DNA of 64,000 bases from Candidatus Latescibacterota bacterium (lineage in GTDB: Bacteria; Latescibacterota; UBA2968; UBA8231), in contig CBDCNM010000001.1 in NCBI GenBank assembly GCA_965219385.1, positions 856,631 through 920,630 of the forward strand, written 5' to 3'. The notes under the pieces were generated by a model that did no database searches, had not been told where the DNA came from, and was given only the letters and a program-made list of their open reading frames with translations. The position numbers and the translations under genes are program-made. The stretch's first letter is position 1. Each line of letters opens with the position of its first letter. Below are positions 1 through 64,000 of this stretch, one piece after another.

Positions 1-69
1 CCCTAACCTCAAGCCCTCATCCATCTTACACTATGAATATATGACGCAAGTGCCCTGCAAGATTCTCTT

Positions 70-169
70 GGTCGAGGTTTTCCAGGCGGTGCACGCATTC
101 GCCGGCGAAAGGCCCCAATTCGACGACATCACCTACCTGACGTTGCGCTACAGCGGGCGAGAGCCATGA
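70..169 (+). pseudogene. 3' fragment of PP2C/SpoIIE (RsbU-like) phosphatase
   Basis: Manual translation VFQAVHAFAGERPQFDDITYLTLRY* carries the C-terminal DDIT motif; stop overlaps the next ATG; upstream sequence does not look like the same gene. Confidence 0.65.
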
Positions 170-588
170 ACGCGAAACGATCCTTGCGCATTGCGACGGA
201 AATCGGCGAGTTGGCGCGGATTCACGCCGCGGTGGAGGAACTGGGGCAGGCCGCGGCTTGGCCGCCCGACCTCGTGTACCAGGTCAACCTCGTCCTCGAG
301 GAGTTGGCCGTCAACATTATCAACTATGGGCACGCCGGCGACCCGAGCCACGAGATCGAGGTCGTCTTGGCTTGGGAGGCGGACCGGCTCACCATCGAGA
401 TGGTGGACGACGCCCCGGCCTTCAATCTCCTGGACGACGCCCCCGAACCGGATTTGTCGTCGGCGCTGGAAGATCGTCGGGTGGGCGGTCTGGGCGTTTA
501 TCTGGTGCACACCTTGATGGACGAACTGCCCTACCGGCGCGAGGAGGGCCGCAACCACCTCACCCTGATTAAGCGGAGGAAGGGATGA
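166..588 (+). CDS. RsbW-like anti-sigma factor / serine kinase (HATPase_c_2)
   Basis: LEELAVNIINYG, DDAPAFN and RVGGLGVYLV motifs; 140 aa. Confidence 0.85.
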   Translation: MNAKRSLRIATEIGELARIHAAVEELGQAAAWPPDLVYQVNLVLEELAVNIINYGHAGDPSHEIEVVLAWEADRLTIEMVDDAPAFNLLDDAPEPDLSSALEDRRVGGLGVYLVHTLMDELPYRREEGRNHLTLIKRRKG

Positions 589-1748
589 GGGGCGTGGTCG
601 CCTTGCTCGCCGCGCTCGCTGCGGCTGTGGGGATTGGCGCCGAAGAGAGCGGCATCTCCGACCAGCGCATCCTCTTTGGCCAGTCCGCGGCCTTTAGCGG
701 TCCCGCCCAGGAACTGGGCAAGAATATGCGGCGCGGCATCCAGGCGGCCTTTGCGGAGGCCAATCGGCAAGGCGGTGTCCACGGCCGGCAGTTGGAACTG
801 CGGTCTCTCGACGACGCCTACGAACCCGAAGCCGCCATTGCCAACACCCGCCAACTGATCGAGCAGGAGGGGGTTTTTGCGCTGATCGGCGCCGTTGGCA
901 CGCCCACTTCTCGCTCGGCCACTCCCGTGGCCGCAGCCGTCGGCGTGCCCTACATCGCTCCCTTTACGGGTGCCGCCTTCCTGCGCCAGGCAAAGTGGCG
1001 CAACGTGATCAACCTGCGGGCCTCCTACGACCAGGAGACCGAGGCCATGGTCGCCCGCTTGACCGCGGACCTGGGCATTGAGCGCATCGCCGTGATGTAC
1101 CAGGACGACTCCTTTGGTCGGGCCGGGTACCGCGGGGCGCGGCAGGCGCTCGAGCGACGCGGCATGAAGCCGGTGGCAATCGGGGTGTACCCGCGCAATA
1201 CCACGGCGGTGAAGACGGCCCTGCTCGACCTGCGCAGCGCTACCCCCGACGCAGTGATCTTGGTCGGGGCCTACCAGCCGGTGGCGGCGCTGATCGCCTG
1301 GGCGCGGCACACGGGTTGGGAGCCCGTCTTCATAACCATCTCCTTTGTGGGCAGCAATGCGTTGGCCAGGAAACTCGGTCGCGCCGGCACCGGGGTTTTC
1401 GTCACCCAGGTGGTACCCTTTCCGACCAATGACACCCCCCCGGTCATCGCCTCCTACCGCCGAGCCCTAGCGGCCCACGCGCCCGAAGCCGCGCCCGGTT
1501 TTGTCTCCTTGGAAGGCTACTTGGCGGGTCGGTTGGCCATTGCCGCCCTCGAACGCTGCGGCCAAGAGGTCGATCGTGCTCGCTTTCTCGAGAGTTTGCG
1601 CGGCGCCGATCTCATCGACCTCGACGGCTTTGAACTCCGCTACGGCGCCGACGACAACCAGGGTTCGGACGCGGTCTTCCTCACCGCGATCGGCAACGAT
1701 GGCGCGTACCACCCCATCAATACGCTGCGGGAGGCGATGCAGCCATGA
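585..1748 (+). CDS. Periplasmic ligand-binding protein (branched-chain amino acid ABC SBP-like)
   Basis: Signal peptide; GQSAAFSGP, GGVHGR, LDDAYEP, GAVGTPT motifs. Confidence 0.85.
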   Translation: MRGVVALLAALAAAVGIGAEESGISDQRILFGQSAAFSGPAQELGKNMRRGIQAAFAEANRQGGVHGRQLELRSLDDAYEPEAAIANTRQLIEQEGVFALIGAVGTPTSRSATPVAAAVGVPYIAPFTGAAFLRQAKWRNVINLRASYDQETEAMVARLTADLGIERIAVMYQDDSFGRAGYRGARQALERRGMKPVAIGVYPRNTTAVKTALLDLRSATPDAVILVGAYQPVAALIAWARHTGWEPVFITISFVGSNALARKLGRAGTGVFVTQVVPFPTNDTPPVIASYRRALAAHAPEAAPGFVSLEGYLAGRLAIAALERCGQEVDRARFLESLRGADLIDLDGFELRYGADDNQGSDAVFLTAIGNDGAYHPINTLREAMQP

Positions 1749-3886
1749 CTGGCCTACTGAAACGCCTGCTCGAGGGCCGCTTCCGCATCTCGGCGCAACT
1801 CTACTTGGGCATCGGCGGTGCCGTCGTCCTCACCATGGGCGCGAGCCTGGTCGGCTGGTTCTCCTTCAACGAGGTGGGCGATGCCCAGCGCCGCGTCAAC
1901 GAGGACAGCGTCCCAGAGATGGCGGCCGCTTTCGGAGTCGCTCAGCAAAGCGGCACCCTGACCGCGGCGGCCCCGCGCCTGACAGCCGCGTCCACACCGG
2001 AGGATCTTGCCCGGGTCGCCGCGGAAATCGCCGCGGAGCGGGATGCCTTCAAAGCGCAGTTAGCGGCCCTGACGCAGCAAGGCGGCGAAGAGGAGCGCTT
2101 CGTGCGCATTCGCGGCCATGGCAACGCGCTGATTGCGAACATCGCGGCCATTGAGAGTTCGGTGGCCGAGCGTTTTGCGCTGAGTGCTCGCAGCGAAGCG
2201 CTGCGCGCGGAACTGGCCGAGGTGCGCAGCGAGTTGGATGGCATCTTGGTTCCGGCCATTGACGACCAGTTGTTCTACGCCATGACCGGCTACCGGACCC
2301 TCGGCGAAGCACCAGCCCCGCGCGAGCGCCACTTCTCGGCCGCGGAGTTCGACCGCTATCGCCACTTGGCCGAGTTGCAGGCGGACGCCACCATTGCCAT
2401 CCAGCTTCTCGCCAGCGCCTTCAACCTTTCGGACGCGCCCCTGATCGAGCCCCTGCGGGAGCGCTTTGAAGCCGCGGCGGGCAGGATCGAGCGGAGACGG
2501 TCGGTGTTCGGAGCGGCCCCCTCGCACGACCGAATCGCCCAGGCCTTTGAGCGGCTGTTCCAGTTGGGTCTGGGCGAGGAGAGCGGCTTTAATCTGCGCA
2601 CCCGCGAACTCAAGCTGGCCGCGCGCCAGCGGAATTTGCTCGCCCGCAATCGCAGCCTCGCCATCGACTTGGTAGCCGAGGTCGAGGGCTTGGTGAGCGC
2701 GGCCCGCATGAGCGCCGAGGAAGCTACCAACGCTTCCACCGAGGCGATCCTCACCGGACGCCGCCTGCTGCTGGCGCTGAACGTGGTCAGTATTGTCGGG
2801 GCCGTGCTAATCGCCTATCTGTTCGTCGGCCGGGTGCTGTTGCGCCGCCTCGAACGGCTGTCGGATCGGATGCGCGGCATGGCCAGCGGCGACTTGGAGA
2901 CCGAGGTCGATATTGGCGGCCGCGACGAGGTCGCCGACATGGCCTCGGCGCTCGAAGTCTTCCGCCGCCACGCTCTCGAGGTGCAGCGCCTGAACCTGGT
3001 GGAGAAGCTGGCCGAAGAGTTGCAGGGCAAAAACGACCAACTCGAAAGTGTGCTGGCCGACTTGCGCCGGGCCCAGGACCAGATCGTCATGCGCGAGAAA
3101 CTGGCGGCCCTCGGCGAACTCACCGCGGGCGTGGCCCATGAGATCAAGAACCCGCTGAACTTTGTGAAGAATTTCTCGGAGGTCTCGACGGAACTGTTGG
3201 AGGAATTGCAGGAAGTCCTCCGCGAGAGCGAAGGGCAGTTGGGCGAGGAACCACGCGAGTTGATTGACGAGATCTGCGGCGATCTCACCGGAAACCTCCA
3301 GCGCATCTGCGAACACGGCGAGCGCGCCAACGCGATTGTACATGCTATGCTGACAATGGGGCGGGGCGGGGGCGAGCGGCAGCTCACCGACATCAACCGC
3401 CTGCTCAACGAACACGCTCGGCTCGCCTACCACAGCGCCCGGGCGACCGACCCGAATTTCAACCTGACTATTGAGGAAGATTTCGACCCGGAGGTGGGCC
3501 CGATCAAGATCGTGCCGCAGGATATGGGCCGCGTCTTCCTCAATATGGTGAGCAACGCCTGCCACGCCACCGACGAGAAACGGCGCGCCGGCGAGGACGG
3601 GGAGGACTACAAACCGACCCTGTCAATGGCCACCCGGCGCCTCGATGATCGGGTCGAGATCCGCATACGGGACAACGGTAGCGGGATTCCGCCCGAGGTC
3701 ATCGATAAAATTTTCAACCCGTTTTTTACCACCAAGCCGACGGATCAGGGCACCGGCCTCGGCCTTGCGTTGTCCAACGATATCGTGCGCGAACACGGCG
3801 GCACCATCCGGGTCGAGTCCGAATCCGGCCAGTTCACCGAAATGATTGTCGAACTGTCCCTGGTGCCGCCCTCTCACCTCAATTAG
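1745..3886 (+). CDS. Sensor histidine kinase with TorS-like periplasmic domain and HAMP
   Basis: Two TM segments, HAMP (GRDEVADMA), H-box AHEIKNPLN, N/G/F boxes (DNGSGI, FNPFFTTK, GTGLGL). Confidence 0.9.
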   Translation: MTGLLKRLLEGRFRISAQLYLGIGGAVVLTMGASLVGWFSFNEVGDAQRRVNEDSVPEMAAAFGVAQQSGTLTAAAPRLTAASTPEDLARVAAEIAAERDAFKAQLAALTQQGGEEERFVRIRGHGNALIANIAAIESSVAERFALSARSEALRAELAEVRSELDGILVPAIDDQLFYAMTGYRTLGEAPAPRERHFSAAEFDRYRHLAELQADATIAIQLLASAFNLSDAPLIEPLRERFEAAAGRIERRRSVFGAAPSHDRIAQAFERLFQLGLGEESGFNLRTRELKLAARQRNLLARNRSLAIDLVAEVEGLVSAARMSAEEATNASTEAILTGRRLLLALNVVSIVGAVLIAYLFVGRVLLRRLERLSDRMRGMASGDLETEVDIGGRDEVADMASALEVFRRHALEVQRLNLVEKLAEELQGKNDQLESVLADLRRAQDQIVMREKLAALGELTAGVAHEIKNPLNFVKNFSEVSTELLEELQEVLRESEGQLGEEPRELIDEICGDLTGNLQRICEHGERANAIVHAMLTMGRGGGERQLTDINRLLNEHARLAYHSARATDPNFNLTIEEDFDPEVGPIKIVPQDMGRVFLNMVSNACHATDEKRRAGEDGEDYKPTLSMATRRLDDRVEIRIRDNGSGIPPEVIDKIFNPFFTTKPTDQGTGLGLALSNDIVREHGGTIRVESESGQFTEMIVELSLVPPSHLN

Positions 3887-3896
3887 GAGACTAGCC

Positions 3897-5282
3897 ATGC
3901 GAAGATTCACCAACGTCTTTTTGCACCAAGGCCACGGCGGCACCCTGGCGGGAAAGATACTCGTGGTGCTCGGCTTTCTGGCCTGCGCTACGACCGCCGC
4001 ACACGCGGCCGTTGACGAAGAAACCTTGTTCGTCTTCAACACCTTCTCGTTCCTCATTTGGGGCGCGCTGGTGATGTGGATGTGCGCCGGATTCACCATG
4101 CTCGAGTCCGGTTCGGTGCGCACCAAAAACGCCTCCATGATCTGCCTCAAGAACATCGGCCTCTACGCGATTGCCGGGCTCGCTTACTACTTCATCGGCT
4201 ACAACCTCATGTACGTTGATGTGGGGAAAGTGATCGGCTCGTTCTCCTTCCTCTACGGACCGTCGCCCGATGACCTCGCCCTAGTGGCGGGCAATGAGGA
4301 CGCCAAGGCGGCTGTGATCAAGAGCGGCTACTCCACCATGTCCAACTGGTTTTTCCAGATGGTCTTTGTGGCGACCACCGCCTCCATCGTCTCCGGCACC
4401 TTGGCCGAACGGGTCAAGATGTGGCCGTTCTTCCTCTTCATCTTGGTGCTGACCGCGATCATCTACCCCATCGTCGGCGCGTGGACGTGGGGCGGTGGGT
4501 GGCTGACTGAGATGGGTTTCAAGGATTTTGCCGGATCGACCATCGTGCATAGCACCGGTGGCTGGGCCGCGCTGGCCGGCGCCTTGGTCGTCGGGCCGCG
4601 GCTGGGCAAATTCCGCCGCGACGGCACGATCAAGTCCACGCCGCCCTCCAATATCTTGGTGGTGACGCTGGGCGTCTTCATTCTGTGGTTCGGTTGGTTC
4701 GGCTTCAACGGCGGCTCGCAGTTGGCCCTGGGGAGCGCGGCCGACGTGGTGGCAATGAGTCATGTGCTGGTCAACACCAACCTGGCGGCTGCGGCCGGCG
4801 TCATGGCCGCCTTAGCCTGCTCGCGGCCCATCCTCGGGCGCACAGACCTGTTCGCCGGCCTGAACGGCGCCATCGCGGGTCTGGTCTCGATTACCGCTGG
4901 TCCCGATATCGTCGAGCACTACTGGGCGGTCATTATCGGCGCCATCGGCGGCATTTTGTGCACCGCCGGGATCAAGTTCCTGGAGAAGGTCAAGTTGGAC
5001 GACGTAGTCGGGGCGGTGCCCGCCCACCTGTTCGCCGGTATCTGGGGCACCCTGGCGGTCTGCATAGTCGGCGGCGGCAACCTAGGCGTGCAGTTGCTCG
5101 GCATGGCGGCGATTGGCGTGTTCGCGTTCGGTGCCTCGTGGCTGCTGTGGCGCGTGCTGGCCATGACGCTCGGCGTCCGGGTGTCGCGCCAGGTCGAGCA
5201 ACTGGGTCAAGACGTCGCAGAATTGGGAATTGACGCCTACCCCGAATTCGTGCTCATGCCAGAAGCAGACGACGAGAGTTGA
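3897..5282 (+). CDS. amt: Ammonium transporter (Amt family)
   Basis: FFQMVF, DFAGSTIVH, WFGWFGFNGGS, DDVVGAVPAH (twin His); RBS AGGAG before ATG 3897. Confidence 0.95.
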   Translation: MRRFTNVFLHQGHGGTLAGKILVVLGFLACATTAAHAAVDEETLFVFNTFSFLIWGALVMWMCAGFTMLESGSVRTKNASMICLKNIGLYAIAGLAYYFIGYNLMYVDVGKVIGSFSFLYGPSPDDLALVAGNEDAKAAVIKSGYSTMSNWFFQMVFVATTASIVSGTLAERVKMWPFFLFILVLTAIIYPIVGAWTWGGGWLTEMGFKDFAGSTIVHSTGGWAALAGALVVGPRLGKFRRDGTIKSTPPSNILVVTLGVFILWFGWFGFNGGSQLALGSAADVVAMSHVLVNTNLAAAAGVMAALACSRPILGRTDLFAGLNGAIAGLVSITAGPDIVEHYWAVIIGAIGGILCTAGIKFLEKVKLDDVVGAVPAHLFAGIWGTLAVCIVGGGNLGVQLLGMAAIGVFAFGASWLLWRVLAMTLGVRVSRQVEQLGQDVAELGIDAYPEFVLMPEADDES

Positions 5283-5436
5283 CCTGGAAACGCTAGCACG
5301 CAACGCACAGAGTCTCTATTGGATGGGCCGTTATCTGGAGCGCGCGGAGCATCTTTGCCACCTGCTGCAATTGCAGGCCGGCGCGCTGGTGGATCGGTCC
5401 ATCCGAGAGCTCTATTTCGGCTGGAGCCGCTTGTGA
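5279..5436 (+). pseudogene. Truncated alpha-E (DUF403) protein, N-terminus only
   Basis: SLYWMGRYLERAE motif followed by a stop after about 50 aa. Confidence 0.7.
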
Positions 5437-5511
5437 CAGCGCTTTCCCGAGGCGTTCACCGAGGGGAAGGTCGATTTTGAGGTGTTCAATCAGCTTCTGG
5501 GCGGTGAAGTA
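5437..5511 (+). pseudogene. Short remnant resembling the N-terminus of a type III R-M Mod methyltransferase
   Basis: Manual translation QRFPEAFTEGKVDFEVFNQLLGGEV resembles the Mod FPEAFTEGKIDFxxLxQLLG motif; followed by an IS5-like end TTCTAGACGGCTTC ending at 5547. Confidence 0.55.
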
Positions 5512-5558
5512 CAGGGACTATATGTCCAAAAATTTCTAGACGGCTTCTACAACCAACG

Positions 5559-7112
5559 TCAGGGGGCGATCAGCCCTGCGGTCTCCGGGCCGCTCATCTC
5601 CAGGTGGTAACAAGCCGCTTCCAGATGGTTGCGCACCAGCAGATAGGGCGGGGCCAGGGCCGGGTTGTTCCAGGTCTTGCCCTGCAGGACGGTCATGCGG
5701 GCCACTTCGGCAAAAGCTTCGGGCCGGGCCCGCACCAAGGCCAGATCGCCGTTTTCGGCCTGGATGAGGAGCAAGTCGTCGACCAGAATGAGCTGGCCGT
5801 GGCCGTAGCGGCCCCGTTTCCAGCGGCGGCTGCCGTCCCGCAGGTCAATGCAAGTCAAGATGCCGTCGTCGAGGCCGTAGACAAAGCCCTGGTCGTGCAC
5901 CACGTTAGTGAACTTGGCCTTGAGGCGGATCGATTCCCACACCACAGCCGGTTGCAAGTCGCCGCGGCTTGTGCGGTCCAAAAAGAACAGCTTGCTGCCG
6001 ACGCCGTACCCGCTGCTGACCAATAGGCGGTCCCCGGGCAGGGGGACGGGTTGGGCCACGCAGGGGTGTTGCGAGGGCCACTCCTGCTCCCAGAGGAGGG
6101 CGCCGCTGCCGGGATCGTGGCCGGCCACGGTGCTGCTGTTGAAAATGACGATCTGCGGGGTATCGGCCAGGGTGGCCAGGGTGGGCGAGCTGTACCCGGC
6201 CCTGGTCTGGCCCCCGCCCCAGATAAAAGCGCCGGTATCCCGATGATAGGCCACTAGCGAGCGGTTTTTCGGCCCTCCGGCGCTTACTACGACTAAAGTG
6301 TCGAGCAATAGAGGCGAGCCACTCAGGCCCCAATGCGGGGCCTGAGCGTCGTTTTCAGCCACTATATCGCGCTGCCAGAGAAGGGCGCCGCTCGCCAGGT
6401 CGAGGCAGTTGAGCAGACCGGTGGCGCCCACGGTGTACACGCGGCCGCGGTCCAGGGTCGGGGTGGCCCGGGGGCCAATGCCGCCTTGGGGGGTTTGGTA
6501 GCGGGTGCTGTCGGAGTGGGTCCACAGTATTTGGCCGGTCCCCAGGTCGTAGCAGACGACTTGTTCCAGGGGACCGGCCTGTTCCTGGGTGACGGCCCGG
6601 GGGCCGAGCACGGCAAAGGCCGACCAGGCCGGTCCCACCGAACGCTTCCACAGCAGGGTCGGCGGCCGCGCTTTCCAATCGGGATCGAGGTGGTACCCGG
6701 ACAGGACGGCGTTGCGTTGGGGGCCCAGGAATTGAGGGTAGGGTGCGCCGGCGGTGATGCTGTTGGCACTGCCGCCGTCGAGGAAGGTATCCTCCGGGTT
6801 GGGGCTCCAGTTGAGGATGGGCACCATATCGCCGGTAAAGCCGACGACGTGCAATTGGCCCAGGCCAAGGGCCAGTGCGAGGAAGACCGCCAGGATGCCC
6901 AGGCGCCAGCGCCAGGCCAGGCGCGAGAAAGCCAGCAGCCATACCAGGCCGAGCAATCCCGTCAGTACGAAAACCGCACCGGTTTGCATATATTGGTCTT
7001 GGCGGTTGTCCTGGTCGGGCAGCCAGATGGCTACCAGGGCGAGCAGGAGCAGGAGGGCCAGGAGGGCGACTGGCCACCAGCGCGGGGTGGGGCGCGGGGG
7101 AAGTTGGCTCAC
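5559..7112 (-). CDS. Membrane-anchored PQQ-binding-like beta-propeller protein
   Basis: YPQFLGPQRN, GPRATP, GSPLL, YSSP and WNNPAL repeats; N-terminal TM helices; GTG start at 7112 inferred. Confidence 0.85.
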   Translation of the reverse strand: MSQLPPRPTPRWWPVALLALLLLLALVAIWLPDQDNRQDQYMQTGAVFVLTGLLGLVWLLAFSRLAWRWRLGILAVFLALALGLGQLHVVGFTGDMVPILNWSPNPEDTFLDGGSANSITAGAPYPQFLGPQRNAVLSGYHLDPDWKARPPTLLWKRSVGPAWSAFAVLGPRAVTQEQAGPLEQVVCYDLGTGQILWTHSDSTRYQTPQGGIGPRATPTLDRGRVYTVGATGLLNCLDLASGALLWQRDIVAENDAQAPHWGLSGSPLLLDTLVVVSAGGPKNRSLVAYHRDTGAFIWGGGQTRAGYSSPTLATLADTPQIVIFNSSTVAGHDPGSGALLWEQEWPSQHPCVAQPVPLPGDRLLVSSGYGVGSKLFFLDRTSRGDLQPAVVWESIRLKAKFTNVVHDQGFVYGLDDGILTCIDLRDGSRRWKRGRYGHGQLILVDDLLLIQAENGDLALVRARPEAFAEVARMTVLQGKTWNNPALAPPYLLVRNHLEAACYHLEMSGPETAGLIAP

Positions 7113-7176
7113 GGCGTTTCCTTTCTCAGCGCCAGGCGTGCCTGGGGTAGCGGCGCTCAAGTTCTTTTTTCACTTC

Positions 7177-8331
7177 CTACGAACCGAGGAATTGGCGGTA
7201 ACAGGCCACCAGACGCTCGGTGGCCCTGGCCTCGGTATAGTGCTTCGCGATGTGGGCCCGTCCGGCCTCGCCCAGTCGGCGGCGACGCTGGTCGTCGGCC
7301 AGCAGGCCGGCCACGCCCTGGACAAAGCTATCGACATCTTTGAGGTCGAACAAGACCCCGGTGGCGCCTGGGTCAATGACCTCGCGACAGCCGCGGATAT
7401 TGCTGGCGGCCATGGCCGTGCCCATGGCTCCGGCCTCCAACAGGGCCCGTGGAATGCCCTCGCGGTACGAGGGCAGGACAGCCACATCCATACTCAAGTA
7501 CAATTCGGGCATATCCGAGCGCTTTTCCAACAGCACGCAGCGGTCGGCCACCCCATTGGCCGCCAGCAGGGCGCGGATATCGACCGCGTCGGATTGGTCC
7601 TCTTCGGTAATGCCCACCACCAGGAAGCGCGCCCGGGCGAATTGAGGGGCGATGCGCCCGGCCATTTGGAAGAATTCGCCCCAGCCCTTCTCGCGCACCA
7701 GCCGTCCCACCATGCCCACCACCAGATCATCGGGGGCCAGGCCCAGCTCGCGGCGCTTGTCCTGCCGGGCCCCAGGGTACAGGGCCCGGTCAAAGCGGCG
7801 CTCGTCAATGCCGCTGCCAATCCAGTGCAGCCGCTCGGGCTTTTTGTACTGGTGGCGCAGGGCGTAGTCGTAGTCTTGGCGGCTTTGAAAGAGCAAGTGG
7901 TCGCACCAGCCGGCGCACCAGCGCTCGGCCCCTTTGGCGGCCAACTGGTGCAAGCCGGTGCTGTTCTCGTTGAAAAGGAAGCCGTATACAGTGTGGGCGA
8001 CCACGGGCAAGCGCGCCAGTTGGCCCAGGGGGGGGCCGAGCAGGGTGCCCTTGGGATTGTGCGAATGGACCATGTCGTAGTCGCCCTGGCGCAGGGCCCG
8101 GTACAGGGCCGCGGCGCAGCTCAGGTCGGTCCACAAATCGAGTTCGCGGGCAAAGGGAATGTGCTCTACTTGGAGACCGCCGGCAGCCAGCTGCGGCCCA
8201 TAGCCCCGGTCGCCGCAAATTACCCGCAAGTCAAACCCGGCCTCCTGGAGGCGCAGCAGGCGGGTGCGCATGAGGTAGGCAATGTGGTCGGTGGGTATGA
8301 TATGGGCTACCCGGGGACGATAGGCGGCCAT
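7177..8331 (-). CDS. Glycosyltransferase family 4
   Basis: HSHNPK, VGRLVREKG, LPSYREGIPRALLEAGAMG; start trimmed to MAAYRPRVAHI. Confidence 0.9.
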   Translation of the reverse strand: MAAYRPRVAHIIPTDHIAYLMRTRLLRLQEAGFDLRVICGDRGYGPQLAAGGLQVEHIPFARELDLWTDLSCAAALYRALRQGDYDMVHSHNPKGTLLGPPLGQLARLPVVAHTVYGFLFNENSTGLHQLAAKGAERWCAGWCDHLLFQSRQDYDYALRHQYKKPERLHWIGSGIDERRFDRALYPGARQDKRRELGLAPDDLVVGMVGRLVREKGWGEFFQMAGRIAPQFARARFLVVGITEEDQSDAVDIRALLAANGVADRCVLLEKRSDMPELYLSMDVAVLPSYREGIPRALLEAGAMGTAMAASNIRGCREVIDPGATGVLFDLKDVDSFVQGVAGLLADDQRRRRLGEAGRAHIAKHYTEARATERLVACYRQFLGS

Positions 8332-8394
8332 ATTTGCGAAAATCTCGCAGGATGCCCCGTCCTTGAAACGGGGATGAATGCGGGCGGTGCAGGG

Positions 8395-8470
8395 CTTGGC
8401 CAGGGCCGCCGACAGTCGGTCGATATCAGCGGCGGTATTGTACCCGTGCACGACAATGCGCCGGCGACGG
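8395..8470 (-). pseudogene. Possible C-terminal remnant of a class V aminotransferase
   Basis: RIVVHGYNTAADIDRLSAAL resembles the RxSxHxYNTxxDIDRL terminal motif. Confidence 0.4.
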
Positions 8471-8515
8471 TACCTGGTCGGGCAGGGCTCAAGCAAGGGG
8501 GCAGCCCCGACCCTC

Positions 8516-9634
8516 TTAGGGCAACTGCATGATCTCCACGCGGCGGTTGAGACGGCGCCCCGCCGCCGTGGCATTCGAACCGACCGGTTCGCTCTCGCCC
8601 TTGGAATCGAGCCGCAAGCGCTCCGCGGCGATCCCGTGCCCGACCAGATACTGCTTGACCGCCTGGACGCGCTTGAGGCCCAACCGGGTATTGTAGCCGA
8701 CCGAGCCGCTACTATCGGTGTGGCCGCGCAGGAGCAAGGCCACCTCCGGGCGCTCCCGCAACGCCTGGAGGACGTCGGCCAGGATCTGCTGGGTCGGGGC
8801 AGACAGTTGGGCCGAATCCAACTCGAACAGGACCTTGGCCGGCCTCATGGGCGGGGGCATGGAAACGGCCAGGGCGGGCGCCTCGTCCATCTCCGCTTCT
8901 ACCGGAGCCTCCTCGGGCGCACGACCCGCCGCCGGCTCGACCGGGGGTGGGGGAACTTGCTTTTTGTCTTGGGCCGTATCCATCTGCACGACGGGGGGGA
9001 CTGAGGCCGGTCGGCGGGGCGAAGGGCCGCCAAAGCGGCCCAGGGTCAGCCCGATCGTCCCGTGCCACATGGCGTCGTTGCCGCCCTCCTCGACCGCATT
9101 GATCCCGTCGCCCAGGGCCAGGGTATAGCCGCCCGCCACTTCCAGGGCCACATGGTCGGACAGCACATATTGGAGCCCGGTAGCCAACGGGAGCATGGGC
9201 ACGGCGCCGATGCCCTCCAGGCCGGGCGTGCGCAAGGGCGAAACCTGGGGCTGATCCCAATCGTAGCGCAGCAGGCCGACCCCCCCCGATAGATACAGAT
9301 GCCACTGCCGGTGGACCAGCGGGCTGAACAGCACGCGGCCACTGACCATGCCCACATCGGTGCCCGAGTCCGTCGCATTGAGCCGCTCGTAGCCCCCGTT
9401 CACTTCGACTTGCCAGTGGGGCAGCAGGGCGCGCCGCACATAGACCGAGCCGCGGAGGTTGAGTTGATCCTCTAACTCGGTGTTGGGCAACAGGCCGCCC
9501 ACATTGCCGCCGATGGAGAAGCCCGTGGGGGGCTGGGGGTCGGCTGGGGCGGAGGCGGGTGGGGCGGTTAGCCCTGCGGCGATGAGGGCGAGTAGCGCGA
9601 ATGCGAAGGGGGGGGGGAATGAGGTGGTTTTCAT
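8516..9634 (-). CDS. OmpA-family protein (beta-barrel, Pro-rich linker, peptidoglycan-binding domain)
   Basis: FELDSAQL, GHTDSSGSVGYN, RRLNRRVEI; signal peptide. Confidence 0.9.
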   Translation of the reverse strand: MKTTSFPPPFAFALLALIAAGLTAPPASAPADPQPPTGFSIGGNVGGLLPNTELEDQLNLRGSVYVRRALLPHWQVEVNGGYERLNATDSGTDVGMVSGRVLFSPLVHRQWHLYLSGGVGLLRYDWDQPQVSPLRTPGLEGIGAVPMLPLATGLQYVLSDHVALEVAGGYTLALGDGINAVEEGGNDAMWHGTIGLTLGRFGGPSPRRPASVPPVVQMDTAQDKKQVPPPPVEPAAGRAPEEAPVEAEMDEAPALAVSMPPPMRPAKVLFELDSAQLSAPTQQILADVLQALRERPEVALLLRGHTDSSGSVGYNTRLGLKRVQAVKQYLVGHGIAAERLRLDSKGESEPVGSNATAAGRRLNRRVEIMQLP

Positions 9635-9901
9635 AGCTATTCTCCTCGTAGGAGGTGTTAGGTAGGCCTCGAAAGCTAAATGTAGTCTTTAACCTCGGCG
9701 GCGGCAAGGGCTGAGCGCGGCCCACACCTCACATTGTTATTTTTACTAATTCCAATACCTTTTCATTTTTGATATAATTCATTTATTTACAATATGTTAT
9801 ATCCTAATACCTCAAAGTCCAGTAGAACCAGGTATTTTTAAGAAGCCTACGAATCTCCACCTCTCGGGCGATGACCAGGTAACCGTGACCTGGTCTGAAA
9901 G

Positions 9902-11482
9902 TCAAACGCGGTAGGCGAAGAGTTTTGCCCCGAACATTCTGATGCGGATCCCGACCGTTTCGCCGAGAGCGGAGATGTCGCTGCGGCCTTTCCAGGTTAC
10001 CACCCGGTCTTCGCAATCGCCTATCAGGCGGTCACATTCAGCGAAACTGAACCCCGGAGCCGGGTCGGTGTCGGGCAACATCAGCGATGGGATCTTCTCC
10101 AGCAGCTCGACCTGAATCCAGCCGCCTGGTTCGCAGCGATAGTTGAGGTGCAACTCGTCGTGAGCGCGGAAGAGCGATGGCATGGTAAAGCGGCCTTGCG
10201 CTGGGGCGCGCAGGCCGCACAACCGATGCGGTCGCCAGCGCGCCCAACGAATCTGCAACGGCCGCCGCGCCGGAAACAGCGAAGGCACCTTGTCGGCCGG
10301 CGGATCGTGTATCACCGAATTTCCCGTGTACGGAGACGCCCAGTACCCGTCGGGTAGCTCCACGATTCCGCTGCGCCAGAAGTGCGCCGAACACTCGTCG
10401 CCATCCCCTTCGGCCCCCAGTGGCAGTATCGCCCTGCGCTCAGGGCGCGACCAGTAAAGCCCGTCGCGGCTGAAGGCGATCTGCCCGTCAATGGTGCTGG
10501 CGATCTGGTGGTAAATGGGGATCAACATGCCGTGCAGATCATCGCGGCCAGGGTAGGCAAAGTAGTTGGCCCCGTAAAAGGAGATGTCTGGAGGGTCCGC
10601 GGCATCGGGGTGCAGGATCAGCTTCGGCGCCGGCCAGCTACGGAAATCGTCCGTGCGGGTAAAGCCGATGGTGCGGATCTGTATCCCTTGTTCGAGTCTG
10701 CTGACACCGATGCCTTCGAGGACTTCGGCCGGGTAGCCCATAAGCTGTATATAGGCGAAATAGTTGCCGTGGTGCTCGTCGTAGCGGGCCGCGACGCCGC
10801 CATTGACCGGTCTGTATGCCACCGGTTCTTCGATCTGCTTCCAGTGGATGTGATCGGGTGAGGTCCATGCAGTCATGCGACCGTGGATTTGGGCTCTTGG
10901 ACCGGTGTAGCCCTGTCCCCCCTGTTCCGCCTTTAAGCGTCGGCCTACTTCTTCTCCCTTCAGTTCTTCACCCGTGTCGGGATCGGCCCAGTACATGCGC
11001 CCCCCCAGCGCCTTGAAGCGCTGTTCGGGAGGGGCGCTGGGGTCTTCGAAGGTGCCTGTCGCTCCCTTGGCCGGACTGGAGATCAGGTTGTTGTGCTTCG
11101 AACCGTTGTACTCGACTTCGTTCAGGTTGGGCCGCGTCCAGTTGTAGGCATCTTCGCTGACGGCGTAGCCCTGACCCCCTGCGGTATCGTAGAGCATGTG
11201 GTAGCGCTCGTCTTCCCGCCATATACACAGCGGCGCGATCGAATTCTCCTCCCATTCTTTTTCTGCTTCGAGCAGGGGCTCGGATTTTTGCGCCTCTTCG
11301 ATTTCGAAGCGAATCCCGGAGGGCGCGTCGTAGAGTTCGAGCTCGCCGTTCCGACTGGAGCCCCGGTGCCCCGGAAAGACATCGATCATGTCGACCAGCG
11401 GACTCCAGGCGCCGGTGTTGGGACGGATGCGAGGCGGTCGTGGCTTGAAAGGTTCTTTCTGTTTGTCTTCGCTATCTTCCAT
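9902..11482 (-). CDS. Hypothetical protein, possibly a glycoside-hydrolase-like beta-propeller
   Basis: 526 aa ORF with repeated Asp-box-like motifs (SEDAYNW, SPDHIHW, TDDFRSW, SRDGLYW). Confidence 0.6.
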   Translation of the reverse strand: MEDSEDKQKEPFKPRPPRIRPNTGAWSPLVDMIDVFPGHRGSSRNGELELYDAPSGIRFEIEEAQKSEPLLEAEKEWEENSIAPLCIWREDERYHMLYDTAGGQGYAVSEDAYNWTRPNLNEVEYNGSKHNNLISSPAKGATGTFEDPSAPPEQRFKALGGRMYWADPDTGEELKGEEVGRRLKAEQGGQGYTGPRAQIHGRMTAWTSPDHIHWKQIEEPVAYRPVNGGVAARYDEHHGNYFAYIQLMGYPAEVLEGIGVSRLEQGIQIRTIGFTRTDDFRSWPAPKLILHPDAADPPDISFYGANYFAYPGRDDLHGMLIPIYHQIASTIDGQIAFSRDGLYWSRPERRAILPLGAEGDGDECSAHFWRSGIVELPDGYWASPYTGNSVIHDPPADKVPSLFPARRPLQIRWARWRPHRLCGLRAPAQGRFTMPSLFRAHDELHLNYRCEPGGWIQVELLEKIPSLMLPDTDPAPGFSFAECDRLIGDCEDRVVTWKGRSDISALGETVGIRIRMFGAKLFAYRV

Positions 11483-11593
11483 TGCAAGGGGGCTCAGCCA
11501 GCGAGAAGGGGGGACAGGTCACGCGAGACGGGGTCTGTCGCAGCCGGTTTTCGACAAGCGCTCAATGGATAAATAAAGCGCCTTTGGGGGTGC

Positions 11594-12505
11594 ATGGTCA
11601 AGAAGCGGAGCCTCTTTCGCCCCATTCTGCGCGTGCAGGTGCTGCAACTGGAAAGAGAGCTGCGCAGCGCTGGCTACCGCCCGCGTCCCTACCGGAGCTT
11701 TTGCGTGTACGAGCCCAAGCTGCGGCGAATCTGTGCGGCCGACATCCGCGATCGCGTGGTGCATCACGCGATTATCCGCGTGTTGGAGCCGTACTTTGAA
11801 GCCTGCTTCATCCACGACACCTACGCCTGTCGCCCCGGCAAAGGGACGCACCGGGCCGTGCGGCGTGCCCAGGCCTTCAGCCGCCGCCACCGCTATGTTC
11901 TCCAACTCGATGTGCGCAAGTTTTTCGGCAGCGTGGATCACCCAATCCTCAAATCGCTGTTGGCGCGGCGGTTCAAGGATCGGCGCTTGCTGGCCCTGCT
12001 GGCGCGGATCATTGACCATCCCATACCCGGCGGTAGCCCGGGGCGCGGGCTGCCCATCGGCAACCTAACGAGCCAGTACTTGGCCACCTTCTACTTGGGG
12101 TACCTGGACCACTTTGTGAAAGACGAATTGGGGATAAAAGGCTATGTGCGCTACATGGACGACCTGTTGCTCTTTGGCGAGGACAAGGCCGTTCTGCACC
12201 GCCAGTGGGCGCTCCTGCGCGGCTTTTTGCACGACCGCCTCAAGCTGGACTTGAAAGAGGAAGCGGTGCGGTTGGCCCCGGTCGGGCAAGGGATTTCCTT
12301 TTTGGGGTTCAGAATTTTTCCGCGGATGATCCGCCTCCAGCGGGTGGGGTGGACCCGCTTCAAGCACAAGGTACGCGACCGCGAACAGGCGTATCGGGAG
12401 GGCCATATCGACGAGCGCGAACTGGTGCATTCCGTCCAGAGTTTGTTGGCCCATGTCCAGCAGGCCCGAACGCGGCGGTTGCGCCGACAATTTTTCCAGG
12501 GGTGA
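11594..12505 (+). CDS. DGR-type reverse transcriptase
   Basis: EPKLRRI, RDRVVHH, YACRPGKGTHRA, LDVRKFFGSVDH, GLPIGNLTSQ (DGR-type SQ motif), YVRYMDD, FLGFRI; 303 aa; no maturase or endonuclease domain. Confidence 0.95.
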   Translation: MVKKRSLFRPILRVQVLQLERELRSAGYRPRPYRSFCVYEPKLRRICAADIRDRVVHHAIIRVLEPYFEACFIHDTYACRPGKGTHRAVRRAQAFSRRHRYVLQLDVRKFFGSVDHPILKSLLARRFKDRRLLALLARIIDHPIPGGSPGRGLPIGNLTSQYLATFYLGYLDHFVKDELGIKGYVRYMDDLLLFGEDKAVLHRQWALLRGFLHDRLKLDLKEEAVRLAPVGQGISFLGFRIFPRMIRLQRVGWTRFKHKVRDREQAYREGHIDERELVHSVQSLLAHVQQARTRRLRRQFFQG

Positions 12506-12513
12506 GAGCCGTC

Positions 12514-12638
12514 ACCGGCTCCAATCGCGTCATCCGGGGCGGCAACTTCAACAATGACGCCCGGAATGTGCGGTCGGCGAATCGCAACAACAACTCGCCG
12601 GGCAATCGCAACAACGACGTGGGCGTGCGCCTTTTGAG
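12514..12638 (+). repeat. DGR template repeat (TR)
   Basis: 125 bp with 29 A and 12 AAC/AAT codons; aligns to 13771-13898 with 20 of 28 substitutions at TR adenines. Confidence 0.95.
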
Positions 12639-12800
12639 CACGGGGTCTGGCCCGAAGAGACCTGTTTACGGATCGGTCTCCTGTGCCGGCGATCCCGTCC
12701 AGGCCCTCATCCTGCGGCCGGCAGAGCCGGCCCCAATATACTCATCGGGTGGCGGCTGGTAGGCTCAGAAGAGATCGACGGTGGCCGCCCGATTCCTTCA
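12639..12800 (+). ncRNA. Putative DGR spacer RNA segment 3' of TR (IMH* and structured spacer)
   Basis: Non-coding, GC-rich with short inverted repeats (e.g. GGCCGGC-AGA-GCCGGCC), immediately after the TR; function inferred from DGR architecture. Confidence 0.5.
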
Positions 12801-12942
12801 GGGAATTAAACGGTGAAGAGGCTCTATCAGTGAAACGCTGGTTGGACCGGCTCGCCCGCGCAGACTTGGTCGCGGGGACGGGGTTGATGTTGCCGCCCTT
12901 TGGGGGCGAAGGGCTGGGCTATGGATTCTTTGCCTCCGCCGG

Positions 12943-12972
12943 TTGTCCCCGGTGGGGGACTTTCCGTATAAT
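12943..12972 (+). promoter_or_regulatory. Putative sigma70 promoter of the DGR target gene
   Basis: TTGTCC-N18-TATAAT upstream of RBS GAGGAG and ATG 13027. Confidence 0.5.
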
Positions 12973-13026
12973 ATACGCGTCCGGCGTGGTGCTTGGCGCG
13001 TTTACCCCTTATTTGAGGAGGATAGT

Positions 13027-13908
13027 ATGATGCGAAACAGGTTGCGCCTATTGACGGGCCTCGTTGTGTGCGGGGCCTTGGTGCTGGTCGCTTGCGGCGA
13101 CGAGGATTCGCCTACGAGTGCCGGTGGTCGGGGAAACTCGACGGGCGATGCGAAGAGGTTTTCGCTGCCCGGTGGGGCGGCGATGGAGTTTGTCTGGATT
13201 GAGGGGGGTACGTTTTTCATGGGCTCGCCGCCTTCGGAGGAATGGCGTTGGGATGATGAAGGTCCGGTGCATGAGGTGGAGATCAGCGCGGGGTTCTGGT
13301 TGGGCAGGTATGAGGTTACGCAGGGTCAGTGGGAGGCGGTGATGGGGTGGCGGCCGTGGTCCGGGTCAGAGTATGAGTCCGGGAAAGAGTATGTGGTGTC
13401 GGATCCGTCTCATCCGGCGGTGTATATTTCCTGGAAAGACGTGCAGGTTTTCATAACGAAGTTGAATAGTGCGGCGGGGGCGGCACGGTATCGTTTGCCT
13501 TCGGAGGCGGAGTGGGAGTATGCGTGCCGGGCGGGTACCAGGACGCGGTGGTCGTTCGGGAATGACGAGCGTCAGCTTACGGACTATGCGTGGTATGGTG
13601 CCAATAGGTGTGATGTGGGTGGGGGGTGTTATGGCCGTGCGGTGGGTCTGAAGGGTGCGAATCCCTGGGGGTTGCACGATATGTACGGGAATGTGTGGGA
13701 GTGGGTGCAGGACTGGCATGACGGGGACTATTATGAGAGATCGCCTCGGGTGGACCCTCCGGGGCCTGAGACCGGCTCCTTCTTTCGCGTCCTCCGGGGC
13801 GGCTCCTTCCTCAATCTCGCCCAGGATGTGCGGTCGGCGTATCGCCTCGGCCGCTGGCCCGAGCTCCGCTACTACGACATGGGCGTGCGCCTTTTGAGGA
13901 CTCCTTAG
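13027..13908 (+). CDS. DGR target: lipoprotein with FGE-sulfatase (CLec-fold) domain
   Basis: Lipobox LVAC; FFMGSP, YEVTQGQW, YRLPSEAEWEYACRAG, NPWGLHDMYGNVWEWVQD, RVLRGGS, GVRLLR; VR at 3' end. Confidence 0.95.
   Translation: MMRNRLRLLTGLVVCGALVLVACGDEDSPTSAGGRGNSTGDAKRFSLPGGAAMEFVWIEGGTFFMGSPPSEEWRWDDEGPVHEVEISAGFWLGRYEVTQGQWEAVMGWRPWSGSEYESGKEYVVSDPSHPAVYISWKDVQVFITKLNSAAGAARYRLPSEAEWEYACRAGTRTRWSFGNDERQLTDYAWYGANRCDVGGGCYGRAVGLKGANPWGLHDMYGNVWEWVQDWHDGDYYERSPRVDPPGPETGSFFRVLRGGSFLNLAQDVRSAYRLGRWPELRYYDMGVRLLRTP
13771..13898 (+). repeat. DGR variable repeat (VR)
   Basis: 128 bp copy of the TR with A-biased substitutions and one extra codon; shared 3' end GGGCGTGCGCCTTTTGAG. Confidence 0.95.
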
Positions 13909-14812
13909 AGGCCCTAACAAAACTCTTTGAGGTACTTCCAACAGATGAGAATACATCCGATGTCGAGAAAGGCTTCATGGAGATCACCTCGTCGCTCCCA
14001 GCGGACTCGAAGCCGACGGAATTGGTGCAACCATGCCAACGTTCGTTCCACCACCCACCGATAGACGCCCAAGCCGCTGCCGTGGGCTTGCCCTCGCCGA
14101 GCCAACACCGAGCCGATGCCCCGCTTACGCAAGGCGCGCCGATGGGCTTGCGAATCATAGGCCCGATCCCCTTGCACCCGATCCGGCCGACGGCGCGGGC
14201 GGCCGACCCGACCGGCCACCGGGGGTATGCGATCCACCAACGGCAACAGCTGCGTCACATCATGCCGATGGGCCCCCGTCACCCCCGCCGCCAACGGCAC
14301 CCCTTGGGCATCGGTGATTACATGGTGTTTGCTACCGGGTTTGCCGCGGTCCGTCGGATTGGGACCGGTGTGCGCCCCCCCCCAACCGCCCGCACCGAGG
14401 CACTATCGACCACCGCACGAGACCAATCAATCCGGTCGGCGGCCCTCAGTCGGTTCAACAGGATATGATGGACTCTTTTCCAGACCCCGGCTTGTTGCCA
14501 AGCGTGCAGGCGACGCCAACAGGTCATCCCCGAACCGCACCCCATCTCTTGAGGCAAATACTCCCAAGGGATACCCGTCTTGAGCACAAAGAGAATGCCG
14601 GTCAGCACCCTACGGTTATCCAGCCGAGGCCGCCCCCCTTGGGGGCCAACGGTTACGGGGGGCAAAACCGGTTCAATCAAGGCCCATAACCCATCGTCGA
14701 GTAACGGCTTGGCCATCAAAAACACCTCCATATCAAGACGGTAGAAGCAATACCGAAGAGGATAAGAATATAATGAAGCCTATACGCGATTCCAAGGTTT
14801 TGTTAGAGACTC
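13908..14812 (-). mobile_element. IS5-family element (two-ORF, IS427-like), copy 1
   Basis: 905 bp; TIRs GAGGCCCTAACAAAAC / GTTTTGTTAGAGACTC; TTA duplication at 13905-13907 and 14813-14815; ORFs 14318-14731 and 13914-14300 (TGIPW, GDRAYDS, RWVVERT) joined near a G run. Confidence 0.95.
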
Positions 14813-14815
14813 TTA

Positions 14816-14940
14816 GTGTTACCCTTGGGTTCCTTTACCCTTTTACCCTTGGCTTGGGGGTTTCGCCTGCAGGGTGCCCCGTAGCCCTTAAGGGGGGCGT
14901 AGCGTAGCCGCCCCCGCCGGGCGGAGGGGTGCCCTGCAGG
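14816..14940 (+). promoter_or_regulatory. Displaced DGR target-recognition region: pyrimidine repeats plus GC hairpins
   Basis: TTACCCTT repeats, then inverted repeat 14866-14880/14926-14940 enclosing a GGGGGCG-N9-CGCCCCC hairpin (14893-14915); would directly follow the target stop if the IS were removed. Confidence 0.55.
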
Positions 14941-14974
14941 GGGGGGGATGTTTCTTACGGTTCGGGCCGGGTGC

Positions 14975-15142
14975 CTCAAACGCCGGTGGATTGTTGAACG
15001 GACCTTTGCTTGGTTGTTCAATTATCGGGTCCACTCGAAAGATTATGAGGTCTTGACCGCTAATAGTGAAGCGTTTATACACCTAGCCATGATCCATCTG
15101 CTGCTCAAGCGACTCGCCTGCTAAGGGTTTTAAAACGGCTTC
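14975..15142 (+). mobile_element. IS5-family transposase 3' remnant with right end
   Basis: Manual translation [28 protein letters not shown]...KRLAC*; end TTTTAAAACGGCTTC. Confidence 0.8.
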
Positions 15143-15221
15143 TGAGAAAATATGAATTTCGCTGTTCTAGATCCGGATAGACGGCACGGCAGGTTCTGGC
15201 AGACTCAGGTAAAAGAAGGTC

Positions 15222-15995
15222 GTGATGAGGTACCTACTGGTGGGGATGCTCATACTGGGTTTCTGGCATGGAGGCGTGGCCGCGAAGCCGGTGGCAGTGT
15301 ATGCGGCGGCGAGTTTGGGCAGCGCGCTGGAAGATCTGGCGCAAACAGTCGCGCAACGCGGCATGGAGATGAAGTTTTCGTTCGGCAGCTCGTCCACGAT
15401 GGCCAAGCAGATCGAGGCGGGGGCGCCGGCGGATATTTATTTTTCGGCGCATGAGAAGTGGATGGATTACCTGGAGAATCGCGCTCTCATCGCGCCGGGC
15501 ACGCGTGCGAATCTGCTGGGCAATGCGCTGGTGGTGATCGTCCCGAAAGGCGAGGGATTTGAGCTGGATCTGCGACTGGATTTCGATTTTGCCAGGGCGT
15601 TCGACGGGCGGCTGGCCCTCGGTGATCCCACCCATGTACCGGCGGGCATCTATGCCCGGCAGGCGCTGGAAACCCTGGGCTGGTGGTCCGCGTTGCAGAG
15701 CCGGATCGTCCCTGCCGGCGATGTGCGCGCCGCCCTGGCCCTGGTGGAACGGGGCGAGTGCCCGGCAGGGATGGTGTATGCGACCGATGCGGCGGTCAGC
15801 CAAGGCGTTGAGGTGATCGGGGTGCTGCCCGATTCTCTGCACGCCCCTATTGTGTATCCGTTGGCGGTTGTAAAGGGACGACACACGGCGACCGTGGTGG
15901 CGGCGTGGCGTTTTTTTCAATCGGATGAAGCCGCGGCCGTGTTTAAACGCTATGGATTCCAGGTGCTGGGCGCAAAAAACGGCGAGGAGGAGTGA
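15222..15995 (+). CDS. modA: Molybdate ABC transporter substrate-binding protein
   Basis: YAAASL, SFGSSSTMAKQIEAGAPADIY, VPAGIYA, YATDA. Confidence 0.95.
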   Translation: MMRYLLVGMLILGFWHGGVAAKPVAVYAAASLGSALEDLAQTVAQRGMEMKFSFGSSSTMAKQIEAGAPADIYFSAHEKWMDYLENRALIAPGTRANLLGNALVVIVPKGEGFELDLRLDFDFARAFDGRLALGDPTHVPAGIYARQALETLGWWSALQSRIVPAGDVRAALALVERGECPAGMVYATDAAVSQGVEVIGVLPDSLHAPIVYPLAVVKGRHTATVVAAWRFFQSDEAAAVFKRYGFQVLGAKNGEEE

Positions 15996-16077
15996 CCATG
16001 GGCAGGGGAGGGCATTGGGTTGGGGCCGGCCGGGCCGGGGGGCGAATCGTCCCACCTGATTTATCTGGCGGGGACGG

Positions 16078-16752
16078 ATGCTGACGCCTGAGGAGTGGGA
16101 GATCCTGGCGCTGTCGGTGCGCGTGGGGGTGGTGTGCGTGCTGGTGAGTCTGCTGCCTGGGGTGCTGCTGGGCTGGCTGCTGGCTCGGTGCCAGTTTCGG
16201 GGCAAGGTGTTGCTGGACGGGCTGTTGCACCTGCCGCTGGTGCTGCCCCCGGTGGTGACGGGGTACATCTTGCTGGTATTGTTCGGGCGGCGGGGCGTAT
16301 TCGGCGCCTGGTTGAGCGCTTGGTTCGGCATCCAGCTGGCGTTTACGTGGAAGGCGGCGGTGCTGGCGTCGGCCGTGCTGGGGTTTCCCCTGATGCTGCG
16401 GGCGATCCGCCTGGGGATCGAGGGAGTAGACCCACGGCTGGAGCGGGCCGCTCGCACCCTGGGAGCCGGGTCGGTGCGGGCCTTCGTCACGGTGACGCTG
16501 CGGCTGGCAAGCCCGGGGTTGCTGGTGGGGGGGTTGCTGGCGTTTGCGCGCAGTCTGGGCGAGTTCGGCGCGACGATTGTGTTTGCGGCCAATATCGCCG
16601 GCGAGACGCGTACCCTGCCACTGGCGATCTATACCTTTTTGAATCAACCCGAGGGCGAAGCTCCGGCGGCTCGGCTGGTGGTGATTTCGGCGGTGGTTTC
16701 TCTGGGGGCGCTGGTTTTAAGCGAGATGGTTGCGCGGCGGATGAGAAGATAG
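16078..16752 (+). CDS. modB: Molybdate ABC transporter permease
   Basis: LPLVLPPVVTGY, AARTLGA, FARSLGEFGAT. Confidence 0.95.
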   Translation: MLTPEEWEILALSVRVGVVCVLVSLLPGVLLGWLLARCQFRGKVLLDGLLHLPLVLPPVVTGYILLVLFGRRGVFGAWLSAWFGIQLAFTWKAAVLASAVLGFPLMLRAIRLGIEGVDPRLERAARTLGAGSVRAFVTVTLRLASPGLLVGGLLAFARSLGEFGATIVFAANIAGETRTLPLAIYTFLNQPEGEAPAARLVVISAVVSLGALVLSEMVARRMRR

Positions 16753-16765
16753 GGGAGAGTGGCTG

Positions 16766-17827
16766 ATGCTGAAGATCCGGGTAAGAAAGCAACTGGCGGA
16801 ATTCGCTCTCAATGTGGATGCGGTGTGTCCGTATCCGGTGACGGCGATTTTGGGGCCTTCGGGTGCGGGCAAGACGACGCTGCTGAATCTGGTGAGCGGC
16901 CTGTTGCGACCCGATGCGGGCGAAATTTGCGTGGACGATACCGTGCTGTTTTCGTCCGAGCAGAGGATCGATTTGCCGCCCGAGCAGCGGCGCATCGGCT
17001 ATGTGTTTCAGGACGATCTGCTGTTTCCACATTTGACGGTGCGCCAGAATCTGCGGTATGGGTATCGGTTATTGGCTCGAGGCGATCGCCGTTTTGAACT
17101 GGACGCGGTGGTGGAGCTGCTGGAGTTGGGCACCCTGGTGGACCGGCACCCAGGGCATTTGTCGGGCGGGGAACAGCAGCGGGTGGCGCTCGGGCGGGCG
17201 ATTCTGGCGTCGCCCCGGTTGCTGGTGATGGACGAGCCGCTGGCGTCGCTGGACCAGGGGCTGAAGGATAGGATCATTCCGTATTTGCGGCACATTCGAT
17301 CAGATCTGAATATTCCGATGCTGTACGTGAGCCATTCGGTGGCCGAGGTGCTGCAGCTGACCGGGCAGGTGATGGTGTTGAAGCAAGGACGGGTTCTGGC
17401 GCACGGCGATTTTTTCGCGGTGGCCCATCGAGCCGAAGTGCTGCCGCTGCTGGAGTCGCACGGGTTTGAAAATGTGCTGCCCGTGGAGGTGGTGGATGAG
17501 ACCCACGTGCGCTACGGCGAGGTGATTTTGCGGGTGCCGCCGTGCGAGCGGATACCTGAGAGCCGCATTTTTATTGGCATTCGGGCCAACGACATCATTT
17601 TGTGCCGGGAGCGGCCAAAAGGGTTGAGCATTCGCAACGCGATTTCGGGAACCGTGCTGGATGTGGTGCAGACCGAGGGGCGCGATCTGGTGTATGTGGA
17701 GGTGGGCAAGCGGCTGGCGGTGGAGGTGACCCACGAGGCCGTGGACGAACTGGCACTGAAACCGGGAGAAGCGGTGGTGTGCCTGATCAAGGCGCATTCG
17801 ATTCGGATTGGACCGGATGTGGAGTGA
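16766..17827 (+). CDS. modC: Molybdate ABC transporter ATP-binding protein
   Basis: GPSGAGKT, LSGGEQQR, MDEP; C-terminal TOBE domain (SIRN). Confidence 0.95.
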   Translation: MLKIRVRKQLAEFALNVDAVCPYPVTAILGPSGAGKTTLLNLVSGLLRPDAGEICVDDTVLFSSEQRIDLPPEQRRIGYVFQDDLLFPHLTVRQNLRYGYRLLARGDRRFELDAVVELLELGTLVDRHPGHLSGGEQQRVALGRAILASPRLLVMDEPLASLDQGLKDRIIPYLRHIRSDLNIPMLYVSHSVAEVLQLTGQVMVLKQGRVLAHGDFFAVAHRAEVLPLLESHGFENVLPVEVVDETHVRYGEVILRVPPCERIPESRIFIGIRANDIILCRERPKGLSIRNAISGTVLDVVQTEGRDLVYVEVGKRLAVEVTHEAVDELALKPGEAVVCLIKAHSIRIGPDVE

Positions 17828-17916
17828 AAACGCCACGACATGGAAACTACCTTACTACCTGTCCGCGCGTTGCTGGTTATTCAATAACAATTGCTATTGA
17901 GAAGGGAGAGAAGATC

Positions 17917-20550
17917 ATGCGATGGACGTATTTGCCGGAAGGGATAAAGATGTGTACAGGTGGCATCGCCCTTTGCGTCGGCACAGCCCTTGCCGGATGG
18001 CTGCCAGGGCCTGCTCAGGGCCAGACCCTGCCGACCGAAGAGCACCCGAGTCTTCTTTTTACGGCCGACCAGATTCCCGTACTCAAAGAGCGCATACAGC
18101 GCGAGCCCTATGCCACCTGGTGGCAGATTGTCCTCGATCGGGCCGAGTCCGTGCCTTCCAGTATCGCCGCTGAGCGCACCAAGGCCCGTTTCGCCAAGAG
18201 CCTGGCCTTTGCCTATTTGATGACCGACGACCCCGGATATGCCCGGCAGGCCGTGGAATTGCTCCTGGACATGAGGTTCCCACCGCGGGGCGGCGACCTG
18301 GGCGAGCCCCACAACGAAGGGGAGGTGGTGGCGCTTTATGCCCTGGCCTATGATATGATCCACAACTTCGTCCAGGACGATGCCGCAGCCCTCGAGGAGA
18401 TCCGCACCATCCTGGCCGAAGAGGCCCAGCGCATCCACGATGGCATTGTCATCCAGGAGATCGACCTGGGCTTTACGACCCTGAAGATCCGCCTGGACAA
18501 CACCCCCGATCCGAGGGATTTGAGCGGCAATACCCTGCACCTGAATAACTGGCACGTGCGGGCCTACGGCGGCCTGGGTATGGCGGCTTTCGCATTGAGC
18601 GATCACCCCGGCGGCGACGATACCCCGCAGGAGTGGGCCGACCAGGCCTTCGACTTGGTCACTCGCTCGCTGTGGCACCAGATAGACGAAATCGACGGTG
18701 GGTATGCCGAGGGGCCGTTCTACAGCCGTTATGCCGCGGATGTGTACCTGCCCTATATGTTCGCGCTCAAAAAGTTGACGGGGGTCAATCTTTTCGTCGA
18801 TGCCACAATACAGAAGATGCACGACTGGTCTTTGAACCTGCGTCTGCCCAATGGTAAGCGGCCCAATACCGACGATGGCCATCTGGACGACTTTTACGGC
18901 CACTACCTGTCCGCGGTGTACGCGAACGGGGGGGTGAACCGCTGGGACTGGGAAAACAATGTCGATGGACTCTACGTGCGCGAGTTTTCCGAGATGGACG
19001 CCATTGCCCTGTACGACGACAGGGTGGCGGCCCAGGAGCCTGCCCATGGCCCGACGATTTTCATGCCCGCAGCCGGCGATGCGGTCTTTCGCAGCGACTG
19101 GTCCACCGGGGCTACCTATATGCTGCTGCGCGGCGAGCATGGCCGGGCGCGCGCCCAGGGCCTGGCCCACGAGCACCCGGACGAGACCAGCTTCATCATC
19201 TACGCCGGCGGTGAAATGTTGGCCCTCGATGCCGGGTACATCAACTTCGCCAATCACGACAAGGTGAACCGGGGCCGCAATCACAACGTAATCCTGGTGG
19301 ATGGGGAAGGCCCTCCCCTCTACGTCGTCCCTCTTCTGGGCCAGGCCATAGACGGGGGCAACGATGCCTTTATAGAGGAGTTTTTCACCAGCGATTTCAT
19401 GGACTACGCCGAAGTCAGGGCAGCCTATTCAGGGGTGGATATTCGCCGCCGCGTCATGTTCCCGGGCAAGGCTTACTTCGTCGTGGCCGACGAGCTCATG
19501 GACGACCAGACACACCACTACGAATGGCGTCTGCACGGTCACGGTGGGGGCCGTAGCGGAGGCGCGTACGAGCGCACGGGCAATCTGGCGCGCTGGACCC
19601 GGACTCGGGCTGAATTGCTGGCCTATATGCCCGATGGCGGGGGCCTGGCCTTCAGTGAGCGCGACACCTTGCATTCGTTCGATTTCCTGGAGGAGCCGAC
19701 CCACACCATGTTGCTGGTCGAGCAGACGGGCGCCAATGCGGAATTCCTGACCATATTGTATCCCCGCTCTCTAGACCAGGCCGAACCGGCCTTTTCCGGA
19801 ATTGAAGCTCGGGGAGGAAAGGTCGCGCAGCTCGAACTCGGCCAGAGACAGGACCTAGCCTGGGTGCAGACGGCAACAGCCGCTCATATCGTCTTCAGCG
19901 GACCGGCGGGTTCACTAGACAGCGATGGCAGGTTCGGGTTTGTGCGTTACGAGGGGGGGCGGCTGGGCGGCTTCAATGTCCAGGACGGCAGCTATTTGAA
20001 TTCCGGCGGAAAAGCAATCTTCAGCGCTTCGCAGGCCGTGGATTTCAGCCTGGCAATCACCCCGACCACGGTGGAGGGGTTTGTGCGCGGACCCGATGCG
20101 GGGTACCAGGTATCCATCGCCATGCTGGGATCTGTGGAAGAGGTGAAATTCGACGGGATTCTGGTGGATATGGCGCTGGAGAACGATATCTTGACCCTGG
20201 CGCTGGAGGGCGAGGGCGCTCTCAGCTTGGCCCAGGACACTGCTATCCTGGACGGACGGGCGGCCCGACCGGCGAGGTTCCAGCTGCTGCAAAACTACCC
20301 CAATCCCTTCAATGTGCAGACCAGCATCGTCTACCAGGTCGCGCAGGACACCCGGATCCGGCTGAGCATTTACAACCTGGCCGGACAACAGGTGCAGCGC
20401 CTGGTCGACCAGATCCAGCCGGCCGGGGCCTATCGGGTTTTCTGGGATGGAACGGATGCGGCCGGAAAGGCCGTGGGCAGCGGGGTGTATATTTACCGTT
20501 TGCAGGCCGGGGAAAAGCAGTTGACCCGGCGCCTTTTGCTGCTGAAATAA
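17917..20550 (+). CDS. Secreted heparinase II/III-like polysaccharide lyase with C-terminal FlgD-Ig/sorting domain
   Basis: HPSLLF, NNW, DGGYAEGPFY, FRSDW, HEHPD, LDAGY, HNVILVDG; C-terminal QNYPNPFN...WDGTD...SGVYIYRL; start moved to ATG 17917. Confidence 0.8.
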   Translation: MRWTYLPEGIKMCTGGIALCVGTALAGWLPGPAQGQTLPTEEHPSLLFTADQIPVLKERIQREPYATWWQIVLDRAESVPSSIAAERTKARFAKSLAFAYLMTDDPGYARQAVELLLDMRFPPRGGDLGEPHNEGEVVALYALAYDMIHNFVQDDAAALEEIRTILAEEAQRIHDGIVIQEIDLGFTTLKIRLDNTPDPRDLSGNTLHLNNWHVRAYGGLGMAAFALSDHPGGDDTPQEWADQAFDLVTRSLWHQIDEIDGGYAEGPFYSRYAADVYLPYMFALKKLTGVNLFVDATIQKMHDWSLNLRLPNGKRPNTDDGHLDDFYGHYLSAVYANGGVNRWDWENNVDGLYVREFSEMDAIALYDDRVAAQEPAHGPTIFMPAAGDAVFRSDWSTGATYMLLRGEHGRARAQGLAHEHPDETSFIIYAGGEMLALDAGYINFANHDKVNRGRNHNVILVDGEGPPLYVVPLLGQAIDGGNDAFIEEFFTSDFMDYAEVRAAYSGVDIRRRVMFPGKAYFVVADELMDDQTHHYEWRLHGHGGGRSGGAYERTGNLARWTRTRAELLAYMPDGGGLAFSERDTLHSFDFLEEPTHTMLLVEQTGANAEFLTILYPRSLDQAEPAFSGIEARGGKVAQLELGQRQDLAWVQTATAAHIVFSGPAGSLDSDGRFGFVRYEGGRLGGFNVQDGSYLNSGGKAIFSASQAVDFSLAITPTTVEGFVRGPDAGYQVSIAMLGSVEEVKFDGILVDMALENDILTLALEGEGALSLAQDTAILDGRAARPARFQLLQNYPNPFNVQTSIVYQVAQDTRIRLSIYNLAGQQVQRLVDQIQPAGAYRVFWDGTDAAGKAVGSGVYIYRLQAGEKQLTRRLLLLK

Positions 20551-20626
20551 TTGAGATCCCTCAACTTTTTCCGCTGCATCCGCATCGGCCAGTACGATCT
20601 GCAAATGGACTGAGACGGCTTTCTAA

Positions 20627-20696
20627 GAAGCCTTTTTAAAATTCCTGGTCGCCCGAGCCCGAGCGCATTGGCTGCCTTGTGCCAGGCAAAAGCGGC
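20627..20696. mobile_element. Partial MITE / IS5-type end, inverted copy of 21310-21379
   Basis: 70 bp matching the reverse complement of 21310-21379; preceded by TAA. Confidence 0.8.
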
Positions 20697-20735
20697 GGAC
20701 AAGGCGGGCGAATCCGTACATCCAGCCCGACCACG

Positions 20736-21197
20736 TCATCTAGAGAGTTGAGCGGTCTGACCGCGGCCAAGGAAGTTGTAGTCCAGCGCGATCAGGCCAC
20801 AGCTCAGTTCTTCGATCGCACCTGAAAACTGGGGAGATAGAGCCCGCGAGTAAAGATCCTGGACTTGCACCAGGATGGTGGCTTTGCCGTGCTCCTCCTG
20901 AACGTGGATATCGGGGTTGCCCAGATAGAGCAGGCGCCGCAGATTGCGGGCGGTTTCGGCCACCAGATTGGAATCGAGCCGGTCGCCCAGGACAAAGAGG
21001 AGTTCGCGGCGGATGACATGGGTGTGGGTGCGGGTATTTCCCTGGATGGTTATGCTGTCGATGACTGAGGAAGAATTGGCAGTGAGGACCGCCTGGCAGA
21101 AAGGGGGAAACACTACCAGAAAACCAAGAAGGGATATGCGGCTCATTGCATTGCAATATCTAGTAGGTGAAAATGCTATAATACAGGCAAAGGACAT
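20736..21197 (-). pseudogene. Truncated POTRA / BamA-TamA-family outer membrane protein
   Basis: IDSITIQGNTRTHTHVIRRELLF, ETARNLRRL, YNFLGRGQ, then stops; barrel domain missing. Confidence 0.75.
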
Positions 21198-21271
21198 TAT
21201 CGTCTCAAAGATATCAAGCCCGGGCCGAGGATTTGCCGCTATTTCCGGTTTTTAATATACTGCTCTACTAA

Positions 21272-21379
21272 GAAGCTTTCTTAAAACCCCCGTCGGCCTT
21301 CGCCCGGCTGCCGCTTTTGCCTGGCACAAGGCAGCCAATGCGCTCGGGCTCGGGCGACCAGGAATTTTAAAAAGGCTTC
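21272..21379. mobile_element. 108-bp MITE with IS5-type ends
   Basis: TIRs GAAGCTTTCTTAAAA / TTTTAAAAAGGCTTC; TAA duplication on both sides; no ORF. Confidence 0.85.
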
Positions 21380-21437
21380 TAAAAATTGGCCGCCGTAAAT
21401 TCCCAGCCCAGGATAACTACTTCCGAGCAAGGGTCCC

Positions 21438-22157
21438 ATGGCAAAGATCAGCTTAAAGAAAAGAATCCAGAACGGCGAGACCGTGGTGGGGGTCAGGGTC
21501 CCCGCCACTATTTCAGGAGATGATTTTAAGGCCGCTGTGGAGGAGCGGCCCTACGACTTTGTTTTTACCGATGGGCAGCACTCGGCCCTCAGCGAGGATA
21601 GACTGGTCGAGTTTTGCGCCATGGCGGATGCATTCGATCTCCCGGTCCGTTTTCGCATAAAGCATACCAGCCAGGCTTACTTGATCGGCAATTACCTGGA
21701 TCTGGGGCCGTCTGGAATAGAAGTGCCCCAGGTTGGGCAGGAAGCAGAAGCGGATGAAGCTATAGATAGTTTTTATTATCCTCCTCTGGGGCATAGGAGT
21801 TTTGGGGGCGGGGCGAGAAAGAATGTGGATGAATTCCCCGATTCGAAGAAATACGGCAAATGGTGGAACGACTATGGCATATTGTGGATTCAGGTGGAGT
21901 CTGTCGCCGGGGTGACCAATGCCTATTCGCTGGCAAAACCAGGAGTCGATTGTCTATCTTTCGGACCTACGGACCTGAGTATCGATCTCGAGTACCACCC
22001 CCATCCCTATCTGAAAACCATGGATGATTGCATCGTGTACGTAGCCAGAGCCCTGGAGGGTACCGCTACCGGCATTTGTTTGAGGACCACAATGGATCAA
22101 CAGAAAAAATACGCCGATCTGGGGGTCAACGTGTTTCTCTTTGCGCCTGGTTCGTGA
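21438..22157 (+). CDS. HpcH/HpaI aldolase / citrate lyase family protein
   Basis: FTDGQHS, LDLGPSGIEVPQV, YPPLGHRS, IQVES, FGPTDLS. Confidence 0.85.
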   Translation: MAKISLKKRIQNGETVVGVRVPATISGDDFKAAVEERPYDFVFTDGQHSALSEDRLVEFCAMADAFDLPVRFRIKHTSQAYLIGNYLDLGPSGIEVPQVGQEAEADEAIDSFYYPPLGHRSFGGGARKNVDEFPDSKKYGKWWNDYGILWIQVESVAGVTNAYSLAKPGVDCLSFGPTDLSIDLEYHPHPYLKTMDDCIVYVARALEGTATGICLRTTMDQQKKYADLGVNVFLFAPGS

Positions 22158-22181
22158 GGGAACAGCCGTGGACGCACCTGG

Positions 22182-23465
22182 ATGATCTACGCTCAACTGG
22201 TCCGCTTTCTCGTTCCACTGATGTTCACCCAGGTGGTCCAGGAATTCGGTGGACAGTTTTTGAACGGGGGGATGGCCCGGGCTCCTCAGGCCACCCGGAT
22301 CCTCGCGGCCTATGGGTTGGCCTGGGGCCTGACAGGCTTCCTCACCAGTAGCTTGTCGCAGATAAGCCAGGTGGGGCTGGTCCTGGTCGAAAGCCACAGG
22401 GCCCGGTTGAAAATACAGTATTTCGTCTTGGGGAGTGGGGGATTGCTGGGCGCTGTGCTCTTGTTTCTCGCTCTGAGCCCGATGGGGGTATGGGTGATTG
22501 ATGAAGTGCACGGAGTGGGGGGCGAACTGGGCAGGGTCGTGAGACAGGCCATCCTCTGGCTGGTCCCCATGCCGGTTCTGGAGGGATTGGTTCGGCTGTA
22601 TTCAGGTTTATTGCTGCGGGTGCGGCGCACCGAGGTGCTCAGCTATGCCATCACCGGCAGCGTAGGCGCCAGCATTTCCGCGGTGTTCCTTTTCCTCCCG
22701 CTCCAATTTGTTCAACAACAGCCGATTCGTCTGCCCATTCTGGTTACCTATGTGGGGCTACTGGTGAATCTGGTTGTCATTCTGTGGGGCTACCGGAGGT
22801 ACGTCAGGGCCGAGCTTGCAAAAGAGACCGGGGATGTGGAATTGCCTTACGTGCTCAACTTCTTCTGGCCCCTGGCTCTGGTCATGGCCATCCAGGGGCT
22901 GAGCCGTCCCCTGGTCAACCTCTTTGTGTCCAGAGGACCGAATGGCGCGGAGGCCGTCGCCGCTCTGGCGGTGGTCTACACCCTGGCCCACATGGGCTAT
23001 GGTTGGTTGAATGATATGCGAAGTTTACCGGCTGCTTTTGCAGGGACCACCAACAGTCTACACGCCATTCGTCGATTTATTTCCGGGTGCGGTTTGCTGT
23101 CTTTTATGGCCATGGCGATCCTGTTCTGGACGCCCTTGCGGAGCTTTATCCTCGAAGAGTTGATCGGCATAGAGTCCAACCTGGCCGAGCTGTGTCGGAT
23201 ACCGCTTGTCATCTTTACATTTTTCCCTCTTGTAGTGGCGGTGCGCGCCTACCTGCACGGGGTTGCCCTCAAGGAGCATCGCACCAAGACCCTGGCTCCG
23301 AGCGCGCCCTCCCGGATCGGCATCATCTTTGGGGCCCTGGTGGTGTTGCCTTGGTCCGGTCTGCATGGCGCCACCCTCGGTGTGGCGGCATTGTTGTGCG
23401 GTTTTGTCCTGGAAACCCTGGTGGTTTGGTGGAGGGGGCAGGGCCGCGAACCCGCGGTAAAATAA
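22182..23465 (+). CDS. ANKH-like (MOP/MATE superfamily) membrane transporter
   Basis: Multi-TM; [48 protein letters not shown] and HMGYGWL match recalled vertebrate ANKH motifs. Confidence 0.75.
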   Translation: [427 protein letters not shown]

Positions 23466-23684
23466 GAAAGAAGATATGAAATCACGTGATATGGCCGGCT
23501 GTGGGACAAGTCGCCGTAGAGGATAGCGCTGTACCCGATCCGGGGCCTGGACAAGTCATGGAGTGGAAGTAACGCGGACCCAGGTCGGCTCGTGTCCTCG
23601 ATCAAATTGCTTGCGCTTCTCCAAAGGCTTTTGTACCATTCAACGGCAGTCCGTCTACATTTATTTTTAACAAGGAGTCCGAAT

Positions 23685-24311
23685 ATGCAACTGGGAAGAG
23701 GGTGTTTGAGGGTATTGGCTGTGCTGTCCGTAGTGGTTTACAGCCCGTTACAGCCCGTCCATGCCGATCTATCCGGCTTTATAGGTTCAGTGAGATTCGA
23801 CGAGGACGCCAATCTCAACCCGGGTATGGGGTTCGGGCTCCGCTGGGGAAGATCGAGCGGACTGATTGGTGGGGAGACCTCGGTGATGATCGTCCGGCCC
23901 GAGCGCGACCTCAAAGAGATCAAGGAATCCGCTACCGCCATATTTTACGAAGCTCGGTTGCTGGCCAACATTCCCGCCGGTGTGGTTTCTCCCTTTGTCG
24001 GAGTAGGTTTCGGGCAGATCATTGTAACCGCTACGGATGTTCCCACCAGTGTGCCCGGTGTGCCCGCTGAAAAAATAGAGGCCTTTAAAGCCGTGTCCAA
24101 GTTGCAGATCAGCAATGCCCTCAGCTATGGTGGGGGAATCCGTTACAGCCTGAACGAGCGGGTGGATTTGAGGGCGGATCTGCGTCAGTACCTGGTCTTT
24201 TCGGTTGCGGGGCTGGCGGCAGAGCAATTGCAGAAACAGGCGGGTTTAGAGCCTGAAGAAAGCACCGTGCGGTACAATGAACTCAGTGCTGGCGTGAATT
24301 TCCGATTCTGA
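23685..24311 (+). CDS. Outer membrane beta-barrel protein
   Basis: Signal peptide, SPFVGVGFG, YGGGIRY, terminal GVNFRF; RBS AAGGAG before ATG 23685. Confidence 0.75.
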   Translation: MQLGRGCLRVLAVLSVVVYSPLQPVHADLSGFIGSVRFDEDANLNPGMGFGLRWGRSSGLIGGETSVMIVRPERDLKEIKESATAIFYEARLLANIPAGVVSPFVGVGFGQIIVTATDVPTSVPGVPAEKIEAFKAVSKLQISNALSYGGGIRYSLNERVDLRADLRQYLVFSVAGLAAEQLQKQAGLEPEESTVRYNELSAGVNFRF

Positions 24312-24359
24312 GAAGCCTTCTGAAGCCTTCTGAAGCGCCATCTCTATCACAGTCCAAGG

Positions 24360-24435
24360 ATAAACCCAACGGACAAAGCGCTCGGGATGGGCGGCGAAGG
24401 CCGCGTCGAGTACCTCTTGGCGCTGGTTTTGGACT
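24360..24435 (-). mobile_element. IS3-family transposase C-terminal remnant
   Basis: QRQEVLDAAFAAHPERFV motif. Confidence 0.55.
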
Positions 24436-24575
24436 GATGCCGACATAGACAAAGAAATAAAGCCCCTTGGCCGGTTCCCACGGCTTCCTGATGGCCCATG
24501 TGTTATTGGTGGCGAATTTTGGATTTTGTGCGGTTTCCGACGACGATCCCGATCTCCTGTGAGATCGTTTTTTTT

Positions 24576-25379
24576 ATGAAAGTGTTGCAGCTAGGACATA
24601 TCACCTCTGGATACCACCCGCGCCAACCCGTGATTCGAGGGATGGACCTCGAACTGGGCGCCGGCGATTTTCTAGGGCTAATAGGTCCCAACGGATGCGG
24701 CAAAAGCACCCTGATCCGGACGATTACCGGGGTGATTCCTCTTTGGGGGGGCACAATTTACCTTGGCGGTCGCAGCTTGAATGCACTTTCGCGCAAGGAG
24801 ATAGCCCAGTTTGTCGGAGTGGTCCCTCAAGATACCTCGAGCAAGTTCGCTTTTACGGTGCGCGAAATTGTTGCGATGGGGAGGCATCCCTATACAGGCT
24901 GGTTTAAACGAGCCCATGTACAGGACCATGAGATCGTTGAGGAGACGCTTGAACAGACCGGGATCTCCCATCTGGCCAATCGCAATGTGCTGGAACTGTC
25001 GGGTGGTGAACGCCAGCGGGTGATCATCGCGCGGGCCCTGGCACAAAAGCCAAAGGTCCTGTTGCTGGACGAGCCTACCAACCACCTGGACATCAACCAC
25101 CAAGTGGAGGTCTTCGACTTGCTGTACCGGCTAAACCAGGATCGGGATCTGGCCCTTTTGTGCGCAACCCACGACCTGAACTTCGCCGCCGAGTACTGTG
25201 CCCGGATCCTGTTGATGAGCCAGGGCCGGACCTATGCCTTTGGCTCGCCCGAAGAAGTGCTTACCAGGGGTATCATCAGCGAGGTGTACGGCATTGAGGT
25301 CAAGATTGAGTGTGGGGGAGCGGGCAGTGGACCAAGGGTCATTCCCATATCGGGAAAGTCGCGCCAAGAACAAGAATAA
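24576..25379 (+). CDS. Iron-siderophore/cobalamin ABC transporter ATPase
   Basis: GPNGCGKST, LSGGERQR, LDEPTNHLDI. Confidence 0.9.
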   Translation: MKVLQLGHITSGYHPRQPVIRGMDLELGAGDFLGLIGPNGCGKSTLIRTITGVIPLWGGTIYLGGRSLNALSRKEIAQFVGVVPQDTSSKFAFTVREIVAMGRHPYTGWFKRAHVQDHEIVEETLEQTGISHLANRNVLELSGGERQRVIIARALAQKPKVLLLDEPTNHLDINHQVEVFDLLYRLNQDRDLALLCATHDLNFAAEYCARILLMSQGRTYAFGSPEEVLTRGIISEVYGIEVKIECGGAGSGPRVIPISGKSRQEQE

Positions 25380-25398
25380 GAGAAAGGCAGCGGGCACC

Positions 25399-26313
25399 AT
25401 GGATAAAGGCAAGGTTTGCATCGGCCTTGCAGGCCTGTGGATCGGGCTGTCGGGGTACCCTTGTGGGGCGACCGGGGTCAAAGACGATCTGGGCATCGAG
25501 GTGGGGCTGGCAACTTCACCACAGCGCATCATTTCCCTGGCCCCGAACAATACTGAACTGCTCTTCGCGCTGGGCTTGGGGGAAAAATTGGTCGGGGTCA
25601 CCGAGTATTGCGACTATCCGGAAGCAGCCCAGAGCATTGACAGGGTGGGCGGCTATTCCACCATGAGCGTAGAAAAAATCGTCGCTGCCGATCCGGATCT
25701 GGTGGTGGGAGCCCGCGGCAATGATCCAGAGGGGCTTGAGACCTTAAGGCAAATGGAAATCAAGGTTTTTGCACTGGATATTCAAACCGTGGATCAATTG
25801 CTCCTCGCCGTCCAGCGGCTCGGTGCATTGACCGGAGCCGAAGCCCAAGCCGAGATCCTGAGGCAGGCCTGGAAAAGGCGGGTGGAGCAAGTAAAAGCGG
25901 CGGTGGATACCCTTGCGGAGCGTCCGGGGGTGTTGTGGGGGTACTGGGGCGAGACAGTGTATACAGCCGGCAAAGGCAATGTGATCGACGATGTGATCCA
26001 CCTCGCCGGAGGTGAGAACGTGGGCCGGGCAGCACCCGGCACCTGGCCCCAGGTAAGTGTGGAGACCATAGTTTCCTGGGCGCCTCAGGTAATCGTCACC
26101 ACCTATCTACCTGGACATGCAGGAGAGGATTTTCTCCAAAAAGAAATCGCCAGGTTGCAGGGAATGGATGGCTGGAAGAGCGTATCCGCGGTGCGCAAGG
26201 GCCGGATCTACTACGTGGAATCCGATTGGTTGATGCGCCCGGGGCCGCGCCTCATAGATGCCCTGGAGCAAATGGCCGCCCTGTTTCATCCGGGGGAATT
26301 TAAAGAACCATGA
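25399..26313 (+). CDS. Cobalamin/Fe-complex binding protein (BtuF-like)
   Basis: PQRIISLAPNNTE, VGVTEYCDYP, RPGPRLIDALE. Confidence 0.85.
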   Translation: MDKGKVCIGLAGLWIGLSGYPCGATGVKDDLGIEVGLATSPQRIISLAPNNTELLFALGLGEKLVGVTEYCDYPEAAQSIDRVGGYSTMSVEKIVAADPDLVVGARGNDPEGLETLRQMEIKVFALDIQTVDQLLLAVQRLGALTGAEAQAEILRQAWKRRVEQVKAAVDTLAERPGVLWGYWGETVYTAGKGNVIDDVIHLAGGENVGRAAPGTWPQVSVETIVSWAPQVIVTTYLPGHAGEDFLQKEIARLQGMDGWKSVSAVRKGRIYYVESDWLMRPGPRLIDALEQMAALFHPGEFKEP

Positions 26314-27341
26314 AAAGCTTTGTGCCCATGAACCTGGTCGTCCTTGTTTTGCTGGTACTGCTGGCGGCTGTAGCCATCCTTTCGCTGGGGACGGGACCGG
26401 TGCCCATTGCGCCAGGAAAGGTTTTTGTCTTGCTGATGGCAGGCGGGCTTCCAGAGGATGCGGATGAGAACACCGTCCGGCTTGGGAGCATTGTCTGGGA
26501 CCTGCGCATGCCCCGGTTGTTGCTGGCCGTTCTGGTAGGGGCTGCGCTGGCTCAAAGCGGGGCCGTAATGCAGGGGTTTTTCCAGAATCCCATGGCCGAT
26601 CCCTTCATCATCGGGGTTTCTTCAGGAGCGGCCCTGGGGGGGGTCCTGGCCTTGTCTCTGGCCATTGATTTCTGGTTTTTGGGCATCAACGCCGTATCGG
26701 TTTTCGCCCTTGCCGGCTCTTTGGGGGTGACCTTTCTGGTATACGGCATTTCTTTGCGCGGAGGACGTTTGCCGCCCACGGTCGTACTCCTGAGCGGCAT
26801 TGCAGTCGGGTCGCTGGCGGCGGCGCTCACCTCGTTCCTCTTGATAACCAGCGACAGCAACCTGCAACAGGTACTCTACTGGCTGATGGGCAGCCTGGCC
26901 TCCCGACGCTGGGAACACGTCGAGATGATCTGGCCCTACATCTTGACTGGTTTGCTCATCTTGCAGTTATTTGCGCGCGATTTAAATCTGATTCTCCAGG
27001 GTGAGGAAAATGCCCGCCACCTGGGAGTGGAGGTGGAAAGGGTAAAACGCGTCCTGCTGGTCCTGTCCGCCCTGCTGGCGGCTATCGCCGTGTCGGTGAG
27101 CGGCATCATCGGCTTTGTTGGGTTGCTGGTACCACACGTCATGAGGCTTCTGGTCGGTCCGGACCATCGCAGACTTTTTCCCGCTTCTATTCTGGGAGGG
27201 GCCGTGCTGCTGGTGGGGGCGGATGTGGTTGCCCGCACCGCGATCGCACCGGCCGAGATTCCCATCGGCATCATCACCTCGGTCCTCGGCTGTCCATTCT
27301 TTCTGTACCTGTTGAGCCGGCGGCAGGACGCGATTCTATAG
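26310..27341 (+). CDS. FecCD/BtuC-family ABC permease
   Basis: LRMPR, QGFFQNPMADP, GIIGFVGLLVPH, EIPIGIIT. Confidence 0.9.
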   Translation: MKSFVPMNLVVLVLLVLLAAVAILSLGTGPVPIAPGKVFVLLMAGGLPEDADENTVRLGSIVWDLRMPRLLLAVLVGAALAQSGAVMQGFFQNPMADPFIIGVSSGAALGGVLALSLAIDFWFLGINAVSVFALAGSLGVTFLVYGISLRGGRLPPTVVLLSGIAVGSLAAALTSFLLITSDSNLQQVLYWLMGSLASRRWEHVEMIWPYILTGLLILQLFARDLNLILQGEENARHLGVEVERVKRVLLVLSALLAAIAVSVSGIIGFVGLLVPHVMRLLVGPDHRRLFPASILGGAVLLVGADVVARTAIAPAEIPIGIITSVLGCPFFLYLLSRRQDAIL

Positions 27342-27438
27342 AAATTCACCCAGAGGAAACCCCATGGCCCGAGCGGCGATGTTGCTGGGCCCCCATTCCC
27401 ATGCGGAATAGCAGGATTAACCTGGAAGGGAGCGAAAA

Positions 27439-28437
27439 ATGCGGGCATTGGTATACGGCTTGTGGGTGTTGTGGTTGGGGTGCCAGAGCGCATCCCTGAC
27501 TGCGGCCAAGATCTACCTGCGGGAAGGAGAAGCCGACAAAGCTAGGCAGAAGCTGGAGGAGGCCCTGGTACGGGAGCCGCAAAATCCCGAGGTGCACTAT
27601 TTGCTGGGCAAAGTCGCCGCTGCGGCAGGAGATTACCAGACCATGGCTTCGGCCTTTGAAGCATCCCTTGGGCTGGGGCCTGATTTCCAATCCCAGATCC
27701 AGCAGCAGCGCCGGCACTACTGGGCCACAGAATACAACCAGGGGGTGGCTTTCGCCACGGCCGACCCGGCGAACCTGGCCGCTGCCCGGCAGTCTTTCCG
27801 CAAGGCGCTTACCATTGATTCGGGCCCCCTTGAAACTTGGCGCAACCTGGCTTTTGTCTACTATCATCTGGATAGTCTCGAGGTGGCGATCGAGGCTTAC
27901 GAGCACATCCTTGCAGAGAGCCCTGCCGACTCTGCAGCCCTTGCCCACCTCGGGGTATTGTACCTGGGGCAGGAGCGCTATGCCGAGGCAGTTGAGGCCC
28001 TGACCAGCCGGCTCGAAAACGGTCCGGCTTCCGTCGATGCGTACCTCAATCTCGGAGTCGCCTACGAACAACTGGAGCGGGCGGAAGATGCTGAAAAGGC
28101 CTATCGAGAGGCGATCCTTCTGGAGCCCCAGTCCGCCGCCGGCCACTACAACCTGGGAAATTTGTACTGGCACCGCCGGGCCTACCAGAAGGCTATAGTG
28201 GCCTATAAGAAAGCGGTGGAATTGAGCCCTGGAGATAACAATTCTCTGTACAATCTGGCGGTATGCTATCTGAGCACAGAGGATTTCGACAGGGCTTTGC
28301 CCCTGCTGGAAGATCTGTCGGAGCGCATGCCGGACAGTCCTTTGATCTGGCGCGCACTGGGCCGGGTTTATGCCCACAAGGGCAGGGTCGAGGAAAGCAA
28401 GCGCGCCTATGAAGAAGCCGATCTGCTTGGGCCTTAG
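27439..28437 (+). CDS. Tetratricopeptide-repeat protein (probable lipoprotein)
   Basis: Multiple TPR units (AYLNLGVAY, HYNLGNLY, LYNLAVCY); WLGC lipobox-like. Confidence 0.85.
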   Translation: MRALVYGLWVLWLGCQSASLTAAKIYLREGEADKARQKLEEALVREPQNPEVHYLLGKVAAAAGDYQTMASAFEASLGLGPDFQSQIQQQRRHYWATEYNQGVAFATADPANLAAARQSFRKALTIDSGPLETWRNLAFVYYHLDSLEVAIEAYEHILAESPADSAALAHLGVLYLGQERYAEAVEALTSRLENGPASVDAYLNLGVAYEQLERAEDAEKAYREAILLEPQSAAGHYNLGNLYWHRRAYQKAIVAYKKAVELSPGDNNSLYNLAVCYLSTEDFDRALPLLEDLSERMPDSPLIWRALGRVYAHKGRVEESKRAYEEADLLGP

Positions 28438-28587
28438 AAGCCTTCCTGGCACCATCCCCTCCCGATCTCAAGTCCGGTATATCCACCTTGGCACGGCAGG
28501 TTTTAGGCCTTGATTTTTTTTGTCCAAAGCTTATTTTTATATTTGCCTAAATAATTTAAAAGGTAAGTCTAATTGAGGAGGTCAATA

Positions 28588-29829
28588 ATGAACCTCAGGT
28601 TTGTTTGCCCCGGGCCGCTCGCCTGCGTCTTTCTGGGCGTCCTGGGGTGTGATACCCTGATGACGGAAACCCCGCCGGCAGGAGATGACTTCGAGTCCCC
28701 CTTTGATGGCATGTCGCACGATTTGAACCTGGCTTTTGCCGCAGGGGATGAGAATTTCGAGCGGTTCTTTACCGTGGAAGAGGGGCTGGGGCCGATTTTC
28801 AATAATGTGGGTTGTGAAGGATGTCATCCAGGCGATGGCAGGGGAACCCCTGACCTGGGATTTTTTCGCTTTAGCCAGGGAGGCGACCTGGCCCTGGGCC
28901 TGGGGGGCGCCCAGCACCAGGACAAGGCCATCCCGGGGATTCCCCTTGAAACCATTCCCGCGGGAGTCGATTCATCATTCAGGATGCCGCCGCCCGTATT
29001 CGGGGTGGGGTTGATCGAAGCGATTCACCCGGACACTATTGAGGCCCTCGAGGCACGGCAGAATGCCGATACCGGGACGGCCGAAGACGACGGTATTACC
29101 GGGCGCATCAACTGGGTCACGGCCCCGGATTTTGTCCCCGAATCCCATGTGGGCGGAGGGGCTGGACCTCAACTTGGCAGATTTTCCCGCAAGGCCCAGG
29201 TCTCTTCCCTGCTCCAGCAAGTCGCCGAGGCCTACCAGCAGGACATCGGCATCACCAGCCCTTTCATTCCCGCGGAAAACCCCCACCCCCAAGCCGGGGG
29301 CGTGGCCATCGGCGACAATGTTCCGGACCCGGAAATCCCGGCCTCGACCGTGCTCGAAACCGTGTTGTACGTGCGTTTGCTGGCTCCCCCTGCGCGCGGG
29401 GAAGAAACCGCGGAGGTGCTGCGGGGAGAGGCCATTTTTGCGGAAATCGGCTGTGCGACCTGTCATATCCCGACCCTTGAGACCGGCGCGAGCCCGGTTC
29501 CTCAGCTGAGCAACCAGAATGCCGATCTCTATTCGGATCTGCTGCTCCACGATATGGGGGACGGATCGAACGGCCTGGCCGATAATCGCCCGGACGGAGA
29601 TGCCAGCGGCAGAGAGTGGCGTACCGCGCCCCTGTGGGGGACCCGGATCGTTGCCGACTTCCTGGGCGGTCAGGCTTTTTATTTGCACGATGGCCGCGCG
29701 CAAACCCTGGAAGAAGCGATCCGGTATCACGGCGGAGATGGAAGCGAAGCAAGACTAAGCAAGGAAGAATTTGACAAACTGCCCGCCGGCGAAAAACAGG
29801 CCCTGATCGCCTTCCTCGAATCCCTTTGA
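28588..29829 (+). CDS. Di-heme oxidoreductase (DHOR) family lipoprotein
   Basis: VLGC lipobox; GLGPIFN, CEGCH and CATCH, YSDLLLHDMG, WRTAPLWG, LHDGRA. Confidence 0.9.
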   Translation: MNLRFVCPGPLACVFLGVLGCDTLMTETPPAGDDFESPFDGMSHDLNLAFAAGDENFERFFTVEEGLGPIFNNVGCEGCHPGDGRGTPDLGFFRFSQGGDLALGLGGAQHQDKAIPGIPLETIPAGVDSSFRMPPPVFGVGLIEAIHPDTIEALEARQNADTGTAEDDGITGRINWVTAPDFVPESHVGGGAGPQLGRFSRKAQVSSLLQQVAEAYQQDIGITSPFIPAENPHPQAGGVAIGDNVPDPEIPASTVLETVLYVRLLAPPARGEETAEVLRGEAIFAEIGCATCHIPTLETGASPVPQLSNQNADLYSDLLLHDMGDGSNGLADNRPDGDASGREWRTAPLWGTRIVADFLGGQAFYLHDGRAQTLEEAIRYHGGDGSEARLSKEEFDKLPAGEKQALIAFLESL

Positions 29830-29841
29830 GCGAGGCCAGCC

Positions 29842-30270
29842 ATGGAAGATAAAAAGGTTCCCCGGCGCGAGTTCCTGGCTCGGTTGGCCGCGGGGCTGGT
29901 GGTGGGAGGGCTGCCTAGTTGTGCGCCGGTATTGACCTACCAGGCACACCTAGAAAATGGCCGTATTCTTCTGGATCTCAAGGAGATAGAAGAACTGATC
30001 CAGCCTGGAAAGGCCCTCCTGATAAAGGTGCCGGAATGGTCCGAAACCCTTATTCTGTTCCAGGATGACAACGGCTTTTTCAAGGCTTTGAGTTCCCGTT
30101 GTACTCACCTGGGCTGTCAGGTGAGACCAGCCCGCAACTTCCTGACCTGTCCCTGTCACGGGTCCACCTTTGATCTGCAAGGTGGGGTCGTACGGGGCCC
30201 CGCCCAAAAGCCGCTGCCCCGTTTTCCAGTAGAGGTAAGGGGCCAACAAATCGAAGTTGTGGTTTCTTGA
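29842..30270 (+). CDS. Tat-exported Rieske [2Fe-2S] protein
   Basis: RREFL Tat motif; CTHLGC and CPCHGS. Confidence 0.9.
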   Translation: MEDKKVPRREFLARLAAGLVVGGLPSCAPVLTYQAHLENGRILLDLKEIEELIQPGKALLIKVPEWSETLILFQDDNGFFKALSSRCTHLGCQVRPARNFLTCPCHGSTFDLQGGVVRGPAQKPLPRFPVEVRGQQIEVVVS

Positions 30271-31451
30271 TGGAAAGGACTGCTATGGTACTGCGTCTTC
30301 TTAGAGTGTGGGTGTTTGGGTTGGCCGGGGTGATGGGAGTGGGTGGAATGGGACTTGCCCAGCAGCGCGATCAGCCTCTGGTAAGGGGAGGCATAGACGA
30401 TAAGCCGTTTGTCACGCGCATGGGAAAGGGGCCCCGCATTGGAGGCTACACCGAAGCTCATTTCCGCTACGAGCGCGAGGATGGGATCACCGAGGAACTG
30501 AGCTTTGAAGCCAAACGGTTTAACATTTTTATCTATACCCTGGTTTCCGATCGGGTCCGGGTGGCTTCCGAACTGGAATTCGAGGAGGGGGGCGAGGAGA
30601 TCAAGATAGAGATCGCCCTCCTGGATTTCGAGATCCACCCGGCGCTTACCTTCCGGGGCGGGGTCATTCTCTCGCCGCTGGGGCGGTTCAATCTGGCCCA
30701 CGATAGCCCGGCGCACGACCTGACCGATCGCCCCCTGGTCAGCACTCGAATCATTCCCACCACCCTATCGGAGGCCGGTATGGGGTTTTACGGTGCCTTC
30801 CATCCCACTGCTCAGAGCCGGGTAACCTATGAAGTTTACGGGGTTAACGGGTTCGATGATGATGTGCTCATCGGCGATCCGGACGGCACCCGGATTGCGG
30901 CGGGCAAGGGCAATTTTGAGGACAATAACAACCGGCCCGCCTGGGTAGGGCGCTTTACCTTCAGCCCTCAACCCGCCGGCGAAGTGGGCTTTTCTTTCCA
31001 CACAGGTCCGTACAACACCTGGGACGCCGAGGGGCTTGCCATCGACGAAAAGCGCAGCCTGAGTATCGTGGCGCTGGACTGGGATGCCAGCTGGAAGCGG
31101 TTTGAAGTGCTGGGGGAATGCGCTCGTGCCGCCATTGACGTGCCCCCGGAGAGCGCTGTTTTCCAGGAAAACCAGCAAGGGTTCTACGCTCAGTTGAACG
31201 CCCATTTCGGCAAGGGACTGGTAGCGGCCCTGCCGGCTTCGGTTTTCACCGGCATCGTGCGCTACGGGTCGGTGGATTTCGACGGGGATGCAGAGGGTGA
31301 CGATCATCGCCGGCTCACCCTGGGGCTCAATTTCCGCCCCGAGGAAGATTCGGTTTTCAAGCTCGACTATCAGCGCAACTGGACCAGGGATCCTTTTCAA
31401 AACGAGGGGAAGGGCGCGGCTTTGCTCTTCAGCGCGGCGACCTATTTTTAG
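30267..31451 (+). CDS. Outer membrane porin-like protein
   Basis: Signal peptide; IGGYTE, SELEFE, FKLDYQ; terminal ATYF. Confidence 0.7.
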   Translation: MMERTAMVLRLLRVWVFGLAGVMGVGGMGLAQQRDQPLVRGGIDDKPFVTRMGKGPRIGGYTEAHFRYEREDGITEELSFEAKRFNIFIYTLVSDRVRVASELEFEEGGEEIKIEIALLDFEIHPALTFRGGVILSPLGRFNLAHDSPAHDLTDRPLVSTRIIPTTLSEAGMGFYGAFHPTAQSRVTYEVYGVNGFDDDVLIGDPDGTRIAAGKGNFEDNNNRPAWVGRFTFSPQPAGEVGFSFHTGPYNTWDAEGLAIDEKRSLSIVALDWDASWKRFEVLGECARAAIDVPPESAVFQENQQGFYAQLNAHFGKGLVAALPASVFTGIVRYGSVDFDGDAEGDDHRRLTLGLNFRPEEDSVFKLDYQRNWTRDPFQNEGKGAALLFSAATYF

Positions 31452-31604
31452 AAGCCGTCTCAAAACCCCCACTGACCGGCGCGCAGGGCGGTGGGGGTTG
31501 CGTCAATCCCCGATGCGGCCAGCGGCATAATCGGCCAGGTTTTCTACCATGCCGCGAATCCGCGGCTCGGCGTTGTTGAGGAAGGCCGCGCGGGGACGGA
31601 AGAT

Positions 31605-32447
31605 GTGGAAGAGGAGATGCAGCTGCGGGCGTACAGCCCCAAGACGCGCAAAGCCTATCGCAACCACCTGTTGTGCTTCCGCCGGCATTTCGCCGGGCGG
31701 GTGCTGGCCGCACTCACCGAGGAGGAGATTCGGGCTTATCTGCTGAAGCTGGTCGAGAAGCCGGTCTCCCCTTCGTACCTGAATCAGGCGATCAGCGCCG
31801 TCAAGCTGCTCTACCAAAAAGTCCTCCGTCAGCCTAAAGTTATCGAGCAGGTCCCCCGGCCCCGGAGGAAACGCAAGTTGCCCACGGTCATGAGCCGGGA
31901 AGCGGCCCAAGCCCGGCTCATGACCGTGGGCAATCTGAAGCACCAGACGCTATTGGTCCTGATGTATGCGGACGGGCTGCGGGTGGGCGAGGTGGTGCGG
32001 TTGCAGATCGAGGATATTGACCCAGCGCGGAAGCTGATTCGGGTACACGGCGGCAAGGGGCGCCAGGACCGCTATACCTTGTATACGGATCTAGCAGGTG
32101 AGATGGTTGAGGCGTATATCAAAGAATATCAGCCAGTTAAGTGGCTTTTTGAAGGCCCTAAGCCCGGGGGTCATATAACCGAACGGACGGTTCAGAAGAT
32201 CGTGCAAAGGGCCCGGAAGCAAGCCAATATCGCGTCGCATGTAACGACGCATACGCTGCGGCACTCCTTTGCGACGCATTTGCTTGAGGGAGGTATTGAT
32301 CTGCGATACATTCAGGCGTTGCTGGGGCATACCAGTTCCAAAACGACGGAAGTCTACCCGCATGTAAGCCGGAAGGAATTGGGGCGCATACAGAGCCCTG
32401 TGGATTTGCTGGCGATTGAAAGGAAGGGAGAGAAAGGCGACGGCTAA
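31605..32447 (+). CDS. Tyrosine recombinase (SAM-like N-domain; XerD/integron-integrase-like)
   Basis: LRAYSPKTRKAY, GLRVGE, GKGRQDR, HTLRHSFATHLLE, LLGH, TTEVY; no IntI-specific insertion before WLF; start uncertain because an IS-like end lies at 31451. Confidence 0.9.
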   Translation: MEEEMQLRAYSPKTRKAYRNHLLCFRRHFAGRVLAALTEEEIRAYLLKLVEKPVSPSYLNQAISAVKLLYQKVLRQPKVIEQVPRPRRKRKLPTVMSREAAQARLMTVGNLKHQTLLVLMYADGLRVGEVVRLQIEDIDPARKLIRVHGGKGRQDRYTLYTDLAGEMVEAYIKEYQPVKWLFEGPKPGGHITERTVQKIVQRARKQANIASHVTTHTLRHSFATHLLEGGIDLRYIQALLGHTSSKTTEVYPHVSRKELGRIQSPVDLLAIERKGEKGDG

Positions 32448-32613
32448 CGTCCGCTTTAGTTGATCAACGCTTCGAAGCTTCAGACTATTTTTATAAATTA
32501 TCTATAAACAAATACTTACGTAGATATGATCTTAAATATTATTGCCCGATAAATACTTGCGAATTCTACGGAGCCAAAAATCCGTCCCCATTCGCAAAAG
32601 GGCCGAACGATTG

Positions 32614-32642
32614 TTGACCTACATCGTCTATTTCCCTACTTT
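32614..32642 (+). promoter_or_regulatory. Putative cassette promoter (Pc-like)
   Basis: TTGACC-N17-TACTTT about 80 bp upstream of the first cassette boundary. Confidence 0.45.
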
Positions 32643-32648
32643 GGGTGG

Positions 32649-32727
32649 GTTAGACGACGTACGGCGCCTAACGGTCTTGAAAAGGGCGATAGGCGCCGTA
32701 CGTCGTCGGGAATACATGTAGTTAGAG
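32649..32727 (+). other. Candidate primary recombination site (attI/attC-like hairpin)
   Basis: GTTAGAC at 32649, GCCTAAC at 32666, perfect 18-bp inverted repeat 32653-32670/32690-32707, GTTAGAG at 32721. Confidence 0.6.
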
Positions 32728-32744
32728 GACATGGCAAAGAGAGG

Positions 32745-33305
32745 ATGACGGAACCAAAGGTTACAATTCGGTCACTACGGGTCGGCGATGAACCGGCGGT
32801 CCAACGTTACGCCTCTGATGAACGGGTAGCACGAACTACTACGATTCCCGAGCCCTATCCAGAGGATGGCGCCGCAACGTTTGTCGAACAGGCCGTTGAA
32901 GCCCGCCGAAAGCGAGAGGGTTTCTCCTTTGCCATCCTTGCCGACGGGGAGATGATTGGAGTCCTCGAATTAGGCGCAATTGATTTGGAGAGCCGTAGCA
33001 TCCAATGCGATTACGCCATTGCCTCGGCCCACTGGGGAAAGGGGATTACAACTAAGGCGGCTGCTTTGGCGTTACGCTATGCGTTCCTCGAGCTTGGAAT
33101 GGAAACCGTTCGCTCGGCCTGCTTAAGGCGAAATCCCGCATCAGCTCGTGTCCTTGAAAAGAATGGATTTCTGGAGACCGAAGGGTTCGTCTACAACAGT
33201 TCCAAGTTCAAGGGGGAGGCAGCCCATCAGTTCATACTGACTAAGAAGGCTTGGCTCACGTCTCATGCGAACGAGTCCAATGAGACGCTTTCCGGCCAGG
33301 GTTAA
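32745..33305 (+). CDS. GNAT N-acetyltransferase (RimJ/RimL type), cassette 1
   Basis: IPEPYP, HWGKGITT, NPASARVLEKNGF. Confidence 0.9.
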   Translation: MTEPKVTIRSLRVGDEPAVQRYASDERVARTTTIPEPYPEDGAATFVEQAVEARRKREGFSFAILADGEMIGVLELGAIDLESRSIQCDYAIASAHWGKGITTKAAALALRYAFLELGMETVRSACLRRNPASARVLEKNGFLETEGFVYNSSKFKGEAAHQFILTKKAWLTSHANESNETLSGQG

Positions 33306-33315
33306 GGGAGGTCAC

Positions 33316-33401
33316 GTCCTCTAACACTGTGCCCCCGGCTCCGGGCCCTGCGGGCCCCTCGCGCAACCGCTTCGCGGTTCGGGAGCACTGAGACGTTGGG
33401 C
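33316..33401 (+). repeat. attC-like site 1
   Basis: GTCCTCTAAC is the exact complement of cassette start GTTAGAGGAC (32721); stem GTGCCCCCG/CGGGAGCAC; ends GTTGGGC. Confidence 0.75.
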
Positions 33402-33536
33402 CGCCTCATTACCGGACATGGAATGAGAAACCAGAATTTCGTTTGGGATATCTCCAATGTGAAGAGAACATGCTGCCCTTTCCTTGACTTCCGTTGTGGG
33501 TATCGTACGGACTGAGGAGCAGAGAGAGAACGAGCC

Positions 33537-34673
33537 ATGAAAACAAGCGCTCTGCTCGACAATTTCGTCGCTATGCTAAAAGCCACCCAGTGTCTGAAGT
33601 CAGAGAGACTGGAGCACGCGGTGCGAGCTACCCCACGCCAATGGTTCGTCGACCGAATGCACGCACACTCGAAGGACCACCATTTCATCGACGTAAATGC
33701 ATCTCGTCCCACGAGGCGCCAGCTCGAGCGCATCTACTCAGATGAGGCACTACTCAGCCACCGAGATCCGCCGAGTTCCACGTCACAGCCGTCGCTGGTG
33801 ATGGACATGCTTGAGACGCTAGATATTCGTCCTGGAGCGCGAGTGCTCGAAATCGGTGCGGGCACTGGATGGAATGCCGCGTTGATGGCTCACCTGGTGG
33901 AATCATCTGGGTCCGTGGTCAGCATTGACAACCAGCCAGATGTAGCACGACGTGCACGGCGACACATCAAGCGTGCTGGCCTGAAGAACGTCCACATAGT
34001 TACCGGCGACGGCGCCCACGGGTATCCAAAGGCTGCGCCGTACGACCGCCTGATCACCACTGTCAGCTGTCCGGATGTCTTCCCGGCCTGGTGGCAACAA
34101 CTCAAGCCTGGCGGCATCGCCGTAATCACATTGAGCGAGCTTCCCGGTGAGAGTATGTGCCTGATGCTCAAGCTGCGCAAAACGAAAACTCACCTGAAAG
34201 GAGAGATGGTGAACCTGCCCGGATTCATGCTGTTTACTGGCAAGCATGGTAGCCCACCGACTTCGAGACAGGCTCAGCAGCGGCTTGATGAGCACGACGG
34301 GGCCAGGGTTCGGAAACACCGCGCCTTGTGGGCGATTTTGCCGGGTCAGGGTGACATCGTGATGCGGCGCGACTTGGCTTTTTTCGCCCGTCTGGAGGGA
34401 CTGCGCGTAGAGTCGCTGGAAAACCGATTCGTCCTGTCTTCGCATGACGACAGGGGGCTCTGCGTTCTGGATAAGACACATATCGATGTGGTTGGTAGCA
34501 ACGAGTGCTACAGTCTGTATGAAAAAGTCCAGGATAGGTGGCTGCACCTGGGTGCTCCAAAGCGCCGGCAATACCGCGTGGAGGTGTGGCCGCTGGCCGT
34601 GAAGAAACGCCAGCCTCGCGATGGCTGGCTAGCGCGCAGATCGCACTGCCAGTTAATTTTCCGACTCAAGTAG
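33537..34673 (+). CDS. Protein-L-isoaspartate O-methyltransferase-like, extended; cassette 2
   Basis: SSTSQPSL, VLEIGAGTGWNAA, GDGAHGYPKAAPYDRLI. Confidence 0.85.
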   Translation: MKTSALLDNFVAMLKATQCLKSERLEHAVRATPRQWFVDRMHAHSKDHHFIDVNASRPTRRQLERIYSDEALLSHRDPPSSTSQPSLVMDMLETLDIRPGARVLEIGAGTGWNAALMAHLVESSGSVVSIDNQPDVARRARRHIKRAGLKNVHIVTGDGAHGYPKAAPYDRLITTVSCPDVFPAWWQQLKPGGIAVITLSELPGESMCLMLKLRKTKTHLKGEMVNLPGFMLFTGKHGSPPTSRQAQQRLDEHDGARVRKHRALWAILPGQGDIVMRRDLAFFARLEGLRVESLENRFVLSSHDDRGLCVLDKTHIDVVGSNECYSLYEKVQDRWLHLGAPKRRQYRVEVWPLAVKKRQPRDGWLARRSHCQLIFRLK

Positions 34674-34782
34674 AGGAACTCGCCATACAAAAAGATGAAT
34701 CTATAGGCCGCTTCACGGTCGCGGGATCCCCCAACGTTTACGGGAAAATGGGTTATTCTATCGTACTGGCCGATTCGCCCAC

Positions 34783-34876
34783 GTCCTGTAACACCTGTTT
34801 TTCGCCTCGGCGCTAGCGCGCCTTGGCCCTGCGGGCAACCCGCATTCGCGGGTTCGCAAACCGAAAAACGTTGGAC
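34783..34876 (+). repeat. attC-like site 2
   Basis: CACGTCCTGTAACAC matches site 1 at 14/15; GTTTTTCG/CGAAAAAC stem; shared GGCCCTGCGGGC and AACC(C)GC-TTCGCG(G)GTT hairpins; ends GTTGGAC. Confidence 0.7.
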
Positions 34877-34943
34877 CGCCATAAAGGCCGCCGCCTCATT
34901 AAGTGCAATGCGACAGAAATCGAAGCAACCATTCGACCAGGAT

Positions 34944-36500
34944 ATGTCAGACATTTCGATCATTGGAGTTGCAATCCTCTTAAGAGGCCGTCTGAAAACC
35001 ATGTTTATTCTAAGCGAGTCGTTTGAGTAGCAAGTAAATCATGGCGATCTGAATCAACGCTTCGCTGTGGCGGGTCAACACTTCATAATCTCGGGCATGC
35101 CGACGAAAGTTCATCAACCACGCAAAGGTTCGTTCGACCACCCACCGTCGTTTGAGCGGTGTAAATCCATTTCCTTGTTTAGCGACGACTTCCAAGTCGA
35201 TCTTATGCGTCTTTTTTAAGTCGGCTACCCACCCTTTGAGATCGGCTCCCACATAGCCGCCATCGACCCACAGCTTACGTAGCCTAGGTAGGCCGGGCGC
35301 AACATAGCGGGTCAACACCCGCTTCAAGCCGTCCCGATCGCCCACATCGGCGGCGGTGACTTCCACCGGCCGGATCCATCCCAAGGTATCTACCAACAGG
35401 TGACGTTTGCGTCCTTTGATCTTTTTGCCGGCGTCATAACCGATTGTTTCTCCTTGGGTTGCCGTCTTGATGGTCTGGCTATCGACCCCGCCGGCCGACG
35501 GGGTTAATAGCCGACCCTGCCGGCGGCGTTCCCGCTGGGTGAGTCGATCCAATATCGGCGGCCAGACCCCTTGTAGGCTCCAGCGGCGAAAGTAGTCATA
35601 CACCGTTTTCCACGGCCCCAAACTCGCGGGTAACAAAGCCCAAGGACAGCCGGTCTTGGTCAGATACAAAAGACCATTGATGATCTGGCGTGGATCCCGC
35701 CGCGGGCGGCCCGGCCCGCCAGGAGGCCACGTCGAGGCGGGTAGTAACGGCTTGATTAGACGCCATTGCGCATCGGTTAGATCGGTGGCATATTCGTCGG
35801 CAGGCGTACTCATCATCGGGGCCTTTCTATTCAGATTTTGTGGTGAAACCTGAATATGGCCCGATGAGTACGCCGATTCAAATACGGGCTACATCAAGAG
35901 TTTTCAGACGGCCTCTTAAGAAAGGATCATAGGTTTCTTTTCGAACTCCAGAAGCCGTCGAAATGGAGGCGTCAGCGAGATGGTGTCTTGAGAAGGCTTC
36001 TGAGGATTGGCATGGGCTGTATAGGAGGCACGGTCGAGGAAGGCGAGACCATCGAGGGCGCCCTGTCCAGGGAGGCGCTCGAAGAAATCGGGTGCCAGAT
36101 CGCCTTTGATCGATCAGCGCATCCATTCTCGATAGACCCAGCCGGTGTGGTGTCGCCGCTCCCCTCGCAGAGCATACCCGCAGGGGTACAGTTCGTGTGG
36201 GAAGGGACCGATCCAGGATTTATCGTGGGTGGGAAAGTGGCCGTGTACGTTGGCCATACGCTTGGGCGGGCCGAACCGAGCGATCTTCCGGCCATAGTGA
36301 AGCTTGAACCGGATCTCTTCTACGATCTTGGCACACGACCTCTCGCTATTGAGGAGGTAGAGCAGCGAGGAGGTATTCTGCAAGAGCGGCAAAGGATTCC
36401 GCGCTCTGCTCGATTGACGCCGGTGGGAACAGCCAGCAGGCTTCTGGAGTTACGGCGACTGCATCCTGAGTTACTCCAAGGCATTGTGGGTGAGTTCTGA
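34944..36500 (+). pseudogene. Nudix hydrolase (cassette 3) split by IS5
   Basis: Removing the IS restores the frame MSDISIIGVAILL|RKDHRFLFELQKP... into GGTVEEGETIEGALSREALEEIG (Nudix box). Confidence 0.85.
34984..35915 (-). mobile_element. IS5-family element (single ORF, IS1031-like)
   Basis: Perfect 16-bp TIR GAGGCCGTCTGAAAAC; TTAA on both flanks; transposase 35010-35816 (YATDLTDAQW, DSQT, GRKRHLLVD, RWVVERT). Confidence 0.95.
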
Positions 36501-36536
36501 TGGCGCGGCGACCGCCCGCTTGCCGCACAAGCACTT

Positions 36537-36885
36537 TGTTTTTCCTTGCGTTGCCGTTTTGATAGGCTGGCTATCGACCCTGCCGGCCGACGGCGTCGGC
36601 TTCCGCCCTTGGCGTTTGCGCGCCTGTCGGGTCAGCGCCTCAAGCAGCCGTGTCCAGACCCCCTGTCGACGCCAGGGATTGAAATAATCATACCCTGCTT
36701 TCCATTGACCGAAATCGGCCGGCATCATCGACCCCTGGCCACCGGTCTTGGTGACATCATACCATGGATCAGCGGGCGCTGCTCACAGGGCGGTCGGCCC
36801 GGTCCCCCAGGACGCCACTTGCGGGGCGGCAGCAAGGGCTAGAGGTGGTGCCATTGCTCATCGGTCAAATCCGTCGGATATTGGT
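36537..36885 (-). mobile_element. Degenerate IS5 transposase 5' remnant
   Basis: YPTDLTDEQW...stop; WKAGYDYF, DSQPIKTATQG; homologous to 35010-35816. Confidence 0.8.
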
Positions 36886-37044
36886 GGGGAGTTCCCTTTT
36901 TTCAAGCCCCATCTACGCGAAAGGGGTTTCCTTCTCAGGCAGAACTTGCCTGAATCTGGCCGTCGAGATATTATTAGGACTAAACAAGGGGCTGCAAAAT
37001 GCCGCCCCTTGGCTGTTTTCTCCACCGCTTATTCGAGGTCGAAA

Positions 37045-37635
37045 ATGGGGACGGTTAACATCGTCTCAGGTTTGCCGCGTTCGGGCACGTCCATGATGAT
37101 GAACATGCTCCAGGCGGGCGGTATGGATCTGCTGGTCGACCACGTCCGCAAGCCGGACGTGGATAATCCGGGTGGTTATTTCGAGTTCGAAAAGGTGAAA
37201 AAGGTCAAAAAAGATGCTTCCTGGCTGGAGCAGGCCCCGGGCAAAGCCGTCAAAGTTATATCCAGGCTGCTTGGCGACTTGCCGCCCAGGTACCTCTACA
37301 AAGTGATTTTCATGCAGCGGAGCATAGACGAAGTACTGGCCTCTCAGCACCAGATGTTGCGCCGCCTGGGAAGGGTGGATGAAGAGGTTGACGACCAGGC
37401 GATGAGGGACTTGTTTATTCGGCATTTGCACCAGGTGCAAGATTGGGTGGAGCGGCAGGAGAACTTCGAAATAATCTCCATCGACTACAACCAGGTCCTG
37501 GCGCATCCCCCCGAACAGAGCCACAAGGTCAACCAGTTTTTAGAGAGGGAACTGGACGAAGCGGGAATGGCAGCCATCGTGGATCAAAAGCTCTACAGGC
37601 AAAGACGTTGGCAATTTGAGACGAATAGTCCGTAG
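37045..37635 (+). CDS. Sulfotransferase family protein
   Basis: IVSGLPRSGTSMMM (PAPS-binding), NPGGYFE, R..DEVLASQ. Confidence 0.85.
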   Translation: MGTVNIVSGLPRSGTSMMMNMLQAGGMDLLVDHVRKPDVDNPGGYFEFEKVKKVKKDASWLEQAPGKAVKVISRLLGDLPPRYLYKVIFMQRSIDEVLASQHQMLRRLGRVDEEVDDQAMRDLFIRHLHQVQDWVERQENFEIISIDYNQVLAHPPEQSHKVNQFLERELDEAGMAAIVDQKLYRQRRWQFETNSP

Positions 37636-38365
37636 CGGGAGGATAAAGGTGTACAGTCTTGTGGCATTTCTGCTCTGCCTGCTGGTCGGTTGCAGCCAGA
37701 ACTACAGCGAAAAAAGCGTCTCCGAAGCCCTGGTGGAAAAGAAGTACCAGCCTGTGAAGGATCGCGCTGAGCTTGAGGATGTAGCGCCAGCAGGGAAGTA
37801 CCAGCCTGTGAAGGATCGCGCTGAGCTTGAGGATGTAGCGCCAGCAGGCTCCGACCAGGAATCCGGGACCGGCGCTTCTGGTACCCGGCAGCGCCTCAAA
37901 GGGATCAGCGTGGTGACCCCTCAGGGGTGGCGCCGCACAACTCCGACCAGCAGCATGCGGATTGCCGAATACCTTCTACCCGGAGGCACAGAGGGTCATG
38001 CCGATGCCTCGCTTGCGGTATTTTACTTTGGTCCCAACCAGGGAGGGACCATCGAGGCCAATATCGACCGCTGGTACGGACAATTCAGCCAGCCCGATGG
38101 AGGGTCTACCAGGGACAGAGCCCGACGCTGGGAAAAGCAGGTCGGGACCATACTCGTAACCCTGGTAGATATCAGCGGGACCTATAGTGGTGGAATGGGC
38201 CCCATGGGCCAATCCCAGGCTCCTAAAACAGGACAGCGAATGCTCGGCGCCATTGCGCCGGCTCCGACCGGCCTGTTTTTTTTCAAATTGATCGGACCCA
38301 CCTCGACCATCGAATTGTGGTCGGAGAGTTTTGTCCATTTCATCGATAGCATTCGTGCTGAATGA
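37616..38365 (+). CDS. Hypothetical lipoprotein
   Basis: LVGC lipobox; SSMRIAEY, GGTIEANIDRWYGQF, FFKLIGP; start uncertain. Confidence 0.7.
   Translation: MRRIVRSGRIKVYSLVAFLLCLLVGCSQNYSEKSVSEALVEKKYQPVKDRAELEDVAPAGKYQPVKDRAELEDVAPAGSDQESGTGASGTRQRLKGISVVTPQGWRRTTPTSSMRIAEYLLPGGTEGHADASLAVFYFGPNQGGTIEANIDRWYGQFSQPDGGSTRDRARRWEKQVGTILVTLVDISGTYSGGMGPMGQSQAPKTGQRMLGAIAPAPTGLFFFKLIGPTSTIELWSESFVHFIDSIRAE
37741..37848 (+). repeat. Perfect 54-bp tandem duplication (2 copies, in frame)
   Basis: KYQPVKDRAELEDVAPAG x2. Confidence 0.95.
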
Positions 38366-38409
38366 GGTTTAATTCGACATAAAAATAATAAAATCAGGGA
38401 GATAGGGAT

Positions 38410-39252
<843 letters not shown>

Positions 39253-39314
39253 CAGCCGGCTTTTTGCAGCTGGTGAAACAAGGCGTAACTCGGCAGGCCC
39301 TGAGAGCGCCTTTT

Positions 39315-40115
39315 TTACTTGGGCGGGGACTGCGAATTCAAGGTCCAGTCGTACGGGTTAAAGGAAATGTCGATATCCGGGCGCTGGCGCAGAAGCTCTG
39401 CTGCGTCGCCGTCCAGGTAGAGAAGAAGGTAGTCAATCAGGGTAGGTTTATCAGAGGGCGTGCCCAGGGAGCGCGGAAACCATTTGATAAAGTCTTCCCC
39501 ATACCAGTCCATGATCTTGGAAAGATGCAGGGTGTCGTTCGGTTGATCCAGGCGTACGTGGGCGGGATCATTGACGAATCTTTTAATGACTGCATGCAGC
39601 CGCGCCTCCAGGTCCTCGCCGGTGAAGGCTTTATTTTCCAGCGCCGGACAACTGGCCGCCCCGCAATTGACCGCGGCGTGAATGCGCGGATCTTTGTAGA
39701 CTGGACGGATAATCTGGTTCTCGATTTCGTCCAGGGTCACTTCCTCGCCTCCGGCCGTGAAATGCATCCTGTTGAAAAAACCGTTCAGGAGTTTGATATC
39801 CATGACGCTTTTGACCGGATAGGCATCAATCACGCCCTTTAAAACAAAGGCATTATAGGCGTTGATCCAGTAGGCCAGTTCGTGACTGGGGGAGGGGAAA
39901 CGCGCCGGATGGCTATGGGGACTGTAGCGGGCCAGGCTGTCCATATAGGCGTCGAGGGGGCCTCGAGCGGCCTTGAGAGCAGGGTAATCAACCCTGCCCA
40001 GAGAATCCACGTAAGCCTGGTACACCTCGTCGAGGATGTGGTGAGAAAAAGGCGTGGCCGAAAAGACAGCAGTTGAACCGAAAAGCAACATGACGATCGC
40101 CCAATAACAACGCAT
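39315..40115 (-). CDS. DUF547-domain exported protein
   Basis: LAYWINAYNA, DPRIHAAVNCGAASCP, LSKIMDWY, YDWTLN. Confidence 0.85.
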   Translation of the reverse strand: MRCYWAIVMLLFGSTAVFSATPFSHHILDEVYQAYVDSLGRVDYPALKAARGPLDAYMDSLARYSPHSHPARFPSPSHELAYWINAYNAFVLKGVIDAYPVKSVMDIKLLNGFFNRMHFTAGGEEVTLDEIENQIIRPVYKDPRIHAAVNCGAASCPALENKAFTGEDLEARLHAVIKRFVNDPAHVRLDQPNDTLHLSKIMDWYGEDFIKWFPRSLGTPSDKPTLIDYLLLYLDGDAAELLRQRPDIDISFNPYDWTLNSQSPPK

Positions 40116-40183
40116 TTTGTACCTCTTCTCGCAGGTTTAGATTGGATGATTGGCTCCTGTAGTATAGACAATAGACAGCATGT

Positions 40184-42493
40184 ATGACCATGAGGTTTCA
40201 ATATAACCCAATTGAGGCGATTTCCATAAGAGGCGCCAAACAAGGTCCTTTGCAAGACCTGGATATGGATATCCCCCTGGGCAAGCTGATCTGTTTTACG
40301 GGCAGGTGCGGCTCTGGAAGCAGGACCATGGCCGTGGATGTGCTCTATGCCGAAAGTCGCCGGCGTTACATGCTGGCGCTTTCGCCTTTTGAGCGCGAAA
40401 ATCTGGGAGGTTTGGGGCGGGTTGAGGCAGAACACATCAGCGGTCTCCCACCGGCCATGTTTTTCGATTCGAGAGGGGTTCAGCGCAAGGAGAGCCTGGC
40501 CGCGTTTTTACAACTTGAAGGATTGCTGGGGCACTTGTTGCACCAATACGGTAGCTATCACTGCCCTGATTGCGGCGGCACCTGCCGTTCCTACAGCGTA
40601 GAGGAAGCCGCCGAGGAGGCTATCTCCACTTTGGACAGCGAGCCGATGCTGGTCCTGGCGCCTTTGGTCTGGTCGGCAGGGACATCGGGTTCGGCCATGG
40701 TTCGAGAATTGCGCCGGGCGGGGTTCCAGCGCATCCGTCAGGCCGGAGGTGTTATGCGCCTGGATGTCCTGGAAGACCTGGAAGATAGGGACAATCTGGA
40801 AGTCGTGATTGACCGCTTGGTGCCCCGTCCCGACCAAAGAAACCGGATCATTGAGGCGGTGCGCAATGCCAGAGCAATGGCCGCTGGTCGGAGTCTGCTG
40901 GTGGGAGCGGACACGGGGAGGCAATGCATGGTAAATCAGCAGCTCACCTGCGAGCAATGTGGCGTCTCTTACCGCGATATTACACCGGATGACTTTATCC
41001 AGAATCACGAGGGGCGCAAACCCCTGGCAATTCAGGTGCGTTTAGCAGGGTGTGGTATTGAAGATCTCGAAGATATGACTCTGGATGAACTCGGTGAATT
41101 CCTCGCGGGGGTCGACCGCACCGGTGGTCTGGATGAAGCCATTTCCAGGTCCCTGGAGGCAGCCCGAGGGTTGGGGTTGGGACACCTCAAACTTGCCCGC
41201 CGTGCCGACGAACTTTCGGCAGGAGAGCAAAGACGTCTGCAAGTGGCGGGCTGTCTGAGCAGTGGCCTGACGGGGATTCTCTACCTGTTTGAAAGCCCCA
41301 TGCTGGGGTTGCACTCCCACGAGTCTCGCCCTCTCATCGAGGGGATGCGCCTCCTGGTTGAACAGGGGAATACCGTAGTGGCGCTCGATCATGCGCGCCC
41401 CCTGTTGCAGGCAGGGGATGAAGTATTCGCCTTTGACGGGGGAAAAGTGGTGGACGAGAACCAGCACGGGTTTGAAGCCGGGTCTGTCCACATCCCCCAA
41501 CGGCGGTATGAGCCGGCGGCACAGGCCCTGACTATCCACGCCAGTGGGGGGCGGCACCTCAAGCAGTTGGAGGTGCGGTTTCCACTGCACTGTCGGGTGT
41601 GTTTAACCGGGGCCGTAGGCGCGGGAAAAACCGCGCTGCTGCAAAAGGTTATCATCCCTGCTCTGCGGCCTGAAACCAAGCGGTGCAAGGGGATAAAGGA
41701 ACGGATCGAGGCGCGCGGTGGCGAACGGATTCGCAGGGTGGTGGAACTTTCGGGATTGGCGCTTGGAAAGGCAAAGCCCTTGCTGGCAGAGCTTGGAGGA
41801 TTTGAGTTTTTGGCAGGGCTGTATGCCGAAACCCCCGCGGCGCAAAAAAGGGGGTATCCGCGGGAGTGGTTTCTCCTGGATGTCCCCGGAGGACGCTGTG
41901 TTACCTGTGAAGGCCGGGGGGTATTACACTACGACCTGGAGTTCCTGGAAGATATTTCCCTGACCTGCCCAACCTGTGAGGGACGCCGTTATCGGCCCGA
42001 AATCCTCGAAATCGTCCGGCGCGGTCAGAATGTGAACGATGTCCTGGAAATGTCCATAGATCAGGCCGCTTTGCACTTCGCCCGCGAACCACGGATAAAA
42101 ACCAGGCTGGATGCGGCGAGCGCATGCGGCCTGGGTGGGTGTTCCATGGGGACCCCGAGCGACCAGCTTGAGCCGGAAGCGCACCTGTGGTTGCAGCTGG
42201 CGGTGGAATTGGCGCGGGCCTCTTCCCGAGATGTCCTCGTCCTGGATAATCCAGCCGCGGGAAGTCATCCCCAGGATGTGCAACTCCTTATCGGAGTGCT
42301 GGACCAGCTGGTCGCCAAAGGAGTATCGGTATTGGTGGCGGATCACCATCCTGGATTGATAAATACGGCCGATTGGCTCATCGAGCTTGGACCTGGAGGA
42401 GGGCCACAGGGCGGTCAGGTAGTTTCGAGCGGCCCCCATGGATTCAGCCAGAGAGCAGAGGGGGCTGCAAGTGGGCGTAGCGGCAGGGGGTGA
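40184..42493 (+). CDS. Divergent UvrA-like protein with degenerate ATPase motifs
   Basis: UvrA layout (LYAESRRRY, zinc fingers, ADWLIELGPGGGPQGG) with altered Walker and signature motifs. Confidence 0.8.
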   Translation: MTMRFQYNPIEAISIRGAKQGPLQDLDMDIPLGKLICFTGRCGSGSRTMAVDVLYAESRRRYMLALSPFERENLGGLGRVEAEHISGLPPAMFFDSRGVQRKESLAAFLQLEGLLGHLLHQYGSYHCPDCGGTCRSYSVEEAAEEAISTLDSEPMLVLAPLVWSAGTSGSAMVRELRRAGFQRIRQAGGVMRLDVLEDLEDRDNLEVVIDRLVPRPDQRNRIIEAVRNARAMAAGRSLLVGADTGRQCMVNQQLTCEQCGVSYRDITPDDFIQNHEGRKPLAIQVRLAGCGIEDLEDMTLDELGEFLAGVDRTGGLDEAISRSLEAARGLGLGHLKLARRADELSAGEQRRLQVAGCLSSGLTGILYLFESPMLGLHSHESRPLIEGMRLLVEQGNTVVALDHARPLLQAGDEVFAFDGGKVVDENQHGFEAGSVHIPQRRYEPAAQALTIHASGGRHLKQLEVRFPLHCRVCLTGAVGAGKTALLQKVIIPALRPETKRCKGIKERIEARGGERIRRVVELSGLALGKAKPLLAELGGFEFLAGLYAETPAAQKRGYPREWFLLDVPGGRCVTCEGRGVLHYDLEFLEDISLTCPTCEGRRYRPEILEIVRRGQNVNDVLEMSIDQAALHFAREPRIKTRLDAASACGLGGCSMGTPSDQLEPEAHLWLQLAVELARASSRDVLVLDNPAAGSHPQDVQLLIGVLDQLVAKGVSVLVADHHPGLINTADWLIELGPGGGPQGGQVVSSGPHGFSQRAEGAASGRSGRG

Positions 42494-42674
42494 GCCCTGC
42501 CCCGCTCGGGGCGATCTGGAATTTTCAGCTGGCTTCTCACCACGTCTTCCAAACGCGTGCGGATATCTTGCGAGAGAGCTAGGTAGCCCCTATATTACAA
42601 TGAGTTAGGAAACCTCTGGAGTGGACGGTTTTCCTCCACTTAATTCTTAATGCCCCTGGAAAGCATGTGCGCCA

Positions 42675-43142
42675 ATGAGCATTGAACAGGATCTGCAAAC
42701 AGAAAAGATTGCCCACCTGGATCTGACGGGTTTCGCCGTGGTCCAAAGCGGCACGGCCATCTCCACTGTTCTCCAGCTGATGCGCGAAAATCACATCAGT
42801 GCCGTGCTGGTCAAGTCAGGGGAGCGGCTGGTCGGGATTTTTACCGAGCGCGACGTGCTCATCCGCGTAGCGGATGATTTTTCTACCTGGGATCAACCCG
42901 TAGACTCCGTTATGACCGCTGAACCCCAGACGGTTTCCCTGGATGAACGGGTGGGGCGTGCCCTGCGCCTCATGAACGCCGGCCATTACCGCAACGTACC
43001 GGTACTGGATGCGTCCGGCGCCCTCGTCGGCAATCTCTCACAACACGTCATCATTCGTTTTTTGACCGACCGTTTTCCCCGGGAAATATACAATCTCCCC
43101 CCCGATCCCGAGATGATCCCCAAAACCAGGGAGGGAGCTTGA
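42675..43142 (+). CDS. CBS-domain protein
   Basis: LVGIFTERD, VMTAEP, YRNVPVLD. Confidence 0.9.
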   Translation: MSIEQDLQTEKIAHLDLTGFAVVQSGTAISTVLQLMRENHISAVLVKSGERLVGIFTERDVLIRVADDFSTWDQPVDSVMTAEPQTVSLDERVGRALRLMNAGHYRNVPVLDASGALVGNLSQHVIIRFLTDRFPREIYNLPPDPEMIPKTREGA

Positions 43143-43185
43143 GCCATTTGCAATTTGCTCTCAATGTACCCCCAAGGAGGACCAT

Positions 43186-45075
43186 TTGACTGACACAGCG
43201 GTCCCGCCGGCAATACAGGACAATGCAGAAGCGTCCGACGAGAAGAAAAATATCGAGGAGCGGGAATCGATAGTCATTCGTTTCTCCGGGGATTCCGGCG
43301 ATGGCATGCAGCTAACCGGAGAACAGTTTACCAATACTTCCGCGGTCCTGGGCAATGATATAAGCACCTACCCGGACTTTCCCGCCGAGATACGGGCGCC
43401 TGCCGGCACCATCCCCGGGCTGAGCGGGTTTCAACTCAACTTTTCAGCCAACGAACTTTTTACTGCTGGGGATACCCCTCAGGTCCTGGTGGCCATGAAT
43501 CCCGCCGCACTCACCGCCAACCTCGAAGACCTGGAACCCGGGGGCATCGTCATTGTCAATACCGATGCTTTTACCCGCAACAACCTGCGCAAGGCCGGCT
43601 ACGAGAAAAATCCACTGGAAAACGAAAGCCTCAAAGGGTATGAAGTCTACCAGGTTCCCCTGACCACTCTGACCCGCAAAGCCCTCGAGGATCTGGAGGG
43701 GCTCAACACCCAGGAAAGGGACCGATGCAAGAATGGTTTTGCCCTCGGGCTGACCTTCTGGATGTTCGACAGGACTTTGGATACGACCCTGAAATTTTAC
43801 CAGGAAAAGTTCGCCCAAAAGCCACAGATTGTCGAAGCCAACACCCGGGCCCTCAAGGCCGGGTACTATTACGGCGAGACGACAGAGACTTTCCAGAGAC
43901 AGTTCAAGGTGCCCAGACGCATCGCGGTCGAGCCGGGCGTCTATCGCCGCATAACCGGCAACGAAGCCCTGGTCCTGGGGCTGGTAACCGCGGCCCGCAA
44001 GGCCAATAAACCCCTGTTCTACGGCAGTTACCCTATAACTCCAGCCAGTCCCATACTGGAGGATCTGGCCGCGTTGAAAAGCTACGATATTCGCACCTTT
44101 CAGGCCGAAGATGAGATCGCTGCCATAGGCTCCATCATCGGGGCGGCTTTTGGCGGGGCCCTTGCGGCTACGGCCAGCAGCGGTCCTGGCATCGCCCTGA
44201 AGAGCGAAGGTATCAACCTGGCCGTGGTGCTGGAACTACCCCTGGTCATCATCGATGTCCAGCGCGGCGGCCCCAGTACGGGATTGCCGACCAAGACCGA
44301 GCAGGCCGATTTACTGGAGGTGCTTTTCGGCCGCAATGGCGAGAGTCCCATCCCCGTCCTCGCCGCGGCTACTTCCAGCGAGTGTTTTGAAATGGCCATC
44401 CAGGCCTTTCGCCTGGCGGTGCGCTACATGACCCCCGTATTTCTGCTTTCAGACGGTTATCTGGCCAATAACTCCGAGCCCTGGAAGATCCCTGATCCGG
44501 AGGATATCGAGCCGCTCGTGGTAGAGCATCGCAGGGATCCCGAGGGCTACCAACCCTACGTGAGAAATCCCGAAACTCTGGCCCGGTCCTGGGTGATCCC
44601 CGGCACCCCCGGCCTCGAACACCGAATCGGTGGGCTGGGTAAACAGGACGGGACCGGCAATGTTTCCTATGCGCCCGAGGACCACGAGTACATCGTCAAA
44701 CTTCGAGCCCAGAAAGTCGCCGGGATTGCCGCTAGTATTCCCGAGCTGGAAGTATCAGGTCCCGACCAGGGCGATTTACTGGTCATTGGTTGGGGCGGAA
44801 CCTTTGGCGCCATTCACGCCGCCGTTGAACGCATGCAACAGGAAGGGATGTCCATCGCCAGCGCTCATCTGCGCTATTTAAATCCATTCCCCAGGAACCT
44901 GGGCGATGTCCTGGGACGCTACCGGCAAATCCTGGCGCCCGAGTTGAATATGGGGCAGCTCGCCTTTTTGCTGCAGGCCCATTTCCCGGTGCGGGTTACA
45001 AAGCTCACCAAGGTCCAGGGACAGCCCTTCAAGATCGGCGAAATAGTGAGTAAAATCCGCACCATCCTGGAATGA
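43186..45075 (+). CDS. korA: 2-oxoacid:ferredoxin oxidoreductase alpha subunit
   Basis: GDSGDGMQL, FPAEIRAP, YPITPAS, QAEDEIA, QRGGPSTGLPTK. Confidence 0.93.
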   Translation: MTDTAVPPAIQDNAEASDEKKNIEERESIVIRFSGDSGDGMQLTGEQFTNTSAVLGNDISTYPDFPAEIRAPAGTIPGLSGFQLNFSANELFTAGDTPQVLVAMNPAALTANLEDLEPGGIVIVNTDAFTRNNLRKAGYEKNPLENESLKGYEVYQVPLTTLTRKALEDLEGLNTQERDRCKNGFALGLTFWMFDRTLDTTLKFYQEKFAQKPQIVEANTRALKAGYYYGETTETFQRQFKVPRRIAVEPGVYRRITGNEALVLGLVTAARKANKPLFYGSYPITPASPILEDLAALKSYDIRTFQAEDEIAAIGSIIGAAFGGALAATASSGPGIALKSEGINLAVVLELPLVIIDVQRGGPSTGLPTKTEQADLLEVLFGRNGESPIPVLAAATSSECFEMAIQAFRLAVRYMTPVFLLSDGYLANNSEPWKIPDPEDIEPLVVEHRRDPEGYQPYVRNPETLARSWVIPGTPGLEHRIGGLGKQDGTGNVSYAPEDHEYIVKLRAQKVAGIAASIPELEVSGPDQGDLLVIGWGGTFGAIHAAVERMQQEGMSIASAHLRYLNPFPRNLGDVLGRYRQILAPELNMGQLAFLLQAHFPVRVTKLTKVQGQPFKIGEIVSKIRTILE

Positions 45076-45106
45076 GAAAAAATAGAGACCGTGAAGGAGG
45101 CCTCCA

Positions 45107-46132
45107 ATGAGTGAAGTCGCGGTGGAGAGCAAATTGACCAGAAAGGATTTTGTCTCGGATCAGGAAGTGCGCTGGTGCCCGGGATGCGGGGATTATGCTA
45201 TCCTGGCCCAGATGCAAAAGGTGCTCCCCGAGACCGGCATCCCGCGCGAAAAGCTTGTATTCGTATCGGGTATTGGCTGCTCGAGTCGGTTCCCCTACTA
45301 CATGAACACCTATGGGGTTCACGCCATCCACGGCCGCGCCCCGACCATTGCCACCGGTCTCAAGGCGGCCAATCCCGAGCTGAGCGTCTGGGTTGTTACC
45401 GGTGACGGCGATGGGTTATCAATCGGGGGGAATCATCTCCTCCACTGCTTGCGGCGCAACGTGGATCTCAAAATCCTCCTCTTCAACAACCGGGTCTACG
45501 GACTCACCAAGGGACAGTACTCGCCCACTTCACTGTCGGGACATCGCACTAAGTCGTCGCCCGCCGGCTCGATTGATTACCCGCTCAACCCCATTGCGGT
45601 TGCCCTTGGCGCGGAGGCCACGTTTGTCGCCCGCACCCAAGATACCAACACCAAACATTTGAGCGAGATATTGAGGCGGGCGACCGCGCACAAGGGGACG
45701 GCCTTTGTCGAAATCTACCAGAACTGCGTGGTCTACCACTCGACCGCCTGGGATCATACCACGGATCCCAATGTCAGGGACGAAAATATCTTGTTCCTGG
45801 AGGATGGAGCGCCCCTGATTTTCGGCAAAGACCGCGACAAAGGCATACGCATGAATGGGTTTGGCCCCGAAGTGGTGGAATTGGGCAATGCCACTTCCCC
45901 GGATGATCTCCTGACTCATCGGGAGAGCCTGGAAAACTCCAGCTACGCCTATATGCTCAGTCGCATGGAATACCCGGATTTTCCCCTTGCCTTCGGGGTT
46001 TTGCGGGTGGTGCAAAAACCGACCTATACCGACCTGCTCGGCAATCAGATAGAAGAGGCGAGGCGCCAATCCGGCAATGGCGAACTCGAGGCCCTCTATC
46101 ACAACAGCGATACCTGGGAAGTTGAACCATGA
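45107..46132 (+). CDS. korB: 2-oxoacid:ferredoxin oxidoreductase beta subunit
   Basis: WCPGCGD, SGIGCSSR, HGRA, GDGDGLSIGGNH, YGLTKGQYSPT. Confidence 0.93.
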   Translation: MSEVAVESKLTRKDFVSDQEVRWCPGCGDYAILAQMQKVLPETGIPREKLVFVSGIGCSSRFPYYMNTYGVHAIHGRAPTIATGLKAANPELSVWVVTGDGDGLSIGGNHLLHCLRRNVDLKILLFNNRVYGLTKGQYSPTSLSGHRTKSSPAGSIDYPLNPIAVALGAEATFVARTQDTNTKHLSEILRRATAHKGTAFVEIYQNCVVYHSTAWDHTTDPNVRDENILFLEDGAPLIFGKDRDKGIRMNGFGPEVVELGNATSPDDLLTHRESLENSSYAYMLSRMEYPDFPLAFGVLRVVQKPTYTDLLGNQIEEARRQSGNGELEALYHNSDTWEVEP

Positions 46133-46695
46133 CGGAATCCAGCGGTAAGGTTCAGGATGAGGCGGTGATCTGTCCGGCCTGTGGCCACGACAATATTTCT
46201 GGTATTGATACCTGTGAAGGCTGCGGCCAGAGCCTGAGCGAGGCGTACATTACCTCGGTGGACAGCGAGAATCAACTGGGCATTTTTTCCGAACCGCTCG
46301 AGGTCCTCAAACCCCGCCAGCCGGAATGTATGGCGAGAAATACCCCTGTATCAGAGGTCATTGCCCGGCTCAAGGGCAAAAACGTCGGGTGCGTGCTGGT
46401 CACGGGGGAGGAGGGGCAATTGGTGGGGATTTTCACCGAACGCGATGTGTTGTACCGGGTAGCGGGATTGATCAAGGGGTTGGATAACATTATGGTCGAG
46501 AGTCTGATGACCCCTGATCCGACTGCATTGAAGGCTTCGGTGGCCATCAGCCATGCCCTGCACCTGATGGGCTTACATGGATTCCGCCACGTCCCCCTGG
46601 TGGACGACGACGGCAGACCCGTTGGTTTTATTTCCTTCCGCGACATCGTCCGCTTCATCGAACTAAACTTTACCTCGGAACCTGCTATTCCCTGA
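46129..46695 (+). CDS. CBS-domain protein with N-terminal zinc ribbon
   Basis: CPACG..CEGCG; GIFTERD, FRHVPLVD. Confidence 0.88.
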   Translation: MTESSGKVQDEAVICPACGHDNISGIDTCEGCGQSLSEAYITSVDSENQLGIFSEPLEVLKPRQPECMARNTPVSEVIARLKGKNVGCVLVTGEEGQLVGIFTERDVLYRVAGLIKGLDNIMVESLMTPDPTALKASVAISHALHLMGLHGFRHVPLVDDDGRPVGFISFRDIVRFIELNFTSEPAIP

Positions 46696-46743
46696 TACAA
46701 AAGCAGCGCGAAACCAAAGCGGTCTCATGTTGGACCGCTGCTT

Positions 46744-46782
46744 AACGAGGAGCAGGCCCCAGGGTCGATCCTCGTTTTTTTA
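46744..46782 (+). terminator. Possible intrinsic terminator
   Basis: AACGAGGA...TCCTCGTT followed by a T run; long loop. Confidence 0.4.
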
Positions 46783-46802
46783 TCTGAGAGGAGAGTGACC
46801 CC

Positions 46803-47288
46803 ATGTGGACCCCCAAGGCCATAGGCGTATGGATGCTCCTACCGGCAATGCTTTTACTGCCGCAAGCAGCCTCCCGAGCCGAAATTCGCACTACTGATCT
46901 GAATTCGACTAGGTCTGTTCTGGAAAGGGAATGGTTGCGTCTGAAGCTGGAAGTAATGGGTTTGCGGCTCAGTTATCCCGCCTACCGCATCAATCTCGAA
47001 CTGAGCGAAAATAACAATATTGTATTCGCTTTCCTGGCCAGCGGCGGGATGGCCGAGCATTTGAGTGAGCTAGGGCCGCCAGAAGCGAAGAATATACTGG
47101 GTTATCACGCCCAGGGGATCAGTGATCAGGTGAGTGCGCTGATCAGAGAGGAGTTTCCGGTGTTGTGGGGGAGTTATGAATCGGCGGAAGATTTTAGAGG
47201 CAAATTTATGGTGCCGGCGGAAGACTGGAATAATCCGCCGCGCGAGTTGGCTTACTGGAGAGGAGATAGTTTTTACTGGAATCCCTGA
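46803..47288 (+). CDS. Hypothetical exported protein
   Basis: Signal peptide, upstream RBS, 161 aa. Confidence 0.6.
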   Translation: MWTPKAIGVWMLLPAMLLLPQAASRAEIRTTDLNSTRSVLEREWLRLKLEVMGLRLSYPAYRINLELSENNNIVFAFLASGGMAEHLSELGPPEAKNILGYHAQGISDQVSALIREEFPVLWGSYESAEDFRGKFMVPAEDWNNPPRELAYWRGDSFYWNP

Positions 47289-47519
47289 TTATTCGGGATC
47301 GTGCAACATGACATCCCCTTCCAGGGATTCATCGAGAGAGATGTGCTTGTCGATGACCGGGGTATCCGTGGTGATCAACCACCCCTGGACTTTTTCCCCC
47401 CATACGGTGATCTCCTTGGGAACGGCCTCGACGACCTTGGCAAAATGCGTATGGCGCTCCCGATTGGTACAGAAGAAGATGTTTCTTCGCGTGGTGCCTT
47501 TTTCGATCATGTTGTCCAT
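47289..47519 (-). CDS. Small hypothetical protein
   Basis: 76 aa directly downstream of hemE with GAGG RBS. Confidence 0.55.
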   Translation of the reverse strand: MDNMIEKGTTRRNIFFCTNRERHTHFAKVVEAVPKEITVWGEKVQGWLITTDTPVIDKHISLDESLEGDVMLHDPE

Positions 47520-47523
47520 CGCG

Positions 47524-48567
47524 TCACCTCTTTTTAGCGGCGTATTCGTGCACGGTATCGACTAGCAGGCGGACATGGTCGATGGGGGTTTCCGGTAGAA
47601 CGCCGTGCCCCAGATTGAAAATATGCGGTAAATCATGGGTCTGCCGCAGGATCCGTCGCGTTTCCCTGACGATGATCTCGGGGGGGGCGCACAGGACACA
47701 GGGATCAAGATTGCCCTGTAGAGGTATCTGGTTGTCGAAGGCCTGGAAGGCATCGCCGATATTCAAACGCCAATCGATACCAAAGAGGTCCGCTCCGGTC
47801 CTGGGGAGGAGGGAAAGGATGTGAGAGGCATCGTTGGCATAATAAATCCTGGGTACTTGCATATCTTTCAGGGCTGCAAACACGCGTTGCAGATAAGGCA
47901 GGACAAGCTGTTCGAAGGCATCGCGGGAGAGCGCGCCGATCCAGGTGTCGAATAGCTGGATGGCTTGAGCACCGGCCTGGACCTGGGCTCGAAGATAATC
48001 GATGACAACCCGGGTCAATTTGTCGAGCAGGAGATGGGCGCCGGCCGGATCGGCGTAGAGCATTTGGCGGAACATGGTGAAATTTTTGGCCCCTCCGCCT
48101 TCGACCATGTAGGTTGCCAGGGTGAAGGGAGCGCCGCCAAAACCGATGAGCGGCACCGAATCCGGAAGGGCTGCTCGCACCAGGTGGATGGTTTCCAGAA
48201 CAAAGGGGATATCCGCTTCCGTGCTTATCGCTCTCAGGGCTTCTATGTCCGCCCGGGTACGCACGGGATGGGCAAATACCGGGCCGGGCACAAATTCGAT
48301 TTTGCACCCCATAGGTTCAACCGGAGTCAGGATATCGGCAAAGAGGATCGCCGCATCGACCTCGAGCATCGCCACGGGCATGAGGGTGATCTCAGCGGCC
48401 AGTTCGGGGTCCTTGAAAAGCTTGAGAATGGATCCTGTTTTTTCTTTTAGATCTCTGTAGGGCTTGAGGATGCGGCCGGCCTGGCGCATCAACCACACCG
48501 GTCTGGTTGCGGGTAATTGCCGGTTGCAGGCCTGAAGAAAAGGACTGGATTGGACGGATTCTGACAT
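47524..48567 (-). CDS. hemE: Uroporphyrinogen decarboxylase
   Basis: PVWLMRQAGR, DAAILFADIL, GAPFTLATY, QGNLDP, FNLGHG. Confidence 0.95.
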   Translation of the reverse strand: MSESVQSSPFLQACNRQLPATRPVWLMRQAGRILKPYRDLKEKTGSILKLFKDPELAAEITLMPVAMLEVDAAILFADILTPVEPMGCKIEFVPGPVFAHPVRTRADIEALRAISTEADIPFVLETIHLVRAALPDSVPLIGFGGAPFTLATYMVEGGGAKNFTMFRQMLYADPAGAHLLLDKLTRVVIDYLRAQVQAGAQAIQLFDTWIGALSRDAFEQLVLPYLQRVFAALKDMQVPRIYYANDASHILSLLPRTGADLFGIDWRLNIGDAFQAFDNQIPLQGNLDPCVLCAPPEIIVRETRRILRQTHDLPHIFNLGHGVLPETPIDHVRLLVDTVHEYAAKKR

Positions 48568-48594
48568 ATTTCAGCGCCTGCCGGCGGGGCCGGA

Positions 48595-51393
48595 TTATCT
48601 GCCGGGTTCAACCATCCACTCGGGTAGGGTGATGCGGTACAGGTAGAAGTCTTCGGTTTGCTGAAAGATCACCTCGTTTTCGGTCATTTCCGGGTTGAGA
48701 CTTTCGGGCTCGTCCTCTTCGGGTCTGAAGGCGAGCAGCCGAAGCCGGGGCAAGCGTCTATCCGTCCAGAACTTGGTCGGCTGTACTCGGATGGGGGCGG
48801 TACAGTCGATGGGGTAGACATCGATCTCCCACTTTCTTTCCCGAACCAATGCCGCTCCATCCAGGGAGATCGGCCCCATGTTCATCTGGGTGCCGCGGGT
48901 ATCGCAGTAGTAGTATTCTGGACAGCGGGCAAAATCGATCCGCCCCGATCCTGTATCGGCCGAATAGACCAGCAGACCGTCCGGAGCATGGGCCCAAAAG
49001 GAGGCCGGAGGGAGGGTGATGGTCTCGCCGGCATGTTCGAAGGTCCAATTGTTTTCCCAGCCTCCATTCACACAGACCTGCAGGCCGTTTTCGTACACGA
49101 TCCGCACCTGGCTATGGTCATGGGCGCCAGAGATCAGGGCTTCCGTAGTATCCAGCAGGTTGCCGTTGTAATGGTAGTTAATGGAGGCCACTGGGCTTCC
49201 CAGATAATAGGTCTGCAGCTTTTGCAGCAGGTAGTAGGTTTTGACAACCGCCGGCAGCCCCCATTCCGCGAAATCCGGCAGGCAACCGGCATGCCCATAG
49301 GCCACCGTAGTGGCCAGGTAGCGGTCCAGGTACCTGCTGTTGCCGCGCTTTTCTTCAGCGGGGATTTCACCTCCGAAAAATTGCTCGGGCGAGCCCAGGC
49401 CCGCGTCGGTTTCGAGGGGATGTAGATTGCGCAGGGCAAAATCGACCAGCAGTGGCTTTTGCGCTGGATCCGGGCCTGTCTGCCGCGCCAGATAACCGCG
49501 CAGAAGTCCAGGGTAAAGCCAGTGGCTCCCCCCTTCGCCAACCACCAGATTCTGTTGGGCCTGGGCCTTGAGCATTGCTTGTTCGGCATAAAAGGTTGAG
49601 GCGAAACTAGCCGGTTTTTCCAGGCGGACATCGCAATCCAGGCGGTCCCAGGGAGGGGTGGAAGCATGGTCGCCAAGGAAGATGACAGGTGCTTGGTATT
49701 TTTCCACGATAGAAGCGGTATGGGCAGCGGCTACGGCCATGGCCCGGGTGGGTTTGAAAAGGTAACAACCCGATTTAGTCGGGGCCAGATTCCCATCGGG
49801 CAGCAAGGCCACCTGGGCCGGGTTCCATTGTTCGTTGATCGGCGAAATATCTTTGTAATTGGTGTAGAGGCTGTATTTATAGCCCAGATCCGGCAGGGCA
49901 TCGAGGTATTCGCTCAAAGCGTCATCGCCGCCTTTGCCGGCCGCCGCCCTGAGGGTCAGGGTGGCGTTGCCATCCCCGTCGTGCCAGGTTTCGGGCGGAT
50001 GAAGGACCAGCAGGTGGTCCATGCCCCACTGTTTGAGTTTGAGAAGGTGCTCGTACACCTCCACATAGGTTTCTTCGGCAGGTTCGAGGCTGGCAATAGG
50101 ATACCAGATCAATTCGCGCAGGTCGGCCGGATCGTGGATCTGCTGGGGCACGGGAATGGCCGGCAATACCTCGTCGAAACGGCGTGAAACCGTTAGTACC
50201 CAGCGCTCGTGCAGGGCATTGCGTTTTCCGTCCGATCCAGGTGCATAGCTACAGCCTCCGTTGAGTATGAGAGCCGGCGAACCGTCCTCGGCCGTGGGGG
50301 CAAAAAGGGTAGAGGCCCTGGATTTGTACCAGTCGAGCAAGCTAGAAACAAAAACCCCCGAGGTGCAGAGGATATGCGGGTCGTTTGGCCCCAGATTGAA
50401 GTAGGGTATGCAGATCAGCCGCGGGTGTATCGCTTCCTCGACATGCCCCAGAGAGACTCCAGTCGCCTTGTGGTTGCCGCCTTCCAGTTCGACCACCAGG
50501 GACTTGCCCTCGATGCGGAACCGGTAGAGAAAATCGGCCAGTTCTTCCCCGTGTTTCCACTGCCAGCGGGCTTCGACGCAGTCGCCGACCTGCTCACAGG
50601 AGACAAAATGGCGTTCGATGGTCTCATCGTTTGAAGCCCATTCCCGGCCTCCCATTTCGATGGTGATTCCACCGTCTTGGGCGGGTTTGATGGGGTCGGA
50701 GCTGTTGATTTCGAGCTCTATGTCCGAAAAGGTCCCCTCGATAGGGGTGTAGATGAAATGCACCACGGCCGATAGCGAGCGAGCTTCAAATAGAAAGGAT
50801 ATACCATCCTGTTCTATGGAATTGTCGATCTCTTCCTCCGTGGTAGGTTGCATCGAGGGTGGGGCGGAATAGACCTTGGAGAGATCGACAGGTATTTCGT
50901 CCAATTGGGCAGAGGGAGCAGGGCAAAAGCTGAGACCATCGAGCACGAACTCGACCTCTTCACGGGCGAGGATGCCTCGTATGGCCAGGCCGGCAAATGC
51001 ATGGATTTCAAGATGGCCGATGAGCTTGTGCAGCAAATGCCAACCTTGAAAATCCAGGCGGCCCAGGCTGCATTCCTTATCCTGGTCAAAGAGCACGACG
51101 AGTTCCGGAAGGTGATCGCGCTCGAATGGAACCGGTAGGTGGACCCACACCTGAGCGGCATTCGAGCCCTCTGGAATGGGCAGCGGTTCAGGGGGGCGAC
51201 AAACCAGATCGCCTGCTCCTCCCAGCTTCAAAAGGGCGGATACCCGGCCTTCGACGAGAGAATGGTCCGATGCCTCGATGGCCCCCCAGGCTTCCCCGGG
51301 GGATTGAATCCGCCATTTTTCTACTTCACTCCAATCCATGCCCGGGGTGATGGTGTTGTCAGGGGCTGACTCTTCTCCTGAATGGTTGTCCAT
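48595..51393 (-). CDS. Large acidic hypothetical protein (possible glycoside-hydrolase-like fold)
   Basis: 932 aa uninterrupted ORF; LYTNYKD, VVGEGGSHWLYPGL; no motif recognised with confidence. Confidence 0.65.
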   Translation of the reverse strand: MDNHSGEESAPDNTITPGMDWSEVEKWRIQSPGEAWGAIEASDHSLVEGRVSALLKLGGAGDLVCRPPEPLPIPEGSNAAQVWVHLPVPFERDHLPELVVLFDQDKECSLGRLDFQGWHLLHKLIGHLEIHAFAGLAIRGILAREEVEFVLDGLSFCPAPSAQLDEIPVDLSKVYSAPPSMQPTTEEEIDNSIEQDGISFLFEARSLSAVVHFIYTPIEGTFSDIELEINSSDPIKPAQDGGITIEMGGREWASNDETIERHFVSCEQVGDCVEARWQWKHGEELADFLYRFRIEGKSLVVELEGGNHKATGVSLGHVEEAIHPRLICIPYFNLGPNDPHILCTSGVFVSSLLDWYKSRASTLFAPTAEDGSPALILNGGCSYAPGSDGKRNALHERWVLTVSRRFDEVLPAIPVPQQIHDPADLRELIWYPIASLEPAEETYVEVYEHLLKLKQWGMDHLLVLHPPETWHDGDGNATLTLRAAAGKGGDDALSEYLDALPDLGYKYSLYTNYKDISPINEQWNPAQVALLPDGNLAPTKSGCYLFKPTRAMAVAAAHTASIVEKYQAPVIFLGDHASTPPWDRLDCDVRLEKPASFASTFYAEQAMLKAQAQQNLVVGEGGSHWLYPGLLRGYLARQTGPDPAQKPLLVDFALRNLHPLETDAGLGSPEQFFGGEIPAEEKRGNSRYLDRYLATTVAYGHAGCLPDFAEWGLPAVVKTYYLLQKLQTYYLGSPVASINYHYNGNLLDTTEALISGAHDHSQVRIVYENGLQVCVNGGWENNWTFEHAGETITLPPASFWAHAPDGLLVYSADTGSGRIDFARCPEYYYCDTRGTQMNMGPISLDGAALVRERKWEIDVYPIDCTAPIRVQPTKFWTDRRLPRLRLLAFRPEEDEPESLNPEMTENEVIFQQTEDFYLYRITLPEWMVEPGR

Positions 51394-51589
51394 AAACTGT
51401 TTAAAACTCCGATTTAAACCTCATAAAAATAGGGACTCTCAGGGGGCGTAAGAGTAAAAATTCAAGATAGGAAATCAAGGCTGGAGTGTCAAGTTGTAGG
51501 AAGGGGCCTTGACAGTGGGTTGTGAAGGGTGTACCCTTGTATTTTTCATAGTGATTTAGCGCGTTTAACATCCTTGCGGTCCAAGGAAA

Positions 51590-51889
51590 CTGCGCCTGCC
51601 CCTGCGCCAACCGGTTGCGCATCTATCCAAGGCCGGGCGCTGGCCTCTTGCGCAAAGCCTCAATGCCTGGCCCATCCAGGTAATCAATCCTCGTTCCTTT
51701 GATTTTGCCGAGGTTACCATCGGGGGCATCCAGACCAGCGAGATAAACCCGGAAACACTCGAGTTCTACCTGGTTCCAGGGCTCTATTTTGCCGGTGAGA
51801 TGGTGGATGTACACGCCGGTTTGGGGGGATTCAACTTCCAATGGACTTGGTCGAGTGGACACCTGGCCGGACAGGAGCGGGGCGCCTAG
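51590..51889 (+). pseudogene. 3' remnant of HI0933/BaiN-family flavoprotein
   Basis: Manual translation AEVTIGGI...PGLYFAGEMVDVHAGLGGFNFQWTWSSGHLAG*; no 5' part. Confidence 0.8.
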
Positions 51890-51974
51890 CACAAGACCTT
51901 CGTTGACACCATGCCCAAGGTCGGTTAGTATGTATTAAGAGTCCATACAAAACAGCTTCCAAGGTGGCTGGTGC

Positions 51975-52571
51975 ATGATCGTGGGAATTATTCTGGCAGC
52001 CGGAATGTCCACCCGCATGGGCGTCCTCAAACAGTTGCTGCCGCTGGGTGGGAAGGCGGCGGTCCAGGTCGTAGTCGAGCGGGTCGCCAGTCGCCTGGAC
52101 AAGGTGTTGGTCGTCCTGGGCCACAGGGCCGGAGAAGTGGCCTGTGTGCTGACGGAACAATCCGTGGAATGTGTAGTCAACCCGGAGTATCGCCTGGGTA
52201 TGGCCTCTTCGGTCAAATGCGGCATCCAGGCGGCAGGCCAGGCCACGGCCTACCTGATATGTCTGGGAGACCAGCCCGGTATCGATCTGAAGGTTATCGA
52301 CGCGGTGGTGGCCGCTGCCGGCCGAACCGGAAGGGGGATTGTCATACCCACCTACCAGGGCCGCCGAGGACATCCTATTCTCATCGATCATTCATATGCG
52401 GAAGAAATTCTGGTCCTGCCCCAGGATCGGGGCCTCAATCAGGTGACCAGGGGGCATCCCGGGGACACTCTCGAGATCCCATTGGCGCACAAAGAGGTCC
52501 TGGAGGATATGGATACACCCGAGGATTACCAGCGCGAGTTGGCCAGATTTCAGTCAAACTTGAGGGCCTAG
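51975..52571 (+). CDS. mocA: Molybdenum cofactor cytidylyltransferase-like
   Basis: ILAAGMSTRMG..KQLL, GMASSV, LGDQP, GHP, DMDTPEDY. Confidence 0.85.
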   Translation: MIVGIILAAGMSTRMGVLKQLLPLGGKAAVQVVVERVASRLDKVLVVLGHRAGEVACVLTEQSVECVVNPEYRLGMASSVKCGIQAAGQATAYLICLGDQPGIDLKVIDAVVAAAGRTGRGIVIPTYQGRRGHPILIDHSYAEEILVLPQDRGLNQVTRGHPGDTLEIPLAHKEVLEDMDTPEDYQRELARFQSNLRA

Positions 52572-52574
52572 TTT

Positions 52575-53696
52575 ATGGAAGATCTCATCGAAAAAATAGC
52601 CGGTCTGGAGCATGAGAAAACCGCGTTGGCTTCGCTGATCTGGAGCAGTGGTTCCATCCCCATGAGCGATCGGGCCAAAATGCTGATCCAGGAAGACGGC
52701 ACGGTGCTGGGAACCATTGGTGGGGGGTGTCTGGAGGCGGAAATCCTCAACGCGGGGCGCGAGGTAATTCAAACCGGCGTACCCCATCTCACCCGCTATA
52801 CCATGACGGAAAAGCAGGCCGGAGAAAGTGGCCTCAACTGCGGCGGAAGCGTCAGGATTTTCACCGAACCCCTCGGAGCCCCAACCGGCACCGCCTCCTA
52901 TGTCCGCATCCAGCAGGCCAGGGCGGCGCGCAAAGGCTGTGTCCTGGCTACCTTGCTGGATGTGTCCAGGCCCCTACAGTCCGGGTGCGGCAAGATGCTG
53001 GTGTACGAAGATGGCACGTGGAGGGGGAGCCTGGGCCTGGAAGAGGCCGATCTGCAGGTGCGGCAGAACCTCGAAAAGGTTCTGGCCAAGGAGGGGGGCG
53101 CCATCCTGGAACTGGACCTTGAGCCCGTTTCAGCTTCCGTCCTTGGGTTTGCCCCGGACCAGGCGGTCGAGGTATTTGTCGAACCCTTCATGCCCTCGCC
53201 TGTCCTGTATGTATTCGGTGGTGGACATGTTGGAGCCCAAATCTGCAAGCTGGCTAAAAACGTCGGGTTTCAGGTGGTCGTAATAGACGACCGGCCCATG
53301 TTTGCCAATTCCTCCCGACATCCCGAGGCCGATGGGTGCGTGGTGGAAGAGATGGACCGGGTCTTCGAGAAGCTGGACCTGGATGAACAATCCTATATCG
53401 TTGCGGCCACCCGCGGCCACCAGCACGACGAGATCGTGGTCGAACAGGCCATTGGCACCCCCGCACGATACATCGGCATGCTGGGCAGTGAGCGCAAAAA
53501 GATGCTGATGTGGAAGCGTCTGGAAGCACGGGGAGGATCCCGGCAACGGCTGGATCAGGTCCATGCCCCCATCGGCTTCAATATAGGTGCTGATACGCCC
53601 GAAGAAATCGCCGTCAGCGTCGTGGCCGAACTGATCAAAGTGAGGCGGGGGGTGCGCAAATCCTGGAAAACCAAGACCGCGGAGGCTGTTGTTTGA
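52575..53696 (+). CDS. xdhC: XdhC/CoxI molybdoenzyme maturation factor
   Basis: GTIGGGCLE, CGG, FGGGHV, DDRP, TRGHQHD, YIGMLGS, TPEEIAVS. Confidence 0.9.
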   Translation: MEDLIEKIAGLEHEKTALASLIWSSGSIPMSDRAKMLIQEDGTVLGTIGGGCLEAEILNAGREVIQTGVPHLTRYTMTEKQAGESGLNCGGSVRIFTEPLGAPTGTASYVRIQQARAARKGCVLATLLDVSRPLQSGCGKMLVYEDGTWRGSLGLEEADLQVRQNLEKVLAKEGGAILELDLEPVSASVLGFAPDQAVEVFVEPFMPSPVLYVFGGGHVGAQICKLAKNVGFQVVVIDDRPMFANSSRHPEADGCVVEEMDRVFEKLDLDEQSYIVAATRGHQHDEIVVEQAIGTPARYIGMLGSERKKMLMWKRLEARGGSRQRLDQVHAPIGFNIGADTPEEIAVSVVAELIKVRRGVRKSWKTKTAEAVV

Positions 53697-54715
53697 GCGA
53701 GGACGGCCTCATTCGTTATGGGGCAGCTGCCTGTCAGCTCGACCTACCGAACCCCGAGCGGCGGGAGCAAATCGCCCGCAATACCGCCCGCATGCTCGAG
53801 ATGGTCGATATGGCCGTTGCGGGCTATGGGCCCTTCATGGACATAAAGCTGCTGGTTTTTCCAGAGTTTGGCCACGCCGCTCCGATCTATCCTACCGCCC
53901 GGGGCCTCTCCGCCAAACTAACGGTTCCAATTCCCAACGAGCACACCGAAAGCTACGCGGAAAAGGCCAGGGAGCTGGGGGTCTTCATCCAGACCGCGAG
54001 TTTTCTGGAGGAAGACCCCCAGTGGCCGGGCAAGGTCTTCAACACCACCTGCCTGATCGGCCCCGAAGGTTTGCTCTACAAGTACCGCAAGGTCAACCCG
54101 TGGATCCCCTGGGAGGTCCACGCCAGCCCCCACGATCTGCAAGGCTACGGGGAGGAATTATTCCCCGTGGCCAGGACCTGTATCGGAAATATAGGGGTGG
54201 CCATTTGTTACGACTGGGTTTTCCCAGAGCCCCTGCGCCAGCTCACTGCCAATGGGGCCGAAATCCTGATCAGGGTATCGGCTTATATGGACCCCTGGGG
54301 GGCCACTCCGCCGATGGATTGGTGGACGGTGGTGAACCGCTGCCGGGCCCTGGAAAATACCGCGTACGTGGTAGCGGCCAATCAGGGCGCCTCTCTCAAG
54401 CACTATGCGCCCTTTTCCTGGCCGGGTGGCAGCATGATCGTCGACTACGACGGCCGTTTGCTGGCTCAGGCCGATCCGGGACCGGGTGAAAAAATCGTGG
54501 TTTCTCCCATCGATATTTCGAGTCTGCGCCACGAGCGGCAGCGGCGCACCGGCCATTTGCCCCTGGCCCATTTGCGCACCGAGGCCTATCCCATGTACCA
54601 GAAGCGTTTTTATCCTCCGGGTAGGTTGAATCAAGCCCAAAATCACACCGTGGAAATGAACCAGGAAACCATTGCGTCCATAAAAAAGAGGCTTGCGGAC
54701 GGGAATCAGGATTAA
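53693..54715 (+). CDS. Nitrilase-superfamily carbon-nitrogen hydrolase
   Basis: FPE, YRK, ICYD catalytic triad; TTG start. Confidence 0.9.
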   Translation: MSEDGLIRYGAAACQLDLPNPERREQIARNTARMLEMVDMAVAGYGPFMDIKLLVFPEFGHAAPIYPTARGLSAKLTVPIPNEHTESYAEKARELGVFIQTASFLEEDPQWPGKVFNTTCLIGPEGLLYKYRKVNPWIPWEVHASPHDLQGYGEELFPVARTCIGNIGVAICYDWVFPEPLRQLTANGAEILIRVSAYMDPWGATPPMDWWTVVNRCRALENTAYVVAANQGASLKHYAPFSWPGGSMIVDYDGRLLAQADPGPGEKIVVSPIDISSLRHERQRRTGHLPLAHLRTEAYPMYQKRFYPPGRLNQAQNHTVEMNQETIASIKKRLADGNQD

Positions 54716-54768
54716 ACGTTTTTTGCTTCAGCTGGGTCTAATTAGAGCCAATTTAAGGGACTGTCACC

Positions 54769-56272
54769 GTGAAATCAGCCCAGGTTGTATCGAGCACGCC
54801 TCATCCTGGAGAACAGTTGCATCAGACCGACGAGGAATTGGTGCGCCGCTTCAAAGACGGCGAGGAGCAGGCCTTTAACGAGATCGTGCACCGCTTTCAA
54901 GAACGCATCTTTAGAGGCCCTAACAAAACTCTTTGAGGTACTTCCAACAGATGAGAATACATCCGATGTCGAGAAAGGCTTCATGGAGATCACCTCGTCG
55001 CTCCCAGCGGACTCGAAGCCGACGGAATTGGTGCAACCATGCCAACGTTCGTTCCACCACCCACCGATAGACGCCCAAGCCGCTGCCGTGGGCTTGCCCT
55101 CGCCGAGCCAACACCGAGCCGATGCCCCGCTTACGCAAGGCGCGCCGATGGGCTTGCGAATCATAGGCCCGATCCCCTTGCACCCGATCCGGCCGACGGC
55201 GCGGGCGGCCGACCCGACCGGCCACCGGGGGTATGCGATCCACCAACGGCAACAGCTGCGTCACATCATGCCGATGGGCCCCCGTCACCCCCGCCGCCAA
55301 CGGCACCCCTTGGGCATCGGTGATTACATGGTGTTTGCTACCGGGTTTGCCGCGGTCCGTCGGATTGGGACCGGTGTGCGCCCCCCCCCAACCGCCCGCA
55401 CCGAGGCACTATCGACCACCGCACGAGACCAATCAATCCGGTCGGCGGCCCTCAGTCGGTTCAACAGGATATGATGGACTCTTTTCCAGACCCCGGCTTG
55501 TTGCCAAGCGTGCAGGCGACGCCAACAGGTCATCCCCGAACCGCACCCCATCTCTTGAGGCAAATACTCCCAAGGGATACCCGTCTTGAGCACAAAGAGA
55601 ATGCCGGTCAGCACCCTACGGTTATCCAGCCGAGGCCGCCCCCCTTGGGGGCCAACGGTTACGGGGGGCAAAACCGGTTCAATCAAGGCCCATAACCCAT
55701 CGTCGAGTAACGGCTTGGCCATCAAAAACACCTCCATATCAAGACGGTAGAAGCAATACCGAAGAGGATAAGAATATAATGAAGCCTATACGCGATTCCA
55801 AGGTTTTGTTAGAGACTCTTAATCTGGTCTTCCGGCTCCTGCAGGACTTTGATGAGGCCCACGATATCGCCCAGGAAACCTTCATTCGCGCGCACGACAA
55901 ACTAAAGGGGTTCAGAGGGGAATCAACCCCCTATACCTGGCTTTATAGAATCGCTTTAAATTTAAGCCTTAACCATATGCGCAAGAAAAAGTTGCGCGCC
56001 TTTTTTTCTCTGGATTCAATGGCGACTCAAGACCTGGCCGCGGCCGGTGGTCCGGAGCGGGATCTGGACGCGGCGCGGAACTGCGCACACAGGTGGACGC
56101 CGCCGTGGGGCGGCTACCTGGGCGCCAGCGCAGTATCTTCATCCTGCGGCAATACGACCGGTTATCCCACAGGGAAATCGCCGAGGTGCTGGGTTGTTCC
56201 GAGGGCAGTGTAAGAGCAGGTTATTTCCACGCCGTAAAAAAGTTGCAAGCAGCCCTCAAAGATTGGCTATGA
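54769..56272 (+). pseudogene. ECF sigma factor disrupted by IS5 and a frameshift
   Basis: DEELVRRFKDGEEQAFNEIV..RIF|NLVFRLL..DIAQETF..TWLYRIALN; region 4 (LPGRQR..EIAEVLG..SVRAGYFHA) is in another frame after about 56075. Confidence 0.9.
54914..55818 (-). mobile_element. IS5-family element, copy 2 of 13908-14812
   Basis: 905 bp; same TIRs and identical ORF translations; TTA duplication at 54911-54913 and 55819-55821. Confidence 0.95.
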
Positions 56273-56789
56273 TGGGGAAAAACAGAGAAATTTGTCGAGA
56301 AGAAAAGCTGGTGGAATACCTGGACGGGACCCTCGAGTCCGGGGAAGAAAAAAACTCGAGCGCCATCTGCGGGGTTGTGCTGTTTGCAGGGAACGACTGG
56401 AGTCCCTGTCCGCCACTTTGGACCTGGCCAACAGGGCTTCGATCCCAGAACAAAATCCGCTCTACGTCAGCAGTTTCGTCTACCAGGTGCGGCAGGGCAT
56501 AGAGGCGCAAAATTCAACCTCAAGCTGGTGGCCATGGCGGGCCGGCTTGGTGGGGGCCCTGGTCCTGGCAATAGGTATTGCCTGGTATTCCCTGACCCCT
56601 TTTCCGCTGTCGAACCCGGATGTAGGGGGGAAGGGGCCCGAACCTAGTGTCGCAATGGTGGAATCGGGCCAGGAGATGGCCGCCATCCTCGATGCGTACT
56701 GGCTGGATACGGCCACTACAGATGAATTACTCAGCGAAGTGGTTGCCATCGACAGGGATGAGCTGCTGGCTTTGCTGGAGGATTATTGA
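56269..56789 (+). pseudogene. Zinc-binding anti-sigma factor (zf-HC2), frameshifted
   Basis: LVEYLDGTL in one frame; LERHLRGCAVC and TM helix in another; shift at the A7 run 56348-56354. Confidence 0.8.
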
Positions 56790-57328
56790 TGCTTAAATTC
56801 TTTATTTTTTTGGTAATTATGGTTATTGGCCAAGGTCCTGTCCACGGACGGGAGGCCCCGGAACGACGAGTGCAGCCGGAACGCCTGGAATTGATCCGTT
56901 TGTGGTGGCTGGTGGAAGAGCTGCAGGTGGACGAAGAGCAGGCTACCCGTCTTTTTCCGGTCTGGAGCCAGCACCACAGGGACCGAAAGGCGTTACAGCA
57001 GCGGCGCCGGGAGGCCGGCCGCGAACTGGTGGCGTTGCTCAGGGAGGACGCAAAGGAAGAGACCCTCAAAAAGCAAATTGAAGTCCTCGTGGTTCTCGAC
57101 CAAGAAAAGGCTGACCTGGCCAGGAAGTTTCACCAAAGCATGACAGAACTGCTCACCGTGCGTCAGCAGGCCCGTTTTCTGCTGTTCGAGGAGAGGTTCC
57201 GCAAGGATCTGAAAGACCTGTTGGAGGAATTCAGGCAACCACCTGCCTGGAGCGGGTATTGCTTTCGACGACGCCGCGGAGGAGAGTCCGGCCGGGGGGA
57301 TCCCGACCGCGGGGATTCGCGGAGGTAG
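56786..57328 (+). CDS. Periplasmic Spy/CpxP-like helical protein
   Basis: Signal peptide, ELQVDEEQA, LTVRQQARF; typical third gene of an ECF cluster. Confidence 0.65.
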   Translation: MMLKFFIFLVIMVIGQGPVHGREAPERRVQPERLELIRLWWLVEELQVDEEQATRLFPVWSQHHRDRKALQQRRREAGRELVALLREDAKEETLKKQIEVLVVLDQEKADLARKFHQSMTELLTVRQQARFLLFEERFRKDLKDLLEEFRQPPAWSGYCFRRRRGGESGRGDPDRGDSRR

Positions 57329-57358
57329 GGGCAGGTTATCAACCTGCCCTATTTTTTT
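57329..57358 (+). terminator. Intrinsic terminator
   Basis: GGGCAGGTT-ATC-AACCTGCCC stem followed by T7. Confidence 0.75.
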
Positions 57359-58085
57359 GCCTGGTTGCAGATTGTTCAGTACCCTAAATCGCATGAAACG
57401 ATATCGGGAAAAGCACATGCGCCGCATTCTGAGCAAATACGATCTGAATCAGATGGAGGTAGATATTGCCTCGGGCTGGACCCTAAATATGGTTGGTGTA
57501 ACGGATCCTTATGATCTGTTGGACCAGATGATCGAACAAGACCGTCTGCACCGGGACGAACGCTTTCCATACTGGGCTGAGGTGTGGCCGGCCTCCCTGG
57601 GGTTGTCCCGCTGGTTTTGCCGGGGCGATTTTGAACCGCCTTCCCTCAGGGCCGTAGAGCTGGGGTGCGGACTCGGTCTTCTGGGAATCACTTTGGCGCG
57701 CCTGGGGTGGCGTATCAAGGCCACGGATTTTGTCGAGGACGCACTGGTTTTCACCAGTTTTAACGCCCGCAACAACCAGGTGGGGGGGAGGCATCAGGTC
57801 GGGTACCTGGATTGGAGGCATCCGGTGGGAAATCCCAGCGATTGCCTGGTTGCGGCAGACGTGGTTTACGAAAAGAAAAACCACCCCTACCTGGAGCGGG
57901 TATTGCGCCAGCTTTTATTGCCCGGAGGGCGGTTTTATCTCAGCGACCCACAGCGGTCCTCGGCGCGCCCCTTCTGTGAAGCGCTGGAAGAACAAGGGTA
58001 TGAACACCTGGTAGAATCTCACCCTACCTGCTGGAAAGCCCTCGAACACAAGATTGATATCCACACCTTTACCAAACCTGAATAG
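57357..58085 (+). CDS. Class I SAM methyltransferase (METTL21/Methyltransf_16-like)
   Basis: PYWAEVWPAS, VELGCGLG, AADVVYE; start uncertain. Confidence 0.85.
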   Translation: MPGCRLFSTLNRMKRYREKHMRRILSKYDLNQMEVDIASGWTLNMVGVTDPYDLLDQMIEQDRLHRDERFPYWAEVWPASLGLSRWFCRGDFEPPSLRAVELGCGLGLLGITLARLGWRIKATDFVEDALVFTSFNARNNQVGGRHQVGYLDWRHPVGNPSDCLVAADVVYEKKNHPYLERVLRQLLLPGGRFYLSDPQRSSARPFCEALEEQGYEHLVESHPTCWKALEHKIDIHTFTKPE

Positions 58086-59190
58086 GGCCCTAAGCCAGAG
58101 AAGCGGTGCGAAAAGTAAAGAAAGATTCCTTCCTGTGAATGAATCCTGGATCAGAGGCTCTCTAGGGGACAGGGTTGTACTGCGCTGGAACAAAGCGGAT
58201 TTTCAGGCGTCGGCTCCCATCGAAATCTTCAAAGAACTTGGTGCAGCTCGCAAGATATTGATCCTGCCCAACGACCGCGTAGGGGGCCTGTTCATCGGAG
58301 CCTCGCTTTACAGGGTTATTCGCCAAGCATATCCCGAAGCCAGGATCGCCCTTCTAAGCGATGGGAAAAAGGCCGCGCTCGCCAGCCAGATTCCCTTCAT
58401 CGACGAGGTAATTACCGGAGAACCGAACAAGCCCATCTGGAGTGCCTCTTTCAAGCGGTTGGCGGCGGAGTTGCGCCAAAAAAGGTTCGATCTGAGCCTT
58501 TGTCCGGGGCCGGACTGCAGTTTCCGCCTGGCCTATCTCAGCGGAGTTTGCGGCGCCTGTGTAAGAATCGGCTTTCAGCGCCCCGGTCTCACTCCCTACA
58601 ATCTCGAAGTGGTGTCCCAGAGGAGGGGAATCTACGAGGGGGAGCAGTACCTCAACATGTTGCGGCTCTTTGGCCTGGAGAGAAAAACAGAGGTGAAGTG
58701 GACTCTGGTCCAGGACGATGCGCAACAGATTCGGGCCCGCTATCTAGGCGAAGGGTTTTCCCAGGACGAGATCGTCGGTATCGATCTGGCTCCGGGAGAG
58801 GGCAAAGGGCTGAGTGAGCGGCAGTTTGAAGACATCGTCGTGCAAATCCTAGAAGGCGGAGCCCGGGCCGTGTTGTTTTTTTCGGTCGCGGAGAAGAAAC
58901 AGGTCGGTTATCTTAAAGAAACCTATGGCGAGCGGGTATTGCCCTTCGAGCAGAACGACTTGCTCGGGGTGGCTGCCCTGATGGAGGGGTGTGCCGCCTT
59001 GATCTCATGCAATACCGATCTGTTACACCTGGGCATTGCCCTTCAGGTCCCCGTCGTAGGGATTTTTGCCGAAGATCCACACCGCTGGATTGCGGATCAG
59101 GACAAGGGGGTCAGGGTAATTCAAGTCGAGGATTGGCGGAGTGTGGATCCCGAGCAGATCGTGGAGGCTCTCGGCAAGGTCCCGGGGTGA
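58054..59190 (+). CDS. Glycosyltransferase family 9 (heptosyltransferase-like), divergent
   Basis: DRVGG, YPEARI, PFIDEV, ISCNTDLLHLGIALQVPVVGIF; start uncertain. Confidence 0.75.
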   Translation: MISTPLPNLNRALSQRSGAKSKERFLPVNESWIRGSLGDRVVLRWNKADFQASAPIEIFKELGAARKILILPNDRVGGLFIGASLYRVIRQAYPEARIALLSDGKKAALASQIPFIDEVITGEPNKPIWSASFKRLAAELRQKRFDLSLCPGPDCSFRLAYLSGVCGACVRIGFQRPGLTPYNLEVVSQRRGIYEGEQYLNMLRLFGLERKTEVKWTLVQDDAQQIRARYLGEGFSQDEIVGIDLAPGEGKGLSERQFEDIVVQILEGGARAVLFFSVAEKKQVGYLKETYGERVLPFEQNDLLGVAALMEGCAALISCNTDLLHLGIALQVPVVGIFAEDPHRWIADQDKGVRVIQVEDWRSVDPEQIVEALGKVPG

Positions 59191-59329
59191 AGAAGGGCGC
59201 CAATGTTGACGAACGAGATACCGGGTCCATATCTTCTTCTGGTGCCGAGTCGCCCCAGAGCCAGGAAGAAGAACTCAAAGAGACGTCGACCCCACAACTA
59301 GGCAATTGGAGGGATTGGAGCGGATATAT

Positions 59330-60556
59330 ATGGTTACCGAAGTTGTCATGCCGAAACTGGGACTTACCATGGAATCGGGCACCCTTGGTGCCTGGCTTGT
59401 GGAGGAAGGGCAGACTGTGCAAAAGGGAGAGCCCCTCCTCGAGGTTGTTACGGACAAAGTGACCATGGAGGTCGAAGCCCAAGCCACGGGGATCTTGCGC
59501 AAGATCCTCGTAGCGGCCGGGGTCGAGGTCGCGGTGGCCACCCCGATCGGGGTCATCGCCGATGAAGACGAGGATATAAGCTCTTTTCTGGCGGCGGAGT
59601 CTGCCCAGGCGGAGCAGGGTGGGGAAGTGAGGGCGGAAAAGCTTGAGGTGCCATCCCCGGCCACCGGAGATACCCAGGTTGCCGGGGCAAGGACGCCCCA
59701 CCGAGCTTCGCCCAAAGCGCGAAAAATGATAGCGGCTGCAGGGATCAATACCGCCCAGCTGCAGGGCAGTGGGCCCGGAGGGCGCATCGTCAGCGCGGAT
59801 GTGGAGGTCTACCTGGCCCGGCGGCCCGCTGCCGTCGAGTTGCAAAAGCCCGAGATAGGACTCCCTGCGGCAGAGGTCGGGGCCGGCGCCTTGGTCGACC
59901 TCACTCGACCTCAGCAGATCGCGGCCGAACGCCTCACCGCCAGTTCCCGGGATATACCGCACATCCACATAACCATGCACGTCTCCGGCGTCTGGCTCCG
60001 GCAACTCCGCGAGGGCTACAAGATTGAGGGCAAGAAGATTTCCTACAACGACCTGATCGTCAGGGCTACGGCCCGGGCCCTGAGTGATTTCCCCCGGATC
60101 AACAGCGTCCTCGAAGGCGACAAGGTCCGGCAATCCGAACAGGTGAATATAGGTATTGCCGCGGATACTCCCCAGGGACTTATGGTCCCGATCTTGCAGC
60201 AGGTTCCGGCCAAAAGCATCGAAGAGATCGCCGCGGAGAGCACGCGCCTCATCGATGCGGCCCGCCGCGGTGATTTGCGGCCCGACGACCTGATAGGGGG
60301 GACATTCACCATTTCCAATCTGGGGATGTTCGGGGTCTCCCAGTTCACCGCGATCATCAATCCTCCCCAGGTAGCTATTCTGGCGGTTGGGGCCCTGGAA
60401 CAACGCGTGGTGGCATTGGAGAATAATGCCCTGGCGGCCCGGCCTCAGCTCACCTTGAATCTGGCCGCGGATCACCGGGTGATCGATGGGGCTCTCGCCG
60501 CCCGTTTTCTACAGCGCTTGAAGGAGATTCTCGAAAGCCCGGGACTGCTTGGGTAA
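59330..60556 (+). CDS. Dihydrolipoamide acyltransferase (E2)
   Basis: Lipoyl motif TDKVTME, ASPKAR..GSGPGGRI, GTFTISNLG, DHRVIDGA. Confidence 0.93.
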   Translation: MVTEVVMPKLGLTMESGTLGAWLVEEGQTVQKGEPLLEVVTDKVTMEVEAQATGILRKILVAAGVEVAVATPIGVIADEDEDISSFLAAESAQAEQGGEVRAEKLEVPSPATGDTQVAGARTPHRASPKARKMIAAAGINTAQLQGSGPGGRIVSADVEVYLARRPAAVELQKPEIGLPAAEVGAGALVDLTRPQQIAAERLTASSRDIPHIHITMHVSGVWLRQLREGYKIEGKKISYNDLIVRATARALSDFPRINSVLEGDKVRQSEQVNIGIAADTPQGLMVPILQQVPAKSIEEIAAESTRLIDAARRGDLRPDDLIGGTFTISNLGMFGVSQFTAIINPPQVAILAVGALEQRVVALENNALAARPQLTLNLAADHRVIDGALAARFLQRLKEILESPGLLG

Positions 60557-60779
60557 AGAACGCGGCCGGGAGAAATCCCCGGCCTGGGACGGTCGCGTTG
60601 AACCGGCGGCGTCTTCCTTGACCTCGTCCTCTCTGCTGTTTATCTTCAGGTCCGTCCTCTCCGTTGTCAAACGTAAATAGCTTTACTTCAGCTCCTTGAG
60701 GATGCTCTGTGTCTGATTTTTCCCGGGATTTTGACGGAGGTCGGGTAGGCGCGGGCTTGCTGAAAGCAGGACAGGATAG

Positions 60780-62642
60780 ATGAAAATAGACAGGAAAACG
60801 CAGTTATCGCTCGCCTATGTAGTTTTATTCGTACTCCTGATACTCTATATACAGAACTTCTTTGTCCACCAGGTACACGAGGTGGAATACGGCCGATTCA
60901 GGCTGTGGGTGGAGGAGGGGAAGGTGCGGGAGTGCAGCATCGGGGACAAAACCATCCGTGGAATCAGCGATGAATACGGCCAGTTCGTCACCACCCGGGT
61001 AGATCCGGACCACGGCTTGGTCGAGTTGCTCGATAAACACGGGGTGGACTACAAGGGCGAGAAGGAGAATTGGTTTGCCAATCTGCTCGGCTGGGTGTTG
61101 CCGATCCTGATCTTTTTGGGGATATGGATGTTCATGGCCCGACGTCTGGGGGGAGGATCTGGCGGGCTGATGTCCATAGGCAAGAGCAAGGCCAAGGTCT
61201 ACATGGAAAAGGGGACCGGCATCACCTTCGAGGATGTTGCCGGCATCGACGAAGCCAAGGAGGAATTGAAAGAGGTTGTCGAGTTTCTCCAAACACCGGC
61301 CCGATTTCAGAGCCTGGGCGGTAGAATCCCGCGCGGAGTGCTCCTCATAGGTCCTCCGGGGACTGGCAAGACCCTGCTGGCCAAGGCGGTGGCAGGAGAG
61401 GCGGAAGTGCCGTTTTTTTCGATCAGTGGCTCCGATTTTGTGGAAATGTTTGTCGGGGTGGGGGCGGCTCGGGTCCGCGACCTTTTCGAACAGGCCAAGA
61501 AACACGCCCCGGCCATCATTTTCATCGACGAACTAGATGCCTTGGGCAAAGCGCGCGGGGCAGGATCCTTTGGAGGGCACGACGAACGAGAACAAACCCT
61601 GAACCAGCTGCTGACCGAATTGGATGGGTTCGATACCAATGTCGGCGTCATACTCATGGCCGCCACCAACCGGCCCGAAATTCTGGATCCGGCCCTTCTG
61701 CGCCCCGGCCGTTTCGACCGCACGGTGACCGTGGACCGGCCGGATGTAAAAGGCCGGGAGTCCATCTTGAATATTCATGCCCAGGAGGTTAAGCTGGGCG
61801 AGGATGTGGATCTCCACAAACTGGCGGTGCGGACCCCGGGTTTTGCCGGTGCCGATCTGGCCAACGTGATCAACGAGGCCGCTTTGTTGGCCGCCCGGCG
61901 CGACAAGCAGGCCATCACCATGGGAGAACTGGACGAAGCCATAGAACGCACGGTGGCTGGACTGGAGCGCAAAAGTCGGGTTTTAAGTGAAAAAGAGCGC
62001 CGCGTCGTCGCCTATCACGAGGCGGGTCACGCCATCGTCGGCGAAATATTGCCTCATTCCCATCCAATACAGAAAATCTCTATTGTCTCCCGTGGAAGGG
62101 CCCTGGGTTATGTGCTGAATCTGCCTACCGAAGACCGCTATACCATGAGCAAAGACGAATTGCTGGACGATATCTGCATGTCGCTGGGCGGGCGGGCGGC
62201 CGAGGAGATCGTGTTCAACGAGACCTGGACCGGGGCTGAAAACGACCTGCAAAAGGCCACGGAAATGGCCGAAAAAATGGTCAAGGAATACGGCATGAGC
62301 AAGCGTGCCGGCCTGGTAGCGCACACCGAAGATCGCAGCCAGCAGTACCTGGGTATGCCCGGACACAACAGGAACTACAGCGAGAAGACCGCCCAGCTGA
62401 TCGACGAGGAGATAGCCCAGATAATCAGCCACAATTTTGGCCGCGCCAAGCAGATCCTCACCGATAGAAGGGAAGTCCTGGAAACGCTGGTCGAGACGCT
62501 CCTCGAAAAAGAGGTTCTGGACGGCGATGAATTGCGGATGTTGTTGGGCGAGCCGGACGGGGCCGTGGAGGCGACCGGGGAAGAAGAGCCCCAGGGTTCA
62601 TCCGAGGAGGCCTCCGAAGATGCCACCCAGGCAGTGAAATAA
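60780..62642 (+). CDS. ftsH: ATP-dependent zinc metalloprotease FtsH
   Basis: Two TM segments, [30 protein letters not shown]. Confidence 0.97.
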
Positions 62643-63028
62643 GCCCGAGGCCTCAACAAACTTCGGTGATAACTTCGAGTTCGACCGTAGCCCCGAGGGG
62701 GAGTTCGAGGACCCCGATGGTCATGCGGTTTACCACCTGTGGTTGAGCGGTAAACCCTTCTGCCGAACAGACGAATCCCGTCGACGCACCAACTGCCGAG
62801 GTTGTCGAGGGGGCCAATCTCGGCTTTGAGGATGCTCAGCGCATTGAGCGCACAAAGCCTGGTCGCCTCGTAGCCTTCCTCCACACCGAGGTCTTTCCCC
62901 ACTCTGCCGGTGAATTCTATCTTCCCTGCTTTGAGAGGCAATTGGCCGGCAACGAAGATCAGATTGCCGCTGCGCACCGCGCGAGTGTAGGATCCGGCGG
63001 GTTGGGGAGGGGGGGGTAGTTCCAGCCC
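62639..63028 (-). pseudogene. RidA/YjgF-family gene, IS-truncated and frameshifted
   Basis: LELPPPPQPAGSY..GNLIFVAGQLP..ATRLCALN, then frame breaks; 5' end replaced by an IS. Confidence 0.75.
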
Positions 63029-63031
63029 TAA

Positions 63032-63360
63032 GAAGCTGTTGAGTTATTCAGATGCATTTAGCGACCGTAATCTTTATCATGGCAATACGAATCATGTTCT
63101 CTGCGGATTGGGTGAGGATTTCGAAGTCTTTGGCCAAGCGTCGAAATCCACCCAACCAAGCCAAGGTTCGTTCGATGATCCAGCGTTTGGGCACCACTTG
63201 GAACCCTTGGGTTGGTTTATCCGCTATATCGAGTCGCAACCCCAACAGGTTTTCAACGAATGCAACGGTGGTACCGCGATAGCCTTGGTCGCCGCAGAAG
63301 GCTTCGACCACCGAATCATACTTTTCCGCGACCCGATCACATACGTCCCATCCTTGGCTA
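63032..63360 (-). mobile_element. IS5-family 3' portion interrupted by another IS
   Basis: GDQGYRG, KRWIIERTLAWL, RRLAKDFE; end GAAGCTGTT after TAA. Confidence 0.8.
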
Positions 63361-64000
63361 GGCTGTGTACGATAATTGCTTGAAATAGTATTGGGACGTG
63401 GTATACTCTCTTTCAACCATTGAATCGAAGGAGGGGATACCGATGGCCCGCTACGACTTAACCGATGAAGAATTTGCCCTGCTAAAGCCGTTGTTACCTG
63501 CCGAACGGTCGGGCAAACCGGGCTGCCCTTATCGGAGTCATCGCCAAGTGCTCAACGGCATTTTCTGGATTTTACGCACCGGCGCGCCTTGGCGCGATTT
63601 GCCCCCCCGGTACGGCCCTTGGAGCACGGGGGCCGACCGGTTTCGTCGTTGGGAACAAAAAGGCTTATGGCAACAGATCCTGGATGCGTTAGAAGCCCAA
63701 GCGCGCCATATGGATCAGATCGATTTTACGTTCGCCGCCCTCGATGGGAGCATCGTTCGGGCGCATAAAGCAGCCGCCGGGGCAAAAAAAACATAAATGG
63801 TGTTTCCATAAGCCGTGAAGAAAGCCTTCAAAAACAGGGGCTTGGGCAAAGCCGTGGCGGCTATACCACCAAAATTCATGTCCTTTGTGAAGGGGCGGGC
63901 AAGCCCATCACGGTTACCATAACCCCGGGTCAGCAGCATGAATCCACCCAGGTAGACGCCTTGCTCGATTCAGTGGCCATTGGAGGCAAACCCGGTCCCA
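63361..64000 (+). mobile_element. IS5-family (IS427-like) element, runs off the window
   Basis: ORF from 63443 MARYDLTDEEF, RTGAPWRDLP, DGSIVRAH; A8 frameshift site; left boundary approximate. Confidence 0.85.

What the first reader, a model, noticed from the sequence alone, without database searches (positions are those of the whole stretch)
11594..14940. Diversity-generating retroelement hypervarying a surface lipoprotein
Seen: an RT with GLPIGNLTSQ/YMDD, a 125-bp non-coding repeat 8 bp after its stop, and a second copy at the 3' end of an FGE/CLec lipoprotein gene. By hand alignment 20 of 29 TR adenines differ in the VR (AAC to TCC, CTC, GGC, CGC, TAC; AAT to TTT, GAT, TAT), versus 8 of 96 non-A positions. 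Known: this is the signature of DGR mutagenic retrohoming. Inference: a chromosomal, non-phage DGR diversifying a membrane-anchored ligand-binding surface (nucleotide ceiling 4^29).
Basis: partly seen in the sequence, partly recalled or inferred. Interest (0 to 1): 0.92.

Follow-up and report, generated by a model that had tools for sequence, protein, structure and literature searches.

The report
Truncated diversity-generating retroelement on a lipoprotein
This is a real diversity-generating retroelement aimed at the tip of a lipoprotein, but this copy has lost its helper genes and the start of its reverse transcriptase, so it is probably a fading member of a well-known system.

Summary
A 125-nt template repeat (TR, 12514-12638) starts 8 nt after the RT stop. 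It recurs as a variable repeat (VR, 13771-13898) at the 3' end of an FGE-sulfatase/C-type-lectin-fold lipoprotein gene. In the gap-free register 18 of 27 TR adenines differ, against 9 of 90 other bases (p=1.4e-8). The RT is DGR-type: its best solved relative is the 328-aa RT 8ub7 (E 2e-49; group II intron RT 2e-27). A-biased TR/VR pairs occur in 54 of 81 related loci.

The cassette is incomplete. The clade's standard layout is target-HRDC-Avd-RT-TR(-second target). Here HRDC and Avd are missing from the locus and from the whole genome. The RT lacks about 26-29 conserved N-terminal residues, which in the Bordetella phage enzyme form the Avd-contacting subdomain. Non-adenine mismatches are the second highest of 55 cassettes. 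An IS5-family element with 24 genome copies sits at the target's stop codon.

Against complete decay: the RT body, the TR and a covarying post-TR RNA are intact. One public run also holds an IS-free allele with a different, TR-like VR. My reading is a genuine chromosomal DGR, a new member of a known kind, probably crippled. Current activity is unproven.

The parts
11573..11640 (+). Scrambled 5' junction of the RT gene. An in-frame TAA at 11570-11572 is followed by ATA AAG CGC... There is no ATG/GTG/TTG before 11594. Homology to full-length relatives starts only at about ORF residue 10-12.
   Evidence: Sequence; three-frame translation and tblastn; alignment A1. The same sequence is present, with 0 differences, in contigs of runs from two studies (X1 record 1; X2 records 9-10).
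11594..12505 (+). DGR-type reverse transcriptase, N-terminally shortened: 303 aa against 326-447 aa in 53 related cassettes. Motifs IGNLTSQ and YMDD are present.
   Evidence: Pfam RVT_1. Best PDB match 8ub7_A, E 2.1e-49, against group II RT 6ar1, 2.3e-27. Closest homolog P0001 is 86% identical and 332 aa. Deviates at 4 of 71 near-invariant columns, against 3 for P0001.
12514..12638 (+). Template repeat (TR), non-coding, with 29 adenines, all at codon positions 1-2 of the target frame.
   Evidence: Only one TR and one VR in the 5.8-Mb genome. The TR is identical in run X2 (record 11: its 10 differences all lie outside the TR).
12634..12795 (+). Conserved structured RNA segment downstream of the TR, the analogue of the 'Sp' region of the Bordetella phage DGR RNA. 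Contains two main helices with conserved loops.
   Evidence: Alignment of 23 loci. Of 25 consensus pairs, 20 have compensatory changes; 95.1% of cells are paired against 68.1% in shuffles and 37-43% when slid. The window forms 23 of 25 pairs. Only a sub-threshold partial Rfam RT-3 match, 12735-12792, E 0.15.
12943..12972 (+). Promoter-like site (TTGTCC-18-TATAAT, 10 of 12 matches) ahead of the target gene.
   Evidence: This is a consensus match only.
13027..13908 (+). Target gene: a 293-aa lipoprotein (signal peptide with lipobox LVAC) with an FGE-sulfatase / C-type-lectin-fold domain.
   Evidence: Pfam PF03781, E 9.3e-47, residues 82-319 of the 321-aa ORF. Best PDB match 2y3c, Treponema denticola variable protein 1, E 1.4e-25. 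The lipobox was read by eye.
13771..13898 (+). Variable repeat (VR), the last ~42 codons of the target. Carries a 3-nt in-frame insertion relative to the TR.
   Evidence: An alternative VR allele was seen in run X2.
13908..14812 (-). IS5-family insertion sequence (905 bp). It has 16-nt terminal inverted repeats (14 of 16 matching), a TTA target duplication (13905-13907 and 14813-14815), and a transposase in two ORFs (14318-14731 and 13914-14300). It is inserted exactly at the target's stop codon, and the TAG is preserved.
   Evidence: sequence. (DUF4096, DDE_Tnp_1, NF033580 IS5 transposase halves); 24 full-length copies listed at 100% identity in the genome, all matching bases 1-905. An IS-free junction was seen in run X2 (joint 12638->14812).
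14948..15124 (+). C-terminal fragment of a second DDE transposase (IS debris).
   Evidence: Pfam DDE_Tnp_1_2 and DDE_Tnp_1, C-terminal ~45 positions only.

Best explanation
The locus is a genuine chromosomal diversity-generating retroelement.

In its working form, the RT copies an RNA that contains the TR and its structured downstream segment into cDNA. It misincorporates opposite template adenines. The cDNA then overwrites the VR at the 3' end of the lipoprotein gene, so up to 12 AAY codons plus 3 single-adenine codons of the C-type-lectin-fold binding face are rewritten. By my arithmetic that allows roughly 15^12 x 4^3, about 8e15 proteins.

The copy in this genome is only the 3' part of the clade's standard cassette, (target1)-HRDC-Avd-RT-TR-RNA-(target2). 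It retains a shortened RT, the TR, the RNA segment and the downstream target. It has lost HRDC, Avd and the first ~26-29 residues of the RT. A multi-copy IS element has since landed at the target's stop codon.

I therefore think mutagenic retrohoming shaped this VR in the past and is now abolished or strongly impaired, leaving the VR essentially frozen in this strain.

Shown: the parts, the adenine bias, the clade membership, the missing components, the IS insertion, and a second VR allele in a population.
Inferred: the mechanism (by homology to the Bordetella phage DGR), the loss of activity, and the order of events.
For: DGR identity:
- Adenine-specific TR/VR mismatches, 18 of 27 A vs 9 of 90 non-A, p = 1.4e-8.
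- The RT's best solved relative is 8ub7_A (328 aa), E 2e-49, against 2e-27 for a group II intron RT and 7e-18 or weaker for the two chains that the PDB titles 'Retron-type reverse transcriptase' (5hhl, 5hhj).
- Of 81 related loci, 54 show an A-biased repeat pair. In 46 of those 54 the TR lies within 100 nt of the RT stop, as here.
- Related targets are FGE-sulfatase domains with the VR at the extreme 3' end. The window target's best solved relative is the T. denticola DGR variable protein.
- The post-TR RNA is conserved with covariation and is present here.

Truncation and impairment:
- All 6 related loci with the same RT-TR-target order carry HRDC and bAvd directly upstream of a full-length RT. 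Three of them also have an upstream FGE-type target.
- Six-frame search finds Avd in 63 of 76 and HRDC in 60 of 67 related loci with enough upstream sequence.
- The window has neither. The genome (94% complete, 2 contigs) has no hit to PF05635, PF22296 or a clade Avd. The clade HRDC query matches only a 420-aa frame, at E 4e-4.
- The RT ORF, at 303 aa, is the shortest of 54 (the others are 326-447 aa). It lacks the segment that in the closest homolog reads MKRIGHLFEQIVRFDNLLAAAHKAVQG. That segment aligns collinearly to residues 3-28 of 8ub7.
- In the Bordetella phage enzyme the N-terminal extension is the Avd-binding subdomain and Avd is required for catalysis (passages of bioRxiv 10.1101/2023.10.23.563531).
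- The non-A share of mismatches, 9 of 27, ranks 54th of 55 cassettes. The median is 1 non-A mismatch.
- The VR also carries a 3-nt indel relative to the TR.
- The IS lies 9 nt beyond the end of TR-VR homology.
Against: - The RT body shows no excess decay. It has 4 deviations at 71 near-invariant columns: 2 lie in the scrambled N-terminal junction, and the other 2 (I61, T165) are also seen in P0001. Among 117 homologs the mean is 1.16 and the maximum 5, and the closest two have 3 each. There are no stops or frameshifts in 303 codons.
- The TR and the post-TR RNA are intact, with 23 of 25 pairs formed.
- In run X2, from a second study, the same shortened RT and an identical TR occur. One contig (depth 4) carries an IS-free allele whose VR is collinear with the TR and at least 88% like it. 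At least 8 differences are listed: 6 at TR adenines and 2 G-to-A. This looks like a more recent retrohoming product. X2 also holds the window-type VR.
- Avd-less DGR lineages are described: 74% of 372 DGRs have avd, and 'Lineage 3' lacks it (passages of PMC5758913).
- 10 more distant loci of this clade have HRDC directly upstream of the RT but no detectable Avd.
- The IS leaves the target ORF, its stop codon and the VR unchanged.
- My cassette comparison accepted only repeat pairs with at least 60% of mismatches at A, so more decayed relatives would be invisible.
Confidence: 0.62

Rival explanations
1. The cassette is still a working DGR. The shortened RT, together with the TR and its downstream RNA, carries out mutagenic retrohoming without Avd, HRDC or the N-terminal helix of the RT. 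The lipoprotein is being diversified now, at least in IS-free strains.
For: - The RT body is intact, with all catalytic and DGR-signature motifs.
- The TR and covarying RNA are intact.
- Two VR alleles on otherwise identical flanks occur in run X2, where only the shortened RT form was seen. One allele is very close to the present TR, and its differences lie mainly at adenines.
- Avd-less DGRs exist in other lineages (PMC5758913 passages). HRDC-only cassettes occur in the wider clade.
Against: - Nearer relatives keep both Avd and HRDC: 25 of the 26 related loci with RT identity of 49% or more have both, and the exception, L026, has too little upstream sequence to tell.
- Avd is required for catalysis by the one DGR RT studied biochemically, and the lost RT segment is part of its Avd/RNA-contacting subdomain.
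- The window VR has 8-9 non-A differences and an indel relative to the TR. Frequent overwriting should erase these.
- The second allele rests on one contig of depth 4 in one run. It could predate the truncation or come in by recombination from a co-occurring relative whose VR shares two of its substitutions.
Confidence: 0.22
2. The cassette depends on helper functions supplied in trans, by Avd/HRDC or a complete DGR on a phage, plasmid or co-resident element that is not in the assembly. It then diversifies only when that element is present.
For: - The genome is 94% complete, so something may be missing.
- The runs contain a more abundant relative with a homologous target. Its VR maps onto part of this TR (contigs of depth 17-25 with joints 13776/13778->12569).
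- Remote targets served by a distant RT are described for other DGRs (PMC5758913 passages).
Against: - No Avd, no clade HRDC protein and no second DGR-type RT were found in the two contigs.
- The related element seen in the reads sits on a target gene only ~88% identical over 13675-13776 (X3 record 20: 12 other letters in 102 nt), so it belongs to another organism.
- A trans-acting Avd would still face an RT that lacks its docking segment.
Confidence: 0.08
3. It is not a retroelement product at all. The two repeats would be an ordinary duplication or gene-conversion tract that drifted apart, next to an unrelated RT.
For: There are 9 non-A mismatches and a 3-nt indel.
Against: - The adenine bias has p = 1.4e-8 and is directional.
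- All 29 TR adenines sit at codon positions 1-2.
- The same RT-TR arrangement with A-biased VRs recurs in 54 related loci.
- The TR sits between the RT and a clade-conserved RNA.
Confidence: 0.02

Closest known systems
Bordetella phage BPP-1 DGR (bRT, Avd, TR-Sp RNA, Mtd). I equate PDB 8ub7-8ube with it from recall of its 328-aa length and from the structure preprint 10.1101/2023.10.23.563531; the PDB code does not occur in the passages I read.
   Same: - RT family: E 2e-49 over residues 15-294. The full-length homolog P0001 is collinear from residue 2.
- Adenine-specific TR-to-VR differences.
- VR at the 3' end of a C-type-lectin-fold target.
- A structured RNA directly downstream of the TR.
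   Different: - Chromosomal, not phage.
- Gene order is RT-TR-target rather than target-avd-TR-RT.
- The target is an FGE-type lipoprotein, not a tail fibre.
- No Avd.
- The RT lacks the start of the N-terminal extension that contacts Avd.
- No hairpin after the VR was detected.
Treponema denticola DGR with variable protein TvpA (PDB 2y3c). This is 'Architecture C', the HRDC-containing DGRs, of Wu et al. 2018 (PMC5758913).
   Same: - The target is an FGE-sulfatase-fold protein with a C-terminal VR, E 1.4e-25 to 2y3c.
- The RT's clade carries an HRDC accessory gene, usually together with avd. Wu et al. report that about half of HRDC-containing DGRs also contain avd.
- That TvpA is a lipoprotein is recalled, not checked here.
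   Different: - This copy has neither HRDC nor Avd.
- It has one target only, whereas the Treponema DGR has several remote targets (passage).
- Only 14 HRDC-type DGRs were in the 2018 survey. Here 60 of 67 related loci have HRDC, so the clade is much larger than that survey showed.
Legionella pneumophila DGR diversifying the lipoprotein LdtA
   Same: A chromosomal or island-borne DGR that diversifies the C-terminal C-type-lectin-fold domain of a lipoprotein.
   Different: The Legionella cassette has Avd and an MSL accessory gene (passage). There is no evidence here for surface exposure or for current activity.
Rfam RF03068 RT-3 RNA
   Same: A weak partial match of the last helix of the post-TR element: 12735-12792, model positions 92-148 of 148, 19.4 bits, E 0.15.
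   Different: The match is below the gathering score of 40.5. None of 16 related loci reaches the gathering score for this or any other RT-associated family. I do not file the element under RT-3.

Membership tests
Diversity-generating retroelement (DGR) | Reverse transcriptase of the DGR clade, with the [I/L/V]GxxxSQ motif (motif definition recalled) and closer to bRT than to group II intron or retron RTs. | tested here: met
   IGNLTSQ and YMDD are present. PDB ranking: 8ub7 2e-49, group II 6ar1 2e-27, and 7e-18 and 1.2e-17 for the two chains the PDB titles 'Retron-type reverse transcriptase' (5hhl, 5hhj). NCBIfam group-II, retron and Drt models all fall far below their cut-offs.
Diversity-generating retroelement (DGR) | TR/VR pair whose differences fall at TR adenines. 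| tested here: met
   18 of 27 A vs 9 of 90 non-A, p = 1.4e-8. In the gapped register, 20 of 29 vs 8 of 96. Caveat: the non-A count and the 3-nt indel are high for the clade. Wu et al. report a maximum of 11 non-A differences in one target.
Diversity-generating retroelement (DGR) | VR inside the 3' end of a protein-coding target with a C-type-lectin or Ig fold. TR non-coding and next to the RT. | tested here: met
   The VR ends 10 nt before the end of the stop codon of a PF03781 protein. The TR starts 8 nt after the RT stop. The same holds in 46 of 54 related cassettes.
Diversity-generating retroelement (DGR) | Accessory protein (Avd, or HRDC/MSL/CH1 in some lineages). | tested here: not met
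   No Avd or HRDC in the window. In the genome, PF05635, PF22296 and a clade Avd give nothing. The clade HRDC query matches only a 420-aa frame, E 4e-4. MSL and CH1 were not searched. 26% of surveyed DGRs lack avd, so this feature is common but not universal.
Diversity-generating retroelement (DGR) | Full-length RT including the N-terminal extension. | tested here: not met
   303 aa against 326-447 aa in 53 relatives. Counterparts of residues 1-26 of the closest homolog (about 3-28 of 8ub7) are absent, and the next ~15 residues are scrambled.
Diversity-generating retroelement (DGR) | Structured RNA flanking the TR that supports priming and processivity. | tested here: met
   A clade-conserved element with 20 of 25 covarying pairs. 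The window forms 23 of 25 pairs. Its role in priming is inferred from the Bordetella system.
Diversity-generating retroelement (DGR) | Target-site cis elements: IMH at the VR 3' end and a hairpin/cruciform downstream. | tested here: inconclusive
   TR and VR are identical over the last 19 nt (12620-12638) and then diverge. Perfect hairpins of 5 bp or more after the VR occur in only 14 of 54 relatives, and none occurs in the window with or without the IS.
Diversity-generating retroelement (DGR) | Ongoing diversification: VR variants within a population with an invariant TR. | tested here: inconclusive
   One alternative VR allele on identical flanks in run X2, with an identical TR. Contigs only, depth 4, one run. 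Raw reads were not available.
IS5-family insertion sequence (IS1031-like group; group features recalled) | DDE transposase, terminal inverted repeats, short TNA-type target duplication, multiple copies. | tested here: met
   - Two ORFs match the halves of NF033580: 107.2 and 104.4 bits, each just under the whole-protein cut-off of 110. PF13340 and PF01609 are above their cut-offs.
- 16-nt inverted repeats with 14 of 16 matching, and a TTA duplication.
- 24 full-length copies.
FGE-sulfatase-fold DGR variable proteins (TvpA-like) | PF03781 domain whose C-terminal strands are encoded by the VR. | tested here: met
   PF03781 model positions 4-255 of 255 match residues 82-319 of the 321-aa ORF. Best PDB match is 2y3c. 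Enzymatic FGE active-site residues were not examined.

The most novel reading that the evidence does not exclude
A natural minimal DGR: an RT that has lost the Avd-docking start of its N-terminal extension, with no Avd and no HRDC in the genome, still performs adenine-mutagenic retrohoming using only the TR and its downstream RNA. The TR-like, IS-free VR allele in run X2 would be its recent product. Its unusual spectrum (few adenines changed, some G-to-A) and the many non-A differences of the window VR would reflect the altered fidelity of an accessory-free enzyme.
Probability: 0.18. Interest if true: 0.65.

Novelty: new member of a known kind. Interest (0 to 1): 0.3.

Why it matters
As it stands this is one more chromosomal DGR on an FGE/C-type-lectin lipoprotein, a class already described.

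It has two modest points of value. First, it is a dated snapshot of how a DGR decays or is pruned: loss of the accessory genes and the RT's docking segment, non-adenine drift between TR and VR, and an IS hit at the VR boundary, while the RT core, TR and RNA remain intact. Second, the comparison set shows that the HRDC+Avd type of cassette (14 examples in the 2018 survey) is a large and widely spread clade with a strongly covarying RNA element after the TR.

If the shortened cassette turned out to be active, it would define the minimal protein requirement for mutagenic retrohoming. That would interest those who engineer DGRs for targeted mutagenesis.

Tried and rejected
- First Avd search used PF05635. 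This model is sub-threshold for the clade's Avd proteins, so I repeated the search with PF22296 and a clade protein.
- Exact 30-mer upstream of the VR in metagenome contigs: 0 matches.
- RT against metagenome contigs: 14 relatives, 13 at 35-41% identity and one at 25%. No closer cassette was recovered.
- The closest homologs (86% identity, ENA contigs) could not be fetched as DNA. I therefore have no dN/dS and no DNA-level view of the deletion.
- Synteny of the left neighbour in relatives G015 and G004: homology ends inside the neighbour gene, so it gives no insertion boundary.
- Hairpin after the VR: not a feature of this clade. I make no claim that the IS removed a cis element.
- Rfam: nothing at gathering score in the window or in 16 of the 81 related loci. 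There is one weak RT-3 partial hit.
- Frameshifted remnants of the missing RT N-terminus or of Avd/HRDC upstream of the RT: none convincing. The 'IKR' vs 'MKR' resemblance at 11573 is too short to count.
- RNA evidence: no RNA holder listed.
- Earlier notes of this scan: nothing for this place or sequence.
- Structure prediction of the target and an RT tree were not run. Pfam and PDB sequence matches and the clade's shared architecture already answer those questions.
- Supplementary tables of PMC5758913 were not opened. They may list close relatives.

Full report
**1. Observation.**
The RT ORF (11594-12505, 303 aa) matches Pfam RVT_1. It contains the IGNLTSQ and YMDD motifs.

The repeat finder reports a direct repeat, 12525-12641 vs 13785-13901, 77% identical. 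In that gap-free register 18 of the 27 TR adenines differ from the VR, against 9 of 90 other bases (Fisher p = 1.4e-8). Sorting the mismatches by VR base gives no bias, so the direction is TR to VR.

Extending upstream with a 3-nt gap (the VR has an extra TTC) adds two A-to-T changes. All 29 TR adenines sit at codon positions 1-2 of the target frame, and 11 of 12 AAY codons are changed.

The genome holds one TR and one VR only.

**2. The parts.**
- *RT.* The best solved relative is 8ub7_A, a 328-aa 'Reverse transcriptase' (E 2.1e-49). A group II intron RT scores 2.3e-27. The two chains that the PDB titles 'Retron-type reverse transcriptase' (5hhl, 5hhj) score 7e-18 and 1.2e-17. I take 8ub7 to be the Bordetella phage bRT, from its length and from the structure preprint. 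The PDB code itself was not in the passages I read.
- *Phage homologs.* tblastn against phage records gives 157 matches, all under 60% identity, including five Bordetella phage records.
- *Target (13027-13908).* It is an FGE-sulfatase-fold protein (E 9.3e-47). Its nearest solved relative is the Treponema denticola DGR variable protein (2y3c, E 1.4e-25). Its N-terminus has a signal peptide with the lipobox LVAC, read by eye.
- *Neighbours.* They are an OmpA-family protein, a 526-aa protein without a Pfam family, ModABC, an ammonium transporter and a sensor kinase. There are no phage genes.

**3. The clade and its standard cassette.**
The RT has thousands of homologs, typically about 337 aa long. 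I fetched 80 loci from species genomes and one from a relative (L010).
- A script found an A-biased repeat pair in 54 of these 81 loci. 26 had none, many of them on short contigs. L076 was dropped as a tandem-repeat artefact.
- The TR lies within 100 nt of the RT stop in 46 of the 54.
- The VR lies upstream of the RT in 48 loci and downstream in 6, plus the window.
- Between target and RT, Pfam finds an HRDC protein and a bAvd-like protein. This came from 69 of 74 ORFs of 100 aa or more. Five overlapping ORFs of L045, L046 and L080 were left out.
- All six loci with the window's order carry HRDC and bAvd directly upstream of a full-length RT. Three of them also have an upstream FGE-type target.
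- A six-frame search gives Avd in 63 of 76 loci and HRDC in 60 of 67 loci with enough upstream sequence. Ten loci have HRDC directly upstream of the RT and no Avd. Only L091 lacks both, together with L086, which has just 734 nt upstream.
- Wu et al. (PMC5758913, passages only) describe HRDC-containing DGRs as 'Architecture C', with 14 examples. About half of them also carry avd.

**4. What is missing here.**
- *Accessory genes.* The window has neither HRDC nor Avd. The 5.8-Mb genome (2 contigs, 94% complete) gives no hit to PF05635, PF22296 or a clade Avd. The clade HRDC query matches only a 420-aa frame, at E 4e-4.
- *RT N-terminus.* The ORF is the shortest of 54 (303 aa; the others are 326-447 aa). 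An in-frame TAA lies 21 nt upstream of the ATG, with no alternative start between them.
- *Extent of the loss.* Alignment with the five homologs fetched (P0001, P0003, P0008, P0013, P0034) shows that the conserved N-terminal segment is absent. The next ~15 residues are not alignable. The full-length homolog P0001 aligns collinearly with 8ub7 from residue 2, so the lost part corresponds to about residues 3-28 of that enzyme.
- *Likely consequence.* The structure preprint states that the N-terminal extension contacts Avd through an extensive interface. A conserved Lys29 on a loop braced by Avd touches the template, and Avd is required for catalysis (passages only).
- *Not an assembly error.* The shortened 5' end is identical in contigs from two studies.

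**5. Other signs of age.**
The non-A share of mismatches (9 of 27) ranks 54th of 55 cassettes, and the median cassette has one non-A mismatch. My filter required at least 60% of mismatches at A, so worse cases could not appear.

Five of the non-A differences cluster at 12596-12606, and the VR has a 3-nt insertion.

A 905-bp IS5-family element (13908-14812) sits at the target's stop codon. It has a TTA duplication and 16-nt inverted repeats, and its transposase is in two ORFs. The TAG stop is preserved because the element begins with G. The IS has 24 full-length copies listed at 100% identity in the genome. A fragment of another transposase follows at 14948-15124.

**6. Signs of life.**
- *RT body.* It deviates at only 4 of 71 near-invariant columns. 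Two of these lie in the scrambled junction, and the other two (I61, T165) are also seen in P0001. The closest homologs have 3 deviations. Across 117 homologs the mean is 1.16 and the maximum 5.
- *Post-TR RNA.* A ~160-nt non-coding segment after the TR is conserved in 23 loci. 20 of 25 consensus pairs show compensatory changes. 95.1% of cells are paired, against 68.1% in shuffles and 37-43% in slid controls, and no shuffle reached any observed measure. The window forms 23 of 25 pairs. No Rfam family matches at threshold.
- *A second VR allele.* Logan contigs of four runs from two studies were laid on 11300-15300. Run X2 has the same shortened RT and an identical TR.
  - One X2 contig (depth 4) joins 13780 to 12524-12638, then to 'GACTC' and 14812. 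This is an IS-free allele whose VR is collinear with the TR, without the 3-nt insertion.
  - Its listed differences are A-to-T at 12554, 12557, 12565 and 12593, A-to-C at 12586, and G-to-A at 12556 and 12568. An A-to-T at 12523 is implied by the joint.
  - Fourteen rows of that table were not shown, so 8 differences is a lower bound. The 88% threshold caps them at about 13.
  - X2 also holds the window-type VR (record 13, 0 differences).
  - So two very different VRs lie on identical flanks in one population, and one is much 'younger' relative to the present TR.
- *Limits of this evidence.* It rests on one low-depth contig. A more abundant relative in the same runs has a homologous target whose VR shares two of the substitutions (12586, 12593), so recombination is a possible source.

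**7. Reading.**
The locus is a true DGR of the HRDC+Avd clade. It once wrote the C-terminal binding face of a TvpA-like lipoprotein. The present copy is the 3' part of the cassette.

I consider it most likely crippled (0.62). Continued Avd-independent activity (0.22) and trans-complementation (0.08) remain open. A non-retroelement origin is excluded for practical purposes (0.02).

I could not date the truncation relative to the VR alleles. An assembly-graph break in X2 at 11578-11607, where depth drops from 28.7 to 6.0, also remains unexplained. It falls exactly at the RT's scrambled 5' end.

**8. Novelty.**
DGRs on FGE/C-type-lectin lipoproteins, chromosomal DGRs, non-A mismatches, in-frame indels and Avd-less cassettes are all in print (PMC5758913 passages). 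This is a new member of a known kind, with a decay state that is instructive rather than surprising.

Noticed in passing
window 12634-12795; L012-L060 post-TR regions (alignment A2): A ~160-nt structured RNA follows the TR throughout this RT clade. It has conserved loop motifs and strong covariation (20 of 25 pairs). It is not matched by any Rfam family at threshold. In several relatives the last helix is followed by a T-run and may double as a terminator.
   Followed up: partly
window 9902-11482 (minus strand): A 526-aa protein with no Pfam or NCBIfam match belongs to a family that is hugely expanded in relatives: up to 34 matches in G008 and 20 in G002 at E <= 1e-30.
   Followed up: no
window 13908-14812 and about 54914-55818; genome-wide: The IS5-family element has 24 full-length copies listed at 100% identity in the 5.8-Mb genome, plus one copy at 85%. 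This points to a recent burst. A second copy lies in this window.
   Followed up: partly
window 14816-14947: A G+C-rich stretch with an imperfect inverted repeat (14866-14887 / 14919-14940) lies between the IS and a transposase fragment. Run X2 differs here by a GG insertion and a T-to-G change.
   Followed up: no
L013, L022, L043, L014, L033, L034 (targets): Targets of this DGR clade fuse the variable FGE/CLec domain to NACHT/STAND NTPases, a caspase domain, a metallophosphatase or zinc ribbons. These are sensor-like, probably intracellular proteins, quite unlike the window's lipoprotein.
   Followed up: no
L034, L041: Two loci of this RT clade sit in MAGs labelled Thermoplasmata / Thermoplasmatales archaea. 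The other loci span many bacterial phyla, which suggests wide horizontal spread (or binning errors).
   Followed up: no
window 11578-11607 in run X2: Contig depth drops from 28.7 to 6.0 at an assembly break exactly at the RT's scrambled 5' end. Other strains may share the left flank and then differ.
   Followed up: no
L027:1-1654: The rRNA operon end next to that DGR carries a group I intron in the 23S gene (Rfam Intron_gpI, 73.7 bits), followed by 5S rRNA.
   Followed up: no

Follow-up and report, generated by a model that had tools for sequence, protein, structure and literature searches.

Does an array of accessory genes beside a tyrosine recombinase that lacks the integron-integrase insertion belong to an integron-like gene-capture system and, if so, to which kind? 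The question is raised by a locus in the window (the whole 64,000-nt stretch of Candidatus Latescibacterota DNA analyzed here), where a first-pass annotation had read a co-oriented cassette array and proposed a distinct, poorly described capture system. According to literature cited in the available text of PMC4889954 and PMC8138268, the extra domain of IntI is needed for activity, and a standard survey holds that recombinases without the insertion do not count as integron integrases even when they lie near attC sites (PMC4889954). We found that the array is real: it comprises three gene cassettes, is in decay, and belongs to an integron-like gene-capture system. Judging from the sequences compared, the locus is quite probably best explained overall as one copy, now in decay, of a second type of integron-like platform, with an insertion-less recombinase and lopsided hairpin sites.

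Anatomy of the cassette array

The array, on the plus strand, starts at a leader with a candidate attI-like docking site of subtype A (32448..32723), whose crossover G|TT falls at 32721/32722. The candidate was recognized by its conserved copies: four orphans head other arrays in this genome, one lies after a relic recombinase at L001, and the conserved leaders end in G|TT ahead of variable first cassettes, which is attI-like by sequence. A hairpin in the docking site (32653-32707) has 26-bp arms (z -8.9/-10.4), and about 39 nt of it are an addition missing from three sister leaders. The palindrome was also considered as a LexA box and rejected, there being no enrichment (13 vs 36 control matches).

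The GTT cores reported at 32721, 33395, and 34870 are all present. Cassette 1 (32722..33395) begins right at its GTT, with the TT, and carries a GNAT acetyltransferase gene (ORF 32745-33305, PF13302) and attC-like site 1 (33316..33401), which reads TAAC, 3-nt spacer, 9-bp stem, branched tip, 6-nt spacer, GTT. Its 10-nt ends (32721-32730 and 33316-33325) are exact reverse complements, as had been claimed. The whole cassette (1-674 of 674 nt) was found in another genome (G032) between other neighbours at 87% identity. For the other two cassettes the claimed start after GTT does not hold, as they are offset by inserts at the crossover: a 13-nt short form (33396..33408) and a 28-nt long form (34871..34898) of the same junction piece, which is present at ~17 junctions of the genome and here separates the G from the TTA with which the cassette proper begins. 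An origin of the insert as the terminus of a larger IS was rejected, with no long form of this kind in the genome and four variant copies in an unrelated repeated gene family.

Cassette 2 (33409..34870) carries a gene for a PCMT-like methyltransferase (ORF 33537-34673; PF01135, Pfam/NCBIfam) and attC-like site 2 (34783..34876; family profile E 2.6e-16, fold z -2.6, stem register atypical); with the insert set aside, its start matches its own inverse core at 5/6 scored positions. Cassette 3 (34899..36536) carries a gene with the expected Nudix domain (PF00293), but this gene (34944 to 36500) is split by an IS5-family element on the minus strand (about 34978..35921; 22-bp terminal inverted repeats, transposase 35010-35816) that has seven more genome copies at 99%. 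Contigs of 3/4 runs join across this IS, and a related cassette 3 start occurs at G000 C2:757657. The attC-like site of cassette 3 is lost after its first inverse-core bases. A second, degraded IS5-family remnant on the minus strand (36537..36920, right limit approximate) closes the array and replaces the third site, while one contig runs on at 36536 into an attC-like arm. A promoter and terminator scan gave chance level only, so we claim no cassette promoter. Neither precise cassette excision nor a circle was seen in the contigs of four runs; contigs drop rare variants, hence this is no evidence of inactivity.

The recombinase and its family

The gene at 31605..32447 (plus strand) encodes a 5'-truncated tyrosine recombinase of an insertion-less, integron-integrase-related family (long subtype A), and contigs of other runs have the same letters. 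The catalytic R, K, H-x-x-R, H, and Y are all present, in line with the R-H-R-H-Y of the first-pass annotation. What it had not seen is that the enzyme is ~100 residues short at the N terminus compared with its closest relatives (379-391 aa) and has atypical substitutions, with P beside the catalytic Y where 18/19 relatives have T, and R at a column that is hydrophobic in 19/19. This sequence suggests that the window recombinase is probably inactive, which makes the locus a relic. Where its 5' part should be lies the left end of a genome-wide miniature repeat (MITE/REP-like; 31450..31490, plus strand, right limit approximate) with many genome copies, and contigs of two runs break inside it at 31468-31469. 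A perfect 22-bp inverted repeat within the gene (31878..31933) coincides with the atypical residues and probably reflects a template-switch mutation. A scan of genome contigs with the single protein returned only two loci. This genome has a second locus, with a divergent array and an apparent frameshift, and both recombinase copies of the genome look broken. Close homologues are named Latescibacteria.

The claim that the IntI-specific insertion is missing was borne out. The segment before H-x-L-R-H is 59 residues long in this family vs 99-100 in IntI of the same phylum, and the 40-residue insertion is missing across the family, leaving a gap in the alignment against 2a3v. TIGR02249, the IntI model, gave a two-piece match of 198.8 bits, below the cut-off of 265, and the archaeal XerA model scored 199.4 bits. 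VchIntIA (PDB 2a3v) is the best solved match, both by profile and by Foldseek. In the family tree, from which 10/136 proteins were left out as too short, canonical IntI form the sister clade of the insertion-less clade (support 0.93), the base of which is weakly supported (0.00 in one tree, 0.84 in another).

In many genomes arrays begin at conserved docking sites no more than about 300 nt away from the short recombinase, and the genes after orthologous recombinases are variable. Downstream of subtype A (n=21 relatives' loci), 13 loci have a family site in the same orientation, four are at a contig edge, and four have none by profile. Subtype B is a derived subtype that has divergent arrays in 6/6 relatives' loci, nests within the phylum's clade (support 1.00), and is the sole family member found in G002, G013, G015, G018, and G056. 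The three genes of the window are indeed co-directional; nevertheless, co-orientation does not define the system, because the derived subtype, like the second locus here, is divergent, and co-oriented IntI integrons are known (PMC4889954, available text).

Long relatives also carry an N-terminal HARP-like domain. Might this domain be a functional replacement of the I2 insertion, required for a branched hairpin, within the same system? Pfam HARP matched 39/86 full-length relatives at E<=0.05 (best 1.2e-4, below cut-off). A model of the domain was ranked closest, with weak scores, to the T4 MotA C-terminal domain (Z 5.6, rmsd 2.6, 65 residues) and the UvsW N-terminus (Z 4.9), and SMARCAL1 HARP came at Foldseek ranks 2-3 with similarly weak scores (E 0.45-0.7). 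An ESM Atlas search with the domain gave a best score of 0.88, to unnamed clusters. Against such a role, subtype B is without the domain and heads arrays of the same sites, with cassette DNA 98.6-99% identical to that of this genome, and the N-terminal extension of a rAID-type recombinase shows no HARP signal. We therefore regard this replacement as doubtful: the HARP-like domain is probably no required substitute for the I2 insertion.

A family of lopsided hairpin sites

A profile of the site family matched this genome 51 times, 49 of them at E<1e-3, in 15 clusters, and the reversed genome 0 times, which answers the call of the first-pass annotation for further site copies. Most clusters have no adjoining recombinase. 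The inner sites fold as hairpins, singly to a modest degree (z -1.5 to -2.6), so the weight of the window sites comes from the family; both related palindromic sites noted earlier fold and belong to it.

Classical attC sites have 7-nt core boxes, 5/6-nt spacers, and an extrahelical base in the inner box. The sites described here have core boxes of about 10-12 nt, a lopsided loop (3-4 nt vs 6-7 nt), and an unbulged stem of 8-9 bp. Classical geometry fits them poorly (2.5/7 pairs vs 5.3/7 in the lopsided register, 81 sites). After 8/84 distinct sites with unclean cores or mis-parsing had been set aside, stem pairing in the +3 register reached 5.5/8 vs 3.56 with arms swapped between sites (0/2,000; 76 sites). 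The arms covary, with all four pair types at most stem positions, and register 0 gives no signal. The bottom strand is the better fold in 60/76 sites. Loss of the VchIntIA beta-hairpin tryptophan as an explanation for the missing bulge was rejected because canonical IntI of this phylum also lack it (14 R, 1 H, n=15). Rfam held no relevant family, giving three chance matches.

Cassette ends are complementary beyond cassette 1: 27 cassettes of this genome scored 4.56/6 vs 2.51 when shuffled, and 26 cassettes of relatives 3.88 vs 2.63 (0/10,000 shuffles each; 3/90 sites unparsed, cassettes >2.6 kb not paired). Cassettes move with exact ends, as those that recur elsewhere, including cassette 1, have identity that begins at the G|TT junction. 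One and the same cassette can follow attI at one locus and attC at a second, including cases between genera or families at 90-99%.

These data also bear on a rival view, in which recombination treats the sites as ordinary double-stranded Xer/dif-like ones that resemble hairpins through carrying two pairs of inverted binding boxes. An enzyme without I2 that scores nearly equally with the XerA and IntI models would suit this, as would core boxes conserved in sequence over ~12 nt, but the inner stem varies in sequence while its pairing is kept, and the three bases that follow GTTA differ freely from cassette to cassette while matching within each. Moreover, partner sites have no common spacer homology, which double-strand exchange normally needs. 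We consider this reading unlikely.

Relation to canonical integrons

No canonical IntI was found in this genome (94% complete), and 19/168 genomes of the phylum have one, 17 of them above cut-off. Run against 15 canonical IntI loci from the same phylum, of which six have visible classical sites, the lopsided-site profile gave 0 matches, and a geometry scan found 0 at XerC and XerD. That generic scan gave single upstream false matches at five unrelated recombinase loci and missed the sites of L119 and L163; the counts on which our argument relies come from the profile. In six single-contig genomes whose arrays adjoin the short recombinase (G002, G015, G018, G056, G059, G127) there was no IntI match at E<=1e-60, and both systems occur together in G008, G021, G023, G029, and G098. 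It is very improbable that the cassettes owe their movement to a canonical IntI, absent from the assembly or since lost, with the short recombinase as a bystander. IntI does occur in the phylum, this genome is 94% complete, and both short copies are broken, but neither this genome nor the six single-contig ones above showed an IntI, canonical loci have another site type, and arrays start close to the short recombinase.

The proposal of a capture system distinct from classical integrons and linked to an insertion-less family held up, the genes behind orthologues being variable and further site copies numerous. Outcomes that the annotation had named beforehand as contrary to it (fixed downstream genes, no site copies, no folding, a canonical IntI score) did not occur. 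With classical integrons the system shares a docking site adjoining the recombinase gene, a crossover at G|TT, cassettes of one gene each whose ends are complementary, sites that form hairpins, orphan arrays resembling CALINs, and the catalytic R-K-H-R-H-Y, truncated and altered around it in the window copy. It differs in missing the insertion (~35-40 residues near patch III), in its +3 lopsided loop, unbulged inner box, and longer core boxes, and in the HARP-like domain of subtype A.

Relatives among described elements

"Poorly described" was a fair term, although the system is not undescribed, since the rAID-1 layout of Bacteroidales has been published (Ross et al., preprint 10.1101/471110). 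As its available text has it, rAID-1 comprises a 5' XerD-like recombinase, co-directional genes, and integron-like intergenic repeats. The window shares these features, with three downstream genes where rAID-1 has at least two; that portion of the text gives neither recombination mechanism nor site structure. As a proxy for BF9343_RS08045 (rAID-1 threshold >44%), we used the rAID-type recombinase of Parabacteroides distasonis locus L200, which is 37-38% identical to the window enzyme and falls in the same insertion-less clade. L200 also holds Tdi1 and SMI1/KNR4 immunity genes, and starts match their own ends over 8-11 nt in 7/7 consecutive units. rAID sites are ~45 nt long with an A|TTA core, in contrast to 80-100 nt and G|TTA here. 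rAID-1 downstream genes have <=41% GC and immunity cargo in Bacteroidales, whereas the window array has 51-59% GC and encodes enzymes (GNAT, PCMT-like, Nudix) in another phylum, and a divergent subtype exists here, unlike the co-directional rAID-1 layout.

Tyrosine recombinases paired with IS91 belong to the same clade (41-45% identity, same 59-residue segment). They differ in having a zinc-binding IS91-type transposase gene directly 3', in being multi-copy, and in having no docking site or array of their own. A motif scan for such a transposase downstream was negative for the window enzyme and its subclade. Many clade members are paired in this way and lack cassettes, hence clade membership alone does not predict cassette capture.

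A TnpF/XerD remnant upstream of tet(X3)/tet(X5) in Acinetobacter and soil plasmids is 47% identical over 222 residues with one gap. After it come a palindrome and the cassette start GTTATGTGCCAT, which is also seen in this genome's arrays. It differs in being 5'-truncated, carried by other mobile elements, and accompanied by Bacteroidota-type low-GC sites of 120-190 nt. tet(X2) and blaOXA-347 sit in cassettes of the lopsided-site design, and the same design flanks tigecycline-resistance genes. Homology-free integration is reported in Riemerella for a resistance gene flanked by 27 bp upstream and by a 140-bp attC-like hairpin downstream, and its route is left unexplained in the available text (PMC13148043). 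A 2026 Flavobacterium genome with three tet(X2) copies had, per the part of the report available, no integron by IntegronFinder (PMC13700133).

A model for insertion-less cassette capture

We propose that a tyrosine recombinase from the clade adjoining IntI, without I2, would insert and excise single-gene cassettes at the neighbouring docking site, with strand exchange between G and TT, as for IntI. Every such cassette terminates in a hairpin in which two core boxes flank a lopsided loop and a stem of 8-9 bp without a bulge. The substrate is most likely the bottom strand in folded form, the product presumably being resolved by replication, and the enzyme would read the lopsided loop instead of flipped-out bases; such a recognition feature would make I2 unnecessary. 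In the window, the enzyme, minus its HARP-like domain, is probably dead, and IS5 is eroding the array.

We lean, with less assurance, towards a broader reading: a second integron class, free of the I2 insertion and of extrahelical bases, across several phyla, of which rAID-1 would be the Bacteroidales branch and for which neither orientation nor the HARP-like domain is defining. It would account for the capture of tet(X), blaOXA-347, and other resistance genes of Bacteroidota, and also for the homology-free uptake in Riemerella. New here, from sequence comparison, are the HARP-less subtype at the head of the same arrays and the placement of tet(X2) and blaOXA-347 in cassettes of this design. 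A non-exhaustive literature search found no description of the site geometry, enzyme activity, HARP fusion, or tet(X) as a cassette; the rAID-1 supplements may treat the repeats further.

Integron searches demand the IntI insertion and classical attC geometry, so a parallel system with a site shape of its own would largely escape them. The cassette link of tet(X) and blaOXA-347 would explain gene assembly in the Bacteroidota reservoir and give a surveillance marker. The window locus is itself a relic, and its value lies in the paired A and B subtypes and in a clean contrast with canonical integrons within one phylum. If folded single strands are recombined by this enzyme in the absence of I2, the view of I2 as the enabler of hairpin recombination needs revision, and a Xer-like ancestry of integrons becomes open to testing. 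A second integron class, if true, would preserve the step from Xer to IntI as a living model.

The window array has decayed

The three GTT cores described by the first-pass annotation are present as stated, the catalytic motifs of the recombinase (31605..32447, + strand) were found, and the cargo consists, as proposed, of a GNAT protein, a PCMT-like methyltransferase and a Nudix hydrolase (cassettes 1 to 3). The claim that the ends of cassette 1 are exactly complementary was borne out over 10 nt. So was the reported lack of the IntI-specific insertion: the stretch from K-x-R to H-x-L-R-H spans 59 residues, as it does in most of the recombinase's family, versus 99-100 in the phylum's canonical IntI proteins. 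VchIntIA is the best solved relative of the window recombinase, and TIGR02249 matched the protein in two pieces, below cut-off. The observation of a cassette array beside an insertion-less recombinase is confirmed, and its reading as a distinct cassette-capture system is partly supported.

We noted that the recombinase gene lacks ~100 N-terminal codons relative to its nearest relatives (379-391 aa, ~70% identical), that no trace of these codons occurs elsewhere in the genome of the window (G000), and that the protein deviates at conserved columns. Since most of the gene reads identically in contigs of other runs, these changes represent decay rather than assembly error. The Nudix gene is split by an IS5 element, which contigs in three of four runs bridge, and a second IS5 remnant has removed the site of cassette 3; in one contig, the sequence beyond 36536 is a site arm completing an inverse core that matches the start of this cassette. 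We also noted, 5' of the recombinase (28573-31451), three genes that we take to resemble a di-haem thiol-oxidoreductase-type protein, a Rieske protein and a porin-like protein, and, at 37741-37848, a 54-bp exact tandem duplication within a lipoprotein-like ORF.

Cassettes carry matching ends and have moved

A profile built from the two window sites had 51 matches in G000 (49 at E<1e-3), in 15 clusters, and none in the reversed genome, so the further site copies that the first-pass annotation suggested looking for do exist. Across 27 adjacent cassette pairs in G000, the start and end of the same cassette agreed at 4.56 of 6 variable positions, versus 2.51 with shuffled ends; the values for 26 adjacent pairs in relatives were 3.88 and 2.63, and none of 10,000 shuffles reached the observed value in either set. 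One and the same cassette may follow a docking site (the attI-like leader) at one locus and an attC-like site at another, and the identity begins at the junction. Shared cassettes are 94-98% identical within G000, 90% against G056 and 99% against G015, and cassette 1 was found whole, 87% identical, among different neighbours in G032. First genes after orthologous integrases, a comparison proposed at the outset, also differ between loci.

Several further loci were recorded. In G000, a block of two sites occurs three times with 100% identity (C1:1325.6k-1326.4k, C2:3384.3k-3385.1k and C2:4479.1k); the copies, one extending to a contig end, are IS5-flanked and represent a transposon-borne duplication of cassettes. 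Five genomes of genus g13 (L193-L197) carry the methyltransferase gene of cassette 2 at 88-89% identity, with neither cassette ends nor family sites, and the family recombinase was absent from the three complete g13 genomes searched; this gene is possibly the source of cassette 2 or an escaped cassette. Relatives of the cassette-1 GNAT gene (71-73%) are fixed behind the same upstream gene throughout genus g19 (L182-L191), without family sites. A tandemly repeated gene family of ~320 codons, encoding a secreted-looking protein, is also present in G000 in more than 15 copies (C2:211k, 4105-4204k and others).

The sites share a lopsided hairpin

Across the 81 clean-core sites, the stem falls in a register that gives the right arm three more bases than the left; this lopsided model paired 5.3 of 7 positions, the classical one (5/6 spacer, single bulged base) 2.5 of 7. 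In 76 sites, pairing in the +3 register (5.5 of 8) fell to 3.56 when arms were swapped between sites, and none of 2,000 shuffles reached the observed value; register 0 gave no pairing signal in these sites. Because +3 pairing exceeds that of swapped arms and three or four pair types are used at most stem positions, stem structure has been kept while sequence changed. The bottom strand gave the better fold in 60 of the 76 sites. Classical attC sites have extrahelical bases, an unpaired spacer and a terminal structure, according to the accessible part of PMC5027507. By contrast, the inner box of the family sites seemingly has no extrahelical bases, and the unpaired spacer is enlarged.

A 13-28-nt piece lies exactly between G and TT ahead of cassettes 2 and 3 (33396-33408 and 34871-34898), placing the crossover after G. 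The same insert occurs at ~15 more G000 junctions, both attC-like and attI-like, ahead of many different cassettes, and at none of the junctions of 15 loci in relatives. In AT-start cassettes the variant travels with the downstream cassette, and the insert ends in A directly before the cassette's TT; both support a crossover between G and TT. The likely origin of the insert is a docking site whose two crossover points lie 27 nt apart, with later cassette moves then taking it along.

Two recombinase subtypes head the arrays

The family profile matched in 28 of 168 genomes of the phylum (including members paired with IS91), and IntI in 19; no canonical IntI was found in G000 (94% complete). The co-oriented layout claimed for the window holds for subtype A, the long recombinases with an N-terminal HARP-like domain: among 21 fetched loci, family sites lie downstream and co-oriented in 13, four end at a contig edge and four have none by profile. 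It does not hold for the short subtype B, whose arrays are divergent in all six loci and at a second G000 locus. Subtype B is without the domain and nests within the phylum's clade, and its docking sites follow a separate consensus. The recombinases of a sister subclade accompany IS91-type transposases and lack arrays; this subclade is large (L133-L135, L120, L202 and many metagenome loci), with one copy adjoining a cassette array (L134) and another a canonical intI (L165).

The second G000 platform (C2:1317337-1341163; L003, L004) has a subtype-B recombinase, 49% identical and frameshifted near its C-terminal GTDL motif, a divergent array in which 17 profile sites span 22 kb and, at its 3' end, half of a subtype-A leader, inverted. 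Six docking sites without a recombinase, four of type A (C2:750.6k, 1621.9k, 2195.3k and 3691.4k) and two of type B (C1:488.4k and C2:4422.8k), each head their own array or single cassette. In G056 (L035), family sites on one strand flank a subtype-B recombinase on both sides, hence that platform lies inside an array.

The data argue against the HARP-like domain being a required substitute for the insertion, since subtype B, without it, stands at the head of arrays of the same sites and has cassette DNA nearly identical to that of G000. In five near-complete genomes lacking IntI, no family member other than subtype B was found. The HARP match itself was below cut-off (39 of 86 relatives), and structure ranking placed MotA, UvsW and SMARCAL1 HARP first, with weak scores. 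Family sites were found at none of 15 canonical IntI loci, six of which have classical attC; thus two systems, each with its own matching sites, coexist, at times in one genome.

Relation to known systems and resistance cassettes

The system works like a classical integron and differs in two defining features, the insertion and the site geometry. Its nearest published counterpart, judged from the accessible part of 10.1101/471110, is rAID-1 of Bacteroidales, with a XerD-like recombinase, co-directional genes and integron-like repeats. The recombinase of a rAID-type Parabacteroides locus falls in the same insertion-less clade (support 0.84; 37% identity to the window protein), and all seven units there follow the same cassette-end rule. 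Because GC, cargo, host and identity differ, the window is a relative of rAID-1 and not a member, that is, an integron-like, rAID-1-related system.

In integrons, the recombination junction is resolved through replication. Most likely, the recombinase would bind the bottom strand of a cassette end in folded form and exchange one strand pair, at G|TT, with a docking site or another hairpin; by analogy, replication may resolve the junction. Strand and orientation would be chosen through the lopsided loop and the long core boxes. Judging from sequence, this recombinase family probably runs cassettes through folded sites. The available text of PMC13148043 describes how, in Riemerella, a gene carrying an attC-like hairpin at its 3' side is taken up without homology, the enzyme not being named there.

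Plasmid-borne TnpF, matched in 50 Acinetobacter plasmid records, is a truncated family member 47% identical to the window recombinase. Downstream of it lie a palindrome and a cassette start of the family type, the same ahead of tet(X3) and tet(X5). On Sphingobacterium faecium plasmid pWB8 (L179:6877-8340 and 1131-2330), tet(X2) and blaOXA-347 each lie between two complete lopsided sites with matching ends (start versus own end 11/12 and 10/12 nt, respectively); the sites bounding tet(X2) have the 4/7 lopsided geometry. Other resistance-cassette loci are L161:5700-7180, L118:4684-4874 and L178:2265-2430. A literature search found no description of tet(X) or blaOXA-347 as such cassettes; the same search missed rAID-1, hence absence from print is not established. 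We somewhat favor the view that a second integron class lies behind resistance cassettes of Bacteroidota.
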